NCBI GenBank assembly: GCA_965262915.1
Contig: OZ253564.1
Span: 1,696,001 to 1,760,000, forward strand
Direction of reading: 5' to 3'
DNA from: Candidatus Spongiisociaceae bacterium
GTDB taxonomy: Bacteria; Actinomycetota; Acidimicrobiia; Spongiisociales; Spongiisociaceae
DNA length: 64,000 nucleotides
Positions 1 to 64,000 of the stretch are shown one piece after another (position 1 is the first letter of the stretch; each line of letters starts with the position of its first letter). The translations under genes were made by a program, and so were the position numbers. A model generated the notes under the pieces. That model was not told where the DNA came from, made no database searches, and saw nothing but the letters and a program-made list of their open reading frames with translations.

Positions 1-890
1 GTAGGCCGGCCGCTCAACGTCAGCGACGACGACCCCGACACCGACATCCCACCCGGCTGCGCTCCCGAATACGAATAGCCGGTCACCCTCGCATCCGAGT
101 TCATCGGCAGCGCCTGCGAATACGACTGACCCACCTGGAAATCATACGAACACGTCCCGCTCCAATCCCCCGGCCCCGCCTCGGTCGTGGTCGTGACTTC
201 CTCCCCCGCGGTGGTCGAGGTCGTCTCTGGGGTGTGGTCGTGCGGTACCCCCGCAGACCACCAGCCGCACCGGCGGCTACCCCCGATGTCGTACTGGCTC
301 GGCCGCGTCGAAGAACTGCCGTACTCCACCGACTCCCCCCGAGGCGGACCCGTGTTCGTCGACCGGGTATGACCCTGGATCCCCGAACCCGGCAGAACGC
401 ACCGAGACGGGCCCGGCCGGTTCCCGATCAGCACTGTCCGGTGTGCTTGATTGGTGAACACCCACTTGTAGACCCCTTCGGTGTAGGAATCGTGCCGGTT
501 GCAGGTCGCGCCGGTGGGAGCGTCCGCGTTCGTCAGGGCTACCTGCTGGCCGTTCACCACGTTGGCGGGTTTCCACTCAGGGCGGGCAGCACAAGTATCC
601 TGCGGACGCTCCCGCCACTCCCCAGTGTCCTCCCAGGCGTCGCAATCGCCTGTGTAGTGGTTGAAGCGGACACATCGCTGCTTGATGTAGCGGTTGTAGT
701 GCCAGAACTGGTACTCGGTGAGCCTCGTCGTTGTCCCCCGGTTCCAGGTGAACTGATATACGGCTTCGTCGTGGCCTGTATGGGCGGCGCTGTCCGGTCC
801 CGGGCCGAACAGCAGCACCAAGCCGAGCAGCACCGCGGCGGCCGCACCCGGTATCCAGACCTTGGGAGAGGCTAGGGTGCGGCGTGCCAT
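1..890 (-). CDS. Secreted Cys-containing putative adhesin with the start of an Ig-like (He_PIG-type) domain; 3' end runs off the window
   Basis: Not in the ORF track because it has no stop in the window. Manual translation from ATG at 890 (RBS AGGAG): MARRTLASPKVWIPGAAAAVLLGLVLLFGP..., Thr-rich linker, then FQVGQSYSQALP...YSYSGAQPGGMSVSGSSSLTLSGRP; frame open to position 1. Confidence 0.7.
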   Translation of the reverse strand, partial: MARRTLASPKVWIPGAAAAVLLGLVLLFGPGPDSAAHTGHDEAVYQFTWNRGTTTRLTEYQFWHYNRYIKQRCVRFNHYTGDCDAWEDTGEWRERPQDTCAARPEWKPANVVNGQQVALTNADAPTGATCNRHDSYTEGVYKWVFTNQAHRTVLIGNRPGPSRCVLPGSGIQGHTRSTNTGPPRGESVEYGSSSTRPSQYDIGGSRRCGWWSAGVPHDHTPETTSTTAGEEVTTTTEAGPGDWSGTCSYDFQVGQSYSQALPMNSDARVTGYSYSGAQPGGMSVSGSSSLTLSGRP

Positions 891-910
891 GTGTTCTCCT
901 TCCCCGGGGG

Positions 911-1978
911 TTACCAGCCGGGGGTGGTGTTGACCCGGGTGCGCGTGGGATCGTCGGTCGGGTCATAAGCGGCGATCACATGCTCATTGGCCGTCACACG
1001 CGGTCGCGGGTCCGGAGGGCACGGATTAAGGGTTCCGCCGTGGTCCCTCACGAAGGGGATAGCAGCGTCGATGTACCGGCAGAAGCCCTGGTAGCTGATC
1101 TTCCACTCGCCGTCGACGTAGGTGAAGGGCACCACGTTCCACGCCCAGGCGAAGCTGCCGTCCTGCATCACCGTCCGGATGCGCACGTCGATACGGTCCG
1201 GGTCGTTCCACTGCGCCCCGTACAGCTCCACCCGCCGTGTGCTGCGGTTGTCAGCGTCGGCCCAGACGCTGGTCCACGCATCAAGGTCGTTGGCAGCTTC
1301 CTCCCCAAAGTACTGCTCAGCCGAGGTCTGCGACTCGGCGAACACCTGCGCTAGCAGGTGGCCGTCGCGGATCGTCGCCATTCGCTGCTCGTGGCTCCCT
1401 GCCCGCCAGGCGAGGAACTCTTTCCGTACCTCGTCGAGCACGCATTCGTCCCGCACCTTGAACCACTGGTGGTAGTTGCCGGGGCAGTCCCCGGTGGCTT
1501 CGGGGTCGGGGGCGGTGGTCGTCGGGTACTCGTAGGTGTGGCAGTGTTCCAATACGGCGTCGCCATGGTTGTGGCATACCTCACCGGTCTGCACCGCTTC
1601 GTCGTGATGCTCGTGCTCGCTCGCTTCCACCGGCGCCGCGGTGGTCGTGGTCGAGGTCGCCGCGGTGGTCGTGGGGACTTGGGTAGTGGTCGTGGGAGCC
1701 TGGGTGGTCGTAGTGGTCGGTTGGACGACCGCCACCGTCGTGGTCGTAGGAACCGTGGTGGTGGTCGTGGCACTCGTTGGCGTGTCGGCGGCCACCGACC
1801 CCGAGGAAGTGGTGGTTGCCGGGGTGATCCTTGCGGTTGCTACCACGGTGGGGGCCGGCGCTTCCCGCGTGGAAGGGCTACTGACCACGAAGTACGCCGC
1901 AACGAGGCCCCCAACAGCGAGGGCAACTGCGGCCACCAGGAGCCGGATACGCCTGCCGGGCTTGGTGGGGATGGTCAT
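911..1978 (-). CDS. Membrane-anchored or secreted protein with Thr-rich stalk, His/Cys-rich patch and C-terminal globular domain
   Basis: N-terminal hydrophobic helix, long PTTTTT repeats, EHEHHDE...CHNH...EHCH, RBS AAGGAG; co-oriented with the tad operon. Confidence 0.75.
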   Translation of the reverse strand: MTIPTKPGRRIRLLVAAVALAVGGLVAAYFVVSSPSTREAPAPTVVATARITPATTTSSGSVAADTPTSATTTTTVPTTTTVAVVQPTTTTTQAPTTTTQVPTTTAATSTTTTAAPVEASEHEHHDEAVQTGEVCHNHGDAVLEHCHTYEYPTTTAPDPEATGDCPGNYHQWFKVRDECVLDEVRKEFLAWRAGSHEQRMATIRDGHLLAQVFAESQTSAEQYFGEEAANDLDAWTSVWADADNRSTRRVELYGAQWNDPDRIDVRIRTVMQDGSFAWAWNVVPFTYVDGEWKISYQGFCRYIDAAIPFVRDHGGTLNPCPPDPRPRVTANEHVIAAYDPTDDPTRTRVNTTPGW

Positions 1979-2135
1979 GGTGTGTCTCCTTCGCTCGCCC
2001 GGGCAGGTCTGTCCGAGCCCCCGTTTACCGAGGTACGCTCGGGTGGTGACAGGTCACGGTGGTTCCGCAGGAGCCAGGTGATCACCGACCGCGCCGCGGG
2101 TGAGCCAGGGCCGGGGAAGGCCGACGGGACGTATC

Positions 2136-2474
2136 TCAGGGCCCGCACGGGTCCACCGCTTCCACGTCGGCGCCGAGGGTGTCGGCGTCGAAGTACAGGG
2201 AGGCCTCCGCCGATGCGACCCCGAGGGGGAAGCGCCGGCGCGGCCCAAGGTCGGCGTGGACCTCGACAACGTTGTTGGGGTGCAGGCATGCCGACGGGGG
2301 TGGCCGGTCGCACACCAGGTCGTCGCCGCAGTCGGCCAGCAACCGCCGCATCTCGTGGGACGCTATCTCGTAGGCCAGTTCCTGGTCGTTGACCCAGTGC
2401 GTGTAGTCGGCCAGAAAGACCATCACTGCCACGATCATCCCGACGAGGTAGACGGAGACGACCGCGAACCTCAC
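2136..2474 (-). CDS. TadE/TadG-like minor pilin (putative)
   Basis: GTG overlaps the upstream stop (GTGA); N-terminal TM helix VRFAVVSVYLVGMIVAVMVFL, four Cys; lies in the tad operon. Confidence 0.55.
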   Translation of the reverse strand: MRFAVVSVYLVGMIVAVMVFLADYTHWVNDQELAYEIASHEMRRLLADCGDDLVCDRPPPSACLHPNNVVEVHADLGPRRRFPLGVASAEASLYFDADTLGADVEAVDPCGP

Positions 2475-2977
2475 CGTTCCTCCTGTAGCTGGCCGACAAG
2501 CGGGTCGGTTGCGGGCGCTTCTTCCACGATGGGCGGACCCTCCGCCAGCATCACCTGCGATGTTCGGGTGACCTGGGAGGCCATCGCGGGTATTGGCCCC
2601 GGCAGCGGCCGGCACACGACCGAGACCCGTACCCGGCTCAGGACCGGCGGAGTACCTGCCCAGTCGGTGTTGCCCTGGTATCGGGCCGGGTCGAGCCACG
2701 CCCCGTCCCGCCGGCTGTAGTAGTCGACGGTCACGGTGGGACGGTCGGCGCAGACCCACGCCGCCGACAGCACCGCGGCGGACGCCGCCGCCGAACCCGC
2801 CCGCGCGTCCGCAGGGGTCGCGTCGGCGGGGACTCCCGAGGCGGCGGCCAGCGCGCCCCGGTAGGTGGCCGTCTGGAGTTGCCGGCTGCGGTCGGCCCCC
2901 TCGACCACGGTCACCATTACCAGGATGCCGACCAGGATGGTCGGGACTGCAAGCAGCGCCGCTATAACCTCGTCCAC
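2471..2977 (-). CDS. TadE-like pseudopilin
   Basis: N-terminal hydrophobic helix followed by LQTATYRGALAAA amphipathic segment, Cys pair and VRVSVVC strand; tad context. Confidence 0.65.
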   Translation of the reverse strand: MDEVIAALLAVPTILVGILVMVTVVEGADRSRQLQTATYRGALAAASGVPADATPADARAGSAAASAAVLSAAWVCADRPTVTVDYYSRRDGAWLDPARYQGNTDWAGTPPVLSRVRVSVVCRPLPGPIPAMASQVTRTSQVMLAEGPPIVEEAPATDPLVGQLQEER

Positions 2978-2978
2978 G

Positions 2979-3527
2979 TCAGGGTCCCTGCCCGCACACC
3001 GTCAGCACTCCCAGGCCCACTCCCGCCCGGGTCGGGGCGCAGCCGACCGCGTGGAAGGTACCCGCCCACCATCCGATGGTGACGGGCAGCACCTCCAGGC
3101 TGGTCAGCACGGTGCAGGTGGCGGTGTCGGCGCTAGCGGAGAAGCCGACGACCCGCAGGCGTTCGTTCCCCCGGAGGCGGTCGCCCGACGCGGCGGCGGC
3201 GGCGGCGGCATTGTCCCACGCCGGGTCGCCGGTCGTCGCAACGCAGTTCCAGCCGCTTCCGGCCAGCGCCGCCGCAGCCGCTCGGGCGGCTGAGCGGGCC
3301 GCAGAGCGGGCCTCGAGACCGCCCGTATATGCCATCATCACCGAGATCACCATCATCACGGTCGCTACCCACACCGCCCCCAGCTTGATCGCCGCTACCG
3401 CGGTGTCCACGATCCGCTCCGGGCCCGGACGTACGGGCGACCCGTCTCCAGGAGGGTTGTCAGGAGCCCCCGGTTGGCCCGACGGTCGATGACAAAGTGC
3501 CACGCCGGCGGACGACGGGCTGACCAT
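2979..3527 (-). CDS. TadE-like pseudopilin (start uncertain)
   Basis: TM helix followed by ARSAARSAARAAAAA typical of TadE; several Cys; tad context. Confidence 0.6.
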   Translation of the reverse strand: MVSPSSAGVALCHRPSGQPGAPDNPPGDGSPVRPGPERIVDTAVAAIKLGAVWVATVMMVISVMMAYTGGLEARSAARSAARAAAAALAGSGWNCVATTGDPAWDNAAAAAAASGDRLRGNERLRVVGFSASADTATCTVLTSLEVLPVTIGWWAGTFHAVGCAPTRAGVGLGVLTVCGQGP

Positions 3528-3549
3528 TCACGTGTTTTCGAGCGCCCTC

Positions 3550-3756
3550 CTAAGTGCATTTGTCACCCGTGGCGGCGGCGGTCCAGGTGCCACCGGCCGC
3601 GTCGCACACCGCCTTGGTGGTGATACCGCTGTACGGGTTGATATCTTCGATGTCCTCCTGGGCATTGGTGATCTGGGTCCACATGATGAACCCGACGGCG
3701 ATCATTCCGGCCACCGCCAGGGCAATGCTGAGAACAAGACTGATTGGTTTGTCCAT
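3550..3756 (-). CDS. Flp-like major pilin candidate with C-terminal Cys pair
   Basis: 68 aa, strong RBS AAGGAGG, single hydrophobic helix, directly after tadC. Confidence 0.6.
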   Translation of the reverse strand: MDKPISLVLSIALAVAGMIAVGFIMWTQITNAQEDIEDINPYSGITTKAVCDAAGGTWTAAATGDKCT

Positions 3757-3780
3757 TCGACCCTCCTTGGTCTGTTTCGA

Positions 3781-4509
3781 TCACGGCCTGACGCCGGTGT
3801 TGACGGAGACGGCGATCCCGATCATCAGCACCACCACACCGAAGGCGACAACGATGGTGCCGAGGGCGCCGATGGTGCGTCCCAGCCGGTCGGTGCGCTC
3901 GGCCCCGGAGGCCGCGTACACGGCTATGGCCCGGTCCACCACGTGGTCGATGAGCGCGGTGGCGGCTGCTCCGCTTCGCTCCACGGTGTCGACCGTGCCC
4001 AGGAGCGTCTCGGCGGCGGACCCCCGGACCCGCCGGGCCGCCGCGGTCAACGGATCCCGGCCGCCCTCGAGAGCGACGGCGATCGCCGAAGCCACCGGGG
4101 TGAACGCTCGCTCGGTGGTCTGGTGGGCGGCTTCCACAGCGGCTTCGCGTATGGGGAGCCCTATAGCGGTGTACAGGCGTACCCTCCGGAGCCAGGAGTG
4201 GAGGGCGCCGGCCTGACGGCGGTGGTGGCTCTCGAGGACGATGTTCCGGAGTCGAGGGGGCAGCAGCAGCGGTACCCATGCCCCGAGCGCTACCGCGACG
4301 GCGGGAGCGGCCCGGGCGCCGGTGACGATCGTCATCCCGCCGAAGGTCGCAATGGCGACGATGGCTGCGCACCCCCATGAAACGGCAGTCACCATTGCCG
4401 GTGACCATCCGGCCGCGGCTAGGTCCTCGGCGTCGTGGTGGGTGGCTGGATCGGTGAGGATCAGAACCGCTCCGAGAGCCGCCAGCGACGCAACCGCAGC
4501 CCAGATCAT
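3781..4509 (-). CDS. tadC: TadC-like T2SSF pilus platform protein
   Basis: ATG overlaps the tadB stop; TM helices plus T2SSF-like segment RLYTAIGLPIREAAVEAA. Confidence 0.7.
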   Translation of the reverse strand: MIWAAVASLAALGAVLILTDPATHHDAEDLAAAGWSPAMVTAVSWGCAAIVAIATFGGMTIVTGARAAPAVAVALGAWVPLLLPPRLRNIVLESHHRRQAGALHSWLRRVRLYTAIGLPIREAAVEAAHQTTERAFTPVASAIAVALEGGRDPLTAAARRVRGSAAETLLGTVDTVERSGAAATALIDHVVDRAIAVYAASGAERTDRLGRTIGALGTIVVAFGVVVLMIGIAVSVNTGVRP

Positions 4510-5327
4510 GCCTTCACCGCCGCCGCTGCCGAAGCGAACACCGGGGCACACACCGCAGCGGACCCGGCCGCCGCGCCGAGGGTCACAAGCTGGCCGCCCG
4601 GACTGACCAGCCATTCCCCGAAGGAGGGCATCCACACCGCCATGCCCACGACGGTCCCGACCGAGAGGAGGAGGGCGACCGCGAGGGGCAGCATCTGGGC
4701 GGCTACCTTGCGGTGGAAATGCCGTGCCGCGTCGGCCTCCGCGGCTGCCAGGTCTTCGAGCGCGGACAGGACTTCGCTGACCTGACCGCTGCCGCGGCCC
4801 GCCGCGGCCAGGATGTCGGTGAGCCAGACCGAGGCGGTCACCGGTACTGTCTCCACGAACTCCCGGGCTGCGTCGGCTACCGCGCCCTGCTGGTACCCGG
4901 CGGCCAGTCTCTCGGTGGCGCCACCCACGCTCCCTCTCACCAGCGGGGCAGTTCGGGTGAGGGCTTCCCCGATGGTGGTAGCGGTGGTGGCCTGGTTGGC
5001 CAGCACGACGGTTAGGCGGGCTACCCGCTCGGTGCGGGTGGTGCGCAGGGCGCTGCGTGCCCGGATCGACAGTGCCCACACGCATACGCCATAGGTCATG
5101 ACCGCGGCCATGCCGAGGGCAGGACCCCAGCGGATGGCCACGACGCCCCCTATCGCGGCCGCTCCCGCCGGAGCGATGACGGTTCCCGGCCGGGTCTCCC
5201 GCACTGCCTGCCGGGCGCGGGCGGCTCTGAGAGCGAGCAGCGTGGGGACCGGGCGCCGTTCGGGGAGCAGCACGAGGACGAGACCTGCCATAGCCGAGGC
5301 GGTCACGATCCACCCGACCGGGTTCAT
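4506..5327 (-). CDS. tadB: TadB-like T2SSF pilus platform protein
   Basis: ATG overlaps the ATPase stop; TIGEALTR...GRGSGQVSEVLSAL pattern; two C-terminal TM helices. Confidence 0.7.
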   Translation of the reverse strand: MNPVGWIVTASAMAGLVLVLLPERRPVPTLLALRAARARQAVRETRPGTVIAPAGAAAIGGVVAIRWGPALGMAAVMTYGVCVWALSIRARSALRTTRTERVARLTVVLANQATTATTIGEALTRTAPLVRGSVGGATERLAAGYQQGAVADAAREFVETVPVTASVWLTDILAAAGRGSGQVSEVLSALEDLAAAEADAARHFHRKVAAQMLPLAVALLLSVGTVVGMAVWMPSFGEWLVSPGGQLVTLGAAAGSAAVCAPVFASAAAAVKA

Positions 5328-6934
5328 CCGTCCCTCCCCGCGTCTATGACTCTCAGTCCCCGGTCCCGGTAGTCGACCATATCGTCGAGGGACACCCCGA
5401 CCGCTCTGTATAGGGCGGCCACGACCGGGTTCTGCGGGAGTGCCACCGGGCGCGCCCACCGCCCGGATTCGAGCAGTTGCCACAAGCAGCCGGTGCGTAT
5501 CTGGCCGCCGGTCTCGTCGATGTCCACGACCTCGGTCACGTCGGCGATGACCCTCTCGTTGCGGTCGTTGCGCCCCAGCCAGACCAGCAGATGAACACCG
5601 GCCGCTATCTGGCGGCGGGCGTACTCCCCGGAAGCGCCCTCGGACGACGCGTAGGCGACCAGCTTCTCCAACACACCGGAACCGGGCGGCGAGTGCAGGG
5701 TGGCGAGACAACCATTCATGCCGGAGGACATGGCATCGAAGAGAGCCAGGGTGCCTTCCCCGCGGACCTCCCCCACGACGATCTTGGACGCGTTGCCCCG
5801 CTTGGCGTCGCGGATATGGTCGGTCATGGCCAGCTTGCCGATCCCGTCGGCGTTGGCGTCGCGGGTCAACCGCTCGAACGTCATCCGATGGAGCCCGTAA
5901 TCGGCCAGCCGCAGCTCCGGGGTGTCCTCGATCGTGTCCACCCGCTCGTGAGCAGGTGTATGCGCCAGCAGCGCCTGCAGCAGCGTGGTCTTTCCTCCGC
6001 TCATCGTCGCGGCGACGATCGTGTTGGCGCGGCGGGTCCCGGCGACAGCACCCACCAGGAGGCTGTTCAGACGGTGGTCGGCGAAGCCGAGTTGCTCCAG
6101 GGTAAGCCGCCCGCCCATGTTGGCCCGCAACGCCAGGTACATGGGGCGCACGACGAACCCCTCGGCGTGGAGCCGCCAGCGGTCCTTGAGGTTCATGTCG
6201 AGGCGTGGGTGTTGCTCGTCGAAACGGTGGGGCCGGCTACCGCCGAAGGTAGCGAGGAACTTGATCGCCTCCTCCAGCGAGTGGTCGTCGGCGAACGGGG
6301 ATTCCCGGTCCTCTCTCCGCCCGTCGGAGTATTGGACCTGCATCCGCCCGCCGCCGAAGACCTGGTACTCCTCGACATCCTCGATGTCCATCAGTTCTCT
6401 CAGGAGGTCCTCCGCCTGCTGGCGTGCTCCGGCCCGGTGCGTGGCGGCGTCGCCGGCCTCGAACCGGCGGGGCTGCACTGCGTAGACCGCCAGCGACTTG
6501 CCCATGCGGTTCAGCAGCCGCACGGCGCGGCGGTGCGGGGCGGGGCGGATATTGCGCATCTGGCTGACCCCGGCTGTGGCGGCCAGCAGGTCCAGGCTCT
6601 CGGCGGGTTCGTCGGTGACCGAGACCACGACGATCGGCACCTTCCACCCCGACCCGTTGTCCAGATTGAGCCAGGGCCGCACTCCCTGGGCGTTGCCTTC
6701 CGTGATGAGTACGACCGCAGCGGCGGACGCCGCCGTCGCCAGCATCCGGTCGCGGTCGGTGTCGGAGCGGAGGGTGACCACCTGGCCGCCGCCGGCGGTG
6801 CGGAGGGTCTCGTCGCCCAGGTGCTCCACCACCGTGACCTCCCGCGCCCTCCGGCGTATCCCCTCGGTGAGGCTTCGGGTGGTCCAGTTCCTCACGTCGC
6901 CGGCTAGCCCCTTGTCCTGGATGACCAGCAGCAC
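5324..6934 (-). CDS. tadA: CpaF/TadA pilus assembly ATPase with N-terminal extension
   Basis: Walker A ATMSGGKTT, Asp box TIEDTPEL, Walker B IVVGEVRG, His box ATLHS. Confidence 0.9.
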   Translation of the reverse strand: MLLVIQDKGLAGDVRNWTTRSLTEGIRRRAREVTVVEHLGDETLRTAGGGQVVTLRSDTDRDRMLATAASAAAVVLITEGNAQGVRPWLNLDNGSGWKVPIVVVSVTDEPAESLDLLAATAGVSQMRNIRPAPHRRAVRLLNRMGKSLAVYAVQPRRFEAGDAATHRAGARQQAEDLLRELMDIEDVEEYQVFGGGRMQVQYSDGRREDRESPFADDHSLEEAIKFLATFGGSRPHRFDEQHPRLDMNLKDRWRLHAEGFVVRPMYLALRANMGGRLTLEQLGFADHRLNSLLVGAVAGTRRANTIVAATMSGGKTTLLQALLAHTPAHERVDTIEDTPELRLADYGLHRMTFERLTRDANADGIGKLAMTDHIRDAKRGNASKIVVGEVRGEGTLALFDAMSSGMNGCLATLHSPPGSGVLEKLVAYASSEGASGEYARRQIAAGVHLLVWLGRNDRNERVIADVTEVVDIDETGGQIRTGCLWQLLESGRWARPVALPQNPVVAALYRAVGVSLDDMVDYRDRGLRVIDAGRDG

Positions 6935-8133
6935 TAGCCCTCACATTCCCGCGTGTCCCGGTTCCACGTCCTCCCCGCGTCCGTGCACTCCCGGGCTCCC
7001 ATCGTCACCACGTCCCCGGCCGCTTCTCCGGGAGCCGTGTCGCAGTGCGGCCAGGTCCCTTCCACGGTGGCAGGCCACGTCGCCAGCGCCGGTTCGGCCA
7101 TCAGGCGGGCTGCCTCGTCGGGGGTGGCCGCCAGGCTGATCGACGGCCCGTCGACTCCGAGAAGTTCGGTGACCATCCACGCGCAGCCGGAACCGAGGGG
7201 ACCGACCACGGCCAGATCCCCCGCGGCCGGCCCCGGCGGTGGCCAGTGGGTCGGGTCGACCAGCAGCCGCAGCGGGGCGGTGCCCTCCGGTATGGGCGGG
7301 TCGCAGCGCGGCCAGGTCACAGCGGCAGAAGGCCAGACTCCGATGTTGCCGCGGGTGATGAGCCGGTCGGCGGCTCGGGGTGTGACGGCGATGGTGATAC
7401 CGCCCCCCGGGTCCACGTCGAGGACGGTGGTGACGGCAAGCGCGCAGGCGGTCCCGACCGGCCCGACCACCGCTTCGTCACCGGGTGCAGGACCGGGCGG
7501 CGGCCACAGGTCGACTCCGGCCACCAGCCGCAGCCGGGCCGTCCCGGGCGGCGTTTCCAGGATCGGTGTTCGTGTCTCCGGTTCGGGACATGGCGGCCAA
7601 GCCCCGCCGGCGGGGGGCCAGATGGCGAGATCTCCGGTTGTCATGAGCCGGCCGGCGGCCTCGGGGGTGGCGGCGATAGTGACGCTTCCGGCGTCGACGT
7701 CCAGGAGTTCGGCGACCGCCAGCCCGCAGGCGGTCCCCGCGGGGCCGATCACCGCTTCGTCACCAGGTACAGGACCGGGTGAGGGCCACAGGTCGAGTCC
7801 GGCTGTCAGCCGCAGCCGACTCAACCCACTCGCGTCGCCCAGGTCGGCCCCGGGCGCTCGCAGCATTCCCGGTGTGATGAACGTGTTGGCTGGGATGTCG
7901 AGGGCGGCGACATTGCTACCCATGGCGTCGGGGGTGACGAACAGGGGAGCGAGGCTCTCGGGTACGTCGAGGATGGCCAGTTCCCCGACGGCGCCGCGGG
8001 GCCACGGCTGGGTGGCGAATATGACGCCGACCACCGGCGGCGGCTCGGAGCGTCCGAACAGCAGCACCAGTACGACGGTCACTACGACCAGCGCACCGGC
8101 GGTACTGAGACGAGCTGCCCGGCCGGTGAACAT
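6934..8133 (-). CDS. CpaB/RcpC-like protein with SAF-like domain and three tandem internal repeats
   Basis: First gene of the tad operon; TM, then SAF-like AALDIPANTFITPGML, then three copies of RLRL..D.WP.PGP..GD.AV.GP.G..C...WP..C. Confidence 0.6.
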   Translation of the reverse strand: MFTGRAARLSTAGALVVVTVVLVLLFGRSEPPPVVGVIFATQPWPRGAVGELAILDVPESLAPLFVTPDAMGSNVAALDIPANTFITPGMLRAPGADLGDASGLSRLRLTAGLDLWPSPGPVPGDEAVIGPAGTACGLAVAELLDVDAGSVTIAATPEAAGRLMTTGDLAIWPPAGGAWPPCPEPETRTPILETPPGTARLRLVAGVDLWPPPGPAPGDEAVVGPVGTACALAVTTVLDVDPGGGITIAVTPRAADRLITRGNIGVWPSAAVTWPRCDPPIPEGTAPLRLLVDPTHWPPPGPAAGDLAVVGPLGSGCAWMVTELLGVDGPSISLAATPDEAARLMAEPALATWPATVEGTWPHCDTAPGEAAGDVVTMGARECTDAGRTWNRDTRECEG

Positions 8134-8179
8134 TCAGACCCTCATGGGCGTCCGGCCCAACAGCGTCCGGCGGAAGGTG

Positions 8180-8300
8180 ATTACCTCTATCATTGTGTGG
8201 ACTGTACCTACTGTGTGAAGTGATAGACAATTCTGAACAAGGATATTTTTGTCTTTATAATGTAATCCATCGCCAAATCAGTTAGAAACCGAGTTGTAGC
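8180..8300 (-). promoter_or_regulatory. AT-rich promoter region of tad operon 1
   Basis: Sharp AT-rich patch (ggatatttttgtctttataatgtaat) directly upstream of the operon in a high-GC background. Confidence 0.45.
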
Positions 8301-8730
8301 GCCACACACACCGACCGCTAGGTGCTCTCACGGCCGTTAGCGGCGATATCCGGTCCGCGCTGGGTACGACGGGGATGGAGACCCGGTCGGGGTTGCGCCG
8401 TAGGCGTCGGGATGTGCGTCGACCGGGAAACGGGTCCAGGAGCGGTCTCACGTCGCCCGAGTGTTACCGACAGGTCGCTCTTCCGGAAAGTCCCCGACTT
8501 CGCGTCACCTGGCGTCGTGCAGTTCAGGGCCAGGTATGGTTGCCCACTGCCGACCTCGATCACGTTTCGAGGGTTGCCTTCGAGGAACTGCCAGGCAGCC
8601 TCGGGTGGTCGAGATGCGGGCTCCGGACCGACGGCTTCCAGTTAAGGCCTGGTTGGTCCGGAGCAAGCGCAACGCCGGGTAGCGTCGACGCTTCTTGCTA
8701 GACGTACATCCGGATCCCGTCAGGCCGGCT

Positions 8731-9555
8731 TCAGCCGAGGAGGATCATGGCGAGGGCGACGATTGCCAAGCCGAACCCGGCCACCTGGATGCGGGTGGTG
8801 CGTTCTCCCGCCAAGACGACCTGGCATACGAGGGTGAAGCCGTAGGCCATCTGGAAGAAGAGTCCGGCGATCGCCAGGTTCTCCTGGGCGGCCAGCGTGA
8901 AGCTGCCGAGACCGATACCACCCAACAATCCGATGAAGCCCGCCCTGGGTATCGATCCCCGTAGGGGTTTGATGGGGTGGCGACCGACGAGTATCACCAG
9001 CATCACCGTTCCGACCGCTGTCACCCGTCCGGGCAGTACCGGCCATATACCCGAGCCGTCGCTTGTCAGGCCGAGCATGGTGGCGGTGAAGCCGAACAAG
9101 AGACCGGCCATGAGACCGTGCCGAACGGCGATCCGGTCCCACTTGCCGGTGGGGTTCCTGAGGCCGATCAGCCAGAGGGCGATCACCCCGACCGCCATGC
9201 CGGCGCCGACGATCACCGAGGGAAGCCCTACCAGGACGGCGTCCACGGCTATAGGGATGACCGCTCCCGTCACCGCCGCCACCGGCCCGACGATCCCGAC
9301 CCCGCGGGTGGTGTAACCGCGGTACAACTGCACCAGGGCCATGCTCGCTCCTATGCCCGAACCGGCGCCCAGCAGCAGATCGGTCGTGGTGGGCTCTCCT
9401 CCCCAGAGGAGCGCCAGAACGGCGGTGGTCACCAGCGTGGAGATGTAGATCCACAGCACCGTCGCCATGAGGCGGCCTCTCCGCCCCAGGTTGGTCCCCA
9501 CATGGTCGGCGTAGCCGATCACCACCGGGGAGATGAGACCGATCAGGACGCTCAT
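8731..9555 (-). CDS. EamA/DMT-family transporter
   Basis: About 10 TM helices, duplicated halves, C-terminal LAGERTTRIQVAGFGLA motif. Confidence 0.8.
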   Translation of the reverse strand: MSVLIGLISPVVIGYADHVGTNLGRRGRLMATVLWIYISTLVTTAVLALLWGGEPTTTDLLLGAGSGIGASMALVQLYRGYTTRGVGIVGPVAAVTGAVIPIAVDAVLVGLPSVIVGAGMAVGVIALWLIGLRNPTGKWDRIAVRHGLMAGLLFGFTATMLGLTSDGSGIWPVLPGRVTAVGTVMLVILVGRHPIKPLRGSIPRAGFIGLLGGIGLGSFTLAAQENLAIAGLFFQMAYGFTLVCQVVLAGERTTRIQVAGFGLAIVALAMILLG

Positions 9556-9905
9556 GTAAACGAAGGATGGAGAAGGCGAGCGGAGAGGCAGGCATCCGGT
9601 TCGCGAAACCCTTTTCTATCGATGGGGTTGAACCTGTCGTGCCGTCGCTGCATGATAGGTGATACCAAACACCCGTGCGGTCTCGAACCGGACGTCATTC
9701 GACGGCTCGCAGGGTCATGAATCCCGGAACCGGATCGCCTCCCACGGGCGCACCCGGCCGCGTTCGAGTCCCAGGTACGGTGGTGGTGGGGGAGGGCCCG
9801 GCGGGCGGATCGGCGGTGGCGATTTTCGCGCTCTGAGGGTGCGGTCCGAGAAGGCGGGCGGGGCCGTGATCGCTCCCTCGGATGTCCCATCAGGGCCGCT
9901 ACCTG

Positions 9906-11090
9906 CTACTGGAAGGCGGCGAGGCCGGTGAGGGCCTGGCCGAGGATCAGGGTGTGGATCTCGTTGGTTCCCTCGTAGGTAATAACCGTCTCCAAGTTGT
10001 TCATGTGGCGGATCACGGGGTAGTCGAGCGTGATGCCGTTGGCTCCCAGGACCGATCGCGCCTCGCGGGCCACCTCGAGGGCAGACCGGACGTTGTCGAA
10101 CTTTCCGAACGAGATGTGCCGGGGATCGGCCAGGCCTTGGTCCTTCATGCGGCCGATGTGGAGGGCTAGGAGGAGGCCACGGTTGACGGCCACCATCATG
10201 TCGACGAGCTTGCGCTGGGTCAGCTGGAAGGCGCCGATGGGCTTGCCGAACTGGTGGCGTGTGCCGGCGTAGTCGAGAGCCGTCTCGTAGCAGGAGCGGG
10301 CTGCTCCTATCGATCCCCAGAGGATGCCGTAGCGGGCTTCGGTCAGGCACGAGAGGGGGCCCCGCATCGAGGCCACCCCGGGGAGTGCGGCGTCGCCGGG
10401 GAGGCGGACATCGTCGAGTACCAGCTCGGAGGTGTGCGAGGCCCGCAGCGACAGTTTGCGCGTTATGTCGCGGGCGGAGAAGCCGGGAACGTCGGTGGGG
10501 ACTATGAAGCCGCGCACACCCTCGCCGGTCCTGGCCCAGACGATCGCCACATCCGCTACCGATCCGTTGGAGATCCAGGTCTTGGTCCCGTTGAGAATCC
10601 AGTCGGACCCGTCCCGTCGGGCGTTGGTGCGCATGGAAGCGGGGTCCGACCCGGAGTCGGGCTCGGTGAGCCCGAAGCACCCGAGCGCCTCGCCGGAGGC
10701 CATGGCGGGCAGCCATCGCCGGCGCTGCTCCTCGGAGCCGTAGGCTCGGATGGGGAACATGGCCAGCGATCCCTGTACCGACACCATGCTCCGCAGCCCC
10801 GAATCTCCAGCCTCCAGTTCGAGACAGGCCAGGCCGTAGTCGACCGCCGAGGCGCCCGGACAGCCGTAGCCGTCCAGGTGCATCCCCAGCAGCCCCAGCC
10901 CGCCCAGCTCGGTGGCCAGCTCTCGGGGGAGGATGCCCTCCTCGAACCAGTCGGCGATGGAGGGGAGCACCCGGTCGGACACCCAACGGCGCACGGTGTC
11001 GCGCAGCAGGCGTTCCTCCGGGTTGAGCAGGCGATCGATGCCGAGGAAGTCCTTGGGGTCAGGAGCGGGAGGCGGGGTGGGAGAGGGCAT
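9906..11090 (-). CDS. Acyl-CoA dehydrogenase (glutaryl-CoA dehydrogenase-like)
   Basis: CFGLTEPDSGSD, LNGTKTWISN, RHQFGKPI, ITYEGTNEIH motifs. Confidence 0.92.
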   Translation of the reverse strand: MPSPTPPPAPDPKDFLGIDRLLNPEERLLRDTVRRWVSDRVLPSIADWFEEGILPRELATELGGLGLLGMHLDGYGCPGASAVDYGLACLELEAGDSGLRSMVSVQGSLAMFPIRAYGSEEQRRRWLPAMASGEALGCFGLTEPDSGSDPASMRTNARRDGSDWILNGTKTWISNGSVADVAIVWARTGEGVRGFIVPTDVPGFSARDITRKLSLRASHTSELVLDDVRLPGDAALPGVASMRGPLSCLTEARYGILWGSIGAARSCYETALDYAGTRHQFGKPIGAFQLTQRKLVDMMVAVNRGLLLALHIGRMKDQGLADPRHISFGKFDNVRSALEVAREARSVLGANGITLDYPVIRHMNNLETVITYEGTNEIHTLILGQALTGLAAFQ

Positions 11091-11682
11091 GTCTCGATCT
11101 CTTAGGGGATGTCCGCCCTGATTCTTGCAGCCATCGGCCCGGTACCGAGCCGAGAGCGCTGCTGCCGGTCCCATTGGTTGCCAAGCGGGACCCATCGCTG
11201 CCGGCCGGGACGGGCGTCGGCTGATCGGTCGTCCCGGGAAGCGTTGCCGAAAGGGTGATTCCGGGGGCGAGGCCGGTCGACGATCGGTACGTTCCGGACC
11301 GCTCCGATGTCTTGAGTCTCATGTCGGTATGCGGGTTTCGTGGCGTGGTTCCAGGTTCCTCGTCCGGTCCCCGTAGTGAACTCTTCGCAATGTCTGATCG
11401 GGTGGCATCTCAAGAAAGTGTGGGGTGACGGCCAGGTGGATCCTTCCGGACAAGGGTGGTTCCGGGGCCGAGCGAGCAGGGCCTAACAGGGTCGGAGGAT
11501 GGCGCCAACGGACCGCGGCCTGCCTTACGAATTGCCCTTGGTAGCTGTGGTCCCCTCGTAGAATCGATGGGGACAGGCAGCCTAACGCGAGGCGGGTATA
11601 CCGCGCAGGCACCGTCGGGACGGACCGTGTACCGTGCCTTTCGCGGTAGCAAAGAGATCGATGTCAGACCGAGGAGAGGCCG

Positions 11683-13044
11683 ATGACCGAACCGACCAAG
11701 ATCCTGCTCGATGAGTCGGAGCTCCCGACCCATTGGTACAACATCATCCCCGACCTGCCGGCGCCGCCTCCCCCGGTGCTGCATCCGGGAACGCTCGAGC
11801 CTGTGGGACCCGCCGACCTGGCGCCGCTATTCCCGATGGACCTGATCCTCCAGGAGGTGTCCGCCGAGAGTTACATCCCGATCCCCGAGGAGATCCGGGA
11901 GATATACCGCTTGTGGCGTCCGACTCCGCTGCACAGGGCCCGCCGCCTCGAGCGGGCGCTCGATACCCCGGCCCGCATCTACTACAAGTACGAGGGTGGC
12001 AGCCCGGCGGGATCGCACAAGCCCAACACGGCGGTGGCCCAAGCCTATTACAACGCCAAGGCCGGGGTACGCAAGCTCACCACCGAGACCGGCGCCGGCC
12101 AATGGGGCAGTGCCCTGGCCCTGGCCTGCCAGATGTTCGGCCTCGAGTGCGAGGTCTGGCACGTCGCCGCGTCCTACGACCAGAAGCCCTACCGGGTTTC
12201 GATGATGCGGACCTGGGGTGCCACCGTGCACTCCAGCCCGTCGGACGTGACCAACGCGGGGCGGTCCATCCTGGCCGAGGATCCCGACAGCCCCGGCAGC
12301 CTGGGGATCGCCATATCCGAAGCGGTCGAGGTGGCGGCCACCAACGAGGACGTCAACTACTCGCTGGGTTCGGTGCTCAACCACGTGCTGCTGCACCAGA
12401 CGGTGATAGGCCAGGAAGCAGTCGCCCAGATGGCCAAGGTGGGAGAGACGCCGGACATCATCATCGGTTGTACCGGAGGTGGTTCCAACCTCTCCGGGTT
12501 GTCGTTCCCGTTCATCCGCGAGAAGCTGGCCGGGAACATCAACCCGACCATCCGGGCGGTGGAGCCGGCGGCGTGCCCGTCGATCACCAGGGGCGAGTAC
12601 CGGTACGACTTCGGCGACGCCATCGGCATGACCCCGCTCGTGAAGATGTACACCCTGGGCCACACGTTCGTCCCCGACCCGATCCACGCCGGCGGGCTCC
12701 GCTATCACGGGATGTCCCCCCTGGTTTCGCATCTGTGCGAGCTCGGGATCATGGAAGCCGTGGCGATCGGCCAGACCGAGTGCTTCGAGGCGGCCATTGG
12801 CTTCGCCAGGAGCGAGGGCATCATCCCGGCGCCCGAACCCACCCATGCCATCGCCGCCGCCATCCGGGAGGCCGACCGGTGCCGCCAGACGGGTGAGGAG
12901 AGCGTGATCCTGGTCGCCTTGTGCGGTCACGGCCACTTCGACATGGCCGCCTACGACACCTACCTGGCCGGCGAGTTGTTCGACTACGAGTACCCGGCCG
13001 ACGCCATCGGAGCGGCATTGGAGAAGGTTCCCGTAATCGCCTGA
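11683..13044 (+). CDS. trpB2: TrpB2-type tryptophan synthase beta-like PLP enzyme
   Basis: GSHKPN PLP lysine, [33 protein letters not shown]; no trpA nearby. Confidence 0.93.
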
Positions 13045-13111
13045 GCAGGCACCAGGAGTCCGGTCCCGCCAGGGCCTGTCCCGCCGGGGCCGGACCCGAA
13101 CCCGACGACGA

Positions 13112-14125
13112 TCAGAAGGGCAGGGCGAGTTGGTGGTCGCTCTCCCCCCGACCGGTCGCCACGCCATCCCGGCCGCGCGCCTGTTTCGTTCCACCGTGGG
13201 CGGCGACCAGGCGGCGGATGACACCACCCAGGCGTTTGCGCATCGCCGTCGAGGCGTAGGACCGCCGGCCGTACTCGTGCCGGTAGTACCTGATCAGGTG
13301 GGGGTACTCCGCCTCCACCCACCGGAAGTAGTGGTCCTTGAGCGGTCCGCGCAGGTGCAGGTACTGCCCGGTGATGAACCTGGCCCCGGCCTCCGCCGCC
13401 CCCCTCACAACCTCCTCGATCTGGGCCGGCCGGTCGGAGAGCCCGGGCAGGACGGGGGCCATCAGCACGCCGGAAGGAACGCCTCGGTCGTTGAGACGCC
13501 TCACCGCGTCCAGGCGCTTGCGGGGATGGGAGGTTCCCGGTTCCGAGCGCGACCACACGTCGGGATCGAGGGTGCCGATCGAGAAGTCAACGGTCACTTC
13601 GGTCACCTTGGCCGCCTCGGCGAGCAGGTCGAGGTCCCTCAACACCAATGGGGACTTGGTCAGGATCGAGAACGGGTTACGCCGCTCGACCAGGACCTCG
13701 ATGATCCCCCGTGTCAGCTTGTACTTGCCCTCGGCCGCCTGGTAGGGGTCGGTGTTGGTCCCCATGGCGATAGCGTGCCCGGCCCACCGAGCGGGTGCCG
13801 TCTCGTGGCGTACCACCTCCGGCGCGTTGATCTTCACCACGATCTTGGTGTCGAAGTCCTTGCCGATGTCCAAGCCGAGGTAGTCGTGGCTGGGCCGGGC
13901 GAAGCAGTAGGTGCAGGCGTGGCTGCATCCCCGGTAGGCGTTGATGGTGTAGCCGAAGGGCAGCACCCCCGGGTTCGGGACCCGGTTGATGACGGTGCGC
14001 GACTCGACATGGAGGAACTCGAGGCCCCGGTAGGCGCCCCGGCCCACCTTGCGCTCGATGACCGCGTCGAAGAGTGCCGGACGGTCACCCGGCGCATCGG
14101 CCGTGATCCAGCGGAACTCTCCCAT
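13112..14125 (-). CDS. Rv2578c-family radical SAM protein (spore photoproduct lyase-like, DNA damage)
   Basis: YRGCSHACTYCFAR CxxxCxxC motif, GTNTDPYQ, upstream SOS box. Confidence 0.9.
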   Translation of the reverse strand: MGEFRWITADAPGDRPALFDAVIERKVGRGAYRGLEFLHVESRTVINRVPNPGVLPFGYTINAYRGCSHACTYCFARPSHDYLGLDIGKDFDTKIVVKINAPEVVRHETAPARWAGHAIAMGTNTDPYQAAEGKYKLTRGIIEVLVERRNPFSILTKSPLVLRDLDLLAEAAKVTEVTVDFSIGTLDPDVWSRSEPGTSHPRKRLDAVRRLNDRGVPSGVLMAPVLPGLSDRPAQIEEVVRGAAEAGARFITGQYLHLRGPLKDHYFRWVEAEYPHLIRYYRHEYGRRSYASTAMRKRLGGVIRRLVAAHGGTKQARGRDGVATGRGESDHQLALPF

Positions 14126-14141
14126 GTCGCCACAGCCTAGC

Positions 14142-14155
14142 CGAACATACGTTCG
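14142..14155. promoter_or_regulatory. LexA SOS box
   Basis: CGAAC-ATAC-GTTCG matches the Gram-positive/actinobacterial LexA consensus; 16 nt upstream of the radical SAM ATG. Confidence 0.85.
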
Positions 14156-14239
14156 TCCGGCAAGACAGCAGCACACCGGGTTGTCTTCTCATCCGGAGGG
14201 TGATGGCGGGCAGGTCGAGTGCGAGGAACGATGGCCTAC

Positions 14240-14562
14240 CGGCCGCGCTTTGACAAACCGGTTCGGGCTCACGTGCTCCTCTGGAGCTCGGACCGGCGAG
14301 GCCCGGATGGGTGCAAGACCGGGAAGTTGCCCCTGGATCAGACTCGCCCGTATATCACCGGTCGGGCCGGCGAGGCGGGAGGTTGTTCACCGGCGGCCTG
14401 CATATCGGTGACGACCCGGTCTACAAGCCGGCGGATCCCGGCGAAGGCCTCGTCGGGCGCCGACGCCAGCCAGCTCAGTGAGGGAAACTCGACGCAGAGC
14501 CCGACATGCTCCTCGTCGTCGGGAGACCATGTAACCCGGTAGGTGTAGTTGTGAATTGCCAT
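14240..14562 (-). pseudogene. hicB: HicB antitoxin, C-terminal DNA-binding domain degraded
   Basis: YTYRVTWSPDDEEHVGLCVEFPSLSWLA N-terminus; stop at 14338; downstream remnant EEHVSPNRFVKAR resembles the usual VSLNRL tail. Confidence 0.7.
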
Positions 14563-14803
14563 ACGTCTTCAACTCCCTGACTGCCCGCAGGACCTGCCGC
14601 ACCTGGTAGGCCTTTGCCATGCCTCGGTCGTTCTGGATGTTCACTCGCGGGTCTCCGGGCCATGGTGTGCGGTAGACCCGGTGGCTGCCGCCGGTCTGCC
14701 GTGGTTCCCCGAAGTACTCGTCACACACTCTGACGAGGTCGGCGAACCGAACACCCTGGGGGTTCTCGCCCAGTGCTCTGACAATCGCTTCTGTGGTAGC
14801 CAT
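14387..14803 (-). CDS. hicA: HicA-family toxin with read-through C-terminal extension
   Basis: VRFADL...GSHRVYRTPWPGDPRVNIQ...AKAYQVRQV; the frame continues about 55 codons over hicB. Confidence 0.75.
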   Translation of the reverse strand: MATTEAIVRALGENPQGVRFADLVRVCDEYFGEPRQTGGSHRVYRTPWPGDPRVNIQNDRGMAKAYQVRQVLRAVRELKTYGNSQLHLPGYMVSRRRGACRALRRVSLTELAGVGARRGLRRDPPACRPGRHRYAGRR

Positions 14804-15117
14804 GCCATGGTAAGTACACCTTACGATACTCTGAGTCAAGGGGGTTCCTCTACCTGTCTGCTATCGGTCTCGTGTCTTCCCGGACAGGTGGTCGTATTTG
14901 GGCTCTCGTTTCTGGGCATCGAACACCACACCTGTGTCCATGTCCCTCAGAACCACTATGGGTAGGCCCTGGGTGGTGAACCCGCCGATCGCGGCAACAC
15001 CGCGGCGGGGACAGTTGCTGTCTGCCCCTGCGGGCCACGACAGTGCTGCCACTATGTCCGTTCTCGGGAACCGTTTCAGAGCCGAGTCGAGGATTTCGGT
15101 GACGCCGAAGGGCAGCG

Positions 15118-15432
15118 TCAAGAAACGCCGACCGCCAGCAACGAGATGATGTCATCGGCAAGGTCGGATGGCAGGCGGGAGAGTATCCCGATCCGTTCGG
15201 GGTCCGTCATGTTCGCCAGGCGCCTTACCGAGACGTGAGCCGGCAAGCATCTAGCGATCTCGACCTGTTCGTCCACCGAACACCGATAGAAGACCGAGTC
15301 GGCGAAGTCGGCCAGTTCTTCATATTGGTCGGCGCTGAAGGGCTGACCGCGGACATCGTCACCACTCACGTTCGGGTCTTCGGACAGTGCGATGATCTGC
15401 CGGTAGTCGAGTTCCGCCACATCCTCGATCAT
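15118..15432 (-). CDS. Hypothetical protein, weak resemblance to the MgtE N-terminal helical domain
   Basis: ORF track; acidic helical repeats (LANMTDPERIGILSRLPSDLADDII). Confidence 0.3.
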   Translation of the reverse strand: MIEDVAELDYRQIIALSEDPNVSGDDVRGQPFSADQYEELADFADSVFYRCSVDEQVEIARCLPAHVSVRRLANMTDPERIGILSRLPSDLADDIISLLAVGVS

Positions 15433-15499
15433 AGTTGCTGAGGGGGGTGCGCGGGTAGGTGCTCACCTCGGGAAACACCCCTTGCGTCGGTTGATGAGT

Positions 15500-15830
15500 T
15501 CACAGCGATAACCAGGGGTGTTTTTTGAGCCGGAGTCGGACAGGCTGTTCAGCAGGGCCGGTCGCGATCCGCCTACCTGCGCACCCTCTGAGCAGGTACA
15601 AGACCCCAGGCACAGGAGTCCACGCCATCGGGCGGCTCCGCGGCGGCCCCTCGAGTGTGTTGGAGTGCAGCAACTGTGGCTTGGGGATCCGACTTCGCTC
15701 CGGGGATGTTCCGTCCCCGGTCGGCGGTTCTGGAGTTCGGGTGATGGCCGTTCGGCGCTGTATCAACTTCGTGGCCGAGGAGCTCCCCGCGAAGCGGCGC
15801 AGGTGTACAGTGATCGAGGATGATCTTCAC
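15500..15830 (-). pseudogene. DUF5615/PIN-like toxin pseudogene
   Basis: VKIILDHCTPAPLR...GHEVDTA start overlapping the DUF433 stop; similarity is then lost, with a GRRIA remnant in another frame. Confidence 0.65.
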
Positions 15831-16060
15831 GTACAGGTTACGGTCTGTAGGCGCTTCATCTGACAGTCGATGACGATCTCGGCCTGTGACCTCTCGACGC
15901 CCTCGTACCACTCCAAGAACTCGTCCAGGGTTGCCCCGTCGTTGATGTTGTCGAACAGAGCGGAAATCGGTACCCGCGTACCTACGAACGCCCAGTTCCC
16001 ACTGAGACGATCGGGATGACGCTCAACGGCGTCGCACGACTCCCAGATTGACGCATCCAT
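15827..16060 (-). CDS. DUF433 antitoxin
   Basis: VERHPDRLSGNWAFVGTRVPISALFDNINDGATLDEFLEWY. Confidence 0.85.
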   Translation of the reverse strand: MDASIWESCDAVERHPDRLSGNWAFVGTRVPISALFDNINDGATLDEFLEWYEGVERSQAEIVIDCQMKRLQTVTCT

Positions 16061-16216
16061 CACCGATCACCCCCTTTGTCGTGTCAACCGAAGCGTACCG
16101 AGGCCAGGGGCGGAAGCACATGTGACGTCCTGGTTCCTTCTTGCCGGTCGATTGACGGTTTTACGGGCCCGGCATCCGGGTATCGTCGGGGTAGTGAATC
16201 GCACCGAATCTGACGA

Positions 16217-17878
16217 GTGATGTCCGGAGTTCCCTCGATCTCCTTCGCTCTCGGCGGGTTGACCTCCCGCGTGCAGGCCCGCCTGGCCGCATGGGACGAG
16301 CAGGACTTCGGGGCCCGCCTGTGGGCGAGGGACCACACTTTGTGGTCCACGGTCGAGATTCGGGAGTTGACCGACCGCCTGGGGTGGCTGTGGCTGCCGG
16401 AAGACAAGGGCCAGGCGGGTGGGATCGAGGAGTTCGCGAGCGAGATCCGCTCCGAGGCCGACCGGGTGGTGTTGCTCGGTATGGGCGGATCGAGCCTGGC
16501 GCCGGAGGTATACCAGGCGACGTTCGGCAACGCCGCCGGGTACCCCGAGCTGATGGTTCTCGACAGCACCCACCCGGCGGCCGTGCGAGCGGTGTCCGAG
16601 AGCATCGACCTCAGGCGGACGCTCTTCGTGGTCGCTTCCAAGTCGGGGGGCACCATCGAGACCCTCTCGCTATACCGTTTCTTCTGGGGATCGGTCTCCG
16701 GAGTCACGAGCCATCCGGGGGAGCGGTTCGTGGCACTCACGGATCCGGGGTCCGGGCTGGAGGCGCTGGCCCGCCGACGGCGTTTCCGGCGCATCTTCCC
16801 CACCCCACCGGACGTTGGAGGTCGCTACTCGGCCCTCACGCCGTTCGGCCTCGTTCCCGCCGCGCTGATCGGCATGGACATCCGCCGGCTGCTCGACTCG
16901 GCGGCCGCCATGGCCGATGTCTGCGGTCCGGGCGTCCCGGCCTCCCGCAACCCCGCGCTCCAGATGGCCGCGGCGATGGGCGAGGCCGCTTTGGCGGGAA
17001 GGGACAAGATCACCTACGTGTGTTCCCCGTCCGTCGCCGCCTTCGGAGCATGGGTGGAGCAGCTCATCGCCGAGAGCACCGGCAAGAACGGGACCGGGAT
17101 CGTGCCCGTGGCCGGCGAACCCCTCGGCGACCACCGGACCTACGGTGACGACCGGCTGTTCGTCCATCTGGACGTGGCGGGGGAGGACCCCGCCGGCCGG
17201 CCGGCCGCCCTCGAAGTGCTGCAGGCGGTCGGTCACCCCGTTATACGGGTGGTACTCGACGACCTCTACGACCTGGGCGCCGAGCTGTTCCGCAGCGAGA
17301 TGGCGGTGGCCGCGGCCGGGTCCGTCCTCGGGATCAACCCCTTCGACCAGCCCGACGTGCAGATCGCCAAGGACCTGGCCAGGCGGGCGATGTCGGAGGA
17401 GGGCCTGGGGGGTGCCATCGACGAGGTGTCCACCGGCACGCCCTCAGAACTGGGCGACCGCTTGGGAGAGTGGGTCGGGACGCTCCGCCCCGGCGACTAC
17501 ATAGGCATCCATGCCTACCTGCCGATGGGAGGTCCGGCCACCCCCGTTCTCGAGGAGCTCGCCAGGACGCTCAGGGGCCGGTGGGGGACCGCGGTGACGC
17601 TCGGCTACGGACCGAGGTTCCTCCATTCCACCGGGCAGCTCCACAAGGGCGGCGCCGCAAACGGAGTGTTCCTCCAGATCGTCGACATCCCCGGCCCGGA
17701 TACGGCGGTTCCGGAGTCGGGCTTCACTTTCGGCGAGCTGATCGAGGGGCAGGCAGCCGGGGACTACCAGGCTCTGGAGGCACGGGGCCGCCGGGTGCTG
17801 CGGGTGCGATTGCACGACGATCCGGCGGATGGAGTGCAGGACCTGATCAGGGTGCTGTCGAAGATCGGAAGAGGGTAA
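16217..17878 (+). CDS. pgi: Glucose-6-phosphate isomerase (type found in Tal-Pgi fusions, here standalone)
   Basis: LLGMGGSSL, VASKSGGTIET, VGGRYSAL, EQLIAESTGK, NPFDQPDV, FLHSTGQLHKGG. Confidence 0.88.
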   Translation: MMSGVPSISFALGGLTSRVQARLAAWDEQDFGARLWARDHTLWSTVEIRELTDRLGWLWLPEDKGQAGGIEEFASEIRSEADRVVLLGMGGSSLAPEVYQATFGNAAGYPELMVLDSTHPAAVRAVSESIDLRRTLFVVASKSGGTIETLSLYRFFWGSVSGVTSHPGERFVALTDPGSGLEALARRRRFRRIFPTPPDVGGRYSALTPFGLVPAALIGMDIRRLLDSAAAMADVCGPGVPASRNPALQMAAAMGEAALAGRDKITYVCSPSVAAFGAWVEQLIAESTGKNGTGIVPVAGEPLGDHRTYGDDRLFVHLDVAGEDPAGRPAALEVLQAVGHPVIRVVLDDLYDLGAELFRSEMAVAAAGSVLGINPFDQPDVQIAKDLARRAMSEEGLGGAIDEVSTGTPSELGDRLGEWVGTLRPGDYIGIHAYLPMGGPATPVLEELARTLRGRWGTAVTLGYGPRFLHSTGQLHKGGAANGVFLQIVDIPGPDTAVPESGFTFGELIEGQAAGDYQALEARGRRVLRVRLHDDPADGVQDLIRVLSKIGRG

Positions 17879-17951
17879 TGGTCTGTCTGCAAAACGACTT
17901 GGCGTGCTCTGCTTGTGCATACCACGCAGTCATCTCACAGACGGACCACTA

Positions 17952-19457
17952 ATGGAGTCGCTTCCGGTCGCAGGCGCCAAGGCGGTGGACCGCCACCTCC
18001 TGGTCGTGTTCGGGGCCACCGGCGACCTCTACCGGCAGAAACTCGCGCCGGCTCTCTACCACCTGGTGCGCCAGTACGGGTTGGGGGACCGGTTCGTGAT
18101 ATTGGGTGTGGCCCGCTCCCAGATGAGCGACGCGGCGTTCAGGGCCGCCTCCCGGGAGGCCGTCGAGAAGGTCGCGCAGGGACAGGCGCAACCGGAAGAC
18201 CCGTGTGCCGACCCCGCCCAGTGGTGTGACGAGGTGGTGCACTACCAATCGATCGGAGACGGGCGGAGGGCATCTTACGAAACCCTCGGGCGTCGTATCG
18301 AGCGCGTCGAGGCGGCGCACGGCCTGTCCGGCAACCGGATCCTCTATCTGTCCCTGCCTCCGTCGGCGTTCGTGGCCACGGTCAGAGGCTTGGGCGCCGC
18401 GGGCCTCTCCGGGAGCGCGGGATGGACCCGGCTCGTGGTCGAGAAGCCGTTCGGCGCCGATCTCGATTCGGCTGTGGCCCTCAATGCGATCCTCCACGAA
18501 AGTTTCGACGAGCGGCAGATCTACCGGATCGATCATTACCTGGGGAAGGCGACGGTCCAGAACCTGCTGGTGTTCCGGTTCGCCAACCCCCTCTTCGAGT
18601 CGGTCTGGAACCGCGACCGCATCGACAACGTCCAGATCACGGTGGCCGAGGACGGGGGAATCGCAGACAGGGCGGACTACTACGACCGTTCGGGCGCCTT
18701 GCGGGACATGGTCCAGAATCACCTGACCCAGGTAATGAGCCTGGTGGCCATGGAGCCGCCGGTCTCCTTCGATGCCGAGGCGATCCGGGATGAGAAGGTG
18801 AAGGTCCTCCAGTCGATCAGGCCGCTCGAACCCGACGATGTCGTGCTCGGGCAGTACGCGGCCGGCCGGGCAGACGGGAGACCGGTGCGCGGCTACGTGG
18901 AGGAACCGGGGGTGGCCGACGGCACCGTCACCGAGACCTACGCCGCCCTGCGGTTGTTCATCGACAGCTGGAGGTGGCAGGGGGTCCCCTTCTACCTGCG
19001 CACCGGCAAGCGGCTGCCCACCCGGCTCACCCAGGTGGCGGTGACGTTCCGGGAGCCGCCGGTACCGCTCTTCAAGTCATTCGAGCGGGGGCGGCACCAG
19101 GGCAATGTCCTCTACGTCAGGCTCCAGCCGCACGAGGGTTTCGACCTGCTGTTCGATGTCCAGGTGCCCTCCGACCAACCCCGGTTGGCCACCATGCCCC
19201 TGACGTTCGCCTACGAGGAGGCTTTCGGCGATCTTCCCGACGCGTACGAGACGCTGCTCTACGACGTGATGACCGGCGACCGGACCCTCTTCGTCCGCTC
19301 CGACGAGGTCGAGCAGGCCTGGCGCCTGTACACACCGATTCTCGGAGCCGGAATCCGTCCCGTTCCCTACCCGGCCGGTTCGTGGGGTCCCCCGGAGGCC
19401 GAGCGGCTGATCGGACCGTACGGGGACGGCTGGACGGTGCGCCTCCCCGGCGACTAG
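17952..19457 (+). CDS. zwf: Glucose-6-phosphate 1-dehydrogenase
   Basis: GATGDL, EKPFG, RIDHYLGK, RDMVQNHL, GVPFYLRTGK. Confidence 0.96.
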   Translation: MESLPVAGAKAVDRHLLVVFGATGDLYRQKLAPALYHLVRQYGLGDRFVILGVARSQMSDAAFRAASREAVEKVAQGQAQPEDPCADPAQWCDEVVHYQSIGDGRRASYETLGRRIERVEAAHGLSGNRILYLSLPPSAFVATVRGLGAAGLSGSAGWTRLVVEKPFGADLDSAVALNAILHESFDERQIYRIDHYLGKATVQNLLVFRFANPLFESVWNRDRIDNVQITVAEDGGIADRADYYDRSGALRDMVQNHLTQVMSLVAMEPPVSFDAEAIRDEKVKVLQSIRPLEPDDVVLGQYAAGRADGRPVRGYVEEPGVADGTVTETYAALRLFIDSWRWQGVPFYLRTGKRLPTRLTQVAVTFREPPVPLFKSFERGRHQGNVLYVRLQPHEGFDLLFDVQVPSDQPRLATMPLTFAYEEAFGDLPDAYETLLYDVMTGDRTLFVRSDEVEQAWRLYTPILGAGIRPVPYPAGSWGPPEAERLIGPYGDGWTVRLPGD

Positions 19458-19587
19458 GGAGCCGAACCGGTGGGCGGCCGGAGGTGGTTGCCCGGCTCCC
19501 CGTACCGGTGCGGGGACGCCTCGGGAAGAGCCTGCCGTTAGCCGGGTGGCCTAACTAACGTTGACCCGTCATATCCAGGGAGGACCC

Positions 19588-20178
19588 GTGGCGCACTTGG
19601 TGTCTGCCCCCGCCGCACTGATAGTGCTCGTATCTATGGTGCTCGCCGCGTGCGGGGGCGACGACGACGCCCCGGAGGAGACGCAGGTGGTGCAGACGGT
19701 GGCGTCCCTGGAGGAGACCGAACCATCCGAGACACCGGTCGAGTCGACCAGACCGCGGTTCGACGAAGGCCTGTTGCTGTTCACGGCCTGCCTGAGGGAC
19801 ATGGGAATCGAAGCACCCGACATTCCCGTCGATCCCGACGGCCGGCCGATCCTGTCATCGGACCTGGTCGAGCAGATCGACACCGAGTCCCCCGAATTCG
19901 CGGTGGCCTTCGCCAACTGTGTTCACTTCCTGACCGCAGCCTCCCCGGTCGATCTCGGCGCCGATCCCGAACTGCAGGCGGTGATCGTCGACTCCCTGCG
20001 CCGTTTCTCGTCGTGCATGCGCCAAAACGGGGTTGAGGAGTTTCCCGATCCGGCGCCCGGATGGGACGGCAACGGCTCTCCCTTCCCGGTGGCGGAGGCT
20101 TTCGACACGTCCGATCCCGATGTCGACGCGGCGCTGGAGGAGTGCTCGCAGCTCATCTCGTTCCCGAGCCTGAACTGA
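19588..20178 (+). CDS. Lipoprotein associated with MacB-type ABC exporter
   Basis: Lipobox LAAC; two F..C(L/M)R..G repeats; stop overlaps the next ATG. Confidence 0.75.
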   Translation: MAHLVSAPAALIVLVSMVLAACGGDDDAPEETQVVQTVASLEETEPSETPVESTRPRFDEGLLLFTACLRDMGIEAPDIPVDPDGRPILSSDLVEQIDTESPEFAVAFANCVHFLTAASPVDLGADPELQAVIVDSLRRFSSCMRQNGVEEFPDPAPGWDGNGSPFPVAEAFDTSDPDVDAALEECSQLISFPSLN

Positions 20179-21248
20179 TGCCCAGGCTGGGATGGGTCGC
20201 CCTTCTTCTGGTGCTGGTGGCAGTGCTGACGGTGGGCGGCTTTCTGGCGGTGGACCGCCTGGCGGGTGACCGGCAGGACCACACGGTGGTCGAGAAACCG
20301 GAGTTGGGTAGGGCGGCGGTGGTCCGGACCGATCTGCGCAGGTCGGAGACCTTCCCGGCCTTCCTTCGCTACGGCCGCCCTCGGACGGTGTTCGCCGGGT
20401 TCGGGGGCGTAGTCACCAAGGTCCCCGAGGAGGGTGCGGTGCTCGCCATGGGTGATCCGCTGATCGAGATCGACGGCCAACCGGTGTTCGTCTTCCACGG
20501 TGAGCGACCCATGTGGCGGTCGCTGGGTCCGGCGCGGGGCGGGTCGGTGACCGAAGGGGCGGACGTCGAGCAGTTGGAGGTCAACCTGGCGGCCCTCGGG
20601 TACTCCTCCGAGATCGTGCCCGACCGGGTCTTCGACGAGGAGACCGCCCGTGCGGTCGAGCGCTGGCGGTCCGGTGCCGGTTTGGAGGCCAATGGATCGG
20701 TGGAGTTGGGCCGGATCGTGTACGTCGAGGTGCCGATCCGGGTGGGACGCAGCCTGGTCGAGGCCGGCGCCCACATCCTGGCGGGCGCGGCGATCGTCGA
20801 GGTGTCGGGCACCGATCAGGAGGTTCTCATGGAGCTTCCCGTGGACCGCAGGGACCGCATCGCGGTGGGGGACGCGTTGACGGTGCAACTGCCCGACGAC
20901 ACGAGGGCGGTCGGCACCGTTCACGATATAGGCGCGGTGGTGTTCAGCCCGGCCGGCGACAGGGGGGAGAACCTCGTAGAGGTGAGCATCTTCCTGGACG
21001 ATCCTTCCCTCGGCGAATCCTTCCACGGGTACCCGGTCGACGTCGAGATCGTGACCGAGGAGGCCGTCGGGGTCCTCGCCGTACCGGTCAAGGCCTTGGT
21101 GGCGCTCTCCGAAGGGGGATACGCGGTCGAGGTGGAGCGGGACGGGGAGCTGACCCTGGTCGGCGTCGACACCGGTATGTACGCCGACGGCCTGGTCGGG
21201 GTGCGGGGCGACCTCAGCACCGGTGACCGGGTCGTGGTTCCCAAGTAG
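20178..21248 (+). CDS. Membrane-fusion/adaptor protein with peptidoglycan-binding domain
   Basis: N-terminal [18 protein letters not shown]...[14 protein letters not shown]-binding motif, LAVPVKAL...GDRVVVP. Confidence 0.85.
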
Positions 21249-21253
21249 GCGCC

Positions 21254-21967
21254 GTGCCGTCCGCGCCGCCCGCAGCCGACGCTCCCGGATCCCCCTCCCT
21301 CGAACTGTCAGAGGTGACCAAGGTGTACCCGGGGCCGCCGCCCGTGGCCGCTCTGGCCGGGGTCAGCCTGACGATCCGGCCGGGTGAACTCGTGGCCGTG
21401 GTCGGCCCCTCCGGTTCGGGCAAGTCCACCCTCCTCAACCTCATGGGCGGGCTGGACCGCCCCACGTCGGGATCGGTGAGGGTGGCCGGCCGGGAACTGA
21501 CCGAACTGGACGACCGCTCGCTGTCCGGCATCAGGGCGGGAACGATCGGCTTCGTGTTCCAGGAGTTCTTCCTCCTCCCTCGGACTCCCGCCCTCGACAA
21601 CGTGGCCGAAGGCCTCCGCTACCGGGGAGTGCCGACCCGCGTCCGGAGGCAGAAGGCCGAGGCGGCGCTGCGGCGCGTGGGTCTCGGACACAGGATGCAC
21701 CACCTGCCGGATCAGCTGTCCGGCGGCGAGCGCCAGCGGGTGGCCATCGCCAGAGCGCTGGTCGGCCGCCCGGCGGTGGTGTTCGCCGACGAGCCGACCG
21801 GCAACCTGGACAGCGCTACCAGCCGGGAGATAACCGACCTGTTCACCGAGTTGAACGCCGAGGGCGCCACCATCGTCGCCATCACCCACGATCCCGAGGT
21901 GGCCTCCTGCTTCCCCAGGCGGATAGTGATGCGGGACGGGTCGGTGGTGGCGGAGGAACACACATGA
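21254..21967 (+). CDS. ABC transporter ATP-binding protein (LolD/MacB type)
   Basis: [34 protein letters not shown]. Confidence 0.95.
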
Positions 21968-23148
21968 GAAGCCGGCTCCGGATCGGTGATGTCCTCAGCC
22001 TCAGCCTCACCGGTCTCCGGTTCCACCTCGGGCGCACGGTGCTGACCGCGCTGGGCATCGCCTTCGGGATAGCCGCCATCGTCGCCGTTCTGGGTATCTC
22101 GGCATCGGGCCGGGCTGCGTTGCTCGCCCAGCTCGACCGGCTGGGCACCAACCTCATCCGGGTCACCCCTTCCAGCGGGGTATTCGGCAACGCCGACGGT
22201 CTCCCCCCCGAGTCGGTTGCCATGCTGGGGAGGGTGGGGCCCGTCGAACGAGTCACGTCCACGGCCCTGCTCGACGTCGACGTGCTGGTCAACGACCTCG
22301 TCTCTCCCCTGGAGACCGGCGGCCTGTCCGTGCTGGCCGTTCCCGCCAACCTTCCCGGGGCGCTGAACACCCCCATGCTCGCCGGAAGGTTCCTCGACGA
22401 TGCCTCCGCCACCCTTCCCACGACCGTGCTGGGGAGGATCGCGGCCGAACGCCTGGGGATCGACGACGTGGGCCGGTCCCGCCGGGTCTACATAGGCGGG
22501 GAGTGGTTCGAGGTGATCGGCATCCTCGACGAGATGACGCTGCATCCCGACATCGAGCGCGCCGCCCTCATAGGCGAGCCGGTGGCGCGGGACCTGTTCA
22601 TCGAGGACCTCAAGCCAACCGCCCTCTACGCCCGGGTCCACCCCAGGCACGTGGACGATGTCCTCGAGGTGATCCCGGCCACCGTCAACCCGGAGAACCC
22701 CGACCGGGTGGCGATCGTCCGCCCCGCCGACGCGCTGGTGGCCCGGCGCCAAGCCGAGGAGGCTCTCACCACCCTGCTGGTAAGCCTGGGAAGCGTCGCC
22801 CTCCTGGTCGGAGGCGTGGCGATCGCGAATGTCATGGTGATGTCGGTGCTGGAGAGGCGCATGGAGATCGGAGTGCGCCGGGCCCTCGGCGCCACCAAAC
22901 GCCACGTCCGGTTGCAGTTCATGGGCGAGGCGATCCTCCTGGCCGGCATCGGCGGAGTGCTGGGAGTGGGCGTGGGCGCCACGATCACCGTCGCCTTCGC
23001 CATCAGCCGGGACCTGACCCTGTCGGTGCCCCTGGCCGGGCTAGCGGGAAGCGTCCTCGTCGCCCTGGTGATCGGCGCCCTCGCCGGTATCTACCCCGCC
23101 ACCCGAGCCGCCCGGATCCCGCCCGCCGAAGCGGTCCGCTCCGCCTGA
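21964..23148 (+). CDS. ABC transporter permease (MacB/FtsX type)
   Basis: [46 protein letters not shown]. Confidence 0.92.
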
Positions 23149-23205
23149 TTCTCGGAGCGATCCGTCGGTGGGTTACCGGTCGGATCCTCTAGAATGCCCC
23201 ATCCA

Positions 23206-23278
23206 GGGCGTTTAGCTCAGCTGGGAGAGCGCTTCCCTTACAAGGAAGAGGTCGGCGGTTCGAGTCCGTCAACGCCCA
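23206..23278 (+). tRNA. tRNA-Val (TAC)
   Basis: Acceptor stem GGGCGTT/AACGCCC, D-arm GCTC/GAGC, anticodon arm CTTCC-CTTACAA-GGAAG, T-loop TTCGAGT; TAGAAT -10 at 23190. Confidence 0.96.
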
Positions 23279-23447
23279 CGGTGGTTTCATAAGGATTCAT
23301 ACCATGCCTTGAAACCCCTATCTACCAGTGCTTTCATGCCCAACCACCCAGAATCCTCGGTTACACAAGCACCCGCTTTGTTTCACCTATTTGCACCGAT
23401 AATGTTACATCACAAGTAAGCCGTATCGACTAGCTCTAACTTGCGAA

Positions 23448-24263
23448 GTGAGAATGCGGCGACCCAAAACACTCACCGCAGCCTTTTGCAGGACCATTTC
23501 CACGCCGGGAACCTACGGCGACGGACGCGGCGGCTTCGGTCTTACGTTCCGAGTCAAGCGGACCCGCAACGGCCGGCTGTCAAAAGTGTGGGCCCAACGG
23601 GTTGTAATCGGTGGGAAACCGACCTATCTAGGGCTCGGCACCTATCCGACGGTGACGCTGGCCGAGGCCCGGCGGCGAGCGCTCAAGAACCGCCGAGAGA
23701 TCGAAGCGGGCAGAGACCCGCGAGGCGGCGGGATCCCTACCTTCGCGCGGGCGACCGAAAAGGTGATCGCCCTGCACCGTGACGGCTGGAAGCCGGGTAG
23801 CCGAACAGAGTCGGCATGGCGTAGCGGATTCATCCACCATGTCTATCCGAAGCTCGGTCACAGGCGAGTCGATGTGATCACCACCGCAGACGTGTTGGCT
23901 GTGCTCTCCCCCATTTGGCACACGGCACCACGACAGGCCGAAGTTCTTACGGCGGCGGATCAGCCAAGTCATGCGCTGGGCGGTAGCGCAGGGCTACCGG
24001 CCGGACGATGCCGCAGGGCCAGCTCTCACCGCGGTCTTACCGAAGCGCACCAACGCGACGACTCACCACCGGGCTCTCCACCATTCTGATGTAGCAGCCG
24101 CTTTGCGGAAGGTCCGGGAGTCAGGTGTAGCCACATCAACCCGGTTGGCCATCGAGTTCCTGGCCCTCACTGCTGCCAGAACAAGCGAAGTCAGGCTTGC
24201 TACCAGATCTGAAATCGACCGCCAGGGTGGAATGTGGACGATTCCCGCCGAGAGAATGAAAGC
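23448..24263 (+). pseudogene. P4-like tyrosine integrase, frameshifted and truncated by ISL3
   Basis: Arm-binding motif LGLGTYPTVTLAEAR; frameshift near 23947; LTAARTSEVR...WTIPAERMKA then the IS; catalytic C-terminus absent. Confidence 0.85.
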
Positions 24264-25703
24264 GGCTCATCGCGTTTCAGTGGGGAGTGACGGTCGCGAG
24301 TAGGTCCCAGTTGGGTTTCCCGGCGTAGAGAAGGGCCCGTATTCGGTAGTTCGCGAAGTTGGGTAACCCGAACGCTGCTCGTTTGATCCGTTTGATTAGG
24401 TTGTTGAGGGCTTCGGTGGCGTCTGTTGGTTACCTTCGAGATGTGCCAGTTGGTGATCTGGGGGGTCCAGCGGGCGATGGTGCGACCCAGCTTGTTGATC
24501 TCGGGTGGGCAGGATTCGTCCTGGAGGTCGTCTGCGAGCTGGAGGGTGTATCGGAGAGCAAGGACCGGACTCTCGATCCCGTAGATGCCCCGTACCGTTT
24601 CGGTTGCGTGCCAGGCTGTGCGTACCTCGCCGTGGGGGTCACCGGCATCGAGGAGGCCACGCAGCCGTGTTTGGCCGCGGTCGCTGATCCTCTCATGCGC
24701 GGCGGTGAGGAGGCGGCGTATCCGATACAGCGGGTCATCCTTGCGGCCTCTGTGTCCCAGGGTCTCGTTTTGGACTCTTCGTCGTACTTCGTCGAGACGC
24801 TGGTTGGCGAGGCGGCTGACACCGAACGGGTCCGCTACCCCGGGGGCGTGGGGCAGCACCCTGTCATACGCCTTCCGATACGAACCGGACATGACCCGAC
24901 ACCGCCCAGCGGATAGCCTCACACCATTCGGTGGGCTGCGCCCGGAACCAGGCTGCGGCGCTTTCTGCCGTTCTACCACCGACTATGTCGAACCGGCTGG
25001 TGGCCTCCCACGTCGACGACAGAGGTGCACCAGACCTTGGTACGCCACCGGCCTTTCCGCCAGAACAACGATTCTTGTCGATGCCCACAGCTTGGACCTC
25101 GCCTATCCGGTCGGTGTCGGCCCCCAGGAGGGCTTCGCCCCAGCGGCCGACCTCGTTGTTCACCGTATGCCACCCACAACCAAGCTCTGCGGCGACCTCG
25201 TCGACCGGGCGACCCCGCCCACCCACCCCGATGGTCACCCACCGGGCCGCTCGGGATGTCAACAACGCCCGTTGGGGACCAATCGTGGGGTCTTGTTCGA
25301 TGAACGATCTGAGCGCACAGTCGGTGTTCGGACATGTCCAACGGCGTTTCCGCCACCGCAGCCGAACCGGACGGCCGAACGCCGGTAAATCCACCAACAC
25401 CACCGTCCGCTCACCCTTGGACCACACCGGGCCACCACAGGCCTCACAGGACGGCCGGGGCTTGCGAGACCCGATCACCACCCCAAGCGGTGCACCCTCG
25501 CCCGAGTCGTTGATCCCCACCAGGTCAACGTCGCCTAGGCCTACCAACTTCTCGCACATGCGCGCAGGGATCAGCTTCCACAGGGGTCCTCCTGCCTCGG
25601 ATGTCGCTTATCAACAGCCGATTATGGAGGACCCCTCCTCACTTCTGGTGGATTCCGATCCCCCCTGGCAGATCCCCTACTCCCCACCCATTCGCGAAGA
25701 GCC
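24264..25703 (-). mobile_element. ISL3-family IS with frameshifted transposase
   Basis: Ends GGCTCATCGCG / CGCGAAGAGCC; zinc finger CEACG...WTCPNTDC, DLPAFGRPVRLRWRKRR, VADPF; several frame breaks; no target duplication. Confidence 0.85.
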
Positions 25704-25742
25704 ACTTTGCTTCGCTAACGCCTGTACTTCGCCTAACGACAC

Positions 25743-26054
25743 TCAGACAGCGTGAGCGGGCGTGTGAACGACGATGTTGTCGAGCCGTTCTGATAGGCGG
25801 TCTTGGGTGACTTCAAGATCGTACTGGGCCTGTAGTCCCATCCAGAAGCCCGGAGAGTTCCCGAAGAAGCGCCCTAGCAGCAGAGCCGTCTCCGCGGTTA
25901 TGGACCGCTGCCCGTGAACGATGGCATGAATGCGCCTCGGGTCCACACCGATGGATTTCGCCAAGCGATACTGCGTGATGCTCATAGGGGCGAGGAACTC
26001 CTCGTTCAGGATCTCGCCGGGGTGGATGGGCGGTAGCTTCGTTTCGGTGCTCAT
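25743..26054 (-). CDS. higA: HigA antitoxin (XRE HTH)
   Basis: PIHPGEILNEEFL...ITAETALLLGRFFGNSPGFWMGLQAQYDL. Confidence 0.92.
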   Translation of the reverse strand: MSTETKLPPIHPGEILNEEFLAPMSITQYRLAKSIGVDPRRIHAIVHGQRSITAETALLLGRFFGNSPGFWMGLQAQYDLEVTQDRLSERLDNIVVHTPAHAV

Positions 26055-26066
26055 CGTTCCTCCACG

Positions 26067-26349
26067 TCAGTGGTAGTCCACTATTTCGACTTGGTGAGCG
26101 TTGCCGTCACTCCAGACGAAGCAGATCCGCCACTGGTCGTTGATGCGAATGCTTGTGCTGCTCATCGCGGTCACCCGACAGAGCCTCCAACCTGTTTCCT
26201 GGCGGTATCCGTAGATCGTTGAGGTTTGTGGCGTTGTTCAGGATCATCAGCTTCCTCTGTGCTCGACGCTGGATATCCTCGGGCAGTCCGCGGACACGAC
26301 GGCGTTCGGCAACCGCCCGTGTGTCCTTGTCCCGGTAGCTCCGGATCAC
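26067..26349 (-). pseudogene. higB: HigB toxin with single-base frameshift
   Basis: VIRSYRDK...DLRIPPGNRLEALSGDR; removing one A near 26153 restores HSIRINDQWRICFVW...EIVDYH-stop. Confidence 0.88.
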
Positions 26350-27039
26350 TATCGGATAGTAGCATCTGTCGCTACTAGTGGTGAGCGCTAACTCGTTCGG
26401 CGGTGATCCGACCTGTGGCGTCCCACAGTCGAAGGAGCCATCGGTAAAGGTCCATCCCGACGTTGTCGGCGCTCTCAAGAGGTGGCGTCTCCCAGGCCAT
26501 CGGACGATCCGGAGGGGGATTGAGAGCCAAGATCCACATGGCCGCAGCCGACGCCCGTACCGCAATCAAATCCGCTCATTCCCCAGGCCTCGTTACCGAT
26601 GACTGCTGTACGACGAGACGAGAGGTGTCCCGCTACTGATACCGGTCGCAGTGGCTCGCAACGGCGCGTGCGCTGGGCGATGCGCTCTAAATCCCCGAGG
26701 ATCGGCGCGTAATCGTGTTTCAGTCCCAGTTCGGTCCCGAGCCATGGTTGAAGCCTCGTACCGCGACCGTGCTGGAGGAACTCGCTGCTCAGGCCGTGTG
26801 GCCTACCGCCATCTTGGCGCCCGGATTCGTCGCGGACTGCCTGCAGACCCTAGAGGAGTTAGGGATACGCGGAGTCTCGTGACGGAGGCGCCTGTCCGGG
26901 CCGTGACCGGTTCCGGTGCCGGCGACCGGCTAGAATAGGTTGAGGGGATCCATCCGGTGGCTTACGGGAGCCGTCCGTAACCGCGGGCTGAGGATCGCGC
27001 CCAGAGGATCCCTTATTCGAACTCCGGAGCGGGTCAACT

Positions 27040-27999
27040 ATGCTACACGTCGCCGCGGGTACGCGATCGGGCCGGGCAAGATACAGAACGGTGACGCTGC
27101 TGAGCCTGGTAGCGGTGATCGCGCAGGTCGCTCTGGGAGGAGTCGTCCGGGTCACCGGTTCCGGAGATGCATGCCCGGATTGGCCGCTATGCCACGGACA
27201 GATAATCCCACCCCTCGACTACCACATCTGGCTCGAGTTCACCCACCGCTTGGCGGCGACCGCCGTGGGGTTCTTGGTCGTGGCTTCGCTCGTGCTGGCT
27301 TGGCGACACTTGCGGACATCGAAACCTGCGATCGTCGCCACGGGCGCGAGCACGATACTGGTGGTCGCGGCGGCGATCCTCGGTGGCCTCACCGTACTGA
27401 GCGAACTCTCATGGTGGACAAGGCTGATCCACTTGGGGCTGGCCGAGTTGACCGTGGCGGGTCTCGCCGTTGCCTGGCTGGCCGGTCCGCCTGATGATCG
27501 ATCCGATGGTCCACAGAACCTCGATACCAGGGTTTCCAGGCAGGATCGGAGGCTGGCGTGGGCCGCCTTGAGCGGTCTGCTGGTAGCCATCCTCTTCGGT
27601 TCCTACATGGTGGGGATGAACTACGGGGCTGCTTGTCCGAGTTGGCCGCTCTGCATCGGTAACAACCTCCCCGGAGGTACGCCGTTCGTCGTCAACATGG
27701 CCCATCGATACATGGTGGCCATCGTGGCCCTACTCGTGCTGCGTACCTGCTTCGTGGCTTGGAAGCAGGGAGCGGCATGGGGGCAACTACGTTGGCTGGT
27801 GGTGCTCACGGCCGGGTTCCTGGTGATCGAGATCGGGGTAGGGGCACTGACGGCATGGATGGGTTCGGCCCCTCTCATAGCGTCCCTGCATCTGGTCTTC
27901 GCCACGATGTCCTGGGTCTCGATGGTGTTGATGGTCGCGATGCAGTTCGATCCCGGAACTTTCCGGGTGAGGACCCGGCATCCGGGGTCCGCCGGTTGA
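27040..27999 (+). CDS. ctaA: Heme A synthase (COX15/CtaA)
   Basis: GSGDACPDWPLC, EFTHR, second CPSWPLC, HR/LH heme ligands, about 8 TM helices. Confidence 0.88.
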   Translation: MLHVAAGTRSGRARYRTVTLLSLVAVIAQVALGGVVRVTGSGDACPDWPLCHGQIIPPLDYHIWLEFTHRLAATAVGFLVVASLVLAWRHLRTSKPAIVATGASTILVVAAAILGGLTVLSELSWWTRLIHLGLAELTVAGLAVAWLAGPPDDRSDGPQNLDTRVSRQDRRLAWAALSGLLVAILFGSYMVGMNYGAACPSWPLCIGNNLPGGTPFVVNMAHRYMVAIVALLVLRTCFVAWKQGAAWGQLRWLVVLTAGFLVIEIGVGALTAWMGSAPLIASLHLVFATMSWVSMVLMVAMQFDPGTFRVRTRHPGSAG

Positions 28000-28898
28000 C
28001 GCTGGCTCCAGGCACTCGTGTATCCAGGGTCGTGAGCGACTACGTCGCGCTTACCAAACCCCGGATGACCTTCCTTCTGCTGATCACGGCGGTGGGGAGC
28101 ATGTTCCTGGCCGCTAAGGGCTGGCCGGATCCCCCGCTGACCGCCTTGGTCGTTGTCTCCGGCTACCTGGCGGCAGGCGGAGCCAACGCGCTCAACCACG
28201 GCGCCGAACGCGACATAGACCGGAGGATGGTCCGGACCCGCGCCCGCCCCGTAGCCGGCGGGAGGGTCTCGAAATGGCAGGCTTACGGCTTCGGGATCCT
28301 TCTCAACCTGGGCGCCTTCGTGATCCTGGCCGGCTTCGTGAACGTTCTCAGCGGCCTGCTCGCCGTGGTCGGCACCCTCATCTACCTGTTCGTATACACC
28401 AAGGGTCTCAAGCGGACGACGCCCCAGAACATCGTCATCGGCGGTGCCGCCGGCGCGGTTCCACCCCTGGTCGGTTGGGCGGCGGTGACCGGGACGGTCC
28501 AGCTACCGGCCATCTACCTGTTTGCCATCATCTTCCTGTGGACGCCGCCGCACTTCTGGGCTCTGGCATTGCTGATCAAGGACGACTACGCCCGCGCCGG
28601 GATCCCGATGCTTCCGGTCGTTACCACGCTGGCTGCGACCAAGCGCCAGATCTTGGTCTACACGGTGGTACTGGTCGTGGTTTCCGCGACGTTCGTCGCC
28701 ACCGGCGCCGTCGGATGGATCTACCTGGTCGGCGCCTTCGCACTTGGCACAGGTTTCATCATCCGGGCAGTCCGGCTCGCACGCGGTGAAGGAACCGAGG
28801 GCGCCAAGGCGTTGTACCTGTTCTCACTGGTATATCTGGCCCTGCTCTTCGGCGCCGTGATAGCCGATTCGTTGGTGAACCGGTACGTCCTCGGTTGA
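27996..28898 (+). CDS. ctaB: Protoheme IX farnesyltransferase (heme O synthase); start uncertain
   Basis: LTKPR, ERDIDRRMVRTRARP, NIVIGGAAGA, WTPPHFWAL, DYARAGIPMLP. Confidence 0.93.
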   Translation: MTLAPGTRVSRVVSDYVALTKPRMTFLLLITAVGSMFLAAKGWPDPPLTALVVVSGYLAAGGANALNHGAERDIDRRMVRTRARPVAGGRVSKWQAYGFGILLNLGAFVILAGFVNVLSGLLAVVGTLIYLFVYTKGLKRTTPQNIVIGGAAGAVPPLVGWAAVTGTVQLPAIYLFAIIFLWTPPHFWALALLIKDDYARAGIPMLPVVTTLAATKRQILVYTVVLVVVSATFVATGAVGWIYLVGAFALGTGFIIRAVRLARGEGTEGAKALYLFSLVYLALLFGAVIADSLVNRYVLG

Positions 28899-29131
28899 TC
28901 CCGTCGATGCTGGGGGGCGCACCACCCGAGGAACAGGATGAGCCTAGCCCCATCGACACCATCGTCACCAGCGCCCGAGTTCCAAGACCGGTGGGCCATG
29001 GTTGGCCTCGGTCCCCCAGAATGCGTTCTCTGTTTGACGCACCCCGGGCGCTATCGCCGGGTGCGTAACCCCCGGTCATCGGGCAACAGGCCCAAAATGC
29101 GGACGGTCCACCCCCCTGTGCAGAGGCTAAG

Positions 29132-30908
29132 CCTGAATCCACCGATTGATCCGTTGGGGGGGTGCTTGGCGGGGGTGTGCGTGTTCGGGGTGGTTGTTTT
29201 CGGGGGTTGGTTGGCGGCTGGTGGAAGTTGGGGGGTGTTGTTGGGTTCCGGGTTGACGGTGGGGGCTTTTTGGGGTGTGTCGGGACGTGTCGGGGTGCGG
29301 TTCCGGAGCGGTTCATTCAGAGGTGGGGTTGTGTGGTTGTGGGGGTGGCGGCTAGCAGAGTTGGGGGAGGTTGCGGAGGTTGGTGAGGGCGGTGTGGTAG
29401 GTGTGGGCCCAGGGCCATTGGGCGGGTAGGCGCAGTATGTGTCGTCCGCTGTGGTTGACCAGCCGTGCGGGTATGCCGAATAGCCGGTTGCGGATGGTGG
29501 TTCCGGCGGTGAGTTTGTTAGGTGGTTGGATTCGGCCGAGGTGTGCTATCCACCGGTAGAGGTTATGGGCGAGGGTGGTGATGGCGAGCCAGGCGGCGTT
29601 GGCCCAGAACCGTCCTGATGGTAGGTGAGCGAGACCGGCTGCTCCTTTGAGGTCTCGGATGGCAAGTTCGATCGTGGCGTGCCGGCGGTGGTGTCGGTCG
29701 GCTTCGACGAGGCGGTCGGTGTCGGTGTCGGTGTCGGTGGTGTGCGGGTGTTGGCAGTCGGTGTCGGTGTTGTGCTGGTGGGGGTGGTGTCGGTCGGCTT
29801 CGGTGGTGGGGTGGTCGGTGTTGGTCACGAAGGGGTGGTAGCGCCAGTCGGACCATAGCTGTAGCTGGTCTTGGTCTGTGAGGCGGGTGCGACGCACGAC
29901 GAGACGGAGTTTTATCTGCTGTTTACGCTTGGTGCGATGTGTTACCCAAATGGTGGTCTCCGCGACTTGGGCTTCGCCACCGCGGCGGTATTTGATAGAG
30001 GTCCAAGCCTTCTCCGCGATGGCCTCTATCGCGGCCCGCACGTTGGAGTAAAGGGGTACGGTGATTGAGTAGTCCACCCCCAGTTTGTTCAACGTAGCCA
30101 CCATGTTGTAGGAATAGAATCCCGAATCGGCGCGTAGGGCGATCGGCCCCCCGGCCCCGGCCCGGCGGACACGGCCCACGGCATCGGCCACGAAACCGAC
30201 GTTGCCCCGCTGGGAGCCGCCCTCGCGCAGGCGGGCCGCCACTATCTCGCCGGTCTCGGCGCGTGTCGCCAACAGCGGGTGGTAGCTCAACACCCCGTCG
30301 TGCCCAAAGCGGGCGCCTTCTTTGGTCTTGCCGCACACCCCACACACCGTGGAGTCCACATCTATGGTCACCGGAGCCCCACCCGGGCCTGCCCCCGCTG
30401 CCCACACCCGCCGCAGCGTCTCCTCCAACGCATCATCCAGCAGGCCTATGTCGTCGCGGCCCAACGAACGCAGAAACGTTCCCAACGTGGAAGGGGCCAT
30501 CACCCGATGCGGCAACACCCCGGCGGTGGCTCCGGCCCGCAGCCCCCCAGCGTGATCGATATGGGTAGCACCCATCAGCATCGACGACACCAACGACAGC
30601 ACCTTACGACCCGGGTTCGCTCCACCCACCCGGTCACCCAACCGCAGCATCTCGTCCCACAACTCTTCCAAACCGAGGCGATCCATCAACGTCCCCGCTG
30701 GGGGAGCTAACAACCCCCCATCAGCGACCAACGACTCGTCGTCGAACACCACCTCAAGACGGTCGATTCTCTGTGATACCCTCCTCATAGGAAGTGCCTC
30801 CCCGATCCAGGCCAAAGCCTCTACTTCTTACGGCTATTGTCCCAGATCAGAGGCACTTTCTACGTCAAACCACCCACCACCACACCAAACCCCATCGGTG
30901 GATTCAGG
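29132..30908 (-). mobile_element. IS1380-family IS, complete
   Basis: Perfect 15-bp terminal inverted repeats CCTGAATCCACCGAT; direct repeat CTAAG at 29127-29131 and 30909-30913. Confidence 0.92.
29352..30788 (-). CDS. IS1380 DDE transposase
   Basis: TIDVDST, YHPLLA, LRADSGFY, IELAIRDLK, PSGRFWANAAW. Confidence 0.9.
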   Translation of the reverse strand: MRRVSQRIDRLEVVFDDESLVADGGLLAPPAGTLMDRLGLEELWDEMLRLGDRVGGANPGRKVLSLVSSMLMGATHIDHAGGLRAGATAGVLPHRVMAPSTLGTFLRSLGRDDIGLLDDALEETLRRVWAAGAGPGGAPVTIDVDSTVCGVCGKTKEGARFGHDGVLSYHPLLATRAETGEIVAARLREGGSQRGNVGFVADAVGRVRRAGAGGPIALRADSGFYSYNMVATLNKLGVDYSITVPLYSNVRAAIEAIAEKAWTSIKYRRGGEAQVAETTIWVTHRTKRKQQIKLRLVVRRTRLTDQDQLQLWSDWRYHPFVTNTDHPTTEADRHHPHQHNTDTDCQHPHTTDTDTDTDRLVEADRHHRRHATIELAIRDLKGAAGLAHLPSGRFWANAAWLAITTLAHNLYRWIAHLGRIQPPNKLTAGTTIRNRLFGIPARLVNHSGRHILRLPAQWPWAHTYHTALTNLRNLPQLC

Positions 30909-31383
30909 CTAAGTCCGTGGTCATCCCGGCCTGGGCAGCGCCAGCCTCGGAACGTCCCGTGCCCGAACCCCGCACTTGCTCCCACTCAGGCTGCCGGATG
31001 GTACGAATGGTGGGACTGACCTCCCGACTCTCGATTTCGACCCCAGATCAGCCCGTGTCAAGCAACGGACAGCATCTCCGCCACAGGGGGCTCAGGAGTT
31101 GGCGTGGCGCGCTTCAGCCGTGGAGTACCTCGGCTAGACGGTCCATCTCTCAGGCACTCTGGTTAGCGGCAGCTATGGGCCGAACATGTCGAGGCTGCGA
31201 CGAAAGTGTCGGGTGGTGGAGAAGTCCTCCGAATGGGTGTGAAGCCTTCGCTGGGATCGGTTTGGCCAGGTCGCCGATCCAGCTCTCTTCTGATGAGCGC
31301 CACCCGGGCCCTGATGGGCGGTAGTCGGTGAACGAGAATTCGTTTCTCCTTGGTTCTCGTGACGCGGCCGAAGCGGCGGTTGC

Positions 31384-33107
31384 CTATGCGGGTGACCAGG
31401 TGGGGCATTCGCCGTTGCGGTCGATTTGTCTGTGGTTGGTCCCGTCGGAGTCGATAACGCCGACGCCGTCTTCGGTTCTGTACGCGAGGTGGTCACCTGT
31501 GGGTGATACAGCCAGGCAGCTTTTCTCGGTTAGGTCGTTGGTGAGGCGACGCATGCCACCATCGATGCCGACTACGTAGACGTCGTCGGCTAGGTAGGCG
31601 ACGCTTTGGCTGTCGGGTAGCCAGACCAGGTCGAACACCTTGCCGGGGAATATCTCGGTAAGGATCGATCCGTCGGTGTCGACGATTACCAGCCCCAGTG
31701 GCCAGCCTTCGAGGTCGTGGTGGGTGGCGAAGAGGCGAGCACCGTCGGGTGACCACCGGGGTCGCCATCCCTGCTGGGTGAGTTGTTTGCGGCCGCTCCC
31801 GTCGGAGTTGACCACCCAAACGCCACCGTCCTCACCGTTCCACGCGATCTGGGAGGCATCGGGCGACAGGCTCACAGCACGAAGTCCGCTACCAAGACGT
31901 CGACGGTTCGAACCATCGACACCCACCACCCACAGAGCCCCGGACTGGGTGTAGAAGATTCGTGTTTGGTCGGGCCACCACCGCGGAGTCGAACCCGCGT
32001 CGGCGACGCGCCGGCTGCCGTCACCGGCGGCGTCCGTCACGAACATCCCGTCATCGGTTGAATAAACGATACGGTTACCGTCGGGTGACCACATCGCCGA
32101 GGAACCGAGCCGGAGCCGGTTGGAACCGTCGACGTCGACGACCCACCGATCCCCTGACCTGTACAGGATACGAGAACTGTCGGGGGACCACACCGGATAG
32201 GGTCCGCCGGTAGCGACCTGCACCGGGTTGGCATCATCCACGTCCGCTACCCACAGGTTGACCTCACCCGGCCAGATCCCGTAGTCGGGCCAGGTAACCC
32301 CCCTGTAGAGGATGCGGGCACCGTCGGGTGACCATATCGGACCCGACGCATTGGTGGCGAGCGATCGACGGTTACCACCATCGGCGTCAACCACGATGAC
32401 GGAGGAGACCGGTCCGAGTTCCTCGGTGTAGGCAAGCCTGGAGGGTGTGGGTTGGACGATCTCGGGTAGGGGCACCAGGCCTAGGGCACGGGCCAGGAAC
32501 GTGGCCATCTGAGCCCTGGTCACCGCCTGCTGCGGGCAATACCGGACAGGATCGACAGCACAACCGGCGGTGATCCCGGCCGCGGCGAAAGTGTCGATGT
32601 TGGCGGCGTGGAAGTTGCCCGCGGTATCGGCGAAACCCGCCGGCGGTGCCGCCTCGAGATCGAACGCACGCGTAAGGAACGTGGCCATCTGCGCTCTGGT
32701 AACCGAATCACTCGGGCAGAAACGGGCCGGGCCGGTGCCACAACCGGAGGTGATGCCCAACACGGCGAGGCGTTCCACATGAGGCATCCACCACCGGCCC
32801 GAGTCCAAATCAGCGAACCGGGAGGCAGAAGTGGCAGATGGTTCTCTCCCGTCAACAGCCCGAACAAGCCAAACAGCCATCACCCAACGATCAAGAGGCT
32901 CATCAGGACAGAACCGACCCCTAGAGCATTCAGTACCTCCAACGATCCCCGCCTCGGCCAGCGCTTCCACAGACCGGGCGTGCACCCCCGCCTCTTCAAT
33001 ATCGCCGAATGCGTTCCCTCCCTGAGCTCCCCCGCGGTCGCCGTAGCTACCGCAAACGACGCCACCACAGCCCAAAGCGCCACCACACGACACCAGCCTG
33101 ACAACAC
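31384..33107 (-). pseudogene. SLH-domain surface protein with TolB/PD40-type beta-propeller; signal peptide out of frame
   Basis: Three SLH repeats (FCP...VTRAQMATFL), many WSPDG repeats; RBS GGAGG plus GTG at 33107 encodes a signal peptide that joins the main frame only if the G5 run at 33029-33033 were G6. Confidence 0.75.
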
Positions 33108-34371
33108 GGAAAGCCTCCCAGCCCCCGGACAACAACCGGTAGCCGATACTAAGCCACACCCGCCACTAGCGGTCCGAGAAGCCGCAGCCGGCCCATTCTC
33201 CGATGCTTCGCCCCGGTCAGCTCACACCTTCTACCCGAGCGGTACCACCCGGAGTACGGCCCTGACCGGACGTGACCCCGTCCGCAAGGCCGGTCCGAGC
33301 GAAGGCGTGGCCAACCCCCTGCCTTACTCATGGCTGGTCCGTCGTAGTCACGGCTATGAGTCCCGAGGTCGGCCGACGGCCCGTCAAAGAACTCGTAGCG
33401 GCGTTGGTCGCTGTCTTGAGGCAGGCCGAGGATGTGGGGAACACTCCCGAGGAGATGGCTACTCGTAAGGGAACGTCTCCTCTACCCCGACCAGTACCTG
33501 AGCCACTTCCCTTGGGCTGCGTCATGGCAGGAGGCGCACCAAACAGGTGTCACCTTCGAGGACGTTGTCACATCATCGGGCTAGTGATCGCCATCAATGC
33601 CGCTCCTCTTGGACCGTTTGATGTGGACCACCATCACCGATGAACTGTTGGCGCGTCTGAGGATACTCAACGGTCGGGACACAGACCTGGCCGCTGACGC
33701 GACTCGGGTCGCGAACCGCCTGAGAGACGCCCTATTAGCCGTGTCCCCGGCTCTTGAACGTGCCGTGGGAGACAAGCTGATGTCGACACCTGGTCTCAGA
33801 GCTGCGCTGGTGAGGTGGCCCACCCCCGCGGCGCTGCGAACCGCTGGCAAAGCCCGCGTCCAGACGCTGATATCCAAACGGTCCAAGCGCACCGCCACCA
33901 CACTCACCGACCAGATCTGGGCTGCGCTCCGCTCCCAGACCGTCACGGTGGTTGCCGAAGCGACCTGGGGCGAAACTATTGGTGACCTGGCTGGCGGCCT
34001 GGACCGGATCATCGCCCGCCGCCAGCGGCTCGCAGCCGACATCGAGGAGGCGTTCTTGGAGCATCCGCTCCGAACAAGTCCTCAACAGCATGTGCGGGTT
34101 CGGGCCCCGCACCAGCGCCCGAACCCTCGCTGAGATCGGCGACCCACACCGTTTCGCCAACCCAGGCCGGCTAGCCGCCTACGCCGGGCTTGCCCCCGTC
34201 AACTGGCAATCAGGCCGCACCAGCAACACCCGACGGGCACGAGGCGGCAACCACCGCGTCGGCAACGCCATGTTCATCGCCGCGTTCGTCGCTGCCCAAC
34301 ACGACCCCGACGCCCGCGCCTACTACCTGCGCAAACGAGCCCAAGGCAAAGAACACACTCATAATGGAATG

Positions 34372-34605
34372 GCTCTTTCCTTTGGGGGCCACCTGCGAAG
34401 ATGGGGTGGCCCCTTGGAGCGGGGGGCGGGTCTGACTCAAAAGAACACTGGCGTGCGCTTGCGTTGCCTTTGCGTTGATCTGTCGGCCTGTCCCCCGGTC
34501 CAGGGAAGAGCGGGGTTTCGGCTCCGAGCGGATGTGACCTAATAGGAGCTTTAGCTTCCCAGCACCGTGAGTGTACTGTCCACCGCTTTTTGCCGGAACC
34601 CCGCA
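34372..34605 (+). ncRNA. Predicted IS110 bridge RNA (5' hairpin, target-binding loop, donor-binding loop)
   Basis: Three stem-loops; the loops hold AAAGAACAC and TGCGTTG (target match) and ATAGGAGC and TGAGTG (donor match); starts just downstream of the junction promoter; ends approximate. Confidence 0.75.
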
Positions 34606-34637
34606 ACAAGAGTAGCGCCCTCGAGGAGGTGGTGGTC

Positions 34638-35870
34638 GTGTCGGGGAATCGGGTTGATGTGTTCGGTGGGGTTGATACCCATCGTGACACCCATGTAGCG
34701 GCGGTGGTGGATACTGCTGGTCGCCTGTTGGGGTCAGAGTCGTTCGCAGCGGAGGGAGCTGGGTATCAGCGGTTGGTCGCCTGGCTGGGATCGCAGGGAC
34801 ATCTGGTCCGGGTCGGGGTAGAAGGAACCGGTAGTTACGGCGCCGGGCTGGCCCGCTATCTGACCGAGGCCGACATCGAGGTGGTGGAGGTGAACCGGCC
34901 GAACCGCCAGCTACGCCGCCAGAAGGGCGGGAAGTCTGACAGCGTCGACGCCGAGGCAGCAGCTCGGTCGGCCGCCTCGGGCCAAGCAACCGCAGTTCCC
35001 AAGTCCGGTGACGGTCCGGTCGAGTGCCTGCGGATGCTGCTGGTGGTCCGCCGCTCCGCGGTCAAAGCCCGCACCCAGGCCGCCAACCAGATCCACTCTC
35101 TGGTGGTTACCGGCCCTGAGCAGGTCAAACAACAGCTAACAGGCATGAATCTCAAAGCCCAGGTCCGAGTTTGCGCCCGGTTCCGACCCGGCACAGACCA
35201 CACCACCACCGCCTACGCGAAGCGTGCCCTGCGGCATCTGGCCCGCCGATACCAAACCCTCGACACAGAGATCGGCGAACTCGACACCGAGATCAGAGGC
35301 CTCTGCGCGAAGGCGAACCCGGCGCTGCTGGCGGCAGAAGGTGTCGGTCCTGACACAGCCGCCGCTTTGTTGGTCGCAGTCGGCGACAACCCCGGGCGTA
35401 TGAAATCGGAACGGTCCTTTGCGGCGCTGTGCGGCACCAGCCCCGTCCAGGCATCATCGGGACAGACCATGCGGCATCGTCTCAACCGGGGCGGCGACCG
35501 GCAAGCAAACTGTGCGCTGTGGCGCATCGCTACCACCCGGATACGCCACGACGCCCGCACCAAAGACTACGTAACCCGACGCCAGACCGAAGGAAAGAAC
35601 CGAAAAGAGATCATCCGCTGCCTCAAGAGGCACATCACCCGAGAAATATACCGACTCATCACTAACCCGCCACCAACCCCGAACTGCGCGAAGCTGCGCA
35701 CCCTACGCCAACAAGGCGGCATCACCATCACCCAAGCCGCCCACGCTCTCCGAACCCACCCTGCCCGCATCTCAGAAATCGAACGCGGCCGAGACCACAA
35801 CCACCAGCTCGCTACCCGATACCAGAACTGGCTCCGAACCCACCAACCCGCCCCACCATCATCGATTTGA
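34638..35870 (+). CDS. IS110 DEDD recombinase with C-terminal XRE-like HTH
   Basis: GGVDTH, VGVEGTGSYG, KSDSVDA, ASSG catalytic-Ser loop, HRLNRGGDRQAN, RCLKR; tail LRTLRQQGGITITQAAHALRTHPARISEIERG. Confidence 0.92.
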   Translation: MSGNRVDVFGGVDTHRDTHVAAVVDTAGRLLGSESFAAEGAGYQRLVAWLGSQGHLVRVGVEGTGSYGAGLARYLTEADIEVVEVNRPNRQLRRQKGGKSDSVDAEAAARSAASGQATAVPKSGDGPVECLRMLLVVRRSAVKARTQAANQIHSLVVTGPEQVKQQLTGMNLKAQVRVCARFRPGTDHTTTAYAKRALRHLARRYQTLDTEIGELDTEIRGLCAKANPALLAAEGVGPDTAAALLVAVGDNPGRMKSERSFAALCGTSPVQASSGQTMRHRLNRGGDRQANCALWRIATTRIRHDARTKDYVTRRQTEGKNRKEIIRCLKRHITREIYRLITNPPPTPNCAKLRTLRQQGGITITQAAHALRTHPARISEIERGRDHNHQLATRYQNWLRTHQPAPPSSI

Positions 35871-36045
35871 CAATCATAGGAGCATCAACGCAGCCGTCAT
35901 CTGCGTCGCCCGCCGACGCCCCAACATCATCCTGGCCATGCTCAAAACCCAAACCCCCTACCAACCACCCCAAACCCAACCCGAAACCCCCCAAAACCTA
36001 CCCCAAGCGGCTTGACAACAAGACAGAGACACCCCCCCGGGGGGG

Positions 36046-36162
36046 GGGGTGTAACGCCGTAACAGACCTGTCGGACAGCCGGAACACAAAACCCTACGCG
36101 CGAACCAAAACAACCAAACAACCCGTAACACACACGACCCCCCGGGTCTTCTGTTACACCCC
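36046..36162. repeat. Small MITE-like segment with 10-bp inverted repeats
   Basis: GGGGTGTAAC ... GTTACACCCC; internal CGTAACA twice; preceded by a C7G11 run. Confidence 0.4.
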
Positions 36163-36296
36163 TCACAGCAATGAATCTCCGACAAGCCACCCCTAAACGG
36201 GCGGTGGGTGCTACCTGCCCGAAGGGCCTGTCTCCAAGTCCAGCACCCCCTCTGGCAACGGCCACTCCACCCACTCCCCACGAGGCGTACCTCTAG

Positions 36297-38034
36297 GAGC
36301 CTGCTGATTATCGGGTTCGGCGAGTTGGTGGTGTTGGGTGTGGTGGGGCTGGTTGGGGCTTGTGGGGTGGGTGTTTTGGGTCGGTTGATGGCGGTAGCGG
36401 GGTTCTTTGGGGGCGGCGTCCCGGTTTTGGGGTTCTAGGCGGGGTTGAGGACCCAGCCGGCTGGTCCTTGGTCGAGTCCGAGGTTGATGAGGCGTCGTAG
36501 GTTGATGGCTGCTGTTCTGGTGGTGAGCCATTGCTGGTTGGGGGTGATTCCTCGGTAGGGAACACGTCTGGCTTTCCCGCGGGTGAGCCAGGCGATGGTC
36601 CGTTCCACGGACGGCCGCAAGTTCCGGTAGGTGTTTTTGGTTTCGTCTTTGGCCCACCGTGTTTTGTTCGCGGCTCGCAGGTCGTGGTATTGGTCGACTG
36701 TGATGGTTCGTCCCGTCTTCGAGGTGGTGCATCGTGCCCGCAGGGGGCAGCCGTTGCACCGTTTCGAGAACGGGGCGGTACCACCGGGACGTATACGGGC
36801 GGTGTGGTTGGCGGGACACGTCACCGTCCGTCCCCCGGTGTCGATATCGAAATCGTCGCGGTGGAACCCATCCTTGATATGAGGCTTGCGTACGATGGGT
36901 TTCACCACCGGGCTGTGACCAAGATCATCGAACGTTTCGAGCGCCGCACCGGACGCGTACGCCGAATCCGCGACGATTTCGGCGCCCGGGGGTGCTTCGG
37001 CAACGAGATCCGCGATGCTGTCGGCGTCGGTAGTGTTGGCAGCGGTTAGGACCGCGGCGGTGACCAGGCCGGTTTCGGGTTCGGTAGCGACATGGGCCTT
37101 GTACCCGTCCCGTTTGTGGGTCCGGGTCTTGTGACCATGCCGCGCTTCGGCATCCACCGTCGATATGGTCCGATCCTTGGCCACACGCCGAGCTATCCGC
37201 CATCGGCCTTCCCGGTGGGGGTCCGGTTCCACATCCTGGCCCGTCACAACTCCCAACAGCCCTAGGGCGTCGGCCTGTTCGGGGTCCAGCTTCATGTCCT
37301 CGACTGCTTCGATCAGCCTCAGCCCGTCGGTGACCAGGCCGTCCACCAACTCCGAGCGGGCATCGGGATCAGACCAGTCGCAGGACGGTTTGGTCACCGA
37401 TTCGTAGTCATGGGCCACCAGCACCAGGTCGGCTGCCTGCGGGATCAGACGGCGGCAACGCCGTATCTGCGATGAGATCATCGTCACCGTGTCTTGGGTA
37501 GCAACCGCGTCGTGCAGAATGGTCGAGTCCAGCGCCCGACGGTCCCTGGTCGCCAACACCCCGGACTCGGTGACTACTTGACGTACCGCGTCGAAGATAC
37601 GCTCCGGCTTTTCGCTGGCACGCAACCGGGCACGCCACAGGGTCAGCACCGTCGGGTGGAACCCCCCATGTGTCAACGACAGACCAGTCGCGGCTTTCCA
37701 AGCTATATCACGGCGTAGCCGCTGTATCGCTTCCCGGTCCGAGAGGCACTCCAACGCCTGGAGGACCATCACCGCAGCGATCACCGGACCCGGTATCGAG
37801 GGGCGGCCCCGCGGGCCGAACAGATCGGCGAACATCTCATCGGGAAACAGACGGCGGCGGTTCTCGGCCAGGAACCGGTACACAGACCCTTCCGGAACCA
37901 GATGCCACAGATCCGTCGTGTCCAGAAACTCACGGTCAAAGCTTTCATATCCCTGCATAACCCCTACAATAGCTACAACAAACACAAAACGCGAACCCGC
38001 CACACCCCGACAAGGCGACTAAATCAGCACCCTC
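36297..38034 (-). mobile_element. IS1182-family IS, complete
   Basis: Imperfect inverted repeats GAGCCTGCTGATT / AATCAGCACCCTC, flanked by CTAG at 36293-36296 and 38035-38038. Confidence 0.88.
36435..37958 (-). CDS. IS1182 transposase
   Basis: GRPSIP, LSDREA, ALDST, DRTISTVDAEARHGHK, GYKAH, ADSAY, CNGCPLRARCT, RPSVER. Confidence 0.9.
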   Translation of the reverse strand: MQGYESFDREFLDTTDLWHLVPEGSVYRFLAENRRRLFPDEMFADLFGPRGRPSIPGPVIAAVMVLQALECLSDREAIQRLRRDIAWKAATGLSLTHGGFHPTVLTLWRARLRASEKPERIFDAVRQVVTESGVLATRDRRALDSTILHDAVATQDTVTMISSQIRRCRRLIPQAADLVLVAHDYESVTKPSCDWSDPDARSELVDGLVTDGLRLIEAVEDMKLDPEQADALGLLGVVTGQDVEPDPHREGRWRIARRVAKDRTISTVDAEARHGHKTRTHKRDGYKAHVATEPETGLVTAAVLTAANTTDADSIADLVAEAPPGAEIVADSAYASGAALETFDDLGHSPVVKPIVRKPHIKDGFHRDDFDIDTGGRTVTCPANHTARIRPGGTAPFSKRCNGCPLRARCTTSKTGRTITVDQYHDLRAANKTRWAKDETKNTYRNLRPSVERTIAWLTRGKARRVPYRGITPNQQWLTTRTAAINLRRLINLGLDQGPAGWVLNPA

Positions 38035-38229
38035 CTAGCACGAGGCAAGAACTGCGGTAAATGATGAACATAAGCCGTCCAACCCCCAGAATCCCCCAAC
38101 ATCGCCGATGTATCTGTTAACAACGGCAGACCGTCCAGCCACCACTGCCGTACCACAGCGCTCACACTCGACTTCAATCCCCCAGCATGTTCCCGGAGCA
38201 CATCCAACTCCGCCCTATGAACCCACCAA

Positions 38230-38499
38230 CTCACCGGATGTCGCTTTGGTGGACGTCCATATGCCGGGCGGCGGCGGCCTCCGTCGTAGTCGAGAATATC
38301 CAAGAGACCAACCCCGACGTGAAGTTCCTCGCTCTTTCGGTTTCCGACGCGGCCGAGGACGTGATCGCCATGATCCGGGCCGGTGCCAGAGGGTACGTCA
38401 CCAAGTCAATCGGACCCGACGAACTGGCCGACGCCATCACGAGGGTGCACGCGGGCGATGCTGTCTTCTCCCCCCTGCTGGCCGGTTTTCGTGCTCGAC
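38230..38499 (+). pseudogene. NarL/LuxR-type response regulator fragment
   Basis: PDVALVDVHMPGGGG / LALSVSDAAEDVIAMIRAGARGYVTK...DAVFSPLLAG across frame breaks; no N-terminus and no HTH. Confidence 0.75.
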
Positions 38500-40721
38500 T
38501 ATGGGGAGGACGTCATCCGGGAAGGCCACCAGTTCCATCGGCCCAGTAGGGAAACCAACGAGGGAACTATCAGGGTGCGAGTGATGAACGTGTCTATCAG
38601 CACTCCAACTGCGACCCCGAAACCGAGTTGCACCAGGTCCTGAAGGGGCAGGGTCATCAGTGCGGAGAACGTGCCGGCGAGGATGATTCCCGCAGAGGTG
38701 ATGACCGGCCCGGTGCGCGCCAGTGCATGGCGGGTCGCCTCTCTGAGTGGAGCTCTCCTGGCTTCCTCGCGGATGCGCGACATCAGATAGATGTTGTAGT
38801 CGACGCTCAGCGCGTTCAGGAACACGAAGAGGAAGAACGGGACGGCGGGACCTAGGCCGGTGTGACCGACCACGGTGATGAACACCACCACCACGAGGCC
38901 AAGAGTCGCGAAGTAGGTGAATGCAATCGTAACCATCAGATACAGGGGTGCGATCAGCGAACGCAGTAGCAGCACCAAGACCACGCCGATGGCTAAGAGG
39001 ATCAGGGGAAGCACCACCAGCGAGTCCCTATTGCCAGCCGTCCGAGTGTCGTACGCCTCTGCTGTATCGCCGCCGATCAACACGCTTCCAGCGTGCAGGC
39101 CCAGAGCCGAAGCTTCCTGTCGGGCGAGGGAGCGCAACTCGGGCACGGTATCGAGGGCCTCCCGAGAGAAGGGTCTAGCTTCGAGCACCACGTCGATGCG
39201 GCCTGCACCTCCATCGGCGGAGACGAACCGCCGCCCGCTTCCTTCCGGCAGTAGGGAGGCTTCGGGTCCCTCGGTACCGAGGGGTCTGCTAGGACCGGCG
39301 GCGTCGGCGACGGCAGGGTGGCCGGCGAGTTCGAGTGTGAGGATGTCCAACGTCTCAAGCACGGCAGGATCGAGCGCGTTGGCTCCCGGGGGCAGGGAAA
39401 CGTAGACCTGGGTGGGAGAGAGTTCGCCGCCCGGAAACCCACCTCGCAATAGCTCGAAGCTGCGGACGGACTCCATATTGGCTGGCAATCTGTCGAGTTG
39501 GTCGTAGTTGGCGCGCAACGGGACCAGCCCGGCCACCAGCACTGCTAGGCCCACCCCCGTTACGGCCAGGGTCAGGCCCGGCCTGCGGAGAACGACAGCG
39601 CCGACCCTGCCGTACACGCTGCGCCGCCAGTCAGCCTGCTTCGTCGCGTCAGGTTCCAGGCGGGGCTGCACGGGCCAGAAGGCCCGCCTCCCGAAGATCG
39701 TCAACGCCGCTGGGATGAGGGTGAGGGCGGCCAGCATCATCAGCGCCACCGCCAACGCGATGACGGGACCGAGCGCCTGGTAGGACCGCAGCGTTGCGAG
39801 CGCGAGGGCAGCGCAGGCGACGAGGATCGTAGCCCCCGCCGAGGCGACAGCTCTACCGACACCGCGCATGGTCCGTCTCATCGCCTCGTGGCGATCATCA
39901 TGCCGGGTCAGTTCCTCTCGAAAACGCGCCGAGACGAAGAGCACGTAGTCGGTGCCGGTACCGAAGAGAACCACTGTCATGATTCCGGTCGTCTGTCCGG
40001 AGATCGGTATCCCGAAACGAAGCGCGTACCACGCTGCAATGGCTCCGGCCATCTGGAAGACAAGTCCCACACCTAGGAGCGGGATCGCGGCCATGATCGG
40101 GGAGCGGTAGATGATGACCAGCAGCACCAGCACCAGCAGGACCGTTACCACCAGCAGCAGGCTGTCGATCTGCGTGAACACCCCGACCAGGTCGACGATG
40201 AGGCCTCCAGGCCCGCCCACGGCTATCTCGACACCGCTCAGATCGAACGACGCCGAGCGGTCTCTGATGGCCTCAACCGTGTCGAGAAAGGCCCGATCGG
40301 CAGGTTCACCACCGACTTCGACGAAAACGTACATGGTGGTTCCGTCGGGAGACACGAGACCGGTCCGCTGACCCATAACCGGGTCCGGGCTGAGAACCTG
40401 GCCTACGTTGACGGGCGCCGCCGGGCTCGACAGCCAGCCCGCGATTTCGGCCGCGGCCGCGTACGCCCCAGGCTCCAGACCGTCCGACTGCCGGAACACG
40501 ATCAGGACGGGGGTACCGGTCGCCGGGAAACGCTCCTGGGCGAACCGGTACGCCCGGGTCGCCTCAGCGTCCCTGGGTAGGAATAGCGCCTGCTCATTCT
40601 CGTTGGCCTCGGCGAGCGCAGGAAGCTGCGAGATCAATGAGCCGGCGGCGATCAACCAGACTACGAGAGTTACCCACTTGCCGCGGCGACTGGAGGCGAA
40701 ATCGGTCAGAAGGCCGAGCAC
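38499..40721 (-). CDS. MMPL-family RND transporter
   Basis: GTGTDYVLFVSARFREE and LSVDYNIYLMSRIREE duplicated TM4/TM10 motifs, TGPVITSAGIILAGTF. Confidence 0.92.
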   Translation of the reverse strand: MLGLLTDFASSRRGKWVTLVVWLIAAGSLISQLPALAEANENEQALFLPRDAEATRAYRFAQERFPATGTPVLIVFRQSDGLEPGAYAAAAEIAGWLSSPAAPVNVGQVLSPDPVMGQRTGLVSPDGTTMYVFVEVGGEPADRAFLDTVEAIRDRSASFDLSGVEIAVGGPGGLIVDLVGVFTQIDSLLLVVTVLLVLVLLVIIYRSPIMAAIPLLGVGLVFQMAGAIAAWYALRFGIPISGQTTGIMTVVLFGTGTDYVLFVSARFREELTRHDDRHEAMRRTMRGVGRAVASAGATILVACAALALATLRSYQALGPVIALAVALMMLAALTLIPAALTIFGRRAFWPVQPRLEPDATKQADWRRSVYGRVGAVVLRRPGLTLAVTGVGLAVLVAGLVPLRANYDQLDRLPANMESVRSFELLRGGFPGGELSPTQVYVSLPPGANALDPAVLETLDILTLELAGHPAVADAAGPSRPLGTEGPEASLLPEGSGRRFVSADGGAGRIDVVLEARPFSREALDTVPELRSLARQEASALGLHAGSVLIGGDTAEAYDTRTAGNRDSLVVLPLILLAIGVVLVLLLRSLIAPLYLMVTIAFTYFATLGLVVVVFITVVGHTGLGPAVPFFLFVFLNALSVDYNIYLMSRIREEARRAPLREATRHALARTGPVITSAGIILAGTFSALMTLPLQDLVQLGFGVAVGVLIDTFITRTLIVPSLVSLLGRWNWWPSRMTSSP

Positions 40722-40849
40722 TACCAGATCCCTTGGGGGACTCTGGCCGGTCGGCAGCCGGGGTTCGTGGTTCCCATGCTCATCATTGAACGATGCTAAC
40801 GAGGCTCTCGACCTGTTCTACTATCAGTTGAAGTCCGACCAATCGTTAA

Positions 40850-41097
40850 GGGTACAGTGCCCCACAGACCACATCCGCTTCTGCGGACGTCAGGCCCTGA
40901 GGGAGCTATGGACCATCTCCCGCAGCAGAGAACTGCCTTCTGCCTCGAGCTGGTTGCGTAACCACATCAACTCGTCCATCCTTATGTCGACCACCGCCTT
41001 CCTCCTCACTGTTCGAGTTGGATACCTCTGAGAAGCTGACGCTATGGTCACCTAACTCAAAGGACCCTCACTCCCCACACACCACAAGAAGGGACTC
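40850..41097 (-). mobile_element. IS256-family left-end remnant
   Basis: Minus strand MDELMWLRNQLEAEGSSLLREMV, then SAEADVVCGA after a frame break; end-like GAGTCCCTTCTTGTGGTGTG at 41097. Confidence 0.5.
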
Positions 41098-41107
41098 CAC
41101 TCAGCGC

Positions 41108-41587
41108 ATGACCACGTTTCGGTTGCCGATTCAGGTCTGCGTCTTCCTGTTCAGAGAGCAGGAGGACAATCGCGAGTACTTGCTCTTGCATCGGGTTCCG
41201 GCGCTGGGGGCGTTCTGGCAGGGCGTAACCGGGTCGCTCGAGGCAGGAGAGACCCAACTTCAAGGTGCCGCGAGAGAGGTTCATGAAGAGACGGGGTTTA
41301 CCCCGGCAGAGATCTGTCCGGTGGGCTTCACGTACCGTTTCCCGGTTCAAGACGAATGGCGGGAGGCGTATGGACCCGACGCAGACGAGATCGTAGAGCA
41401 CGTGTTCGTGGCCGAGGTCGACGGTGGAGACCCGACCCTGTCCCGGGAGCACGATGCTTGGGGATGGCGAGTTCCCGAAGAGGCAGCCCGCATGCTGAAA
41501 TGGCCGACCAACGTCGAGGCTCTCTGGCGGTGTGAGGCATTTCTTGCAGGGGACCAGGGAAGGACCCGCGTGCCCCGGCAGGACTGA
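41108..41587 (+). CDS. NUDIX hydrolase (NudB-like)
   Basis: WQGVTGSLEAGETQLQGAAREVHEETG Nudix box; LSREHDAWGW. Confidence 0.88.
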   Translation: MTTFRLPIQVCVFLFREQEDNREYLLLHRVPALGAFWQGVTGSLEAGETQLQGAAREVHEETGFTPAEICPVGFTYRFPVQDEWREAYGPDADEIVEHVFVAEVDGGDPTLSREHDAWGWRVPEEAARMLKWPTNVEALWRCEAFLAGDQGRTRVPRQD

Positions 41588-41689
41588 GATGGGGGTCAGA
41601 CGCTTCCTCTTCGGCCCAAGGACAGTTTCTCGGACCTCTGTCTCCTGGTCGTCCTCGCGGACCCCGATGGGGGAATCCTAAACATAATG

Positions 41690-42560
41690 TAGAGGTGGGA
41701 ACGGTCCCCCAACCGACCGGACTGGACACCCATCGACGGCGCTAACACGGCCTCTTACATACCTGCCAGCGCCGATGCCGGCCAATACCTCCAAGCCGTA
41801 GCCACCTATGACGACAACGAAGGACCCACCAAGGTTGCCGCTGCCCACACCACGAGCAGCGTCGTGGATCCGACGCGACCACCCCCACCCCCACCGCCGC
41901 CTCCACCTCGACGCGGTGGCGGGCCGACCGGTGGCGGGCCCGCGCCGCTACCGGAGGGGTCGAACCAGTCGCCCACCTTCACCGAAGGTTCCCGAACTAT
42001 GCGCACAGCGGCGGAGAACACCCCCGAGGGGAGCCGACACCGGTGCACCGATCGCCGCAACCGATCCCGAAGGCGACTCCCTCACCTACAAGTCGGCCGG
42101 TACCGCCGCCGACGCATTCGGCCTCGACCCCTCATCGGGTCAACTCAGGACCAAAGCAGCCTTGGACTACGAGACCAACAACAGCTACCGGGTGACCGTA
42201 GAGGTGCGGGACAGCAGGAGCCCCGAGGGCGAAGCGGACCGGCGCCGGGACGACTCCATCGCAGTAACCGTCAACATCGCTAACCGCGACGACACCGGTC
42301 ATCTCACCCTGTCCGCACCCACACCAAGATCCGGCCAGCCCCTCGAAGCGGTGCTAGTTGACCCCGGCGGTGTCGCCAATGTCAGCTGGGTTTGGGAACG
42401 CTCCGCCGACCGGACCACGTGGGCACCCATCCCAGACGCCACCTCGGCTGCGTATACCCCGGATGCCGACGACGAGGGCCATCATCTGCGGGTGGTGGTC
42501 TCCTATGGCGACCCGTTCGGGTCGGGCAAGACCGTGACGGCGACACCCGACGCCGGGCCG
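41690..42560 (+). pseudogene. Fragment of a cadherin/Ig-repeat adhesin
   Basis: WERS...WTPIDGA..ASY repeat twice, poly-Pro linker, NQSPTFTEG..AENT, ATDPEGDSLTY...GQLRTKAALDYE; frameshift near 42030; no start or signal peptide. Confidence 0.72.
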
Positions 42561-42723
42561 CCCGTCCGTCAGAGGCGAGTCCTGACCTGGCTCCGCTATC
42601 AGGCCCCTTGCCAACTCTGGCAACCGTCTCGAACCCGGTGGTCCGTCAATGGAGGTCGCTGTGAAGAGCGGCCGGCAAAGGGGTCCTTTCGGTAACCGAT
42701 CCGGAGTGTTCCCGGGTAAGTAT

Positions 42724-43404
42724 CTACCAATTCAGGCCGACTGCCTTGGTCAGGAACCCGGCGAACGGCGCCGCTACCCGACATGCGTCGGCGTAGCGGT
42801 CGATGAAGTCGGAAGAGCAGGTCTCCTCCTCGGTGAACGATGTGATCGCCATGAACGACTTCAGCTTCAGGTACTCGATGTGGGGATGGTCCGGATCGAA
42901 GCCTCTGGGGGCGCGCTTGAGCGACTCGCCCTCCAGGTCGAACATCGAGGCAAAATCCTCATCGTCCACGATGGCTTCCCAGTCCTCGGGTTCGTCGACT
43001 ATCGCCTGCCGTATCTCCCAGGCCGTTGCCGCCTTCGGTTTCCACAGCCCGGCGCCTGCGAAGACGTTGCCGGGCTCCAGATGGAGGTACAGGCCAGGGC
43101 CGTGGACCTCCCGGCCCACCTCGTGGCGGAAGTGGATGCCGGCGTTGGTCTTGTACGGGCTCTTGTCCCTCGAGAAGCGCACATCCCTGTAGATCCGGAA
43201 TACGGATCCGCCGGACCGCCGGGGGTCCGCGACCATGTGCGGGCTGATACTCCTGAGCCTGGGTTCGAAATCGCCGACGAAGCGGACCAGAGGGTCCTGG
43301 ACCTCGGTCCGGTAGCGCTCTTTGTTGGCCCCGAACCATGCCCGGTCGTTGTTCATCGCCAACTCGTCCAGGAACTCGAACAGGGCGGGTGTGAAGTGGG
43401 TCAT
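42724..43404 (-). CDS. DUF2461 (TIGR02453) family protein
   Basis: NNDRAWF, FRIYRDVRFSRDKSPYKT, LKRAPRGFDPDHP. Confidence 0.9.
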   Translation of the reverse strand: MTHFTPALFEFLDELAMNNDRAWFGANKERYRTEVQDPLVRFVGDFEPRLRSISPHMVADPRRSGGSVFRIYRDVRFSRDKSPYKTNAGIHFRHEVGREVHGPGLYLHLEPGNVFAGAGLWKPKAATAWEIRQAIVDEPEDWEAIVDDEDFASMFDLEGESLKRAPRGFDPDHPHIEYLKLKSFMAITSFTEEETCSSDFIDRYADACRVAAPFAGFLTKAVGLNW

Positions 43405-43493
43405 GGTCCAACCGTAGCCCCGTGGGCCTGACTGTTCGTCGCCCGGTTTCTCGCTTGGTGGTGTCTGATGCTGTCTGCTGTCCGAAGACCGGA

Positions 43494-43895
43494 TCATGCC
43501 ATCCGAACGTCGTGGATCACGATACCTAGGCCCGATGCCCTGGCCAGTCGGCTGTCCGCGGTCAGCAGGGGAATGCCGTAGAGACGTGCCCCGGCGACGT
43601 ACAGAGCGTCGTACGCGGTTACGTTTCGATAGTAGGACCAGGCCCATCGCGCCAACTCCCGATGGGGAATGCGGATCACCGGCCATTGGATCAGGTCGTC
43701 TACGGCCATGCGCGCTCGTTCTTCTTCGAGATGTCCTTGCAGGACCGTTTTGCGTAACACCGATAGCACCTCGGCATCCATCAACTCTGGCGCGACCAGG
43801 GACGCACTCTCGATCGTGTTCGCCACTGTCCTACCCAGCGGTGTTCTCAGCAGGTACTCGAAGGCGAGCGAGGCGTCGATGACATAAGTCGTCAT
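43494..43895 (-). CDS. vapC: VapC PIN-domain toxin
   Basis: VIDAS, DAEV, YDALYVA, LLTADSRL acidic PIN residues intact. Confidence 0.9.
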   Translation of the reverse strand: MTTYVIDASLAFEYLLRTPLGRTVANTIESASLVAPELMDAEVLSVLRKTVLQGHLEEERARMAVDDLIQWPVIRIPHRELARWAWSYYRNVTAYDALYVAGARLYGIPLLTADSRLARASGLGIVIHDVRMA

Positions 43896-44197
43896 CCGAT
43901 GTCGAGACCGTCCACACCCGGGTGTGATCGTTCGCCTATGGCCTCATGATCGTACGGGTGCCAGGACCCGATCTGCGTTGCGCGGCGCGTTCGCTCCTCC
44001 GCGATCAGAGTGGCTGCATCCACGCCGAGGTCGGTCTCGGGACGCTGGGCGATGTGCTCGCGCCACTCCCACATCGCCAGCTCGCGTTCCACGGCTGTGA
44101 GCACCGCCGCGCTGATGGTGCAACGGTTCTCTCGCGCGTAGCAGCGCAGGCGTTCGTGAAGGGTGTCGGGAACGTTCTTGACCTGTAGATTCGCCAT
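43892..44197 (-). CDS. FitA/VapB-like RHH antitoxin
   Basis: MANLQVKNVPDTLHERLR RHH start; overlaps the vapC start. Confidence 0.8.
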   Translation of the reverse strand: MANLQVKNVPDTLHERLRCYARENRCTISAAVLTAVERELAMWEWREHIAQRPETDLGVDAATLIAEERTRRATQIGSWHPYDHEAIGERSHPGVDGLDIG

Positions 44198-44275
44198 GTC
44201 ATGATCCTAGCATGCTGCTAGCATGAACAGGGCACCCCTCGGACCCTCGAAGGGATTGTGCGTATTCCCAACCGG

Positions 44276-44686
44276 TCATGTGGCCGACCAGGCGCGGACG
44301 TTCTCGATTCGCACCTCGATGACCGGTCCTGGAGGCGGCTGGGTGGTGTAGGTCTCGTATTTTCGGGTGAGCAGGGCAAGGCCCTTGCGAAGGACGGGGC
44401 CCGAACCGATCACGCTGGCCGTCCCGTCGATCCTCACCCACCAGAGAGCAGTCCAGTCGTCGTCGTAATGGTCCACCAGCACCGAGACGTCCGGGTTGGC
44501 TTCGATGTTGCGGAGGCGTTTCAGCCGGAACGTGGACTTGGGCTTGCGGTCCACCGCGGTGTACAGACGCCCCTCGTCGTAGGCGAACACGATGGGCACC
44601 AGATGGGGGCGCCCTCCCGCATCGACGGTACCGAGAGTGGCCGAGCGTGCATTGCCCAGCCGTCGGACGATCTCCTTACGATCCAT
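44276..44686 (-). CDS. PPOX-class F420-dependent oxidoreductase (Rv0121-like)
   Basis: PHLVPIVFA, AVDRKPK, RLRNIEANPDVSVLVDHYDDDW..LWWVR. Confidence 0.88.
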   Translation of the reverse strand: MDRKEIVRRLGNARSATLGTVDAGGRPHLVPIVFAYDEGRLYTAVDRKPKSTFRLKRLRNIEANPDVSVLVDHYDDDWTALWWVRIDGTASVIGSGPVLRKGLALLTRKYETYTTQPPPGPVIEVRIENVRAWSAT

Positions 44687-45056
44687 CGGGTACCTCCTCA
44701 TCGTGACCGTTTATCTGTTCGGCAACGTTCCGAAGTTGTGGCCGGTTGGTGATCGCGCAACAAGAACCCGCCGCCCCGGTTCTCGCTCGCCAATCCCAGT
44801 TCTGTAGGACCACTAATCCGAATTCTGTCATCAACAATGGCGTCACGGGCCGAGTCCGTCGCCCTCATTCCATGTTCGGATCCCGGCGGTTTTGTCGGAT
44901 CGGGATTCCATCACGTCTTCCGATCGTTCCAGCCTGGCGTGAACCACCGCCGCACCCGCGGTCGACGTCGGGTCGGGAATCATCCTGTCGTGCGTACGCT
45001 TACGAGCGTTGCGGTGGGAGGCTCCATGACCACGAAGCCGCATCTAGCCTGGTCGG

Positions 45057-46208
45057 ATGCGCACCTCTCCCTACCGGCTGCCACGGCTGGTGCTGTTCAT
45101 GTTCATAGGGACGCAGGCTATGGGGATAGGGGTCATCATCTCGCTCTTGGCCGACATCCAGGACCGGTTCGGATTCCCTACGTGGTCGTTGGGGTTGATC
45201 GCCGGCATGTCGTTCGCGTCCACGCTCGTGGCGCATCTGTGGCTGGCGTCGTTCGCCGACCGGGGATGGGAACGTCGGATGATCGCGATCGGCGGGGTCC
45301 TGGTGGTGGTCTCCTTGCTCGGGATGGTGGTCGCGTCGGACCTGTGGCATTGGGTGGCGTCCCGAGCCCTCCTCGGCTTTGCCGAGGGGGTTTGCGTGGT
45401 GGCGGGTCGGCGAGTGATGCTGAGTTGGGATCCGGACCGGCAAGGAAGGGCCCTGAGTTCGCTGACGATGGCGCTGATGATCGGGTTCCTGCTCGGTCCT
45501 CCCATGGCCGGCTTCCTCAACGAGGTGAACAGAGGCCTTCCCTTCATTCTGCCCGCGGTGCTGGAAGCGTTGCTGCTCCCGTTCCTGGTGGTCGTCAAGC
45601 CTGGCGAGTACGGGCGCGCCCCCGTCCGGCTGAAGCGTCGAAGCCTTGCGGCGATTCCGGGTCTCGCACCCGGGATGTTGCTGGCCGCTGCGCCATGGCT
45701 GATGATCGGGATGCTGGATGCTCTGTGGGCCCGCTACATGACTGATCTGGGCGCCGGCCCGAGAGTGATAGGGGTTGGGTTCCTGGCGCTGGTCCTTCCG
45801 AGCGTCTTCGTCACCCCCCTCAGCGGGCGGATGGCGGACCGCATGAACCCTATCCGGCTGGCGATGACGGGCGTCGTGGTGGAGATCCCCCTTGTGGTCT
45901 TTTTCGGGTTTGCGAGGAGCGTGCCCGCCCTCCTCGTGGTGGGGGCGTTGCACTCGGCCATCTGGTCGTTCGTCACGCCTCCCGGCCAGGCTGCGGTGGC
46001 AAAGGTGGCGCCGCCCGGCCAGGCGGCCGAGGCGCAGGGGCTCATCGAGTCGTACGGGCTGATGCTGGCGAGTGTGGGGGCACTGGTCGGACCGCTTATC
46101 TACGCTGCCGGTGGTCCTACCGTCCTGTTTTTCGTGGCGGCGGTGGCGCTGGCGGTGACGCCTCTGGTAGTGTGGGGCCGGCGGGACACTTGGCGCGCCG
46201 TTTTCTGA
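45057..46208 (+). CDS. MFS transporter
   Basis: About 12 TM helices; ASFADRGWER and GRMADRMNP motif-A loops. Confidence 0.85.
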   Translation: MRTSPYRLPRLVLFMFIGTQAMGIGVIISLLADIQDRFGFPTWSLGLIAGMSFASTLVAHLWLASFADRGWERRMIAIGGVLVVVSLLGMVVASDLWHWVASRALLGFAEGVCVVAGRRVMLSWDPDRQGRALSSLTMALMIGFLLGPPMAGFLNEVNRGLPFILPAVLEALLLPFLVVVKPGEYGRAPVRLKRRSLAAIPGLAPGMLLAAAPWLMIGMLDALWARYMTDLGAGPRVIGVGFLALVLPSVFVTPLSGRMADRMNPIRLAMTGVVVEIPLVVFFGFARSVPALLVVGALHSAIWSFVTPPGQAAVAKVAPPGQAAEAQGLIESYGLMLASVGALVGPLIYAAGGPTVLFFVAAVALAVTPLVVWGRRDTWRAVF

Positions 46209-46279
46209 GGCGGTATGGGTTGCCACCCCGGTTCTGGAACCGCTATCGTTTCCCCCAAAATACGACCTTGAGGGTGAAG

Positions 46280-46990
46280 ATGGTCGATAATTTCTTGTGG
46301 AAGGGCCGTCTCGGGCCGATGAACCTCCGGCTCTCGGATACGACGTTCACGCCGTCCACCATCTCGGCGTTGCTGGCCCGGGAGATCCGGATCGAAGAAG
46401 GTGATGTGGCGATCGACGTGGGGTGCGGATCCGGCATCCTGGCGATCATCGCCGCCAAGCTGGGGGCCCGTCATGTTCACGCGATCGACCAGAGCCCGGA
46501 TGTGATCGAGGTGGGCAGGCTCAACGCGGAGGCCAATAGCGTGAGCGACCGCGTCAGCTTCTACCAGGGCGACCTCTTCGAACCGCTCGACCGGACCATC
46601 AAGGCGGATGTGATCATCGGCGACGTGTCGGGGATCCCCGATGCTCTGGCGGACGAGAGCGGATGGTTCCCCACCCGAGGCGGTGGCGGGGCACGGGGCA
46701 GCGAACTCCCGATCAGGATGCTCGAGGAGGCCCGGCGCAGGCTGGCATCGGGGGGTCGGCTCTTCCTGCCCACCGGCTCGCTTCAGGACGAGACTTCGAT
46801 CATCGAAACGGCCAAACGCCTGTACACGAGGGTCCGCAAGCTCGCGGAGCGCCCCATCCCCCTGCCGGCCCGGATGGCCTCCAGCCAGGTGATGTCGGAT
46901 CTGATCGACCGGGGTGTGGTGCGGATCATTAGGCGCGGCTCCCGATCAGTGTGGGAGGCGAGAGTGTGGGAGGTCTCGGGCGTCACCTGA
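46280..46990 (+). CDS. Class I SAM-dependent methyltransferase (PrmA/HemK-like fold)
   Basis: IDVGCGSGILAI motif I, YQGDLFEP; start uncertain. Confidence 0.8.
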   Translation: MVDNFLWKGRLGPMNLRLSDTTFTPSTISALLAREIRIEEGDVAIDVGCGSGILAIIAAKLGARHVHAIDQSPDVIEVGRLNAEANSVSDRVSFYQGDLFEPLDRTIKADVIIGDVSGIPDALADESGWFPTRGGGGARGSELPIRMLEEARRRLASGGRLFLPTGSLQDETSIIETAKRLYTRVRKLAERPIPLPARMASSQVMSDLIDRGVVRIIRRGSRSVWEARVWEVSGVT

Positions 46991-47046
46991 GCCGATGCCC
47001 TCATTTCATCGGGTGGACAGCCCCCGGGCACTACCATTTCTCCCCT

Positions 47047-47841
47047 ATGACCACCCGTGTTGGTGACGTAATGGAGGCGATCGACCGGCGGGTACCTTTC
47101 CGGACCGCAGCCGGATGGGATGCGGTCGGGTTGCAGATCGGCGACCGGCGACGCCCCGTATCGCGCGTGGCCGTGGTGCACGAGTTGACCGACGTGGTCG
47201 CGGAACGGGTCCTGGCCCGGCGGACGGATCTGGTGGTCACCTACCATCCGCTGGTGTTCCGCCCGCTCCGTTCGATCACCGCGGCGCCCGGACCGGAGGG
47301 GCGTTCGTTCGCATTGCTGGCAGGGGGAGTATCGGTCATGGCCGTGCACACCAATTGGGATATCGCAGCCGGCGGCACGGCCGATTCGCTGGCGGAGGCG
47401 CTCGGCATGGGCGATGTCGAGGGCTTCGCCGCCGTGGAAACGGTCGACGGTGGAGCGGCCTGGGTCGGGCGCCACGGTTCGTTCGACGGTGGCGCCGTCG
47501 AACTGGTGCACACGGTGCACGAAGCGCTGGGTTGCCGGCCCCGCATGGCGGGGTTGGTCGACCGAAGGATCCGGAGGCTGGCCGTGCTGCCCGGTTCGGG
47601 GGGATCACATCTGGACGACGCGATCTCCACCGCCGCCGACGCGTACGTGACCGGGGACATCTCCCACCACGAGGCGAGAAGGGCGCTGGACTCCGGGATG
47701 GCGGTGGTGGATGCCGGGCACGCTCCCACCGAGCGACCCGGAGTCAGGGCGCTCTACGCTTTGGTTGCCGAGATCGTGGAAAGGCCTGTCGATCTCATCG
47801 GGATCGACGACAACCCTTGGGAGGTCGGATGGAACCGTTGA
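47047..47841 (+). CDS. Nif3-like dinuclear metal protein
   Basis: WDAVGLQIG, YHPLVF, HTNWD, YVTGDISHH, DAGHAPTE. Confidence 0.9.
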   Translation: MTTRVGDVMEAIDRRVPFRTAAGWDAVGLQIGDRRRPVSRVAVVHELTDVVAERVLARRTDLVVTYHPLVFRPLRSITAAPGPEGRSFALLAGGVSVMAVHTNWDIAAGGTADSLAEALGMGDVEGFAAVETVDGGAAWVGRHGSFDGGAVELVHTVHEALGCRPRMAGLVDRRIRRLAVLPGSGGSHLDDAISTAADAYVTGDISHHEARRALDSGMAVVDAGHAPTERPGVRALYALVAEIVERPVDLIGIDDNPWEVGWNR

Positions 47842-48539
47842 GCAGCTTTACGGATCTGTTGGAATTGCAGGAGGTGGATGCGGGTGTCGACAAGCTGCTG
47901 GCCGATCGTCGCAACCTGCCCGAGTTGGCCGAGCAGGCGCGAGCCGCCACGGTCGCCGATGCCGCGGCAGAGGACTTCGATGGCGCGGTCCACCGGCTCC
48001 GGAGCTTGGACCGGGATGTGGCTCGCATCGAGGACGACCTGGCGATGGCCGAACAGAGGCTCAGGGAACAGGAACGGCGCCTGTTCGCGGGCGGGATGAC
48101 CGCCCGGGAGAGCCAGAACATGCGTATGGAGGTGGACAGCCTGCGGCGCCAGGTCTTGGTCATGGAGGACGAACTGCTGGAACTGCTTGACCAGCGGGAT
48201 GGTATGGAGGAGGAGGAACGGATGTTGGGGGAGAGGGCCGGCTCGACCCGGGAGGTCGAGCGCCACCTGGCGGCCCGGATCGCCGAGTCCCGGACCGCTA
48301 TCGATGCTTCCGTCGAGCGGTACCGGGATCGCCGGGCCGGGATCGTTCCGTCGGTGGCGCCCGAGCTGTTGAGGCTGTACGCGCGCCTGCGCGAGCGTCG
48401 GGGAGGGATCGTGGTAGGGGCGACCTCCGGCCGGGTCTGCGGGGCCTGCCACCTCCAGATGTCGATCGCCGAGTACGAAGAGGTGGTCGGGGAGACGCTC
48501 CCCCAATGCATCCACTGCGCCGCGATACTCGTCCTGTGA
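47829..48539 (+). CDS. Coiled-coil C4 zinc-ribbon protein (DUF164)
   Basis: LLELQEVD start, long coiled coil, CGACH...CIHCAAIL; follows Nif3 as in other actinobacteria. Confidence 0.88.
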   Translation: MEPLSSFTDLLELQEVDAGVDKLLADRRNLPELAEQARAATVADAAAEDFDGAVHRLRSLDRDVARIEDDLAMAEQRLREQERRLFAGGMTARESQNMRMEVDSLRRQVLVMEDELLELLDQRDGMEEEERMLGERAGSTREVERHLAARIAESRTAIDASVERYRDRRAGIVPSVAPELLRLYARLRERRGGIVVGATSGRVCGACHLQMSIAEYEEVVGETLPQCIHCAAILVL

Positions 48540-48601
48540 TCCGGATCGAGGCCCTACCCGGGGCGTACGTACCCTTCGACTGAGGAACGGGGCCACGGCA
48601 G

Positions 48602-49135
48602 ATGCTGTTCTGGCACCTGGGCGGTGCCGTGTTCCTGTTCCGAGCCCTGTTCAAGGACTCGGGCGTCGACCTCAGGTTCGTGGCAGCCGGGGCCGTCCTT
48701 CCGGATGCCGTCGACGCGATCATCGGTCTCCTGCCGCACTCGGAGCGGTTGGTGACCGGCCGCCCCTACGGTCATGCGCTGGTGTTCGCCCTGGCGGTGT
48801 TGGTGGTCGGCATGTGGGTCACCGACCGTCGCACCGGCAACAGGCGTCGCGCCGTGGCGGCGGCGGTAGGAATCATGTTCCACCTGCTACTCGACTCGAT
48901 GTGGTTGATGCCTGAGGTGCTGCTGTGGCCCCTGGCGGGCGGAGGACTCCTCGAGGGCGGTCCCGGTGACTGGTCCGGGTTGCCCGCTTCCCTGTTCGGC
49001 AACCCGGTGCGGATGGCGCAGGAGGCGGGGGGCCTCGCCTACCTGATCCGGCTGGGCCACCGCGCCGGCCTCGCCGATCCGGGGCGGTGGTCCCGCCTGT
49101 GGCGGACCGGCACTATCTCGATACCGAGAGGGTGA
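48602..49135 (+). CDS. Membrane metal-dependent hydrolase (YdjM-like)
   Basis: WH, GAVLPDAVD, GHAL, HLLLD, LLWP motifs. Confidence 0.8.
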   Translation: MLFWHLGGAVFLFRALFKDSGVDLRFVAAGAVLPDAVDAIIGLLPHSERLVTGRPYGHALVFALAVLVVGMWVTDRRTGNRRRAVAAAVGIMFHLLLDSMWLMPEVLLWPLAGGGLLEGGPGDWSGLPASLFGNPVRMAQEAGGLAYLIRLGHRAGLADPGRWSRLWRTGTISIPRG

Positions 49136-49201
49136 TGGAGGGCGGCGGGCTCATGGGAGTGCCGGGGAGCGTTCCGATCGCGGCCGGACGCCTGCCCGAT
49201 C

Positions 49202-49948
49202 CTAGGAGGGGGCCCCTTCGAGGGAAGGTTGGCCCACCGCCTCGCTGATCTGCGCGTGTACCCGGTTCTTCAGCCCTTCCAGCTCGTAGATCATCAGGCC
49301 CTCGGTGGGGATGGGGGGCATGATCTTCACGGTGATGTGCCCGGAGCGGATCAGCTTCGTCGCCGGCTTCCATACCGCCCGGCTGCCGATGATGGCTGTT
49401 GGCACGACCGGCGCCCCCACGTTGCGGGCGATCGAGAAGGCGCCCTTCTTGAAGGGCATCATCACTCCGTCCCGGGGCCGGGTTCCCTCCGGGTAGATCA
49501 TCAACGACCCTCCTCGCTCCATGGTCCGCTTGGCGCCCTGGTTGATGGCCTGGTGGGCGGCCCGGCCCGCCCCGCGGTTCACCTCCACCATTCCGATTCT
49601 TCGCATGGCCAGGCCGAACAGGGGGATCTTGAACAGTTCTGTCTTGGCGAGGAAACGGATGGGAACCGGCAACGCGGCGAAGTGGGCGAAGATGTCGAAC
49701 GCGGAGCGGTGGTTGGAGACGATAACGTAGGAACGGCTGGGATCTATGTGCTCGAGTCCTTCGACCTTGAGCTTGACGCCGGCTGCCCAGCACCATGTCC
49801 GGCCCCATGCCCGGGCCACACGGTCCAGGATGGGCGACGAGGGGTTGGTCACCGTGATGGCGACCAACGCCACGGCAGCCAATACCGTGTAGGGGATGGT
49901 CACCGTGAAGGTGACCGCAGCCCGGAGTACATCGAGGAAGTTCCGCAT
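49202..49948 (-). CDS. plsC: Lysophospholipid acyltransferase (PlsC family)
   Basis: SNHRSAFD, YPEGTR, FKKGAF. Confidence 0.88.
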   Translation of the reverse strand: MRNFLDVLRAAVTFTVTIPYTVLAAVALVAITVTNPSSPILDRVARAWGRTWCWAAGVKLKVEGLEHIDPSRSYVIVSNHRSAFDIFAHFAALPVPIRFLAKTELFKIPLFGLAMRRIGMVEVNRGAGRAAHQAINQGAKRTMERGGSLMIYPEGTRPRDGVMMPFKKGAFSIARNVGAPVVPTAIIGSRAVWKPATKLIRSGHITVKIMPPIPTEGLMIYELEGLKNRVHAQISEAVGQPSLEGAPS

Positions 49949-50030
49949 CGGAGGTAAGGATACCGCACGGGAGGGTCGGATCCGCGCCCGTTAACCTCTT
50001 TTTGATCAAGCGGAGCATCCAGAGGAACTG

Positions 50031-51230
50031 ATGGCAGAGAGGCGAACCAGGTTCACCAACGACCAAGCGGTGCGGATCTTTCTCAGAGCGCAGGGCTTCG
50101 GTGACCCCCGACCCCCCGGCCGTGTGGATGCCCGCCACTTCGCCCGGGTCGTCAGCCGCCTGCGCCTCGTGCAGATCGACTCCGTGAACGTATTGACCAG
50201 GGCCCACTACCTGCCCGTGTTCGCCCGGCTCGGTCCCTACCGGAGGGAGGCGCTCGACCGCTGGATCTACCACGGCCGGCACATGTTCGAGTACTGGTGC
50301 CACGAGCAGTCCTACGCCCCGGTCTCGTTCCATCCGATGATGCGCCCCCGGATGCATTCCATGCGTGATCACGGGTGGAAACGGGTGAGGGACCTGCTCG
50401 AACACGATCCCGGGTACGTACGGTCGGTCCTCGACCAGGTAGGGGAGCGGGGTCCGATCCCGGCCCGCCACCTGTCGGACCCCGGGGAGAAGACCGGACC
50501 CTGGTGGGGATACGGGAAGGGCAAGGTTGCGCTGGCCTGGTTGTTCGCCACGGGACAGGTGGCGGTGGCCCGGCGGATCAACTTCGAGCGCTGGTACGAC
50601 CGGCCCGAGCGGGTGCTGCCCACCGAGGTGCTGGCCGAGCCGGATCCGTCGCCGGAGGAGGCCGACCGGGCCCGGGTCCGCGAGGCGGCCGGGGCACTGG
50701 GGATCGCCACCGTGGGTGACCTGGCCGACTACTTCCGGATGAACATCACTCCGACGGCTCGCGCCGTGCAGCATCTCGCGTCCGCGGGCGAGTTCCGCGA
50801 GGTGTCGGTCGCGGGCTGGTCGCGCCCCGCCTACCTGCGCGACGACGTTGTTCTGCCCAGAGCGCGCAAGGGCACCGCGTTGCTGTGTCCCTTCGATCCG
50901 CTGGTGTGGGACCGGAAGAGGACCGAGCGGATGTTGGGGTTCCGCTACCGCATCGAGATCTACACCCCCAGGGCCAGACGGGTCTACGGTTACTATGTGC
51001 TCCCCTTCCTGCTGGACGGCCGGCTGGTGGGCCGGGTCGATGCCAAGGCCGACCGGCGGGCCGGTGTCCTCCGCATCCCGGCCTCCTACGCCGAGCCGGG
51101 TGTGGACCTTCCCGCCGCGGGCCGCGCCCTTGCCGCCGAGTTGCACCGTATGGCCGCCTGGCTCGACTTGGGCGACATCGAGGTAGCGCCTTCGGGCAAC
51201 CTCGCCGCGGCTACCAGGGCAGCGCTGTGA
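50031..51230 (+). CDS. YcaQ/AlkZ-family crosslink-repair DNA glycosylase
   Basis: VQIDSVNVLTRAH, LLCPFDPLVWDR, YRIEIYTP...YGYYVLPFL. Confidence 0.9.
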   Translation: MAERRTRFTNDQAVRIFLRAQGFGDPRPPGRVDARHFARVVSRLRLVQIDSVNVLTRAHYLPVFARLGPYRREALDRWIYHGRHMFEYWCHEQSYAPVSFHPMMRPRMHSMRDHGWKRVRDLLEHDPGYVRSVLDQVGERGPIPARHLSDPGEKTGPWWGYGKGKVALAWLFATGQVAVARRINFERWYDRPERVLPTEVLAEPDPSPEEADRARVREAAGALGIATVGDLADYFRMNITPTARAVQHLASAGEFREVSVAGWSRPAYLRDDVVLPRARKGTALLCPFDPLVWDRKRTERMLGFRYRIEIYTPRARRVYGYYVLPFLLDGRLVGRVDAKADRRAGVLRIPASYAEPGVDLPAAGRALAAELHRMAAWLDLGDIEVAPSGNLAAATRAAL

Positions 51231-51838
51231 CCCAGCCTCTTGCCAATAGCCGCCCTGGTCACGGACCTCCGCCGCGGGGAGTGTCCAAACAGGAGTGGCG
51301 CCGGTGGGCCAGGGCGATGCGACGGCCGGGCGTGTCCGCTGCCGACTCCCAAGCTGTGACGGCCGGGATCATCGCCTGGCTCGCCGGTGCCGATACGCCC
51401 GGCGGCGTTGTGGTTCTCTACCTGCCGCTTCCGGACGAGGCCGACGTGACTCCTGTAATGGACTGCGCGGATCGGGCGTTCGCGGTCACACGGACACCAT
51501 CAAAAGGAAGCCTGACCCTGCATCCGGCCGACGTGCCCCGGGAGAGACACCGTTACGGGTTCGAACAGCCGGTGGCCGAATCCCCGAGCGTCGATCCCCG
51601 CGACGTGGTGGTGGTCCTCGTGCCCGGGCTGGTCTTCGACCTACGGGGAGGTCGTCTCGGCAGGGGAGGGGGCTACTACGATCGCTTCCTTCCAACCTTG
51701 CCCCCTGATGCAGCCCGGGTCGGCGTGGTCCCGGAACGACTGGTGGTGAAGGCCGTCCCGACCGATCCGCACGATATTCCGATGACGCACCTGGCAACCG
51801 AGCACGGTGTGCGAGCGATGGCAACGGAGCCGTTGTGA
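51227..51838 (+). CDS. 5-formyltetrahydrofolate cyclo-ligase
   Basis: LVPGLVFD..GGRLGRGGGYYDRFL, VPTDPHDIPM. Confidence 0.9.
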   Translation: MTQPLANSRPGHGPPPRGVSKQEWRRWARAMRRPGVSAADSQAVTAGIIAWLAGADTPGGVVVLYLPLPDEADVTPVMDCADRAFAVTRTPSKGSLTLHPADVPRERHRYGFEQPVAESPSVDPRDVVVVLVPGLVFDLRGGRLGRGGGYYDRFLPTLPPDAARVGVVPERLVVKAVPTDPHDIPMTHLATEHGVRAMATEPL

Positions 51839-51938
51839 CATCTGAGATCGCCACGATGATCGGAGTCGGCTAGGTATATTTGCCTAGATTATGCCAAACA
51901 ACTAGACAGCCAATTGCTAGATGTGATAGGCAAACCAG

Positions 51939-52151
51939 GTGAAAAGGGCTGTCCTGCTGTCCGTTCTGAAGTCGATCGCACGTGACCACGACGTGGCACT
52001 GACGCTCGTGCGGCAAGGAAAGCACGAGGTGTGGGAGTGCGGTGGGTACCGGTTCCCGATCCCACGCCATCGGGAGATCAACGAACACACCGCACGCGGC
52101 ATCATCAACGACCTCCGCAGACGCCTGCACGACCTACAGGAGAGATCATGA
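51939..52151 (+). CDS. hicA: HicA-family toxin
   Basis: RQGKHEVW...PIPRHREINEHTARGI. Confidence 0.85.
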   Translation: MKRAVLLSVLKSIARDHDVALTLVRQGKHEVWECGGYRFPIPRHREINEHTARGIINDLRRRLHDLQERS

Positions 52152-52543
52152 GCTACCGGGCCGTTACCGCCCAATGCCCTCCGTGGTGGGCTATCGAGAT
52201 CACTGAAGGACTCCCCGACCACATGTTCGCTCACACGCAGGCCCGTCGTCTGGACGCGGTTGAGCGGACTGCCAGGGAGGCCATCGCTGACCTCCTCGAT
52301 GTTGATCCGGATGAGGTCGAGGTGGAGGTGACGATTGAGGTACCTGAATCGCTTGCGGGTACGCTTGCGGAGTTGGAAGCAGCAGAGGCTACGGCCCGCG
52401 AGGCCGCCCGCGCTGCCCGCGAACTCCGAGCCCGCGCGGTCCGCACGGTTCGAGACCAGGGCTTCACCGTCCGGGAGTCCGCCCTGCTGCTCGGGGTTTC
52501 CCACCAGCGGATCAGCCAACTCGCCTCGCAGCACCGGGCCTGA
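52148..52543 (+). CDS. hicB: HicB-family antitoxin with C-terminal HTH
   Basis: WWAIE...TQARRLD...AREAIA; GFTVRESALLLGVSHQRISQL; overlaps the hicA stop. Confidence 0.85.
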   Translation: MSYRAVTAQCPPWWAIEITEGLPDHMFAHTQARRLDAVERTAREAIADLLDVDPDEVEVEVTIEVPESLAGTLAELEAAEATAREAARAARELRARAVRTVRDQGFTVRESALLLGVSHQRISQLASQHRA

Positions 52544-52770
52544 GGGCCGAACAGCAGCGCCGGGTTCGGCGGACCGGCCGCCCGAGCGCAATGGGTCTTC
52601 AGCCAACGGGCATGGTCCGGGGTCGGCGTCGGCCCGCAGGTGTTTGTCGTTGCCGGCAGCGGCCGGTCACAGCGTCCGTGGTCACGCTCGGTAAGAGCCA
52701 TCCGGTCGCTAGGGCGATGTAAGGTGCCCGGCGCCGCCGGGAGGTGGCGGTCACCGTCTACGATTGACCC

Positions 52771-53430
52771 ATGTCCGAATCCGGTTACTCCGTCCGCTTC
52801 CGTGAATACGCCGAGGCGATCTGGGAACTCGAGGAGGCGGGGATCCGGGTTCTCCAGGCCCGCATCGCCCGCTGGCTGGGGGTGAGCCCGGCCAGTGTGT
52901 CGGAGATGATCCGGCGAATGCAGGCCGAGGGCCTCGTCATTATCGGAGAGCAAGTGAGCCTCACCGACGAGGGACGCCACTTGGCAGCGGTCGTGGTCCG
53001 CCGACATCGCCTCGCCGAGCGGTTCATGTCGGAGGTGCTCAAGCTGCCGTGGGCCAAGGTTCACGAGGAAGCCGAAGTCTGGGAGACCATGATCTCCGAC
53101 GATGTCGAGAAGGCCATGTGGGCGGTGATGGACGATCCCAAGACCTGCCCGCACGGCAACCCCATCCCCGGAGCCGGCTACCGGCCCCCCATTATGAAGC
53201 CCCTCGCCGACATGGAATCGGGCGAGACGATGCGTCTCGAACGGATATCGGAGGAGTTGGAGCTCGATTCCGAGATGATGCGGTTCCTCGACGAGAACCA
53301 GATCCGGCCCGACTCCCGGATCCGGATGGTGCAGAAAGATCCGTATGGCGCCATCACTGTGGAGGTGTCCGACCGACAGGTTGGCATAGGAGTCTTCGCC
53401 TCCGAGCGCCTTTTCGTCTCGGTCGAGTAG
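52771..53430 (+). CDS. DtxR/IdeR/MntR-family metal-dependent repressor with FeoA domain
   Basis: GVSPASVSEM HTH, RRHRLAERF, VHEEAEVWE, CPHGNPIPG, C-terminal SH3-like domain. Confidence 0.92.
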   Translation: MSESGYSVRFREYAEAIWELEEAGIRVLQARIARWLGVSPASVSEMIRRMQAEGLVIIGEQVSLTDEGRHLAAVVVRRHRLAERFMSEVLKLPWAKVHEEAEVWETMISDDVEKAMWAVMDDPKTCPHGNPIPGAGYRPPIMKPLADMESGETMRLERISEELELDSEMMRFLDENQIRPDSRIRMVQKDPYGAITVEVSDRQVGIGVFASERLFVSVE

Positions 53431-53570
53431 CGACGCGTGGACGGATACGCCTTTCCAGGTTTCCGGCCGGCTACCGACCCGGTTTGCTGCTTCACTGCTG
53501 CAGTCCCGGTCGGGTATCCGATGCCGTTGCGTCCCGCCCGGTCGCCCGGCACGACCTTGCCGGAGCCGGC

Positions 53571-54116
53571 GTGACACTAGAACCAGACCCACCGTTCGGA
53601 CCGATCGATCCCAACCTGCAGCGCCGTATGGAAGCCAGGATGCGCCGGGAGTTCGAGGCCGCCGAATCGGAGGCGGCCCTTCTGGCTGCCCGACGCAGGC
53701 GGTTGGCGGACATAGCCTGGGAAGCCACCCAGGCGGGTAAGCGGATGCAGATCAGGGTGGGGAGCCGCAAGGTGGCGGGCATGCCTACCTACGCCCGCAA
53801 CGATCTGATGAGCCTCCGGACGCCCAACGGCATCCTGGAGGTGTACCTACCGAACATCGATGCCCTGCTGGTGATGCCCGGCTTTTCGCAGGGGCGGTCC
53901 GTGGCCAAGGACGTCGAGACGTTCGCAGCCCGGATGGCCATGCTCCAGCTAACCCGCGAGCATGTGGAGATCGTGTGCCGCGGTGGGGACCCCCGCTTCG
54001 ACGGGACCGTCGACTACGTTGCTCGTGACCATGTCGCCGTGACGAGCGCCGCTGCAACCGTTTTCATCACTCTCGGAGCGATCGCCTACGTGGTCCGGCG
54101 GCCCGAACTCCGCTGA
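53571..54116 (+). CDS. Hypothetical protein with duplicated Sm-like beta domains
   Basis: Coding-like composition; two similar G..YxArd segments (GMPTYARND, GTVDYVARD). Confidence 0.55.
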   Translation: MTLEPDPPFGPIDPNLQRRMEARMRREFEAAESEAALLAARRRRLADIAWEATQAGKRMQIRVGSRKVAGMPTYARNDLMSLRTPNGILEVYLPNIDALLVMPGFSQGRSVAKDVETFAARMAMLQLTREHVEIVCRGGDPRFDGTVDYVARDHVAVTSAAATVFITLGAIAYVVRRPELR

Positions 54117-54169
54117 CCTCTCCGATTCGGGGTCGGTAGATCCCGTCAGCGTAATACCTTTCGCTATCC

Positions 54170-54399
54170 AGAGCTGTTTTTGATGGTTATGCTGGGTTTA
54201 TACCCGAACCAACTGCTTAGGTCGAGTTGCCTCGCTCCTCCAACGCGAATCCCCGCAGCGACTTAAGGAATTTTTTCTCAATGTTAATATTAATCAACAC
54301 TGACTAAACTACTTAAGATATAGTGAAGTAACAACCACTTCCGAACAGGTTTCGCCGTGTGTAGATTGCGGAGGCGAAATCGTTTTCATAGGAGAGGAG
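54170..54399 (+). promoter_or_regulatory. AT-rich promoter region of tad operon 2
   Basis: Strongly AT-rich; palindrome TTAATATTAA, ACTTAAG at 54261 and 54311; RBS GGAGAGGAG. Confidence 0.5.
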
Positions 54400-55113
54400 A
54401 TGGACACGACCGAGGCGCCGGGTCACCCTACGCCGATGCCGGAGGGGCGGGGAGTGCCGAAGCGGAAGCTGGCAAGCCGTCTCTCCTTCGGCCACATCGT
54501 GATGATCTCCGCCGGACTGGTGGCCTTCCTGCTGAATGTGATGATCATTCGCGGCAACGGCGAGACGGTGGAGGTCCTGGTGGCGGCCCACCCGATCAGT
54601 GCCGGCAGCAGGCTGGCGGCCCAGGATGTGGTTCCGGCCGACGTCGATGCGAACGGACCTTTCGTGGATCGGGTCCTATCACCCCAGACCGTCACCCCTC
54701 TCCTCGGCCATGTTGTTGTTCGCGACATAGGTCAGGGAGATCCTCTCTTCGCCGATGACATGCGATCCGCCGCCGCTCCCGGAGGTGGTCGGGCGATGAG
54801 CATCCCGATCGCTGCGGATCATGCGGTCGGAGCCACCCTCCAGGTGGGTGATCGTGTCGATGTGATCTCGGTGGACGACGGCGAGAGCCGATTCGTCGCG
54901 ACCGGGATCGAGGTGCTGGATGTGGCCGCCGGTGGCACCCGGCCGGGGGGCGACCGGTTCGGCGTCACCGTGGCGGTGAGTGAAGCGGAGGCACTGGCCA
55001 TCGCCGCGGCCCTCGATCGGGGAAGCACTCACTTGCTCAGATCCACCGGCGCCGACACACCGGAACCCGATGCTCCCCGTCCCCAAGCCGCTACGACGGG
55101 GCCGTCACCGTGA
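54400..55113 (+). CDS. cpaB: CpaB/RcpC SAF-domain pilus protein
   Basis: VLVAAHPISAG SAF domain, RAMSIPI...LQVGDRVDVI, IEVLDV. Confidence 0.85.
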   Translation: MDTTEAPGHPTPMPEGRGVPKRKLASRLSFGHIVMISAGLVAFLLNVMIIRGNGETVEVLVAAHPISAGSRLAAQDVVPADVDANGPFVDRVLSPQTVTPLLGHVVVRDIGQGDPLFADDMRSAAAPGGGRAMSIPIAADHAVGATLQVGDRVDVISVDDGESRFVATGIEVLDVAAGGTRPGGDRFGVTVAVSEAEALAIAAALDRGSTHLLRSTGADTPEPDAPRPQAATTGPSP

Positions 55114-56276
55114 TCGGGCCCGAACCCGTCATCGTCATCGCCGGTTCGCAACGGGCCTGGGCGTCCGAACTGCTGCGTTTCCTCAGCGACTTCGGGGGAG
55201 CGCGCCTCAAGGGGACGGTGCTCACAGCCCGCGAGGCCCTCGAGCCCGGTTACGAGGTGTTGATCATCGATGACATCACCAGCTATCTCAGCCCCAGGCT
55301 GGTGGAGCGGGTCAGGGGCAGCGGCCAGAAGGTGGTCGGCGTGTACGACCCCGATTCCGGTGAGCGTGGTCGGGAACGTCTGAGGGTTCTGGGGGTGGAC
55401 GCGGTGGTACCGGCCGACGCCGGGCCGGAGGCCATCCTCGAGACGGTCTCGTCGATCGGTCCGGGGCGTCCGGCTGCCCGGGTCCGGGAACAGGCCGCAG
55501 AGCCTCCCGCGCCGGCCTCGGTCGCCCGGATCACGACGGTGGCCGGAGGAGATCTCGCCGGTGACTTCGCGATCGCTCTGGGCGGGGCGTTCAGGGCGAA
55601 GCGTCGAACCGCGCTGGTCGTGGACGCCGACACCGTCACACCGATGCTGGCCCAGCGGCTCTCGATGCCCGTCGTACCGAACCTGTTGACCGCGCTCGAC
55701 GCCCATGTGCAGCTCAGGGGCAACGTGGAGGATTCCATGCTGGCCGGACCGTACGGGGTCACCCTTCTCACGGGCATACCCGAGGCCTCGGAATGGGAGA
55801 CGGTCCGGGCGGATGAGGTCGTGGACCTTCTCGAGACGACCGCAGCGTGGTTCGACGAGCTGATCGTGAAGGTCTCCTCCCACATCGAGGACCTGTCGCG
55901 TCTCGGTTCCCGGGACGGTCGTTTCGAGGTGAGCCGGTCGATGGTCTCGCTGGCCGGCGATGTGGTCTACGTGGCGGAACCCACTCCTGTCGGGTTGTCC
56001 AGGGCGCTGCGCTGGGTATCCCAGGCCCGCCGTCTCACCGCTGCCCGGCTCCATGTCGTGTTCGGCGGCGCACCGGTCAGCTCCTTCCAGAGGGGGGAGC
56101 TGAGCGACGAGCTGACCAGGAGCTACATGCCGGCCTCCATAACGTGGCTTCCCACCGATCAGGGTCAGGAGCGGTCGGTGTGGAACGGGACCGCGATTCC
56201 CAAGGGACCCTTCCGCAAGACGGTCGAGAGACTCGGGATCACCATGCTCAACGGATACGCCGAGACGGTCTCATGA
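55110..56276 (+). CDS. CpaE/TadZ-like receiver plus degenerate MinD-type protein
   Basis: N-terminal pseudo-receiver, ALVVDADT, FDELIV; Walker A not recognisable. Confidence 0.7.
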   Translation: MIGPEPVIVIAGSQRAWASELLRFLSDFGGARLKGTVLTAREALEPGYEVLIIDDITSYLSPRLVERVRGSGQKVVGVYDPDSGERGRERLRVLGVDAVVPADAGPEAILETVSSIGPGRPAARVREQAAEPPAPASVARITTVAGGDLAGDFAIALGGAFRAKRRTALVVDADTVTPMLAQRLSMPVVPNLLTALDAHVQLRGNVEDSMLAGPYGVTLLTGIPEASEWETVRADEVVDLLETTAAWFDELIVKVSSHIEDLSRLGSRDGRFEVSRSMVSLAGDVVYVAEPTPVGLSRALRWVSQARRLTAARLHVVFGGAPVSSFQRGELSDELTRSYMPASITWLPTDQGQERSVWNGTAIPKGPFRKTVERLGITMLNGYAETVS

Positions 56277-57559
56277 GCATGGGTGCCTATGACACCCTGC
56301 GCCGACGGGCCGCGGAACGGATCGGCGAACTGGAACTGGATCCTCGCAGGGATGGTGGGAGCATCCGGGCCGAGGTGGACCGGTTGGTCTCCGCCTACCA
56401 GCGGCGCGCCCATGCGGGCGACGGCGTCCGACCCTTCCGCGACCCCGCCCAGCTCTCGGACCGCCTGATCGATTCCCTGGTCCGCTACGGACCGCTGACG
56501 CCGATCATCGAACGCCGCGACATCGAGGAGGTCTTCATAGAGGGCGAACGTATCACGTATATCGATTCGTCCGGGCGCCTCCAGGCTCTCGACGCCCCCA
56601 CCTCCGAGGAGGAGAACCGCCAGATCGTGGGACGTATCCTGGCCGGGACGAACCGGCGTCTGGATACGTCCAACCCCATCGAACAGGCTCGCGTGCTGGA
56701 TGGCCGGGCACGGCTCACGGCAGTGATTCCCCCGGTCGCCGATCGTCTCTCGGTCACCCTCAGGAAGTACACGGTGAAGAACCATGACCTCGCCTTCCTG
56801 GTCGAAGGGGACGTCCTCCCCCCGCCGGCTGCAGCCTTCCTGTGGGCTGCCGCGCAGGCCACCACCACGCTTCTCTTCAGCGGTCCTCCCGGGGCGGGCA
56901 AGACCACTCTCCTGAGCGCCTTTCTCCGAGCCGTCCCCGCCGACCGCTGCGTCCGGGTGTGCGAAGAGGTGCGGGAACTCGACATCCCGCTGTTGCACGG
57001 CAGCTTCTACGAGGCCAGCCCCCCGACTCTCGACGGAAGGCGCCGCCACACCCTGCGCGATCTGGTGAAGGTGGTCCTGGCGCAGCGGCCCGACCTGATC
57101 TGCGTGGGCGAGGTAAGGGGAGGGGAGGCCTTCGAACTCACCAGAGCCGTCAATGCCGGGTGTGGTTTTGCATGCACCATTCATGCCGACTCGGCCGCCG
57201 CTGCTCTGGTCGCCCTGGTCAACGCGGCGCTGATGGCGGGAGAGAACGTCACCGAGGTGATAGTCAGCCGGGTGTTCCGGTCCGCCATCGACTTCGTGGT
57301 CCATCTCCGGCGTGACATGCGCAGCGGCCTCGGGGAGGGGATCAGGCGCCAGGTGGTGGAGATACTGGCGCTCAGACCCGCCGCTACCGGTCGGGAGTTC
57401 GCCACCGAGACCCTCTTCCACCGTGAGCGTCTCGGCGAACCCCTCCGGTGGACGGGCGTCGTGCCCCCGCACGAGGTCGCCCGCAGGATCGAGTGGTCGC
57501 TTCCGGATGGGTTGGCTCTGGAGGCGATCCTGTCCGGAGAACGGCAGCCTTTCCCATGA
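56273..57559 (+). CDS. tadA: CpaF/TadA ATPase
   Basis: YGPLTP, GPPGAGKTT, QRPDLICVGEVRGGEA, CTIHA. Confidence 0.93.
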   Translation: MSMGAYDTLRRRAAERIGELELDPRRDGGSIRAEVDRLVSAYQRRAHAGDGVRPFRDPAQLSDRLIDSLVRYGPLTPIIERRDIEEVFIEGERITYIDSSGRLQALDAPTSEEENRQIVGRILAGTNRRLDTSNPIEQARVLDGRARLTAVIPPVADRLSVTLRKYTVKNHDLAFLVEGDVLPPPAAAFLWAAAQATTTLLFSGPPGAGKTTLLSAFLRAVPADRCVRVCEEVRELDIPLLHGSFYEASPPTLDGRRRHTLRDLVKVVLAQRPDLICVGEVRGGEAFELTRAVNAGCGFACTIHADSAAAALVALVNAALMAGENVTEVIVSRVFRSAIDFVVHLRRDMRSGLGEGIRRQVVEILALRPAATGREFATETLFHRERLGEPLRWTGVVPPHEVARRIEWSLPDGLALEAILSGERQPFP

Positions 57560-58455
57560 TCCTGCTCGCTTCCCTGATGACCGCGGTCGCCGCCTATCTC
57601 GCTGCGGGCCTCCTGGTGGGGTACGCGCCACGGGCAGGGTTCCGCAGGGCTTCCAAACCCGACCTCTCCCAGCGCCAACTGTGGCTCATCCAAGCAGGGA
57701 GCGATCTGACCACCTGGCAGTTCATGGCCGGATCGGGGGCGATCGGATTGGTGGTCCTAGCGCTTGCGACGCTGATGACCGGGGCTTGGTGGCTGGCCCT
57801 CATGCCGGCCGCAGGAGCTGCTCTGCTCCCGCAGGTGTACTACACGCGCCGGCGTGCCGATCGCATCCGCCAGCTCCGGCGAGCCTGGCCGGACGCCCTG
57901 CGAGACGCGCTGGCGGCCATCACCGCCGGATCGACGCTCGTCTTGGCGCTGTACGACCTGGCCGAGCGCGGGCCGGCCCCGCTCCGGCCGGCTTTCGGTC
58001 GCTTCCGGCTGGTCTCCCGCATGATGGGTGTGGTTCCTGCCCTTGAGCTGGTGAAGGAAGAACTGGCAGATCCCACCTCGGACCGGGTGATCGAGGTGCT
58101 GGTGCTCGCCTACCAGCACGGGGGCGGCCTGGTCACCGAGGTGCTGCGCGATCTCGTCGGTGAGATCACCGAGGACCTGCGGTTGGAGGCCGACATCCGT
58201 TCCGACGGAACGGAACAGCGTATCGAGAGCCGGATAGTCCTGATCATTCCCTGGTTGCTCCTGCTGTTCCTGACCGCCACCTCCGATCAATACCGTGCCT
58301 ACTACCACTCGGCCAACGGGTTGCTGGTGGTGACGGCCGCGGTGGTCTGGTCGTTGTTCGGGGTGCTGTTGATGAAACGCATCAGCCGCCGGGTGGGGGA
58401 GCGCCGGGTTCTGGTGCGATCCTCGCCCGAGCCGGAGCAAGGGGATGGCTGGTGA
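57556..58455 (+). CDS. tadB: TadB
   Basis: AWPDAL...TAGSTL, LADPTSDRV...HGG; operon order. Confidence 0.85.
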   Translation: MILLASLMTAVAAYLAAGLLVGYAPRAGFRRASKPDLSQRQLWLIQAGSDLTTWQFMAGSGAIGLVVLALATLMTGAWWLALMPAAGAALLPQVYYTRRRADRIRQLRRAWPDALRDALAAITAGSTLVLALYDLAERGPAPLRPAFGRFRLVSRMMGVVPALELVKEELADPTSDRVIEVLVLAYQHGGGLVTEVLRDLVGEITEDLRLEADIRSDGTEQRIESRIVLIIPWLLLLFLTATSDQYRAYYHSANGLLVVTAAVVWSLFGVLLMKRISRRVGERRVLVRSSPEPEQGDGW

Positions 58456-59408
58456 GTACCGGTCTGGTGAAAGGGGCCGTGACGGCTTCGGTCACGTTTG
58501 CGGTTGCAGCCGCGGCGATGGTGGTCCGCCCGCCGCGCCGTCTCGGACCCAGAATACGTCCCTACACGGCTACTACCCGGGTGGGCCTCGGCACGAGTCC
58601 GGATGTTCTCGGCCGCGCCAATCCGGGTCCCGTTTTCGGGGAAGGCACCATCCGCCGCCTGCTATCTCCGATGTTCTCCGGCCCCCTCGACCGTTTGGCG
58701 CGCCTACTCGTCCTCGTCGACGAGAGCGAGCTGGCACTGCTGCTGCGCCAGTCGGGCCTCTACCCGAACATCGAACCAGCATGGCGTCCCCAGGCGTACC
58801 GGACGGGCGCTCTCGGCAGGGTCGTTGCGTTCGCAGCCGGCCTGATCGGGTTCGCCCTGTTCGTAGGGAGTTCCGCAGGGCGGGTCCTGCTCTTCGGGGG
58901 GGTGGGAGCGGCGGTCGGCGCGTTCCTGGCCCGTTCCAGGCTCTCGGAGGCGGTCCGGCGGCGCCGGGACTCGATCCGGGCGGAGCTCTACACGATCAAC
59001 CAGCTGGTGGCGATGTACACCAGGGTGGGAGGGGGCGTCCTCGAAGCGATCCGCTACGTGGTGACACGAGCCCGGGGAGCGGCGGTGGACGAGCTGGCCG
59101 AGGTGCTGTTGCTGCACGAACGAGGGTGGTCCTTCGGTGAGGCCATAGAGCGGGCCGAGAGGCTGACGCCGGAGCCCGAGGCCGCCCGCACGTATCGCCT
59201 CATGGCCACTTGCCAAGAGCAGGGTACGGATCTGGCGGAGGCACTGCTCGGGTTGTCCAAAGACCTCAGAGCGGTGCGCCGGGACGATCTGCGCCGCCGG
59301 GCGGCCAAGCGGCGGATCCTCATGGTGATACCGGTGGTGGTGATCCTCGCACCCATCACGATGCTGTTTATGGCCGCGCCTATCCCGTCGATCGTCTTCG
59401 GCGGTTGA
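58452..59408 (+). CDS. tadC: TadC
   Basis: T2SSF domain (EQGTDLAEALL), C-terminal MVIPVVVILAP..LFMAAP. Confidence 0.85.
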   Translation: MSTGLVKGAVTASVTFAVAAAAMVVRPPRRLGPRIRPYTATTRVGLGTSPDVLGRANPGPVFGEGTIRRLLSPMFSGPLDRLARLLVLVDESELALLLRQSGLYPNIEPAWRPQAYRTGALGRVVAFAAGLIGFALFVGSSAGRVLLFGGVGAAVGAFLARSRLSEAVRRRRDSIRAELYTINQLVAMYTRVGGGVLEAIRYVVTRARGAAVDELAEVLLLHERGWSFGEAIERAERLTPEPEAARTYRLMATCQEQGTDLAEALLGLSKDLRAVRRDDLRRRAAKRRILMVIPVVVILAPITMLFMAAPIPSIVFGG

Positions 59409-59485
59409 GCGGGCAGTGGAGAGGTGGATGCCCGCCGAGCGGCGCCCGCAGGGAGGGATCGAACACTTACCAGAAAGGAGCAAGC

Positions 59486-59692
59486 GTGATACAGACGCTG
59501 GGCGTGAGAACGATGATGCTCGTACGGAGGCTGGCGGTACGGCTGCATGACGAGAGAGGAGCGGCAGAGACCTCCACGATCCTGGCCTGGATCGTGGTGG
59601 GAGTGCTGGTCGTGTTCGCCCTGCGGACCGGACTACAGGAGGCAGGCGAGCAGGTGATCGTTTGGATCAAGGAGCAGTTGGACGCAACGTGA
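59486..59692 (+). CDS. Flp-type pilin
   Basis: RBS AAAGGAG; leader ending LHDERG, then hydrophobic helix; follows tadC. Confidence 0.75.
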   Translation: MIQTLGVRTMMLVRRLAVRLHDERGAAETSTILAWIVVGVLVVFALRTGLQEAGEQVIVWIKEQLDAT

Positions 59693-59762
59693 GTCCTCAG
59701 CGGGACTACGCCACGGCAGCCGCGTACGCGATGAGACGGGCGAGCGATCCGGCAGGACCGGA

Positions 59763-59987
59763 TTGAGGGATTTCTCCCGGTATCCGCCGGTCCTCGACCT
59801 ACCCGGGGTGGCCGATCTGCTCGGTCTCTCGATCGAAGAGACCCGCCGGCTGAGCGGCGAGGGCTGGATCGATTCTGTGTGCGTGGAAGGTCGGGTGCTG
59901 TTCCACCGGGATCGGGTCATCGACTGGCTCCGGTCCCGGCGGGTCGTGCCCCCCGACCTCGAAGGCGGTCCCACGCTTGACGCCTGA
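59763..59987 (+). CDS. Excisionase-like HTH_17 DNA-binding protein
   Basis: VLDLPGVADLLGLS.EETRRL...F.RDRVIDWL. Confidence 0.7.
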   Translation: MRDFSRYPPVLDLPGVADLLGLSIEETRRLSGEGWIDSVCVEGRVLFHRDRVIDWLRSRRVVPPDLEGGPTLDA

Positions 59988-60029
59988 GGGCAAATGCGCC
60001 GGTGCTGGCTGTGTCAGGGCTACTATGAT

Positions 60030-60043
60030 AGAACATATGTTCG
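60030..60043. promoter_or_regulatory. LexA SOS box of ruvCAB
   Basis: AGAAC-ATAT-GTTCG directly after a TATGAT -10-like hexamer, upstream of ruvC. Confidence 0.85.
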
Positions 60044-60067
60044 TAGCCGGTGGATGTTGAGTTTGCC

Positions 60068-60580
60068 ATGCTGGTCATCGGTATAGACCCGGGTTTGACG
60101 ACCACCGGGTTCGGGGCGGTCCGGAAGACCGGCAGCACCGTCGAGGTCGTGGTGGCCGGGGTGATCCGTACCGACAAGGACCTGCCCGCCGCGAGACGGC
60201 TCGCCGGCCTCTACACGGACATAACCGAGCTCATCGGGGACGTGCGGCCCGAGGTGATGGCCGTGGAGCGGGTCTTCGTCAACCGGAACCGGATGACCGC
60301 AACGAGGGTGAGCCAGGCTTCGGGCGTGGTGATGCTGGCGGGGGCGCTGGCCGGCATAGAGGTGTTCGAGTACTCGCCGTCGGCGATCAAGGCCATCGTC
60401 ACCGGCGACGGGTCGGCGTCCAAGGTCCAGGTCCAGCAGATGGTGGCCCGCCGCCTGGGTCTGGCCGCGGTTCCGTCCCCGGCCGACACCGCCGACGCGC
60501 TGGCGATAGCTCTGTGTCACATGCAGAGCATGGGTAATCTGGTGGGACGCCTGACCGCGGCGCATGGAGGTGGGAGATGA
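60068..60580 (+). CDS. ruvC: Holliday junction resolvase RuvC
   Basis: IGIDPGL, AVERVF, DTADALAIALCH. Confidence 0.96.
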   Translation: MLVIGIDPGLTTTGFGAVRKTGSTVEVVVAGVIRTDKDLPAARRLAGLYTDITELIGDVRPEVMAVERVFVNRNRMTATRVSQASGVVMLAGALAGIEVFEYSPSAIKAIVTGDGSASKVQVQQMVARRLGLAAVPSPADTADALAIALCHMQSMGNLVGRLTAAHGGGR

Positions 60581-61146
60581 TCGGTCGCCTGCGGGGTGTG
60601 CTGGTGGCCCGTACCGCCACGGGGGTGGTGATCGAGGTCGGGGGTGTCGGATACGAGCTGGTTGTGACGCCTAGGGATCAGGCTTCGCTTCCCATGCTGG
60701 GCGAGGAGGTGGTGTTGCACACCCATCTGGTGGTGCGGGAGGACCTGCTGGCCCTGTACGGGTTCGAGGGGGAGCAGAGCCGGGACATGTTCCGGGTGCT
60801 GCTCGGGTCGAGCGGGGTGGGCCCGGCCCTGGCTCACTCGATCCTGGCGACGTTGCGGCCCGACGAGGTTCGCATGGCGGTGGCCACCGAGGACGTGCAG
60901 GCTCTGGTGGCCGTGCACGGGATCGGCAAGCGGACCGCCCAGAAGCTCATCCTTGAGCTGCGCCCCAAGCTGGGAGCTCTCACTACCCATTCGGCGGCGT
61001 CGGGCAACCTGTCCCGCGCCCGGGAGGCCCTGGAATCTCTGGGGTACGCACCGGCCGAGATACGGGAGGCACTGCAGGACATTCCGGTTGACGGGCCGGT
61101 GGAGGAGCTGGTGCGGAGCGCCCTGAGGGTACTGGCCCGCAGGTAG
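60577..61146 (+). CDS. ruvA: Holliday junction DNA-binding protein RuvA
   Basis: MIGRLRG, GGVGYE, VREDLLALYGF, GIGKRTAQK, ALESLGY. Confidence 0.96.
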   Translation: MIGRLRGVLVARTATGVVIEVGGVGYELVVTPRDQASLPMLGEEVVLHTHLVVREDLLALYGFEGEQSRDMFRVLLGSSGVGPALAHSILATLRPDEVRMAVATEDVQALVAVHGIGKRTAQKLILELRPKLGALTTHSAASGNLSRAREALESLGYAPAEIREALQDIPVDGPVEELVRSALRVLARR

Positions 61147-61156
61147 GGGTCGGGCG

Positions 61157-62191
61157 ATGCGTGAGGACGGCCTAATGGTGGCCCACTCGACCGGTGAGGA
61201 CCAGATGAGCGAGGCCATGCTGCGTCCCGGCTCTCTGGGGGAGTTCGTGGGCCAGCCCAAGATGAAGGAGCGGCTGGCCATCTCCATGGAGGCCTCGGAG
61301 ATGCTGGGCCGTCCCCTCGACCACCTGCTGCTCTCGGGACCGCCCGGGCTCGGCAAGACCACCCTGGCCCGGATCATCGCCGCCGAGATGGGGGCACAGT
61401 TACGTTCGACTTCGGGTCCGGCCGTGGAGCGGCCCGGTGATCTGGCGGCCATCCTGTCGGGTCTGGAGTACGGTGACGTGCTCTTCATCGACGAGATCCA
61501 CCGGCTGCCGAGGGTGGTGGAGGAGGTGCTGTACTCGGCGATGGAGGACTTCGCCCTCGACATCGTGGTGGGCAAGGGTCCCACCGCCCAGTCGCTGCGC
61601 CTGGGTCTGCCCCGCTTCACGCTGGTGGGAGCCACCACCCGGATCGGTACCGTAACCGCCCCCTTGCGGGACCGTTTCGGCATGGTCGATAGGCTCGACT
61701 ACTACGACGCCGACGACCTGGAGCGGATCGTGGTGCGGTCGGCTTCGATCATCGGGGTTCCGCTGACTGCGGGCGGTGCCCGGCGGATCGCCACCCGCAG
61801 CCGGGGTACGCCGCGGATCGCCAACCGGCTGCTGACCAGGGTGACCGAGTACGCGATCGCTCGGGCGGACGGTCGGGTGGATTCCGCCACGGCTATGGCC
61901 GGGTTGGCTATCTGGGAGGTGGACGACCTGGGTCTCGACAAGGTGGACCGTTTCATCCTGGATGCGATCGTCTCTAAGTTCGGTGGTGGTCCGGTCGGTC
62001 TCACCACTCTGGCTATCGCGGTGGGGGAGGAACCCGAGACGATCGAGGCCGCCTACGAGCCTTTCCTCGTGCAGCAGGGTCTGGTGATGCGCACTCCCCG
62101 GGGGCGTATGGCCACCTCCCGCACCTACCAGCATCTGGGACTCCCCGAACCGCAGTCCGCCCAGGGGTCTCTGCTGCACCGAAGCCACTAA
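61157..62191 (+). CDS. ruvB: Holliday junction helicase RuvB
   Basis: LRP..L.EFVGQ, GPPGLGKTT, FIDEIHRL, PLRDRFG, RTPRGR. Confidence 0.97.
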   Translation: MREDGLMVAHSTGEDQMSEAMLRPGSLGEFVGQPKMKERLAISMEASEMLGRPLDHLLLSGPPGLGKTTLARIIAAEMGAQLRSTSGPAVERPGDLAAILSGLEYGDVLFIDEIHRLPRVVEEVLYSAMEDFALDIVVGKGPTAQSLRLGLPRFTLVGATTRIGTVTAPLRDRFGMVDRLDYYDADDLERIVVRSASIIGVPLTAGGARRIATRSRGTPRIANRLLTRVTEYAIARADGRVDSATAMAGLAIWEVDDLGLDKVDRFILDAIVSKFGGGPVGLTTLAIAVGEEPETIEAAYEPFLVQQGLVMRTPRGRMATSRTYQHLGLPEPQSAQGSLLHRSH

Positions 62192-62203
62192 CTTCCCATA
62201 CTA

Positions 62204-62226
62204 GGTGGGGACGGTTCTGTCCCCGC
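62204..62226. terminator. Hairpin downstream of ruvB
   Basis: GTGGGGAC-GGTTCT-GTCCCCGC stem-loop about 15 nt after the stop; no plus-strand U-tract. Confidence 0.35.
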
Positions 62227-62557
62227 AAACGCGACCGCACGGGTGGTAGCCGCCGTTGTGTGTGACTCGCCGGTGGCCCTGGTGCCGGCGGTTTCCTTTG
62301 GAGACACTTCGGGGACCAGCACCAGACTGTTCCTATATAGTGAAACTCCGACGGACCCTGCAAGCTTTTCAAGCTAATCATGCACGAGGCTGGCCATGTA
62401 TTCTGGCTTGGTCATCCGAAGTCGGCGTACTCCGGTCAAGCAGTAATGTTACCAGGGCATGCAGATGCTCCTTGTGCCCTGACGGAGTATGATGTGGTAG
62501 CTATCAAGGCTATCTACCAGTCCCGATGATCGTAAGGGCTCAGACGGTAGGAGTGGA

Positions 62558-63284
62558 TGTGACCTCTGTGAGTAGACGAATAACCTGTCTGATAATGATG
62601 GCTATAGCCGGTTCTGTGATCTTGTACTACGACTGGGGTAGAAGAACAGGTGGAAGAATCCGTTTCGGACGGATCACCCGTTGCATACCTAGACACGACG
62701 ATTCCGCCATGTACTCCCGTAGATGGATCGGCGGAGGATCCAGCCCAACCTCGGAGGATAGCTCTCCTAGAGGCTGGTGATGCCACACCAGTTCACTTGG
62801 GCGATGAACTCCCGAACATTACGGAGATGCTACTCGGCACTAATCTACCAGGAATCGCAGTTCCACACGTTGTGGTGAGGGGAACGGCCCTTCCAAATAC
62901 CATACGATACGAACCTCTACAAACTGATAGCGGCGAGCTACAGTCCGATAGGGTCGCGTCACAACGACGCTGCTCACTATAGTTGTTTCGTTGACTTCGC
63001 GATCAACGAATACCTCATCGGAACAGGACCCCCGGAACTGACAGTCGCTATGGATTGGGAGGTCATAGCTCCTATTGATCTGGAGTATTGGCCGGAGAAA
63101 CGAGACTTGTGGATCGGATCCTTAAACGATCCCCGCGCCCGCACCACAGCAGCATATGAAGGAAGAGAAATGATCCTGTTCCTCAAGCCCGCACCTTACT
63201 ATCGCTGTCGAAGTGTGGACTTCATGGGGGTTGTTCACGAAGTGGTTCGTGCAGCGGGACGACGGCGACGATATCAGGCTCATC
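62558..63284 (+). pseudogene. Low-GC secreted or lipoprotein gene, multiply frameshifted and cut by IS110
   Basis: Signal-like RRITCLIMMAIAGSVI, then successive short coding fragments in different frames (PPCTPVDGS, HVVVRGT, YEGREMILFL, WFVQR) ending at the IS end. Confidence 0.45.
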
Positions 63285-64000
63285 GATGCTCCTATGGTTG
63301 TCAAATCGATGATGGGGCGGTTTGGTGGGTGTGCAGCCAGTTCTGGTATCGGGTGGCGAGGTGGTGGTTGTGGTCTCGGCCGTGTTCGAGTGCTGAGATG
63401 CGATTGGGGTGGGTTCCGACGGCTTGGGCGGTCTGGGTGAGGGTGATGCCGCGTTGTTGGCGTCGGGTGCGTAGGCGGGCGCAGTTCGGGGTTGGGTGCG
63501 GGTTGGTGAGGAGCCGGTAGATTTCTCGGGCGATGTGCCGCTTGAGGCAGCGGATGATCTCCTTTTTCTTCTTGCCCTCGGCCTTGCGTCGTGCCACGTA
63601 GGCTTTGGTGGCGGCGTCGGTGCGCATCCGGGTGGTAGCGATCCGCCATAGCGCGTTGTTGGCTTGGCGGTTGCCGCCCCGGTTGAGACGATGCCGAAGG
63701 GTTCGTCCTGATGACGCCTGGACGGGGCTGGCGCCGCACAGCGCCGCGAAAGACCGTTCCGATTTCATTCGCTTGGGGTTGTCGCCGGCGGCGACCAACA
63801 ACGCGGCGGCTGTGTCAGGACCGACACCTTCTGTGGCCAGCAGGGCCGGGTTGGCCTGGGCGCAGAGACGCCGGATCTCGGCTTCGAGTTGGGCGATCTC
63901 TACGTCGAGAGCCTGATACCGGCGGGCCAAATGCTGTAGGGCACGCTTCGCATACGCGGTGGTGGTGTGGTCTGTGCCGGGTCGGAACCGGGCACAGGTT
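63285..64000 (-). mobile_element. Second IS110 relative (partial), recombinase C-terminal half with HTH tail, stop at 63301
   Basis: Close but non-identical paralogue of 34638-35870; same end TTGACAAnCATAGGAGCATC. Confidence 0.9.

What the first reader, a model, noticed from the sequence alone, without database searches (positions are those of the whole stretch)
34340..35900. IS110 whose predicted bridge RNA is programmed against a site inside another IS110 transposase gene
Seen: removing 34357-35886 restores GGC AAA GAA CAC AAC GCA GCC (GKEHNAA) in the host IS110 gene. In the inner element's left end, a stem (GGGGGCGGGTCTGAC/GTCGGCCTGTCCCC) encloses AAAGAACAC (34440-34448), identical to the left half of that target. 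It also encloses TGCGTTG (34471-34477), the reverse complement of the right half CAACGCA. A second stem (GCGGGGTTTCGGC/GCCGGAACCCCGC) encloses ATAGGAGC (34542-34549), which matches the element's right end at 35876-35883, and TGAGTG (34568-34573), complementary to CACTCA at the donor junction. Known: IS110 elements such as IS621 use a bridge RNA with target and donor loops. Inference: this is a complete natural bridge system read directly from sequence. It may specialise in parasitising other IS110 genes, since the target encodes part of their C-terminal helix.
Basis: partly seen in the sequence, partly recalled or inferred. Interest (0 to 1): 0.92.

Follow-up and report, generated by a model that had tools for sequence, protein, structure and literature searches.

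The report
IS110 bridge-RNA element nested in another IS110
An intact RNA-guided IS110 jumping gene sits inside the wrecked gene of an older, unrelated IS110, at the exact site its own guide RNA loops spell out; it is a clear natural example of a known mechanism, not a new one.

Summary
Window 34357-35886 (±2 nt, because CA is shared at both junctions) is an intact IS110-type element. It has a 281-nt left end with a 5' hairpin and two internal-loop hairpins, a 410-aa DEDD+Ser transposase, and a 16-nt right end.

The loop sequences match both the target halves and the element's own ends. In 10 related specificity classes the target guides track their own flanks: 135 of 140 positions for cognate pairs, a mean of 5.4 of 14 for non-cognate pairs, and 0 of 200,000 permutations as good. 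The donor guides also covary with the element ends.

Uninterrupted host-type IS110 genes in three related genomes read AAAGAACAC|AACGC, and metagenome contigs join across exactly 1530 nt.

Of the three 99%-identical copies, two lie at this site in host IS110 copies that are only 88% alike, so they are independent insertions. The third lies in an intergenic 12-of-14 site.

"Specialised on IS110 genes" is only weakly supported. All 7 sister classes in this genome target other insertion sequences (ISL3, IS21-like, IS630-like). No same-guide copy was found elsewhere.

Verdict: a new member of a known kind, with moderate interest.

The parts
33597..34356 (+). Host IS110-family transposase pseudogene, left part. 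It lacks the 5' end and has a frameshift near 34070-34130. It ends ...GGC AAA GAA CAC.
   Evidence: Pfam finds the DEDD_Tnp_IS110 tail (E 1.8e-4) and Transposase_20 (E 2.6e-23). The Tnp domain is 35% identical to the inner element's.
34348..34356 (+). Left half of the target, AAAGAACAC, identical to the left target guide.
   Evidence: Reading. Empty sites in relatives.
34357..35886 (+). Inner IS110-type element, 1530 nt. Its boundaries can slide by up to 2 nt because CA is shared at both junctions.
   Evidence: Three copies at 99-100% identity. Contigs skip exactly 1530 nt. Uninterrupted homologues of the host gene.
34360..34365 (+). CATAAT, a -10 hexamer that gains a -35 partner only in the circular form.
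   Evidence: Reading: TTGACA (35867-35872), then 14 nt of right end plus 3 nt of left end (a 17-nt spacer), then CATAAT. One search finds no + strand promoter in the linear arrangement.
34384..34414 (+). 5' stem-loop of the predicted bridge RNA.
   Evidence: MFE and centroid fold. Present in the A-like relatives and absent from the shorter left ends of B-type relatives.
34422..34495 (+). Target-binding stem-loop. The left target guide is 34440-34448. The right target guide plus the stretch that reads the donor end is 34470-34479. The apical GGC/GCC stem is 34450-52 / 34466-68.
   Evidence: In one search the basal helix is 95.8% paired and 4 of its 14 pairs change on both sides.
34510..34604 (+). 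Donor-binding stem-loop. The left donor guide ATAGGAGCTTT is 34542-34552. The right donor guide is 34567-34573, the reverse complement of ACACTCA at 34355-34361.
   Evidence: The donor guide and right end covary as ATAGGAGC, GTAGGAGC, ATAGAAGC and ATAGGGGC. In L043 the right donor guide and left end covary.
34638..35870 (+). Transposase gene with a GTG start, a GAGGAGG ribosome-binding site 8 nt upstream, 410 aa, and a TGA stop at 35868-35870 inside the -35 hexamer.
   Evidence: Pfam DEDD_Tnp_IS110 5e-26, Transposase_20 6e-20, and HTH_31/HTH_3 at residues 352-386. NCBIfam 'IS110 family RNA-guided transposase' scores 209 bits against a cut-off of 140. D, E, D, D and S align with the IS621 catalytic residues. 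The ORF is intact in all 3 copies.
35867..35872 (+). TTGACA, a -35 hexamer in the right end.
   Evidence: Reading. Conserved in all relatives aligned.
35876..35886 (+). Right-end terminus ATAGGAGCATC, the left donor half.
   Evidence: Identical to the donor guide over 8 nt. Covaries with it in relatives.
35887..36015 (+). Host IS110 pseudogene, right part (NAAVICVARRRPNIILAMLK...). AACGC(A) at 35887-35892 is the right half of the target.
   Evidence: Reading. Homologues read continuously across the site.

Best explanation
Window 34357-35886 is a recently active IS110-subgroup insertion sequence that moves by bridge-RNA-guided recombination.

Inferred life cycle. The element excises as a circle. 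Joining the right end to the left end creates the promoter TTGACA-N17-CATAAT. Transcription from it yields a roughly 230-nt RNA and the transposase mRNA. The RNA has a 5' hairpin, a target-binding internal loop and a donor-binding internal loop.

Guide pairing.
[quoted passage not shown] - The donor loop does the same with the element's own right end (ATAGGAGC...) and left end (ACTCA).
- The DEDD+Ser transposase then exchanges strands at the shared C(A).

Target. The 14-nt target AAAGAAC-AC-AACGC lies in the C-terminal coding part (GKEH|NAA) of a different, decayed IS110 lineage, so the element ended up nested in it twice.

Shown here: the anatomy, the guide-flank and guide-end covariation, the empty sites, the independence of the insertions, and conservation of the catalytic residues. 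Inferred: the circle, transcription, and the chemistry.
For: Anatomy: long non-coding left end, short right end, and a three-hairpin fold with z = -4.3.

Structure: the consensus keeps the target-loop and donor-loop helices across 8 and 19 relatives. In one search, 95.4% of cells pair, against 38-47% when partners are slid by 1-3 columns.

Protein: DEDD_Tnp_IS110 plus Transposase_20. NCBIfam IS110 RNA-guided transposase scores above its cut-off. All five IS621 catalytic residues align.

Over 10 classes the cognate score is 135 of 140, non-cognate pairs average 5.4, and 0 of 200,000 permutations match the cognate total. Four donor-guide / right-end haplotypes covary.

Empty sites: three related genomes carry the uninterrupted 14-mer in the homologous gene. 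Contigs in runs X1 (3 contigs) and X2 (1 contig) join 34355 to 35886, skipping 1530 nt.

Recent activity: there are 3 copies with identical left ends and intact ORFs, differing at 12-14 nt. No unoccupied site with 0 or 1 mismatch remains in the genome.

Independent insertions: the host flanks are 545 of 619 identical (88%), against 99% for the inner copies.

Fit to the published model: a 5' stem-loop plus two internal loops; 8-9 nt on the 5' side pairing with the bottom strand and 4-7 nt on the 3' side pairing with the top strand; handshake bases (Durrant 2024, sections 6-7; Hiraizumi 2024, passages).
Against: - There is no direct evidence of the RNA, the circle or the recombination. One search lists no 'go back' joint. 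The only possibly-RNA run (X17) is labelled a guess and holds contigs only.
- Rfam 15 gives no match at E <= 1, so the RNA could not be tested against a curated family model.
- The core does not behave as in IS621. The left guide reads AC, the right target guide reads TC, the left donor guide reads TT, and only C(A) is shared between target and donor.
- The left donor guide mismatches the donor at position 7.
- RNAalifold pairs part of both donor guides internally (helices 3 and 4).
- Compensatory changes in the helices are few. Most pairs are simply conserved.
Confidence: 0.9

Rival explanations
1. One reading: the element is a specialist parasite of IS110 transposase genes. It is said to have been selected to hit the sequence encoding their C-terminal helix.
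For: - 2 of 3 copies sit at the same codon position of two host IS110 copies that are 12% diverged.
- The same 14-mer is intact in host-type genes of 3 other genomes.
- Both perfect sites in this genome are occupied.
Against: - The third copy lies in an intergenic 12-of-14 site beside an AAA ATPase gene.
- The 14-mer is conserved only within one host lineage. Of the 15 uninterrupted copies readable on both sides of the site, 3 match perfectly and 5 have 1 mismatch.
- The inner element's own gene matches 9 of 14 at the homologous place (reading).
- None of the 6 sister classes in the same genome targets an IS110 gene.
- No same-guide copy was found in 28 family genomes or in the genome and metagenome pattern scans.
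Confidence: 0.2
2. The two nested copies are one insertion, later copied together with its host IS by segmental duplication or by mobilisation of the composite. On this view they say nothing about site choice.
For: Both copies have identical junctions and the same orientation relative to the host gene.
Against: - The host flanks are only 88% identical (545 of 619) while the inner copies are 99% identical.
- The upstream host structure differs between the two copies.
- A third copy sits at a similar but unrelated site.
- Sixteen further insertions of relatives sit exactly where their own guides predict.
Confidence: 0.04
3. The loop-flank identities are chance, or are target sequence carried into the left end, and have no guide function.
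For: None specific. Only 3 copies of this particular element exist.
Against: - The permutation test over 10 classes.
- The guides sit at fixed positions in conserved internal loops, while the sequence between conserved anchors changes with the flank.
- The 9-mer occurs only 18 times in the whole genome.
Confidence: 0.02

Closest known systems
IS621 of Escherichia coli (IS110 family) and its bridge RNA. Sources: Durrant et al. 2024, PMC11208160, sections 6-7 and passages; Hiraizumi et al. 2024, PMC11208158, passages.
   Same: - The RNA is encoded in the left end upstream of the transposase gene.
- It has a 5' stem-loop followed by a target loop and then a donor loop.
[quoted passage not shown] The 3' side is complementary to the top strand over 6-7 nt.
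- A base next to the right target guide reads the donor's position 7, as a handshake base does.
- The -35 hexamer is in the right end and the -10 in the left end, so they are joined only in the circle.
- The DEDD and Ser catalytic residues are conserved.
- Insertion creates no duplication beyond the shared core.
   Different: - Protein similarity is remote (E 1.8e-10, two short aligned stretches).
- The transposase has 410 aa against 326-328, with an added C-terminal HTH.
- There is no CT core. Only C(A) is shared between target and donor.
- The right target guide and the right donor guide each read position 8 of the OTHER partner. They therefore fit the integrated junctions better than the substrates.
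- The natural target is another IS's coding sequence, not a REP element.
seekRNA elements ISEc21 (IS110 type) and ISEc11 / ISXne4 (IS1111 type). Source: Siddiquee et al. 2024, PMC11187229, passages.
   Same: An RNA from the non-coding region upstream of tnp selects the target in the IS110 type. Close relatives are naturally re-programmed to different targets.
   Different: Here at least 7 re-programmed specificities coexist in one genome. No experiment has been done on this element.
[quoted passage not shown] I know these only as citations in PMC11208160 and PMC11187229; I did not read the original papers.
   Same: DEDD-transposase elements whose fixed target lies in another mobile element, so they ride on it and disrupt it.
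   Different: Those belong to the IS1111 subgroup, with the RNA downstream of tnp and subterminal inverted repeats. They hit terminal repeats or recombination sites. This element belongs to the IS110 subgroup and hits the interior of a transposase coding sequence.

Membership tests
IS110-subgroup bridge-RNA insertion sequences | [quoted passage not shown] | tested here: met
   PF01548 5e-26 and PF02371 6e-20. NF033542 scores 209 bits against a cut-off of 140. D, E, D, D and S align with D11, E60, D102, D105 and S241 of IS621, with a chain numbering offset of +2.
IS110-subgroup bridge-RNA insertion sequences | Long non-coding left end upstream of tnp, short right end, and no terminal inverted repeats. 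| tested here: met
   The left end is 281 nt (34357-34637) and the right end is 16 nt after the stop codon. By reading, the termini ACTCATAATGG and ...ATAGGAGCATC are not inverted repeats of each other. No repeat tool was run.
IS110-subgroup bridge-RNA insertion sequences | [quoted passage not shown] | tested here: met
   Single-sequence fold with z = -4.3. Consensus folds of 19 and 8 relatives. Pair counts with slide controls. The donor-loop outer stem aligned poorly across subgroups and was assessed only in the 8-sequence set.
IS110-subgroup bridge-RNA insertion sequences | The first loop matches the target and the second matches the element's ends. The 5' side equals the top strand and the 3' side is complementary to it. 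| tested here: met
   Left target guide 9 of 9, right target guide 7 of 7, left donor guide 8 of 8 (9 of 11 if extended), right donor guide 7 of 7 against the left junction (reading).
IS110-subgroup bridge-RNA insertion sequences | Guides covary with target and donor across relatives. | tested here: met
   Ten target classes score 135 of 140 for cognate pairs, with 0 of 200,000 permutations as good. Four donor-guide / right-end haplotypes, and the L043 right donor guide with its left end.
IS110-subgroup bridge-RNA insertion sequences | An identical core dinucleotide in target and donor, read by all four guides and flanking the inserted element. | tested here: inconclusive
   CA is shared at both junctions. 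In the IS621 register, however, the target has AC and the donor TC. The four guides read AC, TC, TT and AC. In sister classes only one C is common to all.
IS110-subgroup bridge-RNA insertion sequences | [quoted passage not shown] | tested here: met
   TTGACA at 35867-72 and CATAAT at 34360-65, giving a 17-nt spacer when the ends are joined (reading). The -35 hexamer is conserved in all 21 right ends aligned. Function was not shown.
IS110-subgroup bridge-RNA insertion sequences | A circular intermediate, an RNA bound by the transposase, and RNA-dependent recombination. | not testable with these tools
   All four runs laid were contigs, and no go-back joint was listed.
Mobile elements that target other mobile elements (IS4321 / IS5075-like habit) | Site-specific and orientation-specific insertion into a conserved sequence of another element, seen repeatedly and independently. 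| tested here: met
   2 of 2 nested copies sit at the same nucleotide and in the same orientation, in host copies 88% alike. 16 of the 17 B-type relatives listed sit 4 nt past the stop codon of an ISL3 transposase gene.

The most novel reading that the evidence does not exclude
The element is one member of a guild of IS-hunting insertion sequences, a single IS110 clade that carries a C-terminal HTH. Its target loop has been re-programmed again and again onto conserved sequences of other IS families.

- In this genome the targets are an IS110 gene interior, the stop-codon region or 3' end of ISL3 genes (3-4 classes), and the ends of an IS21-like and an IS630-like element.
- In two related genomes the target is a CYD|NAAAES-coding remnant.

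On this reading, other transposons serve as safe landing sites and are knocked out as competitors.

A second point concerns position 8 of the target. In the classes where it differs from the donor (A, L026, L028/L029, and L053 and L051 in other genomes), every left junction keeps the target's base and every right junction keeps the donor's base. The 3' guides also read the partner's base. This is the outcome expected if only the top strand is exchanged and replication finishes the job. If so, it would be natural evidence for the single-strand, copy-and-paste model proposed for IS621 in a 2026 preprint, of which I saw only the abstract.
Probability: 0.35. Interest if true: 0.65.

Novelty: new member of a known kind. 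Interest (0 to 1): 0.45.

Why it matters
One 5-Mb genome carries at least seven naturally re-programmed bridge RNAs on near-identical scaffolds, each with its cognate occupied sites and, for most, empty sites too. That makes it a compact natural data set for three questions:
- how target loops evolve;
- how much mismatch is tolerated (here, 12-of-14 and 13-of-14 sites are occupied);
- how the core and the handshake positions are read when target and donor differ.

It also shows that RNA-guided insertion sequences can be aimed at the coding sequence of a rival transposase. This bears on how IS populations regulate one another in IS-rich genomes; repeats make up 13.9% of this one.

It does not reveal a new mechanism.

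Tried and rejected
- Rfam: no family matched at E <= 1, so no curated-model membership test was possible.
- Same-guide copies elsewhere: none in 28 other genomes of the family. The pattern scans of genome contigs and metagenome contigs each returned 0. Both scans note that records of the window's own genome may be left out.
- Circle junction or RNA evidence: all four runs laid are contigs. No go-back joint was listed. X17 is only guessed to be RNA. One of its contigs covers 34356-34574 and carries 3 unmatched letters at its start, which I could not read. I draw nothing from this.
- A single fixed 2-nt core for the whole clade: no register fits every class. B-type and L027-type junctions carry an extra C that may belong either to the target or to the left end. 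The paralogue of the L017 off-target site differs by a GCC/GCT repeat unit and did not settle the matter.
- The IS3 identity of the L043/L058 target: Pfam at E <= 10 and NCBIfam at E <= 0.1 gave no hit on the 80-aa flank. The IS3-like reading rests on my recalled motif (CYDNA..ES, YN..R.HS) only.
- L066: another sequence abuts the same codon of a host-type gene at a contig end. It has no IS110-type left end, and I did not pursue it.
- Literature on IS110 elements that target transposase coding sequences: searches listed none, and the passages I read name REP elements, attC sites, Tn21 inverted repeats and an intergenic repeat. Durrant's Supplementary Table 1 and Data 2 list natural targets and may include IS-borne ones.
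Full report
**1. What is in the sequence**

- The flank ...GGC AAA GAA CAC ends at 34356 and AAC GCA GCC starts at 35887.
- The intervening 1530 nt begin ACTCATAATGG and end ATAGGAGCATC.
- They hold one long ORF (34638-35870, GTG start, GAGGAGG 8 nt upstream, 410 aa).
- A 281-nt non-coding left end precedes the ORF and 16 nt follow it.

Pfam finds DEDD_Tnp_IS110 (5e-26) and Transposase_20 (6e-20), plus a marginal C-terminal HTH_31/HTH_3 at residues 352-386. NCBIfam's 'IS110 family RNA-guided transposase' scores 209 bits against a cut-off of 140. In the alignment to the IS621 chain 8wt6_A, the two Asp, the Glu, the further Asp and the Ser of the active site all line up. Overall similarity is remote (E 1.8e-10).

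The flanking fragments are the remains of a different IS110 lineage.
- Pfam finds the Transposase_20 domain (2.6e-23) and the tail of the DEDD domain.
- The Tnp domain is 35% identical to the inner protein's.
- The 5' end is missing and there is a frameshift.

**2. The RNA**

The left end folds into a 5' hairpin (34384-34414) and two long hairpins with internal loops. The free energy is -136.9 kcal/mol, z = -4.3, and 0 of 200 shuffles fold as well.

The first hairpin's loop holds two guide stretches.
- AAAGAACAC (34440-48) is identical to the left flank.
- GCGTTGAT (34472-79) lies within 34470-79. The complement of that wider stretch matches 35884-35892 over 9 nt, which is the element's last ATC plus AACGCA.

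The second hairpin's loop also holds two.
- ATAGGAGCTTT (34542-52) matches the right end ATAGGAGCATC. The first 8 nt are identical, position 7 of the donor is mismatched, and the last position could form a G·U pair.
- GTGAGTG is the reverse complement of ACACTCA at 34355-61, which is the target's AC plus the left end's ACTCA.

This is the layout published for IS621: a 5' stem-loop, then a target loop, then a more conserved donor loop. In that model the 5' sides pair with the bottom strand over 8-9 nt and the 3' sides with the top strand over 4-7 nt (Durrant 2024, sections 6-7). Bases next to the 3' guides read the partner DNA after strand exchange (Hiraizumi 2024, passages).

Rfam 15 gave no match.

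Joining the ends would place TTGACA (35867-72, overlapping the stop codon) 17 nt upstream of CATAAT (34360-65). In the linear state the scan finds no + strand promoter.

**3. More than chance: relatives in the same genome**

The genome (5.05 Mb, 64% G+C) holds three copies at 99-100% identity and about 20 full-length relatives at 72-81%. Further relatives occur in 18 of 28 other genomes of the family.

Between conserved anchors (GGTCTGAC ... TGGC ... GATCTGTCGG) the guide positions differ from class to class, and each matches its own flanks. For ten classes I scored the 9 left and 5 right positions.
- Cognate pairs give 135 of 140.
- Non-cognate pairs average 5.4, with a maximum of 9.
- None of 200,000 permutations reaches the cognate total.

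These rows are one representative per class. I left out same-class copies and the truncated loci L033, L041 and L057.

The donor side covaries too. Donor guide and right end read ATAGGAGC, GTAGGAGC, ATAGAAGC or ATAGGGGC together, with one 7-of-8 exception in L032. In L043 both the left end and the right donor guide have changed, to TGTGATGAG and its complement.

The helices are conserved. In the 19-sequence alignment 95.4% of cells pair, against 38-47% when partners are slid. Five of 24 pairs change on both sides. Helices 3 and 4 of that prediction pair guide residues with each other, and I do not take them as real.

**4. The target and the empty site**

Uninterrupted homologues of the host gene in related genomes read straight through the site.
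- ...GGCAAAGAACAC|AACGCC... is a perfect 14 of 14 in L060, L082 and L083, from three genomes.
- Five further copies have one mismatch, and the others have three or more.

Laying contigs of four public runs on 34200-36000 gave a joint from 34355 to 35886 that skips 1530 nt. It occurs in X1 (3 contigs) and X2 (1 contig), with 2 nt that fit either side. One X2 contig bridges the left junction with no differences. The insertion is therefore exact, and it shares CA (34356-57 = 35886-87) with the target.

**5. Independent insertions and activity**

The three copies have identical left ends and intact ORFs, and differ at 12-14 positions.
- Two lie at the same nucleotide, in the same orientation, in host copies whose flanks are only 545 of 619 identical.
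- The third lies in an intergenic site GAAGAACAC|AACGA (12 of 14) beside an AAA ATPase gene.

The genome has no unoccupied site with 0 or 1 mismatch and 22 sites with 2 mismatches. The third host-type copy in this genome reads AAACGCCAC|AACGC and is unoccupied.

**6. Is it a specialist on IS110 genes?**

Not on this evidence.
- No element with these guides was found outside this genome, so the sample is three insertions.
- All seven classes in this genome have targets in or within about 300 nt of another transposase gene.
  - Class A: an IS110 gene.
  - Class B: 4 nt after the stop codon of an ISL3 gene, in 16 of 17 elements.
  - L026: across the stop codon of another ISL3 gene.
  - L028: about 37 nt beyond that gene.
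  - L005: in the same repeat as L028.
  - L004: about 60 nt upstream of an IS21-like gene (157 bits, just under the 160 cut-off).
  - L027: about 117 nt from an IS630 gene.
- Repeats of 200 nt or more cover 13.9% of the genome.
- In two other genomes a distant relative sits in ...CYD|NAAAES..., which I recall as an IS3-type motif. No profile confirmed this.

That IS110 elements favour repeated sequences is already known, as is the fact that IS1111 relatives target transposon ends and attC sites (passages and reference lists).

**7. The core oddity**

In the IS621 register (7 nt + 2 core + 5 nt) the target reads AC and the donor reads TC.
- The left target guide reads AC and the right target guide reads TC.
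- The right donor guide reads AC and the left donor guide reads TT.

The two 3' guides therefore fit the integrated junctions better than the substrates. The same holds in L026, L028/L029, L053 and L051: the left junction has AC and the right has TC. Empty sites for L026 and L028 read AC.

This pattern is what top-strand exchange after position 9 would leave if the other strand were not exchanged or were replaced by replication. A 2026 preprint proposes single-strand excision for IS621; I saw its abstract only. This is inference. B-type and L027-type junctions carry an extra C, and I could not resolve their register.

**8. Verdict**

The 'IS110 specialist' idea is weak. The element is a new member of a known kind, in an unusually informative family.

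Noticed in passing
window 35691-35795 (residues about 352-386 of the transposase); also L004, L006, L027, L028, L037: The transposase carries a C-terminal extension of about 65 aa that Pfam scores as HTH_31/HTH_3 (27.2 and 25.3 bits, at their cut-offs). The motif ...ITLTQAA..LG.HP.RIS.LE.GRDHNH.LATRYQ.WL is conserved across the whole clade. IS621 lacks it. Its role is unknown.
   Followed up: partly
window 35594-35607: The element's own gene reads AAAGAAC-CG-AAAAG at the codons homologous to the host's target (GK motif). That is 7 of 7 for the left target half but 9 of 14 overall, and it is shifted by one base in the reading frame. It is a half-match to the element's own guide that is evidently not used.
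   Followed up: partly
window 34931-34937, 35040-35047, 35140-35141: The window copy differs from the other two copies in three tight clusters (element positions 575-581, 684-691, 784-785). This looks like short gene-conversion patches. Metagenome contigs carry the other allele at 35040-47 and 35140-41.
   Followed up: partly
genome-wide; e.g. G000:C1:312773, 784042, 4748953: Unoccupied ISL3 ends come in three forms: ACTGAAATCCGATGAG or ...GAAGAG (17 sites), ACTGAAACGCGATGAG (6) and ACTGAAATCGATGAG (1). Only the last is a contiguous match to the B-type guides. So B-type elements may have filled nearly all cognate ends, and the extra C may protect the rest.
   Followed up: partly
G000:C1:543407-543450 (L029 right flank) and three further copies: One repeated element carries the targets of two different classes 12 nt apart: CGCGAAAAC|GTGGG, then GGTGAAATC|CTTGG. 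Four perfect sites for the second class are unoccupied.
   Followed up: no
L017 = G000:C1:3663632-3665083: A B-type element sits at a site that matches its guides poorly (5 of 9 on the left, 1 of 5 on the right), about 40 nt after a DDE_Tnp_1 transposase gene. Its left flank AAAGAACCC resembles the class A guide.
   Followed up: partly
window 36435-38003 (- strand) and 36013-36060: A 522-aa DDE_Tnp_1 / DUF772 transposase gene lies just right of the host IS. The host's right end holds another TTGACA and a C11/G10 palindrome at 36029-36052, which is scored as terminator-like on the - strand.
   Followed up: no
window 63285-64000: A B-type relative (81% identity, - strand, genome 1759285-1760734) runs off the right end of the window.
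   Followed up: no
B-type left ends, e.g. L006 and L007: B-type, L026-, L027- and L028-type relatives have left ends about 40 nt shorter and lack the 5' stem-loop present in this element. The 5' hairpin therefore seems dispensable in the clade.
   Followed up: no
window 31384-33159 (- strand): A 591-aa ORF with many WSPDG-type repeats and N-terminal repeats of the kind 'VTRAQMATFL' lies left of the host IS. It was not analysed.
   Followed up: no
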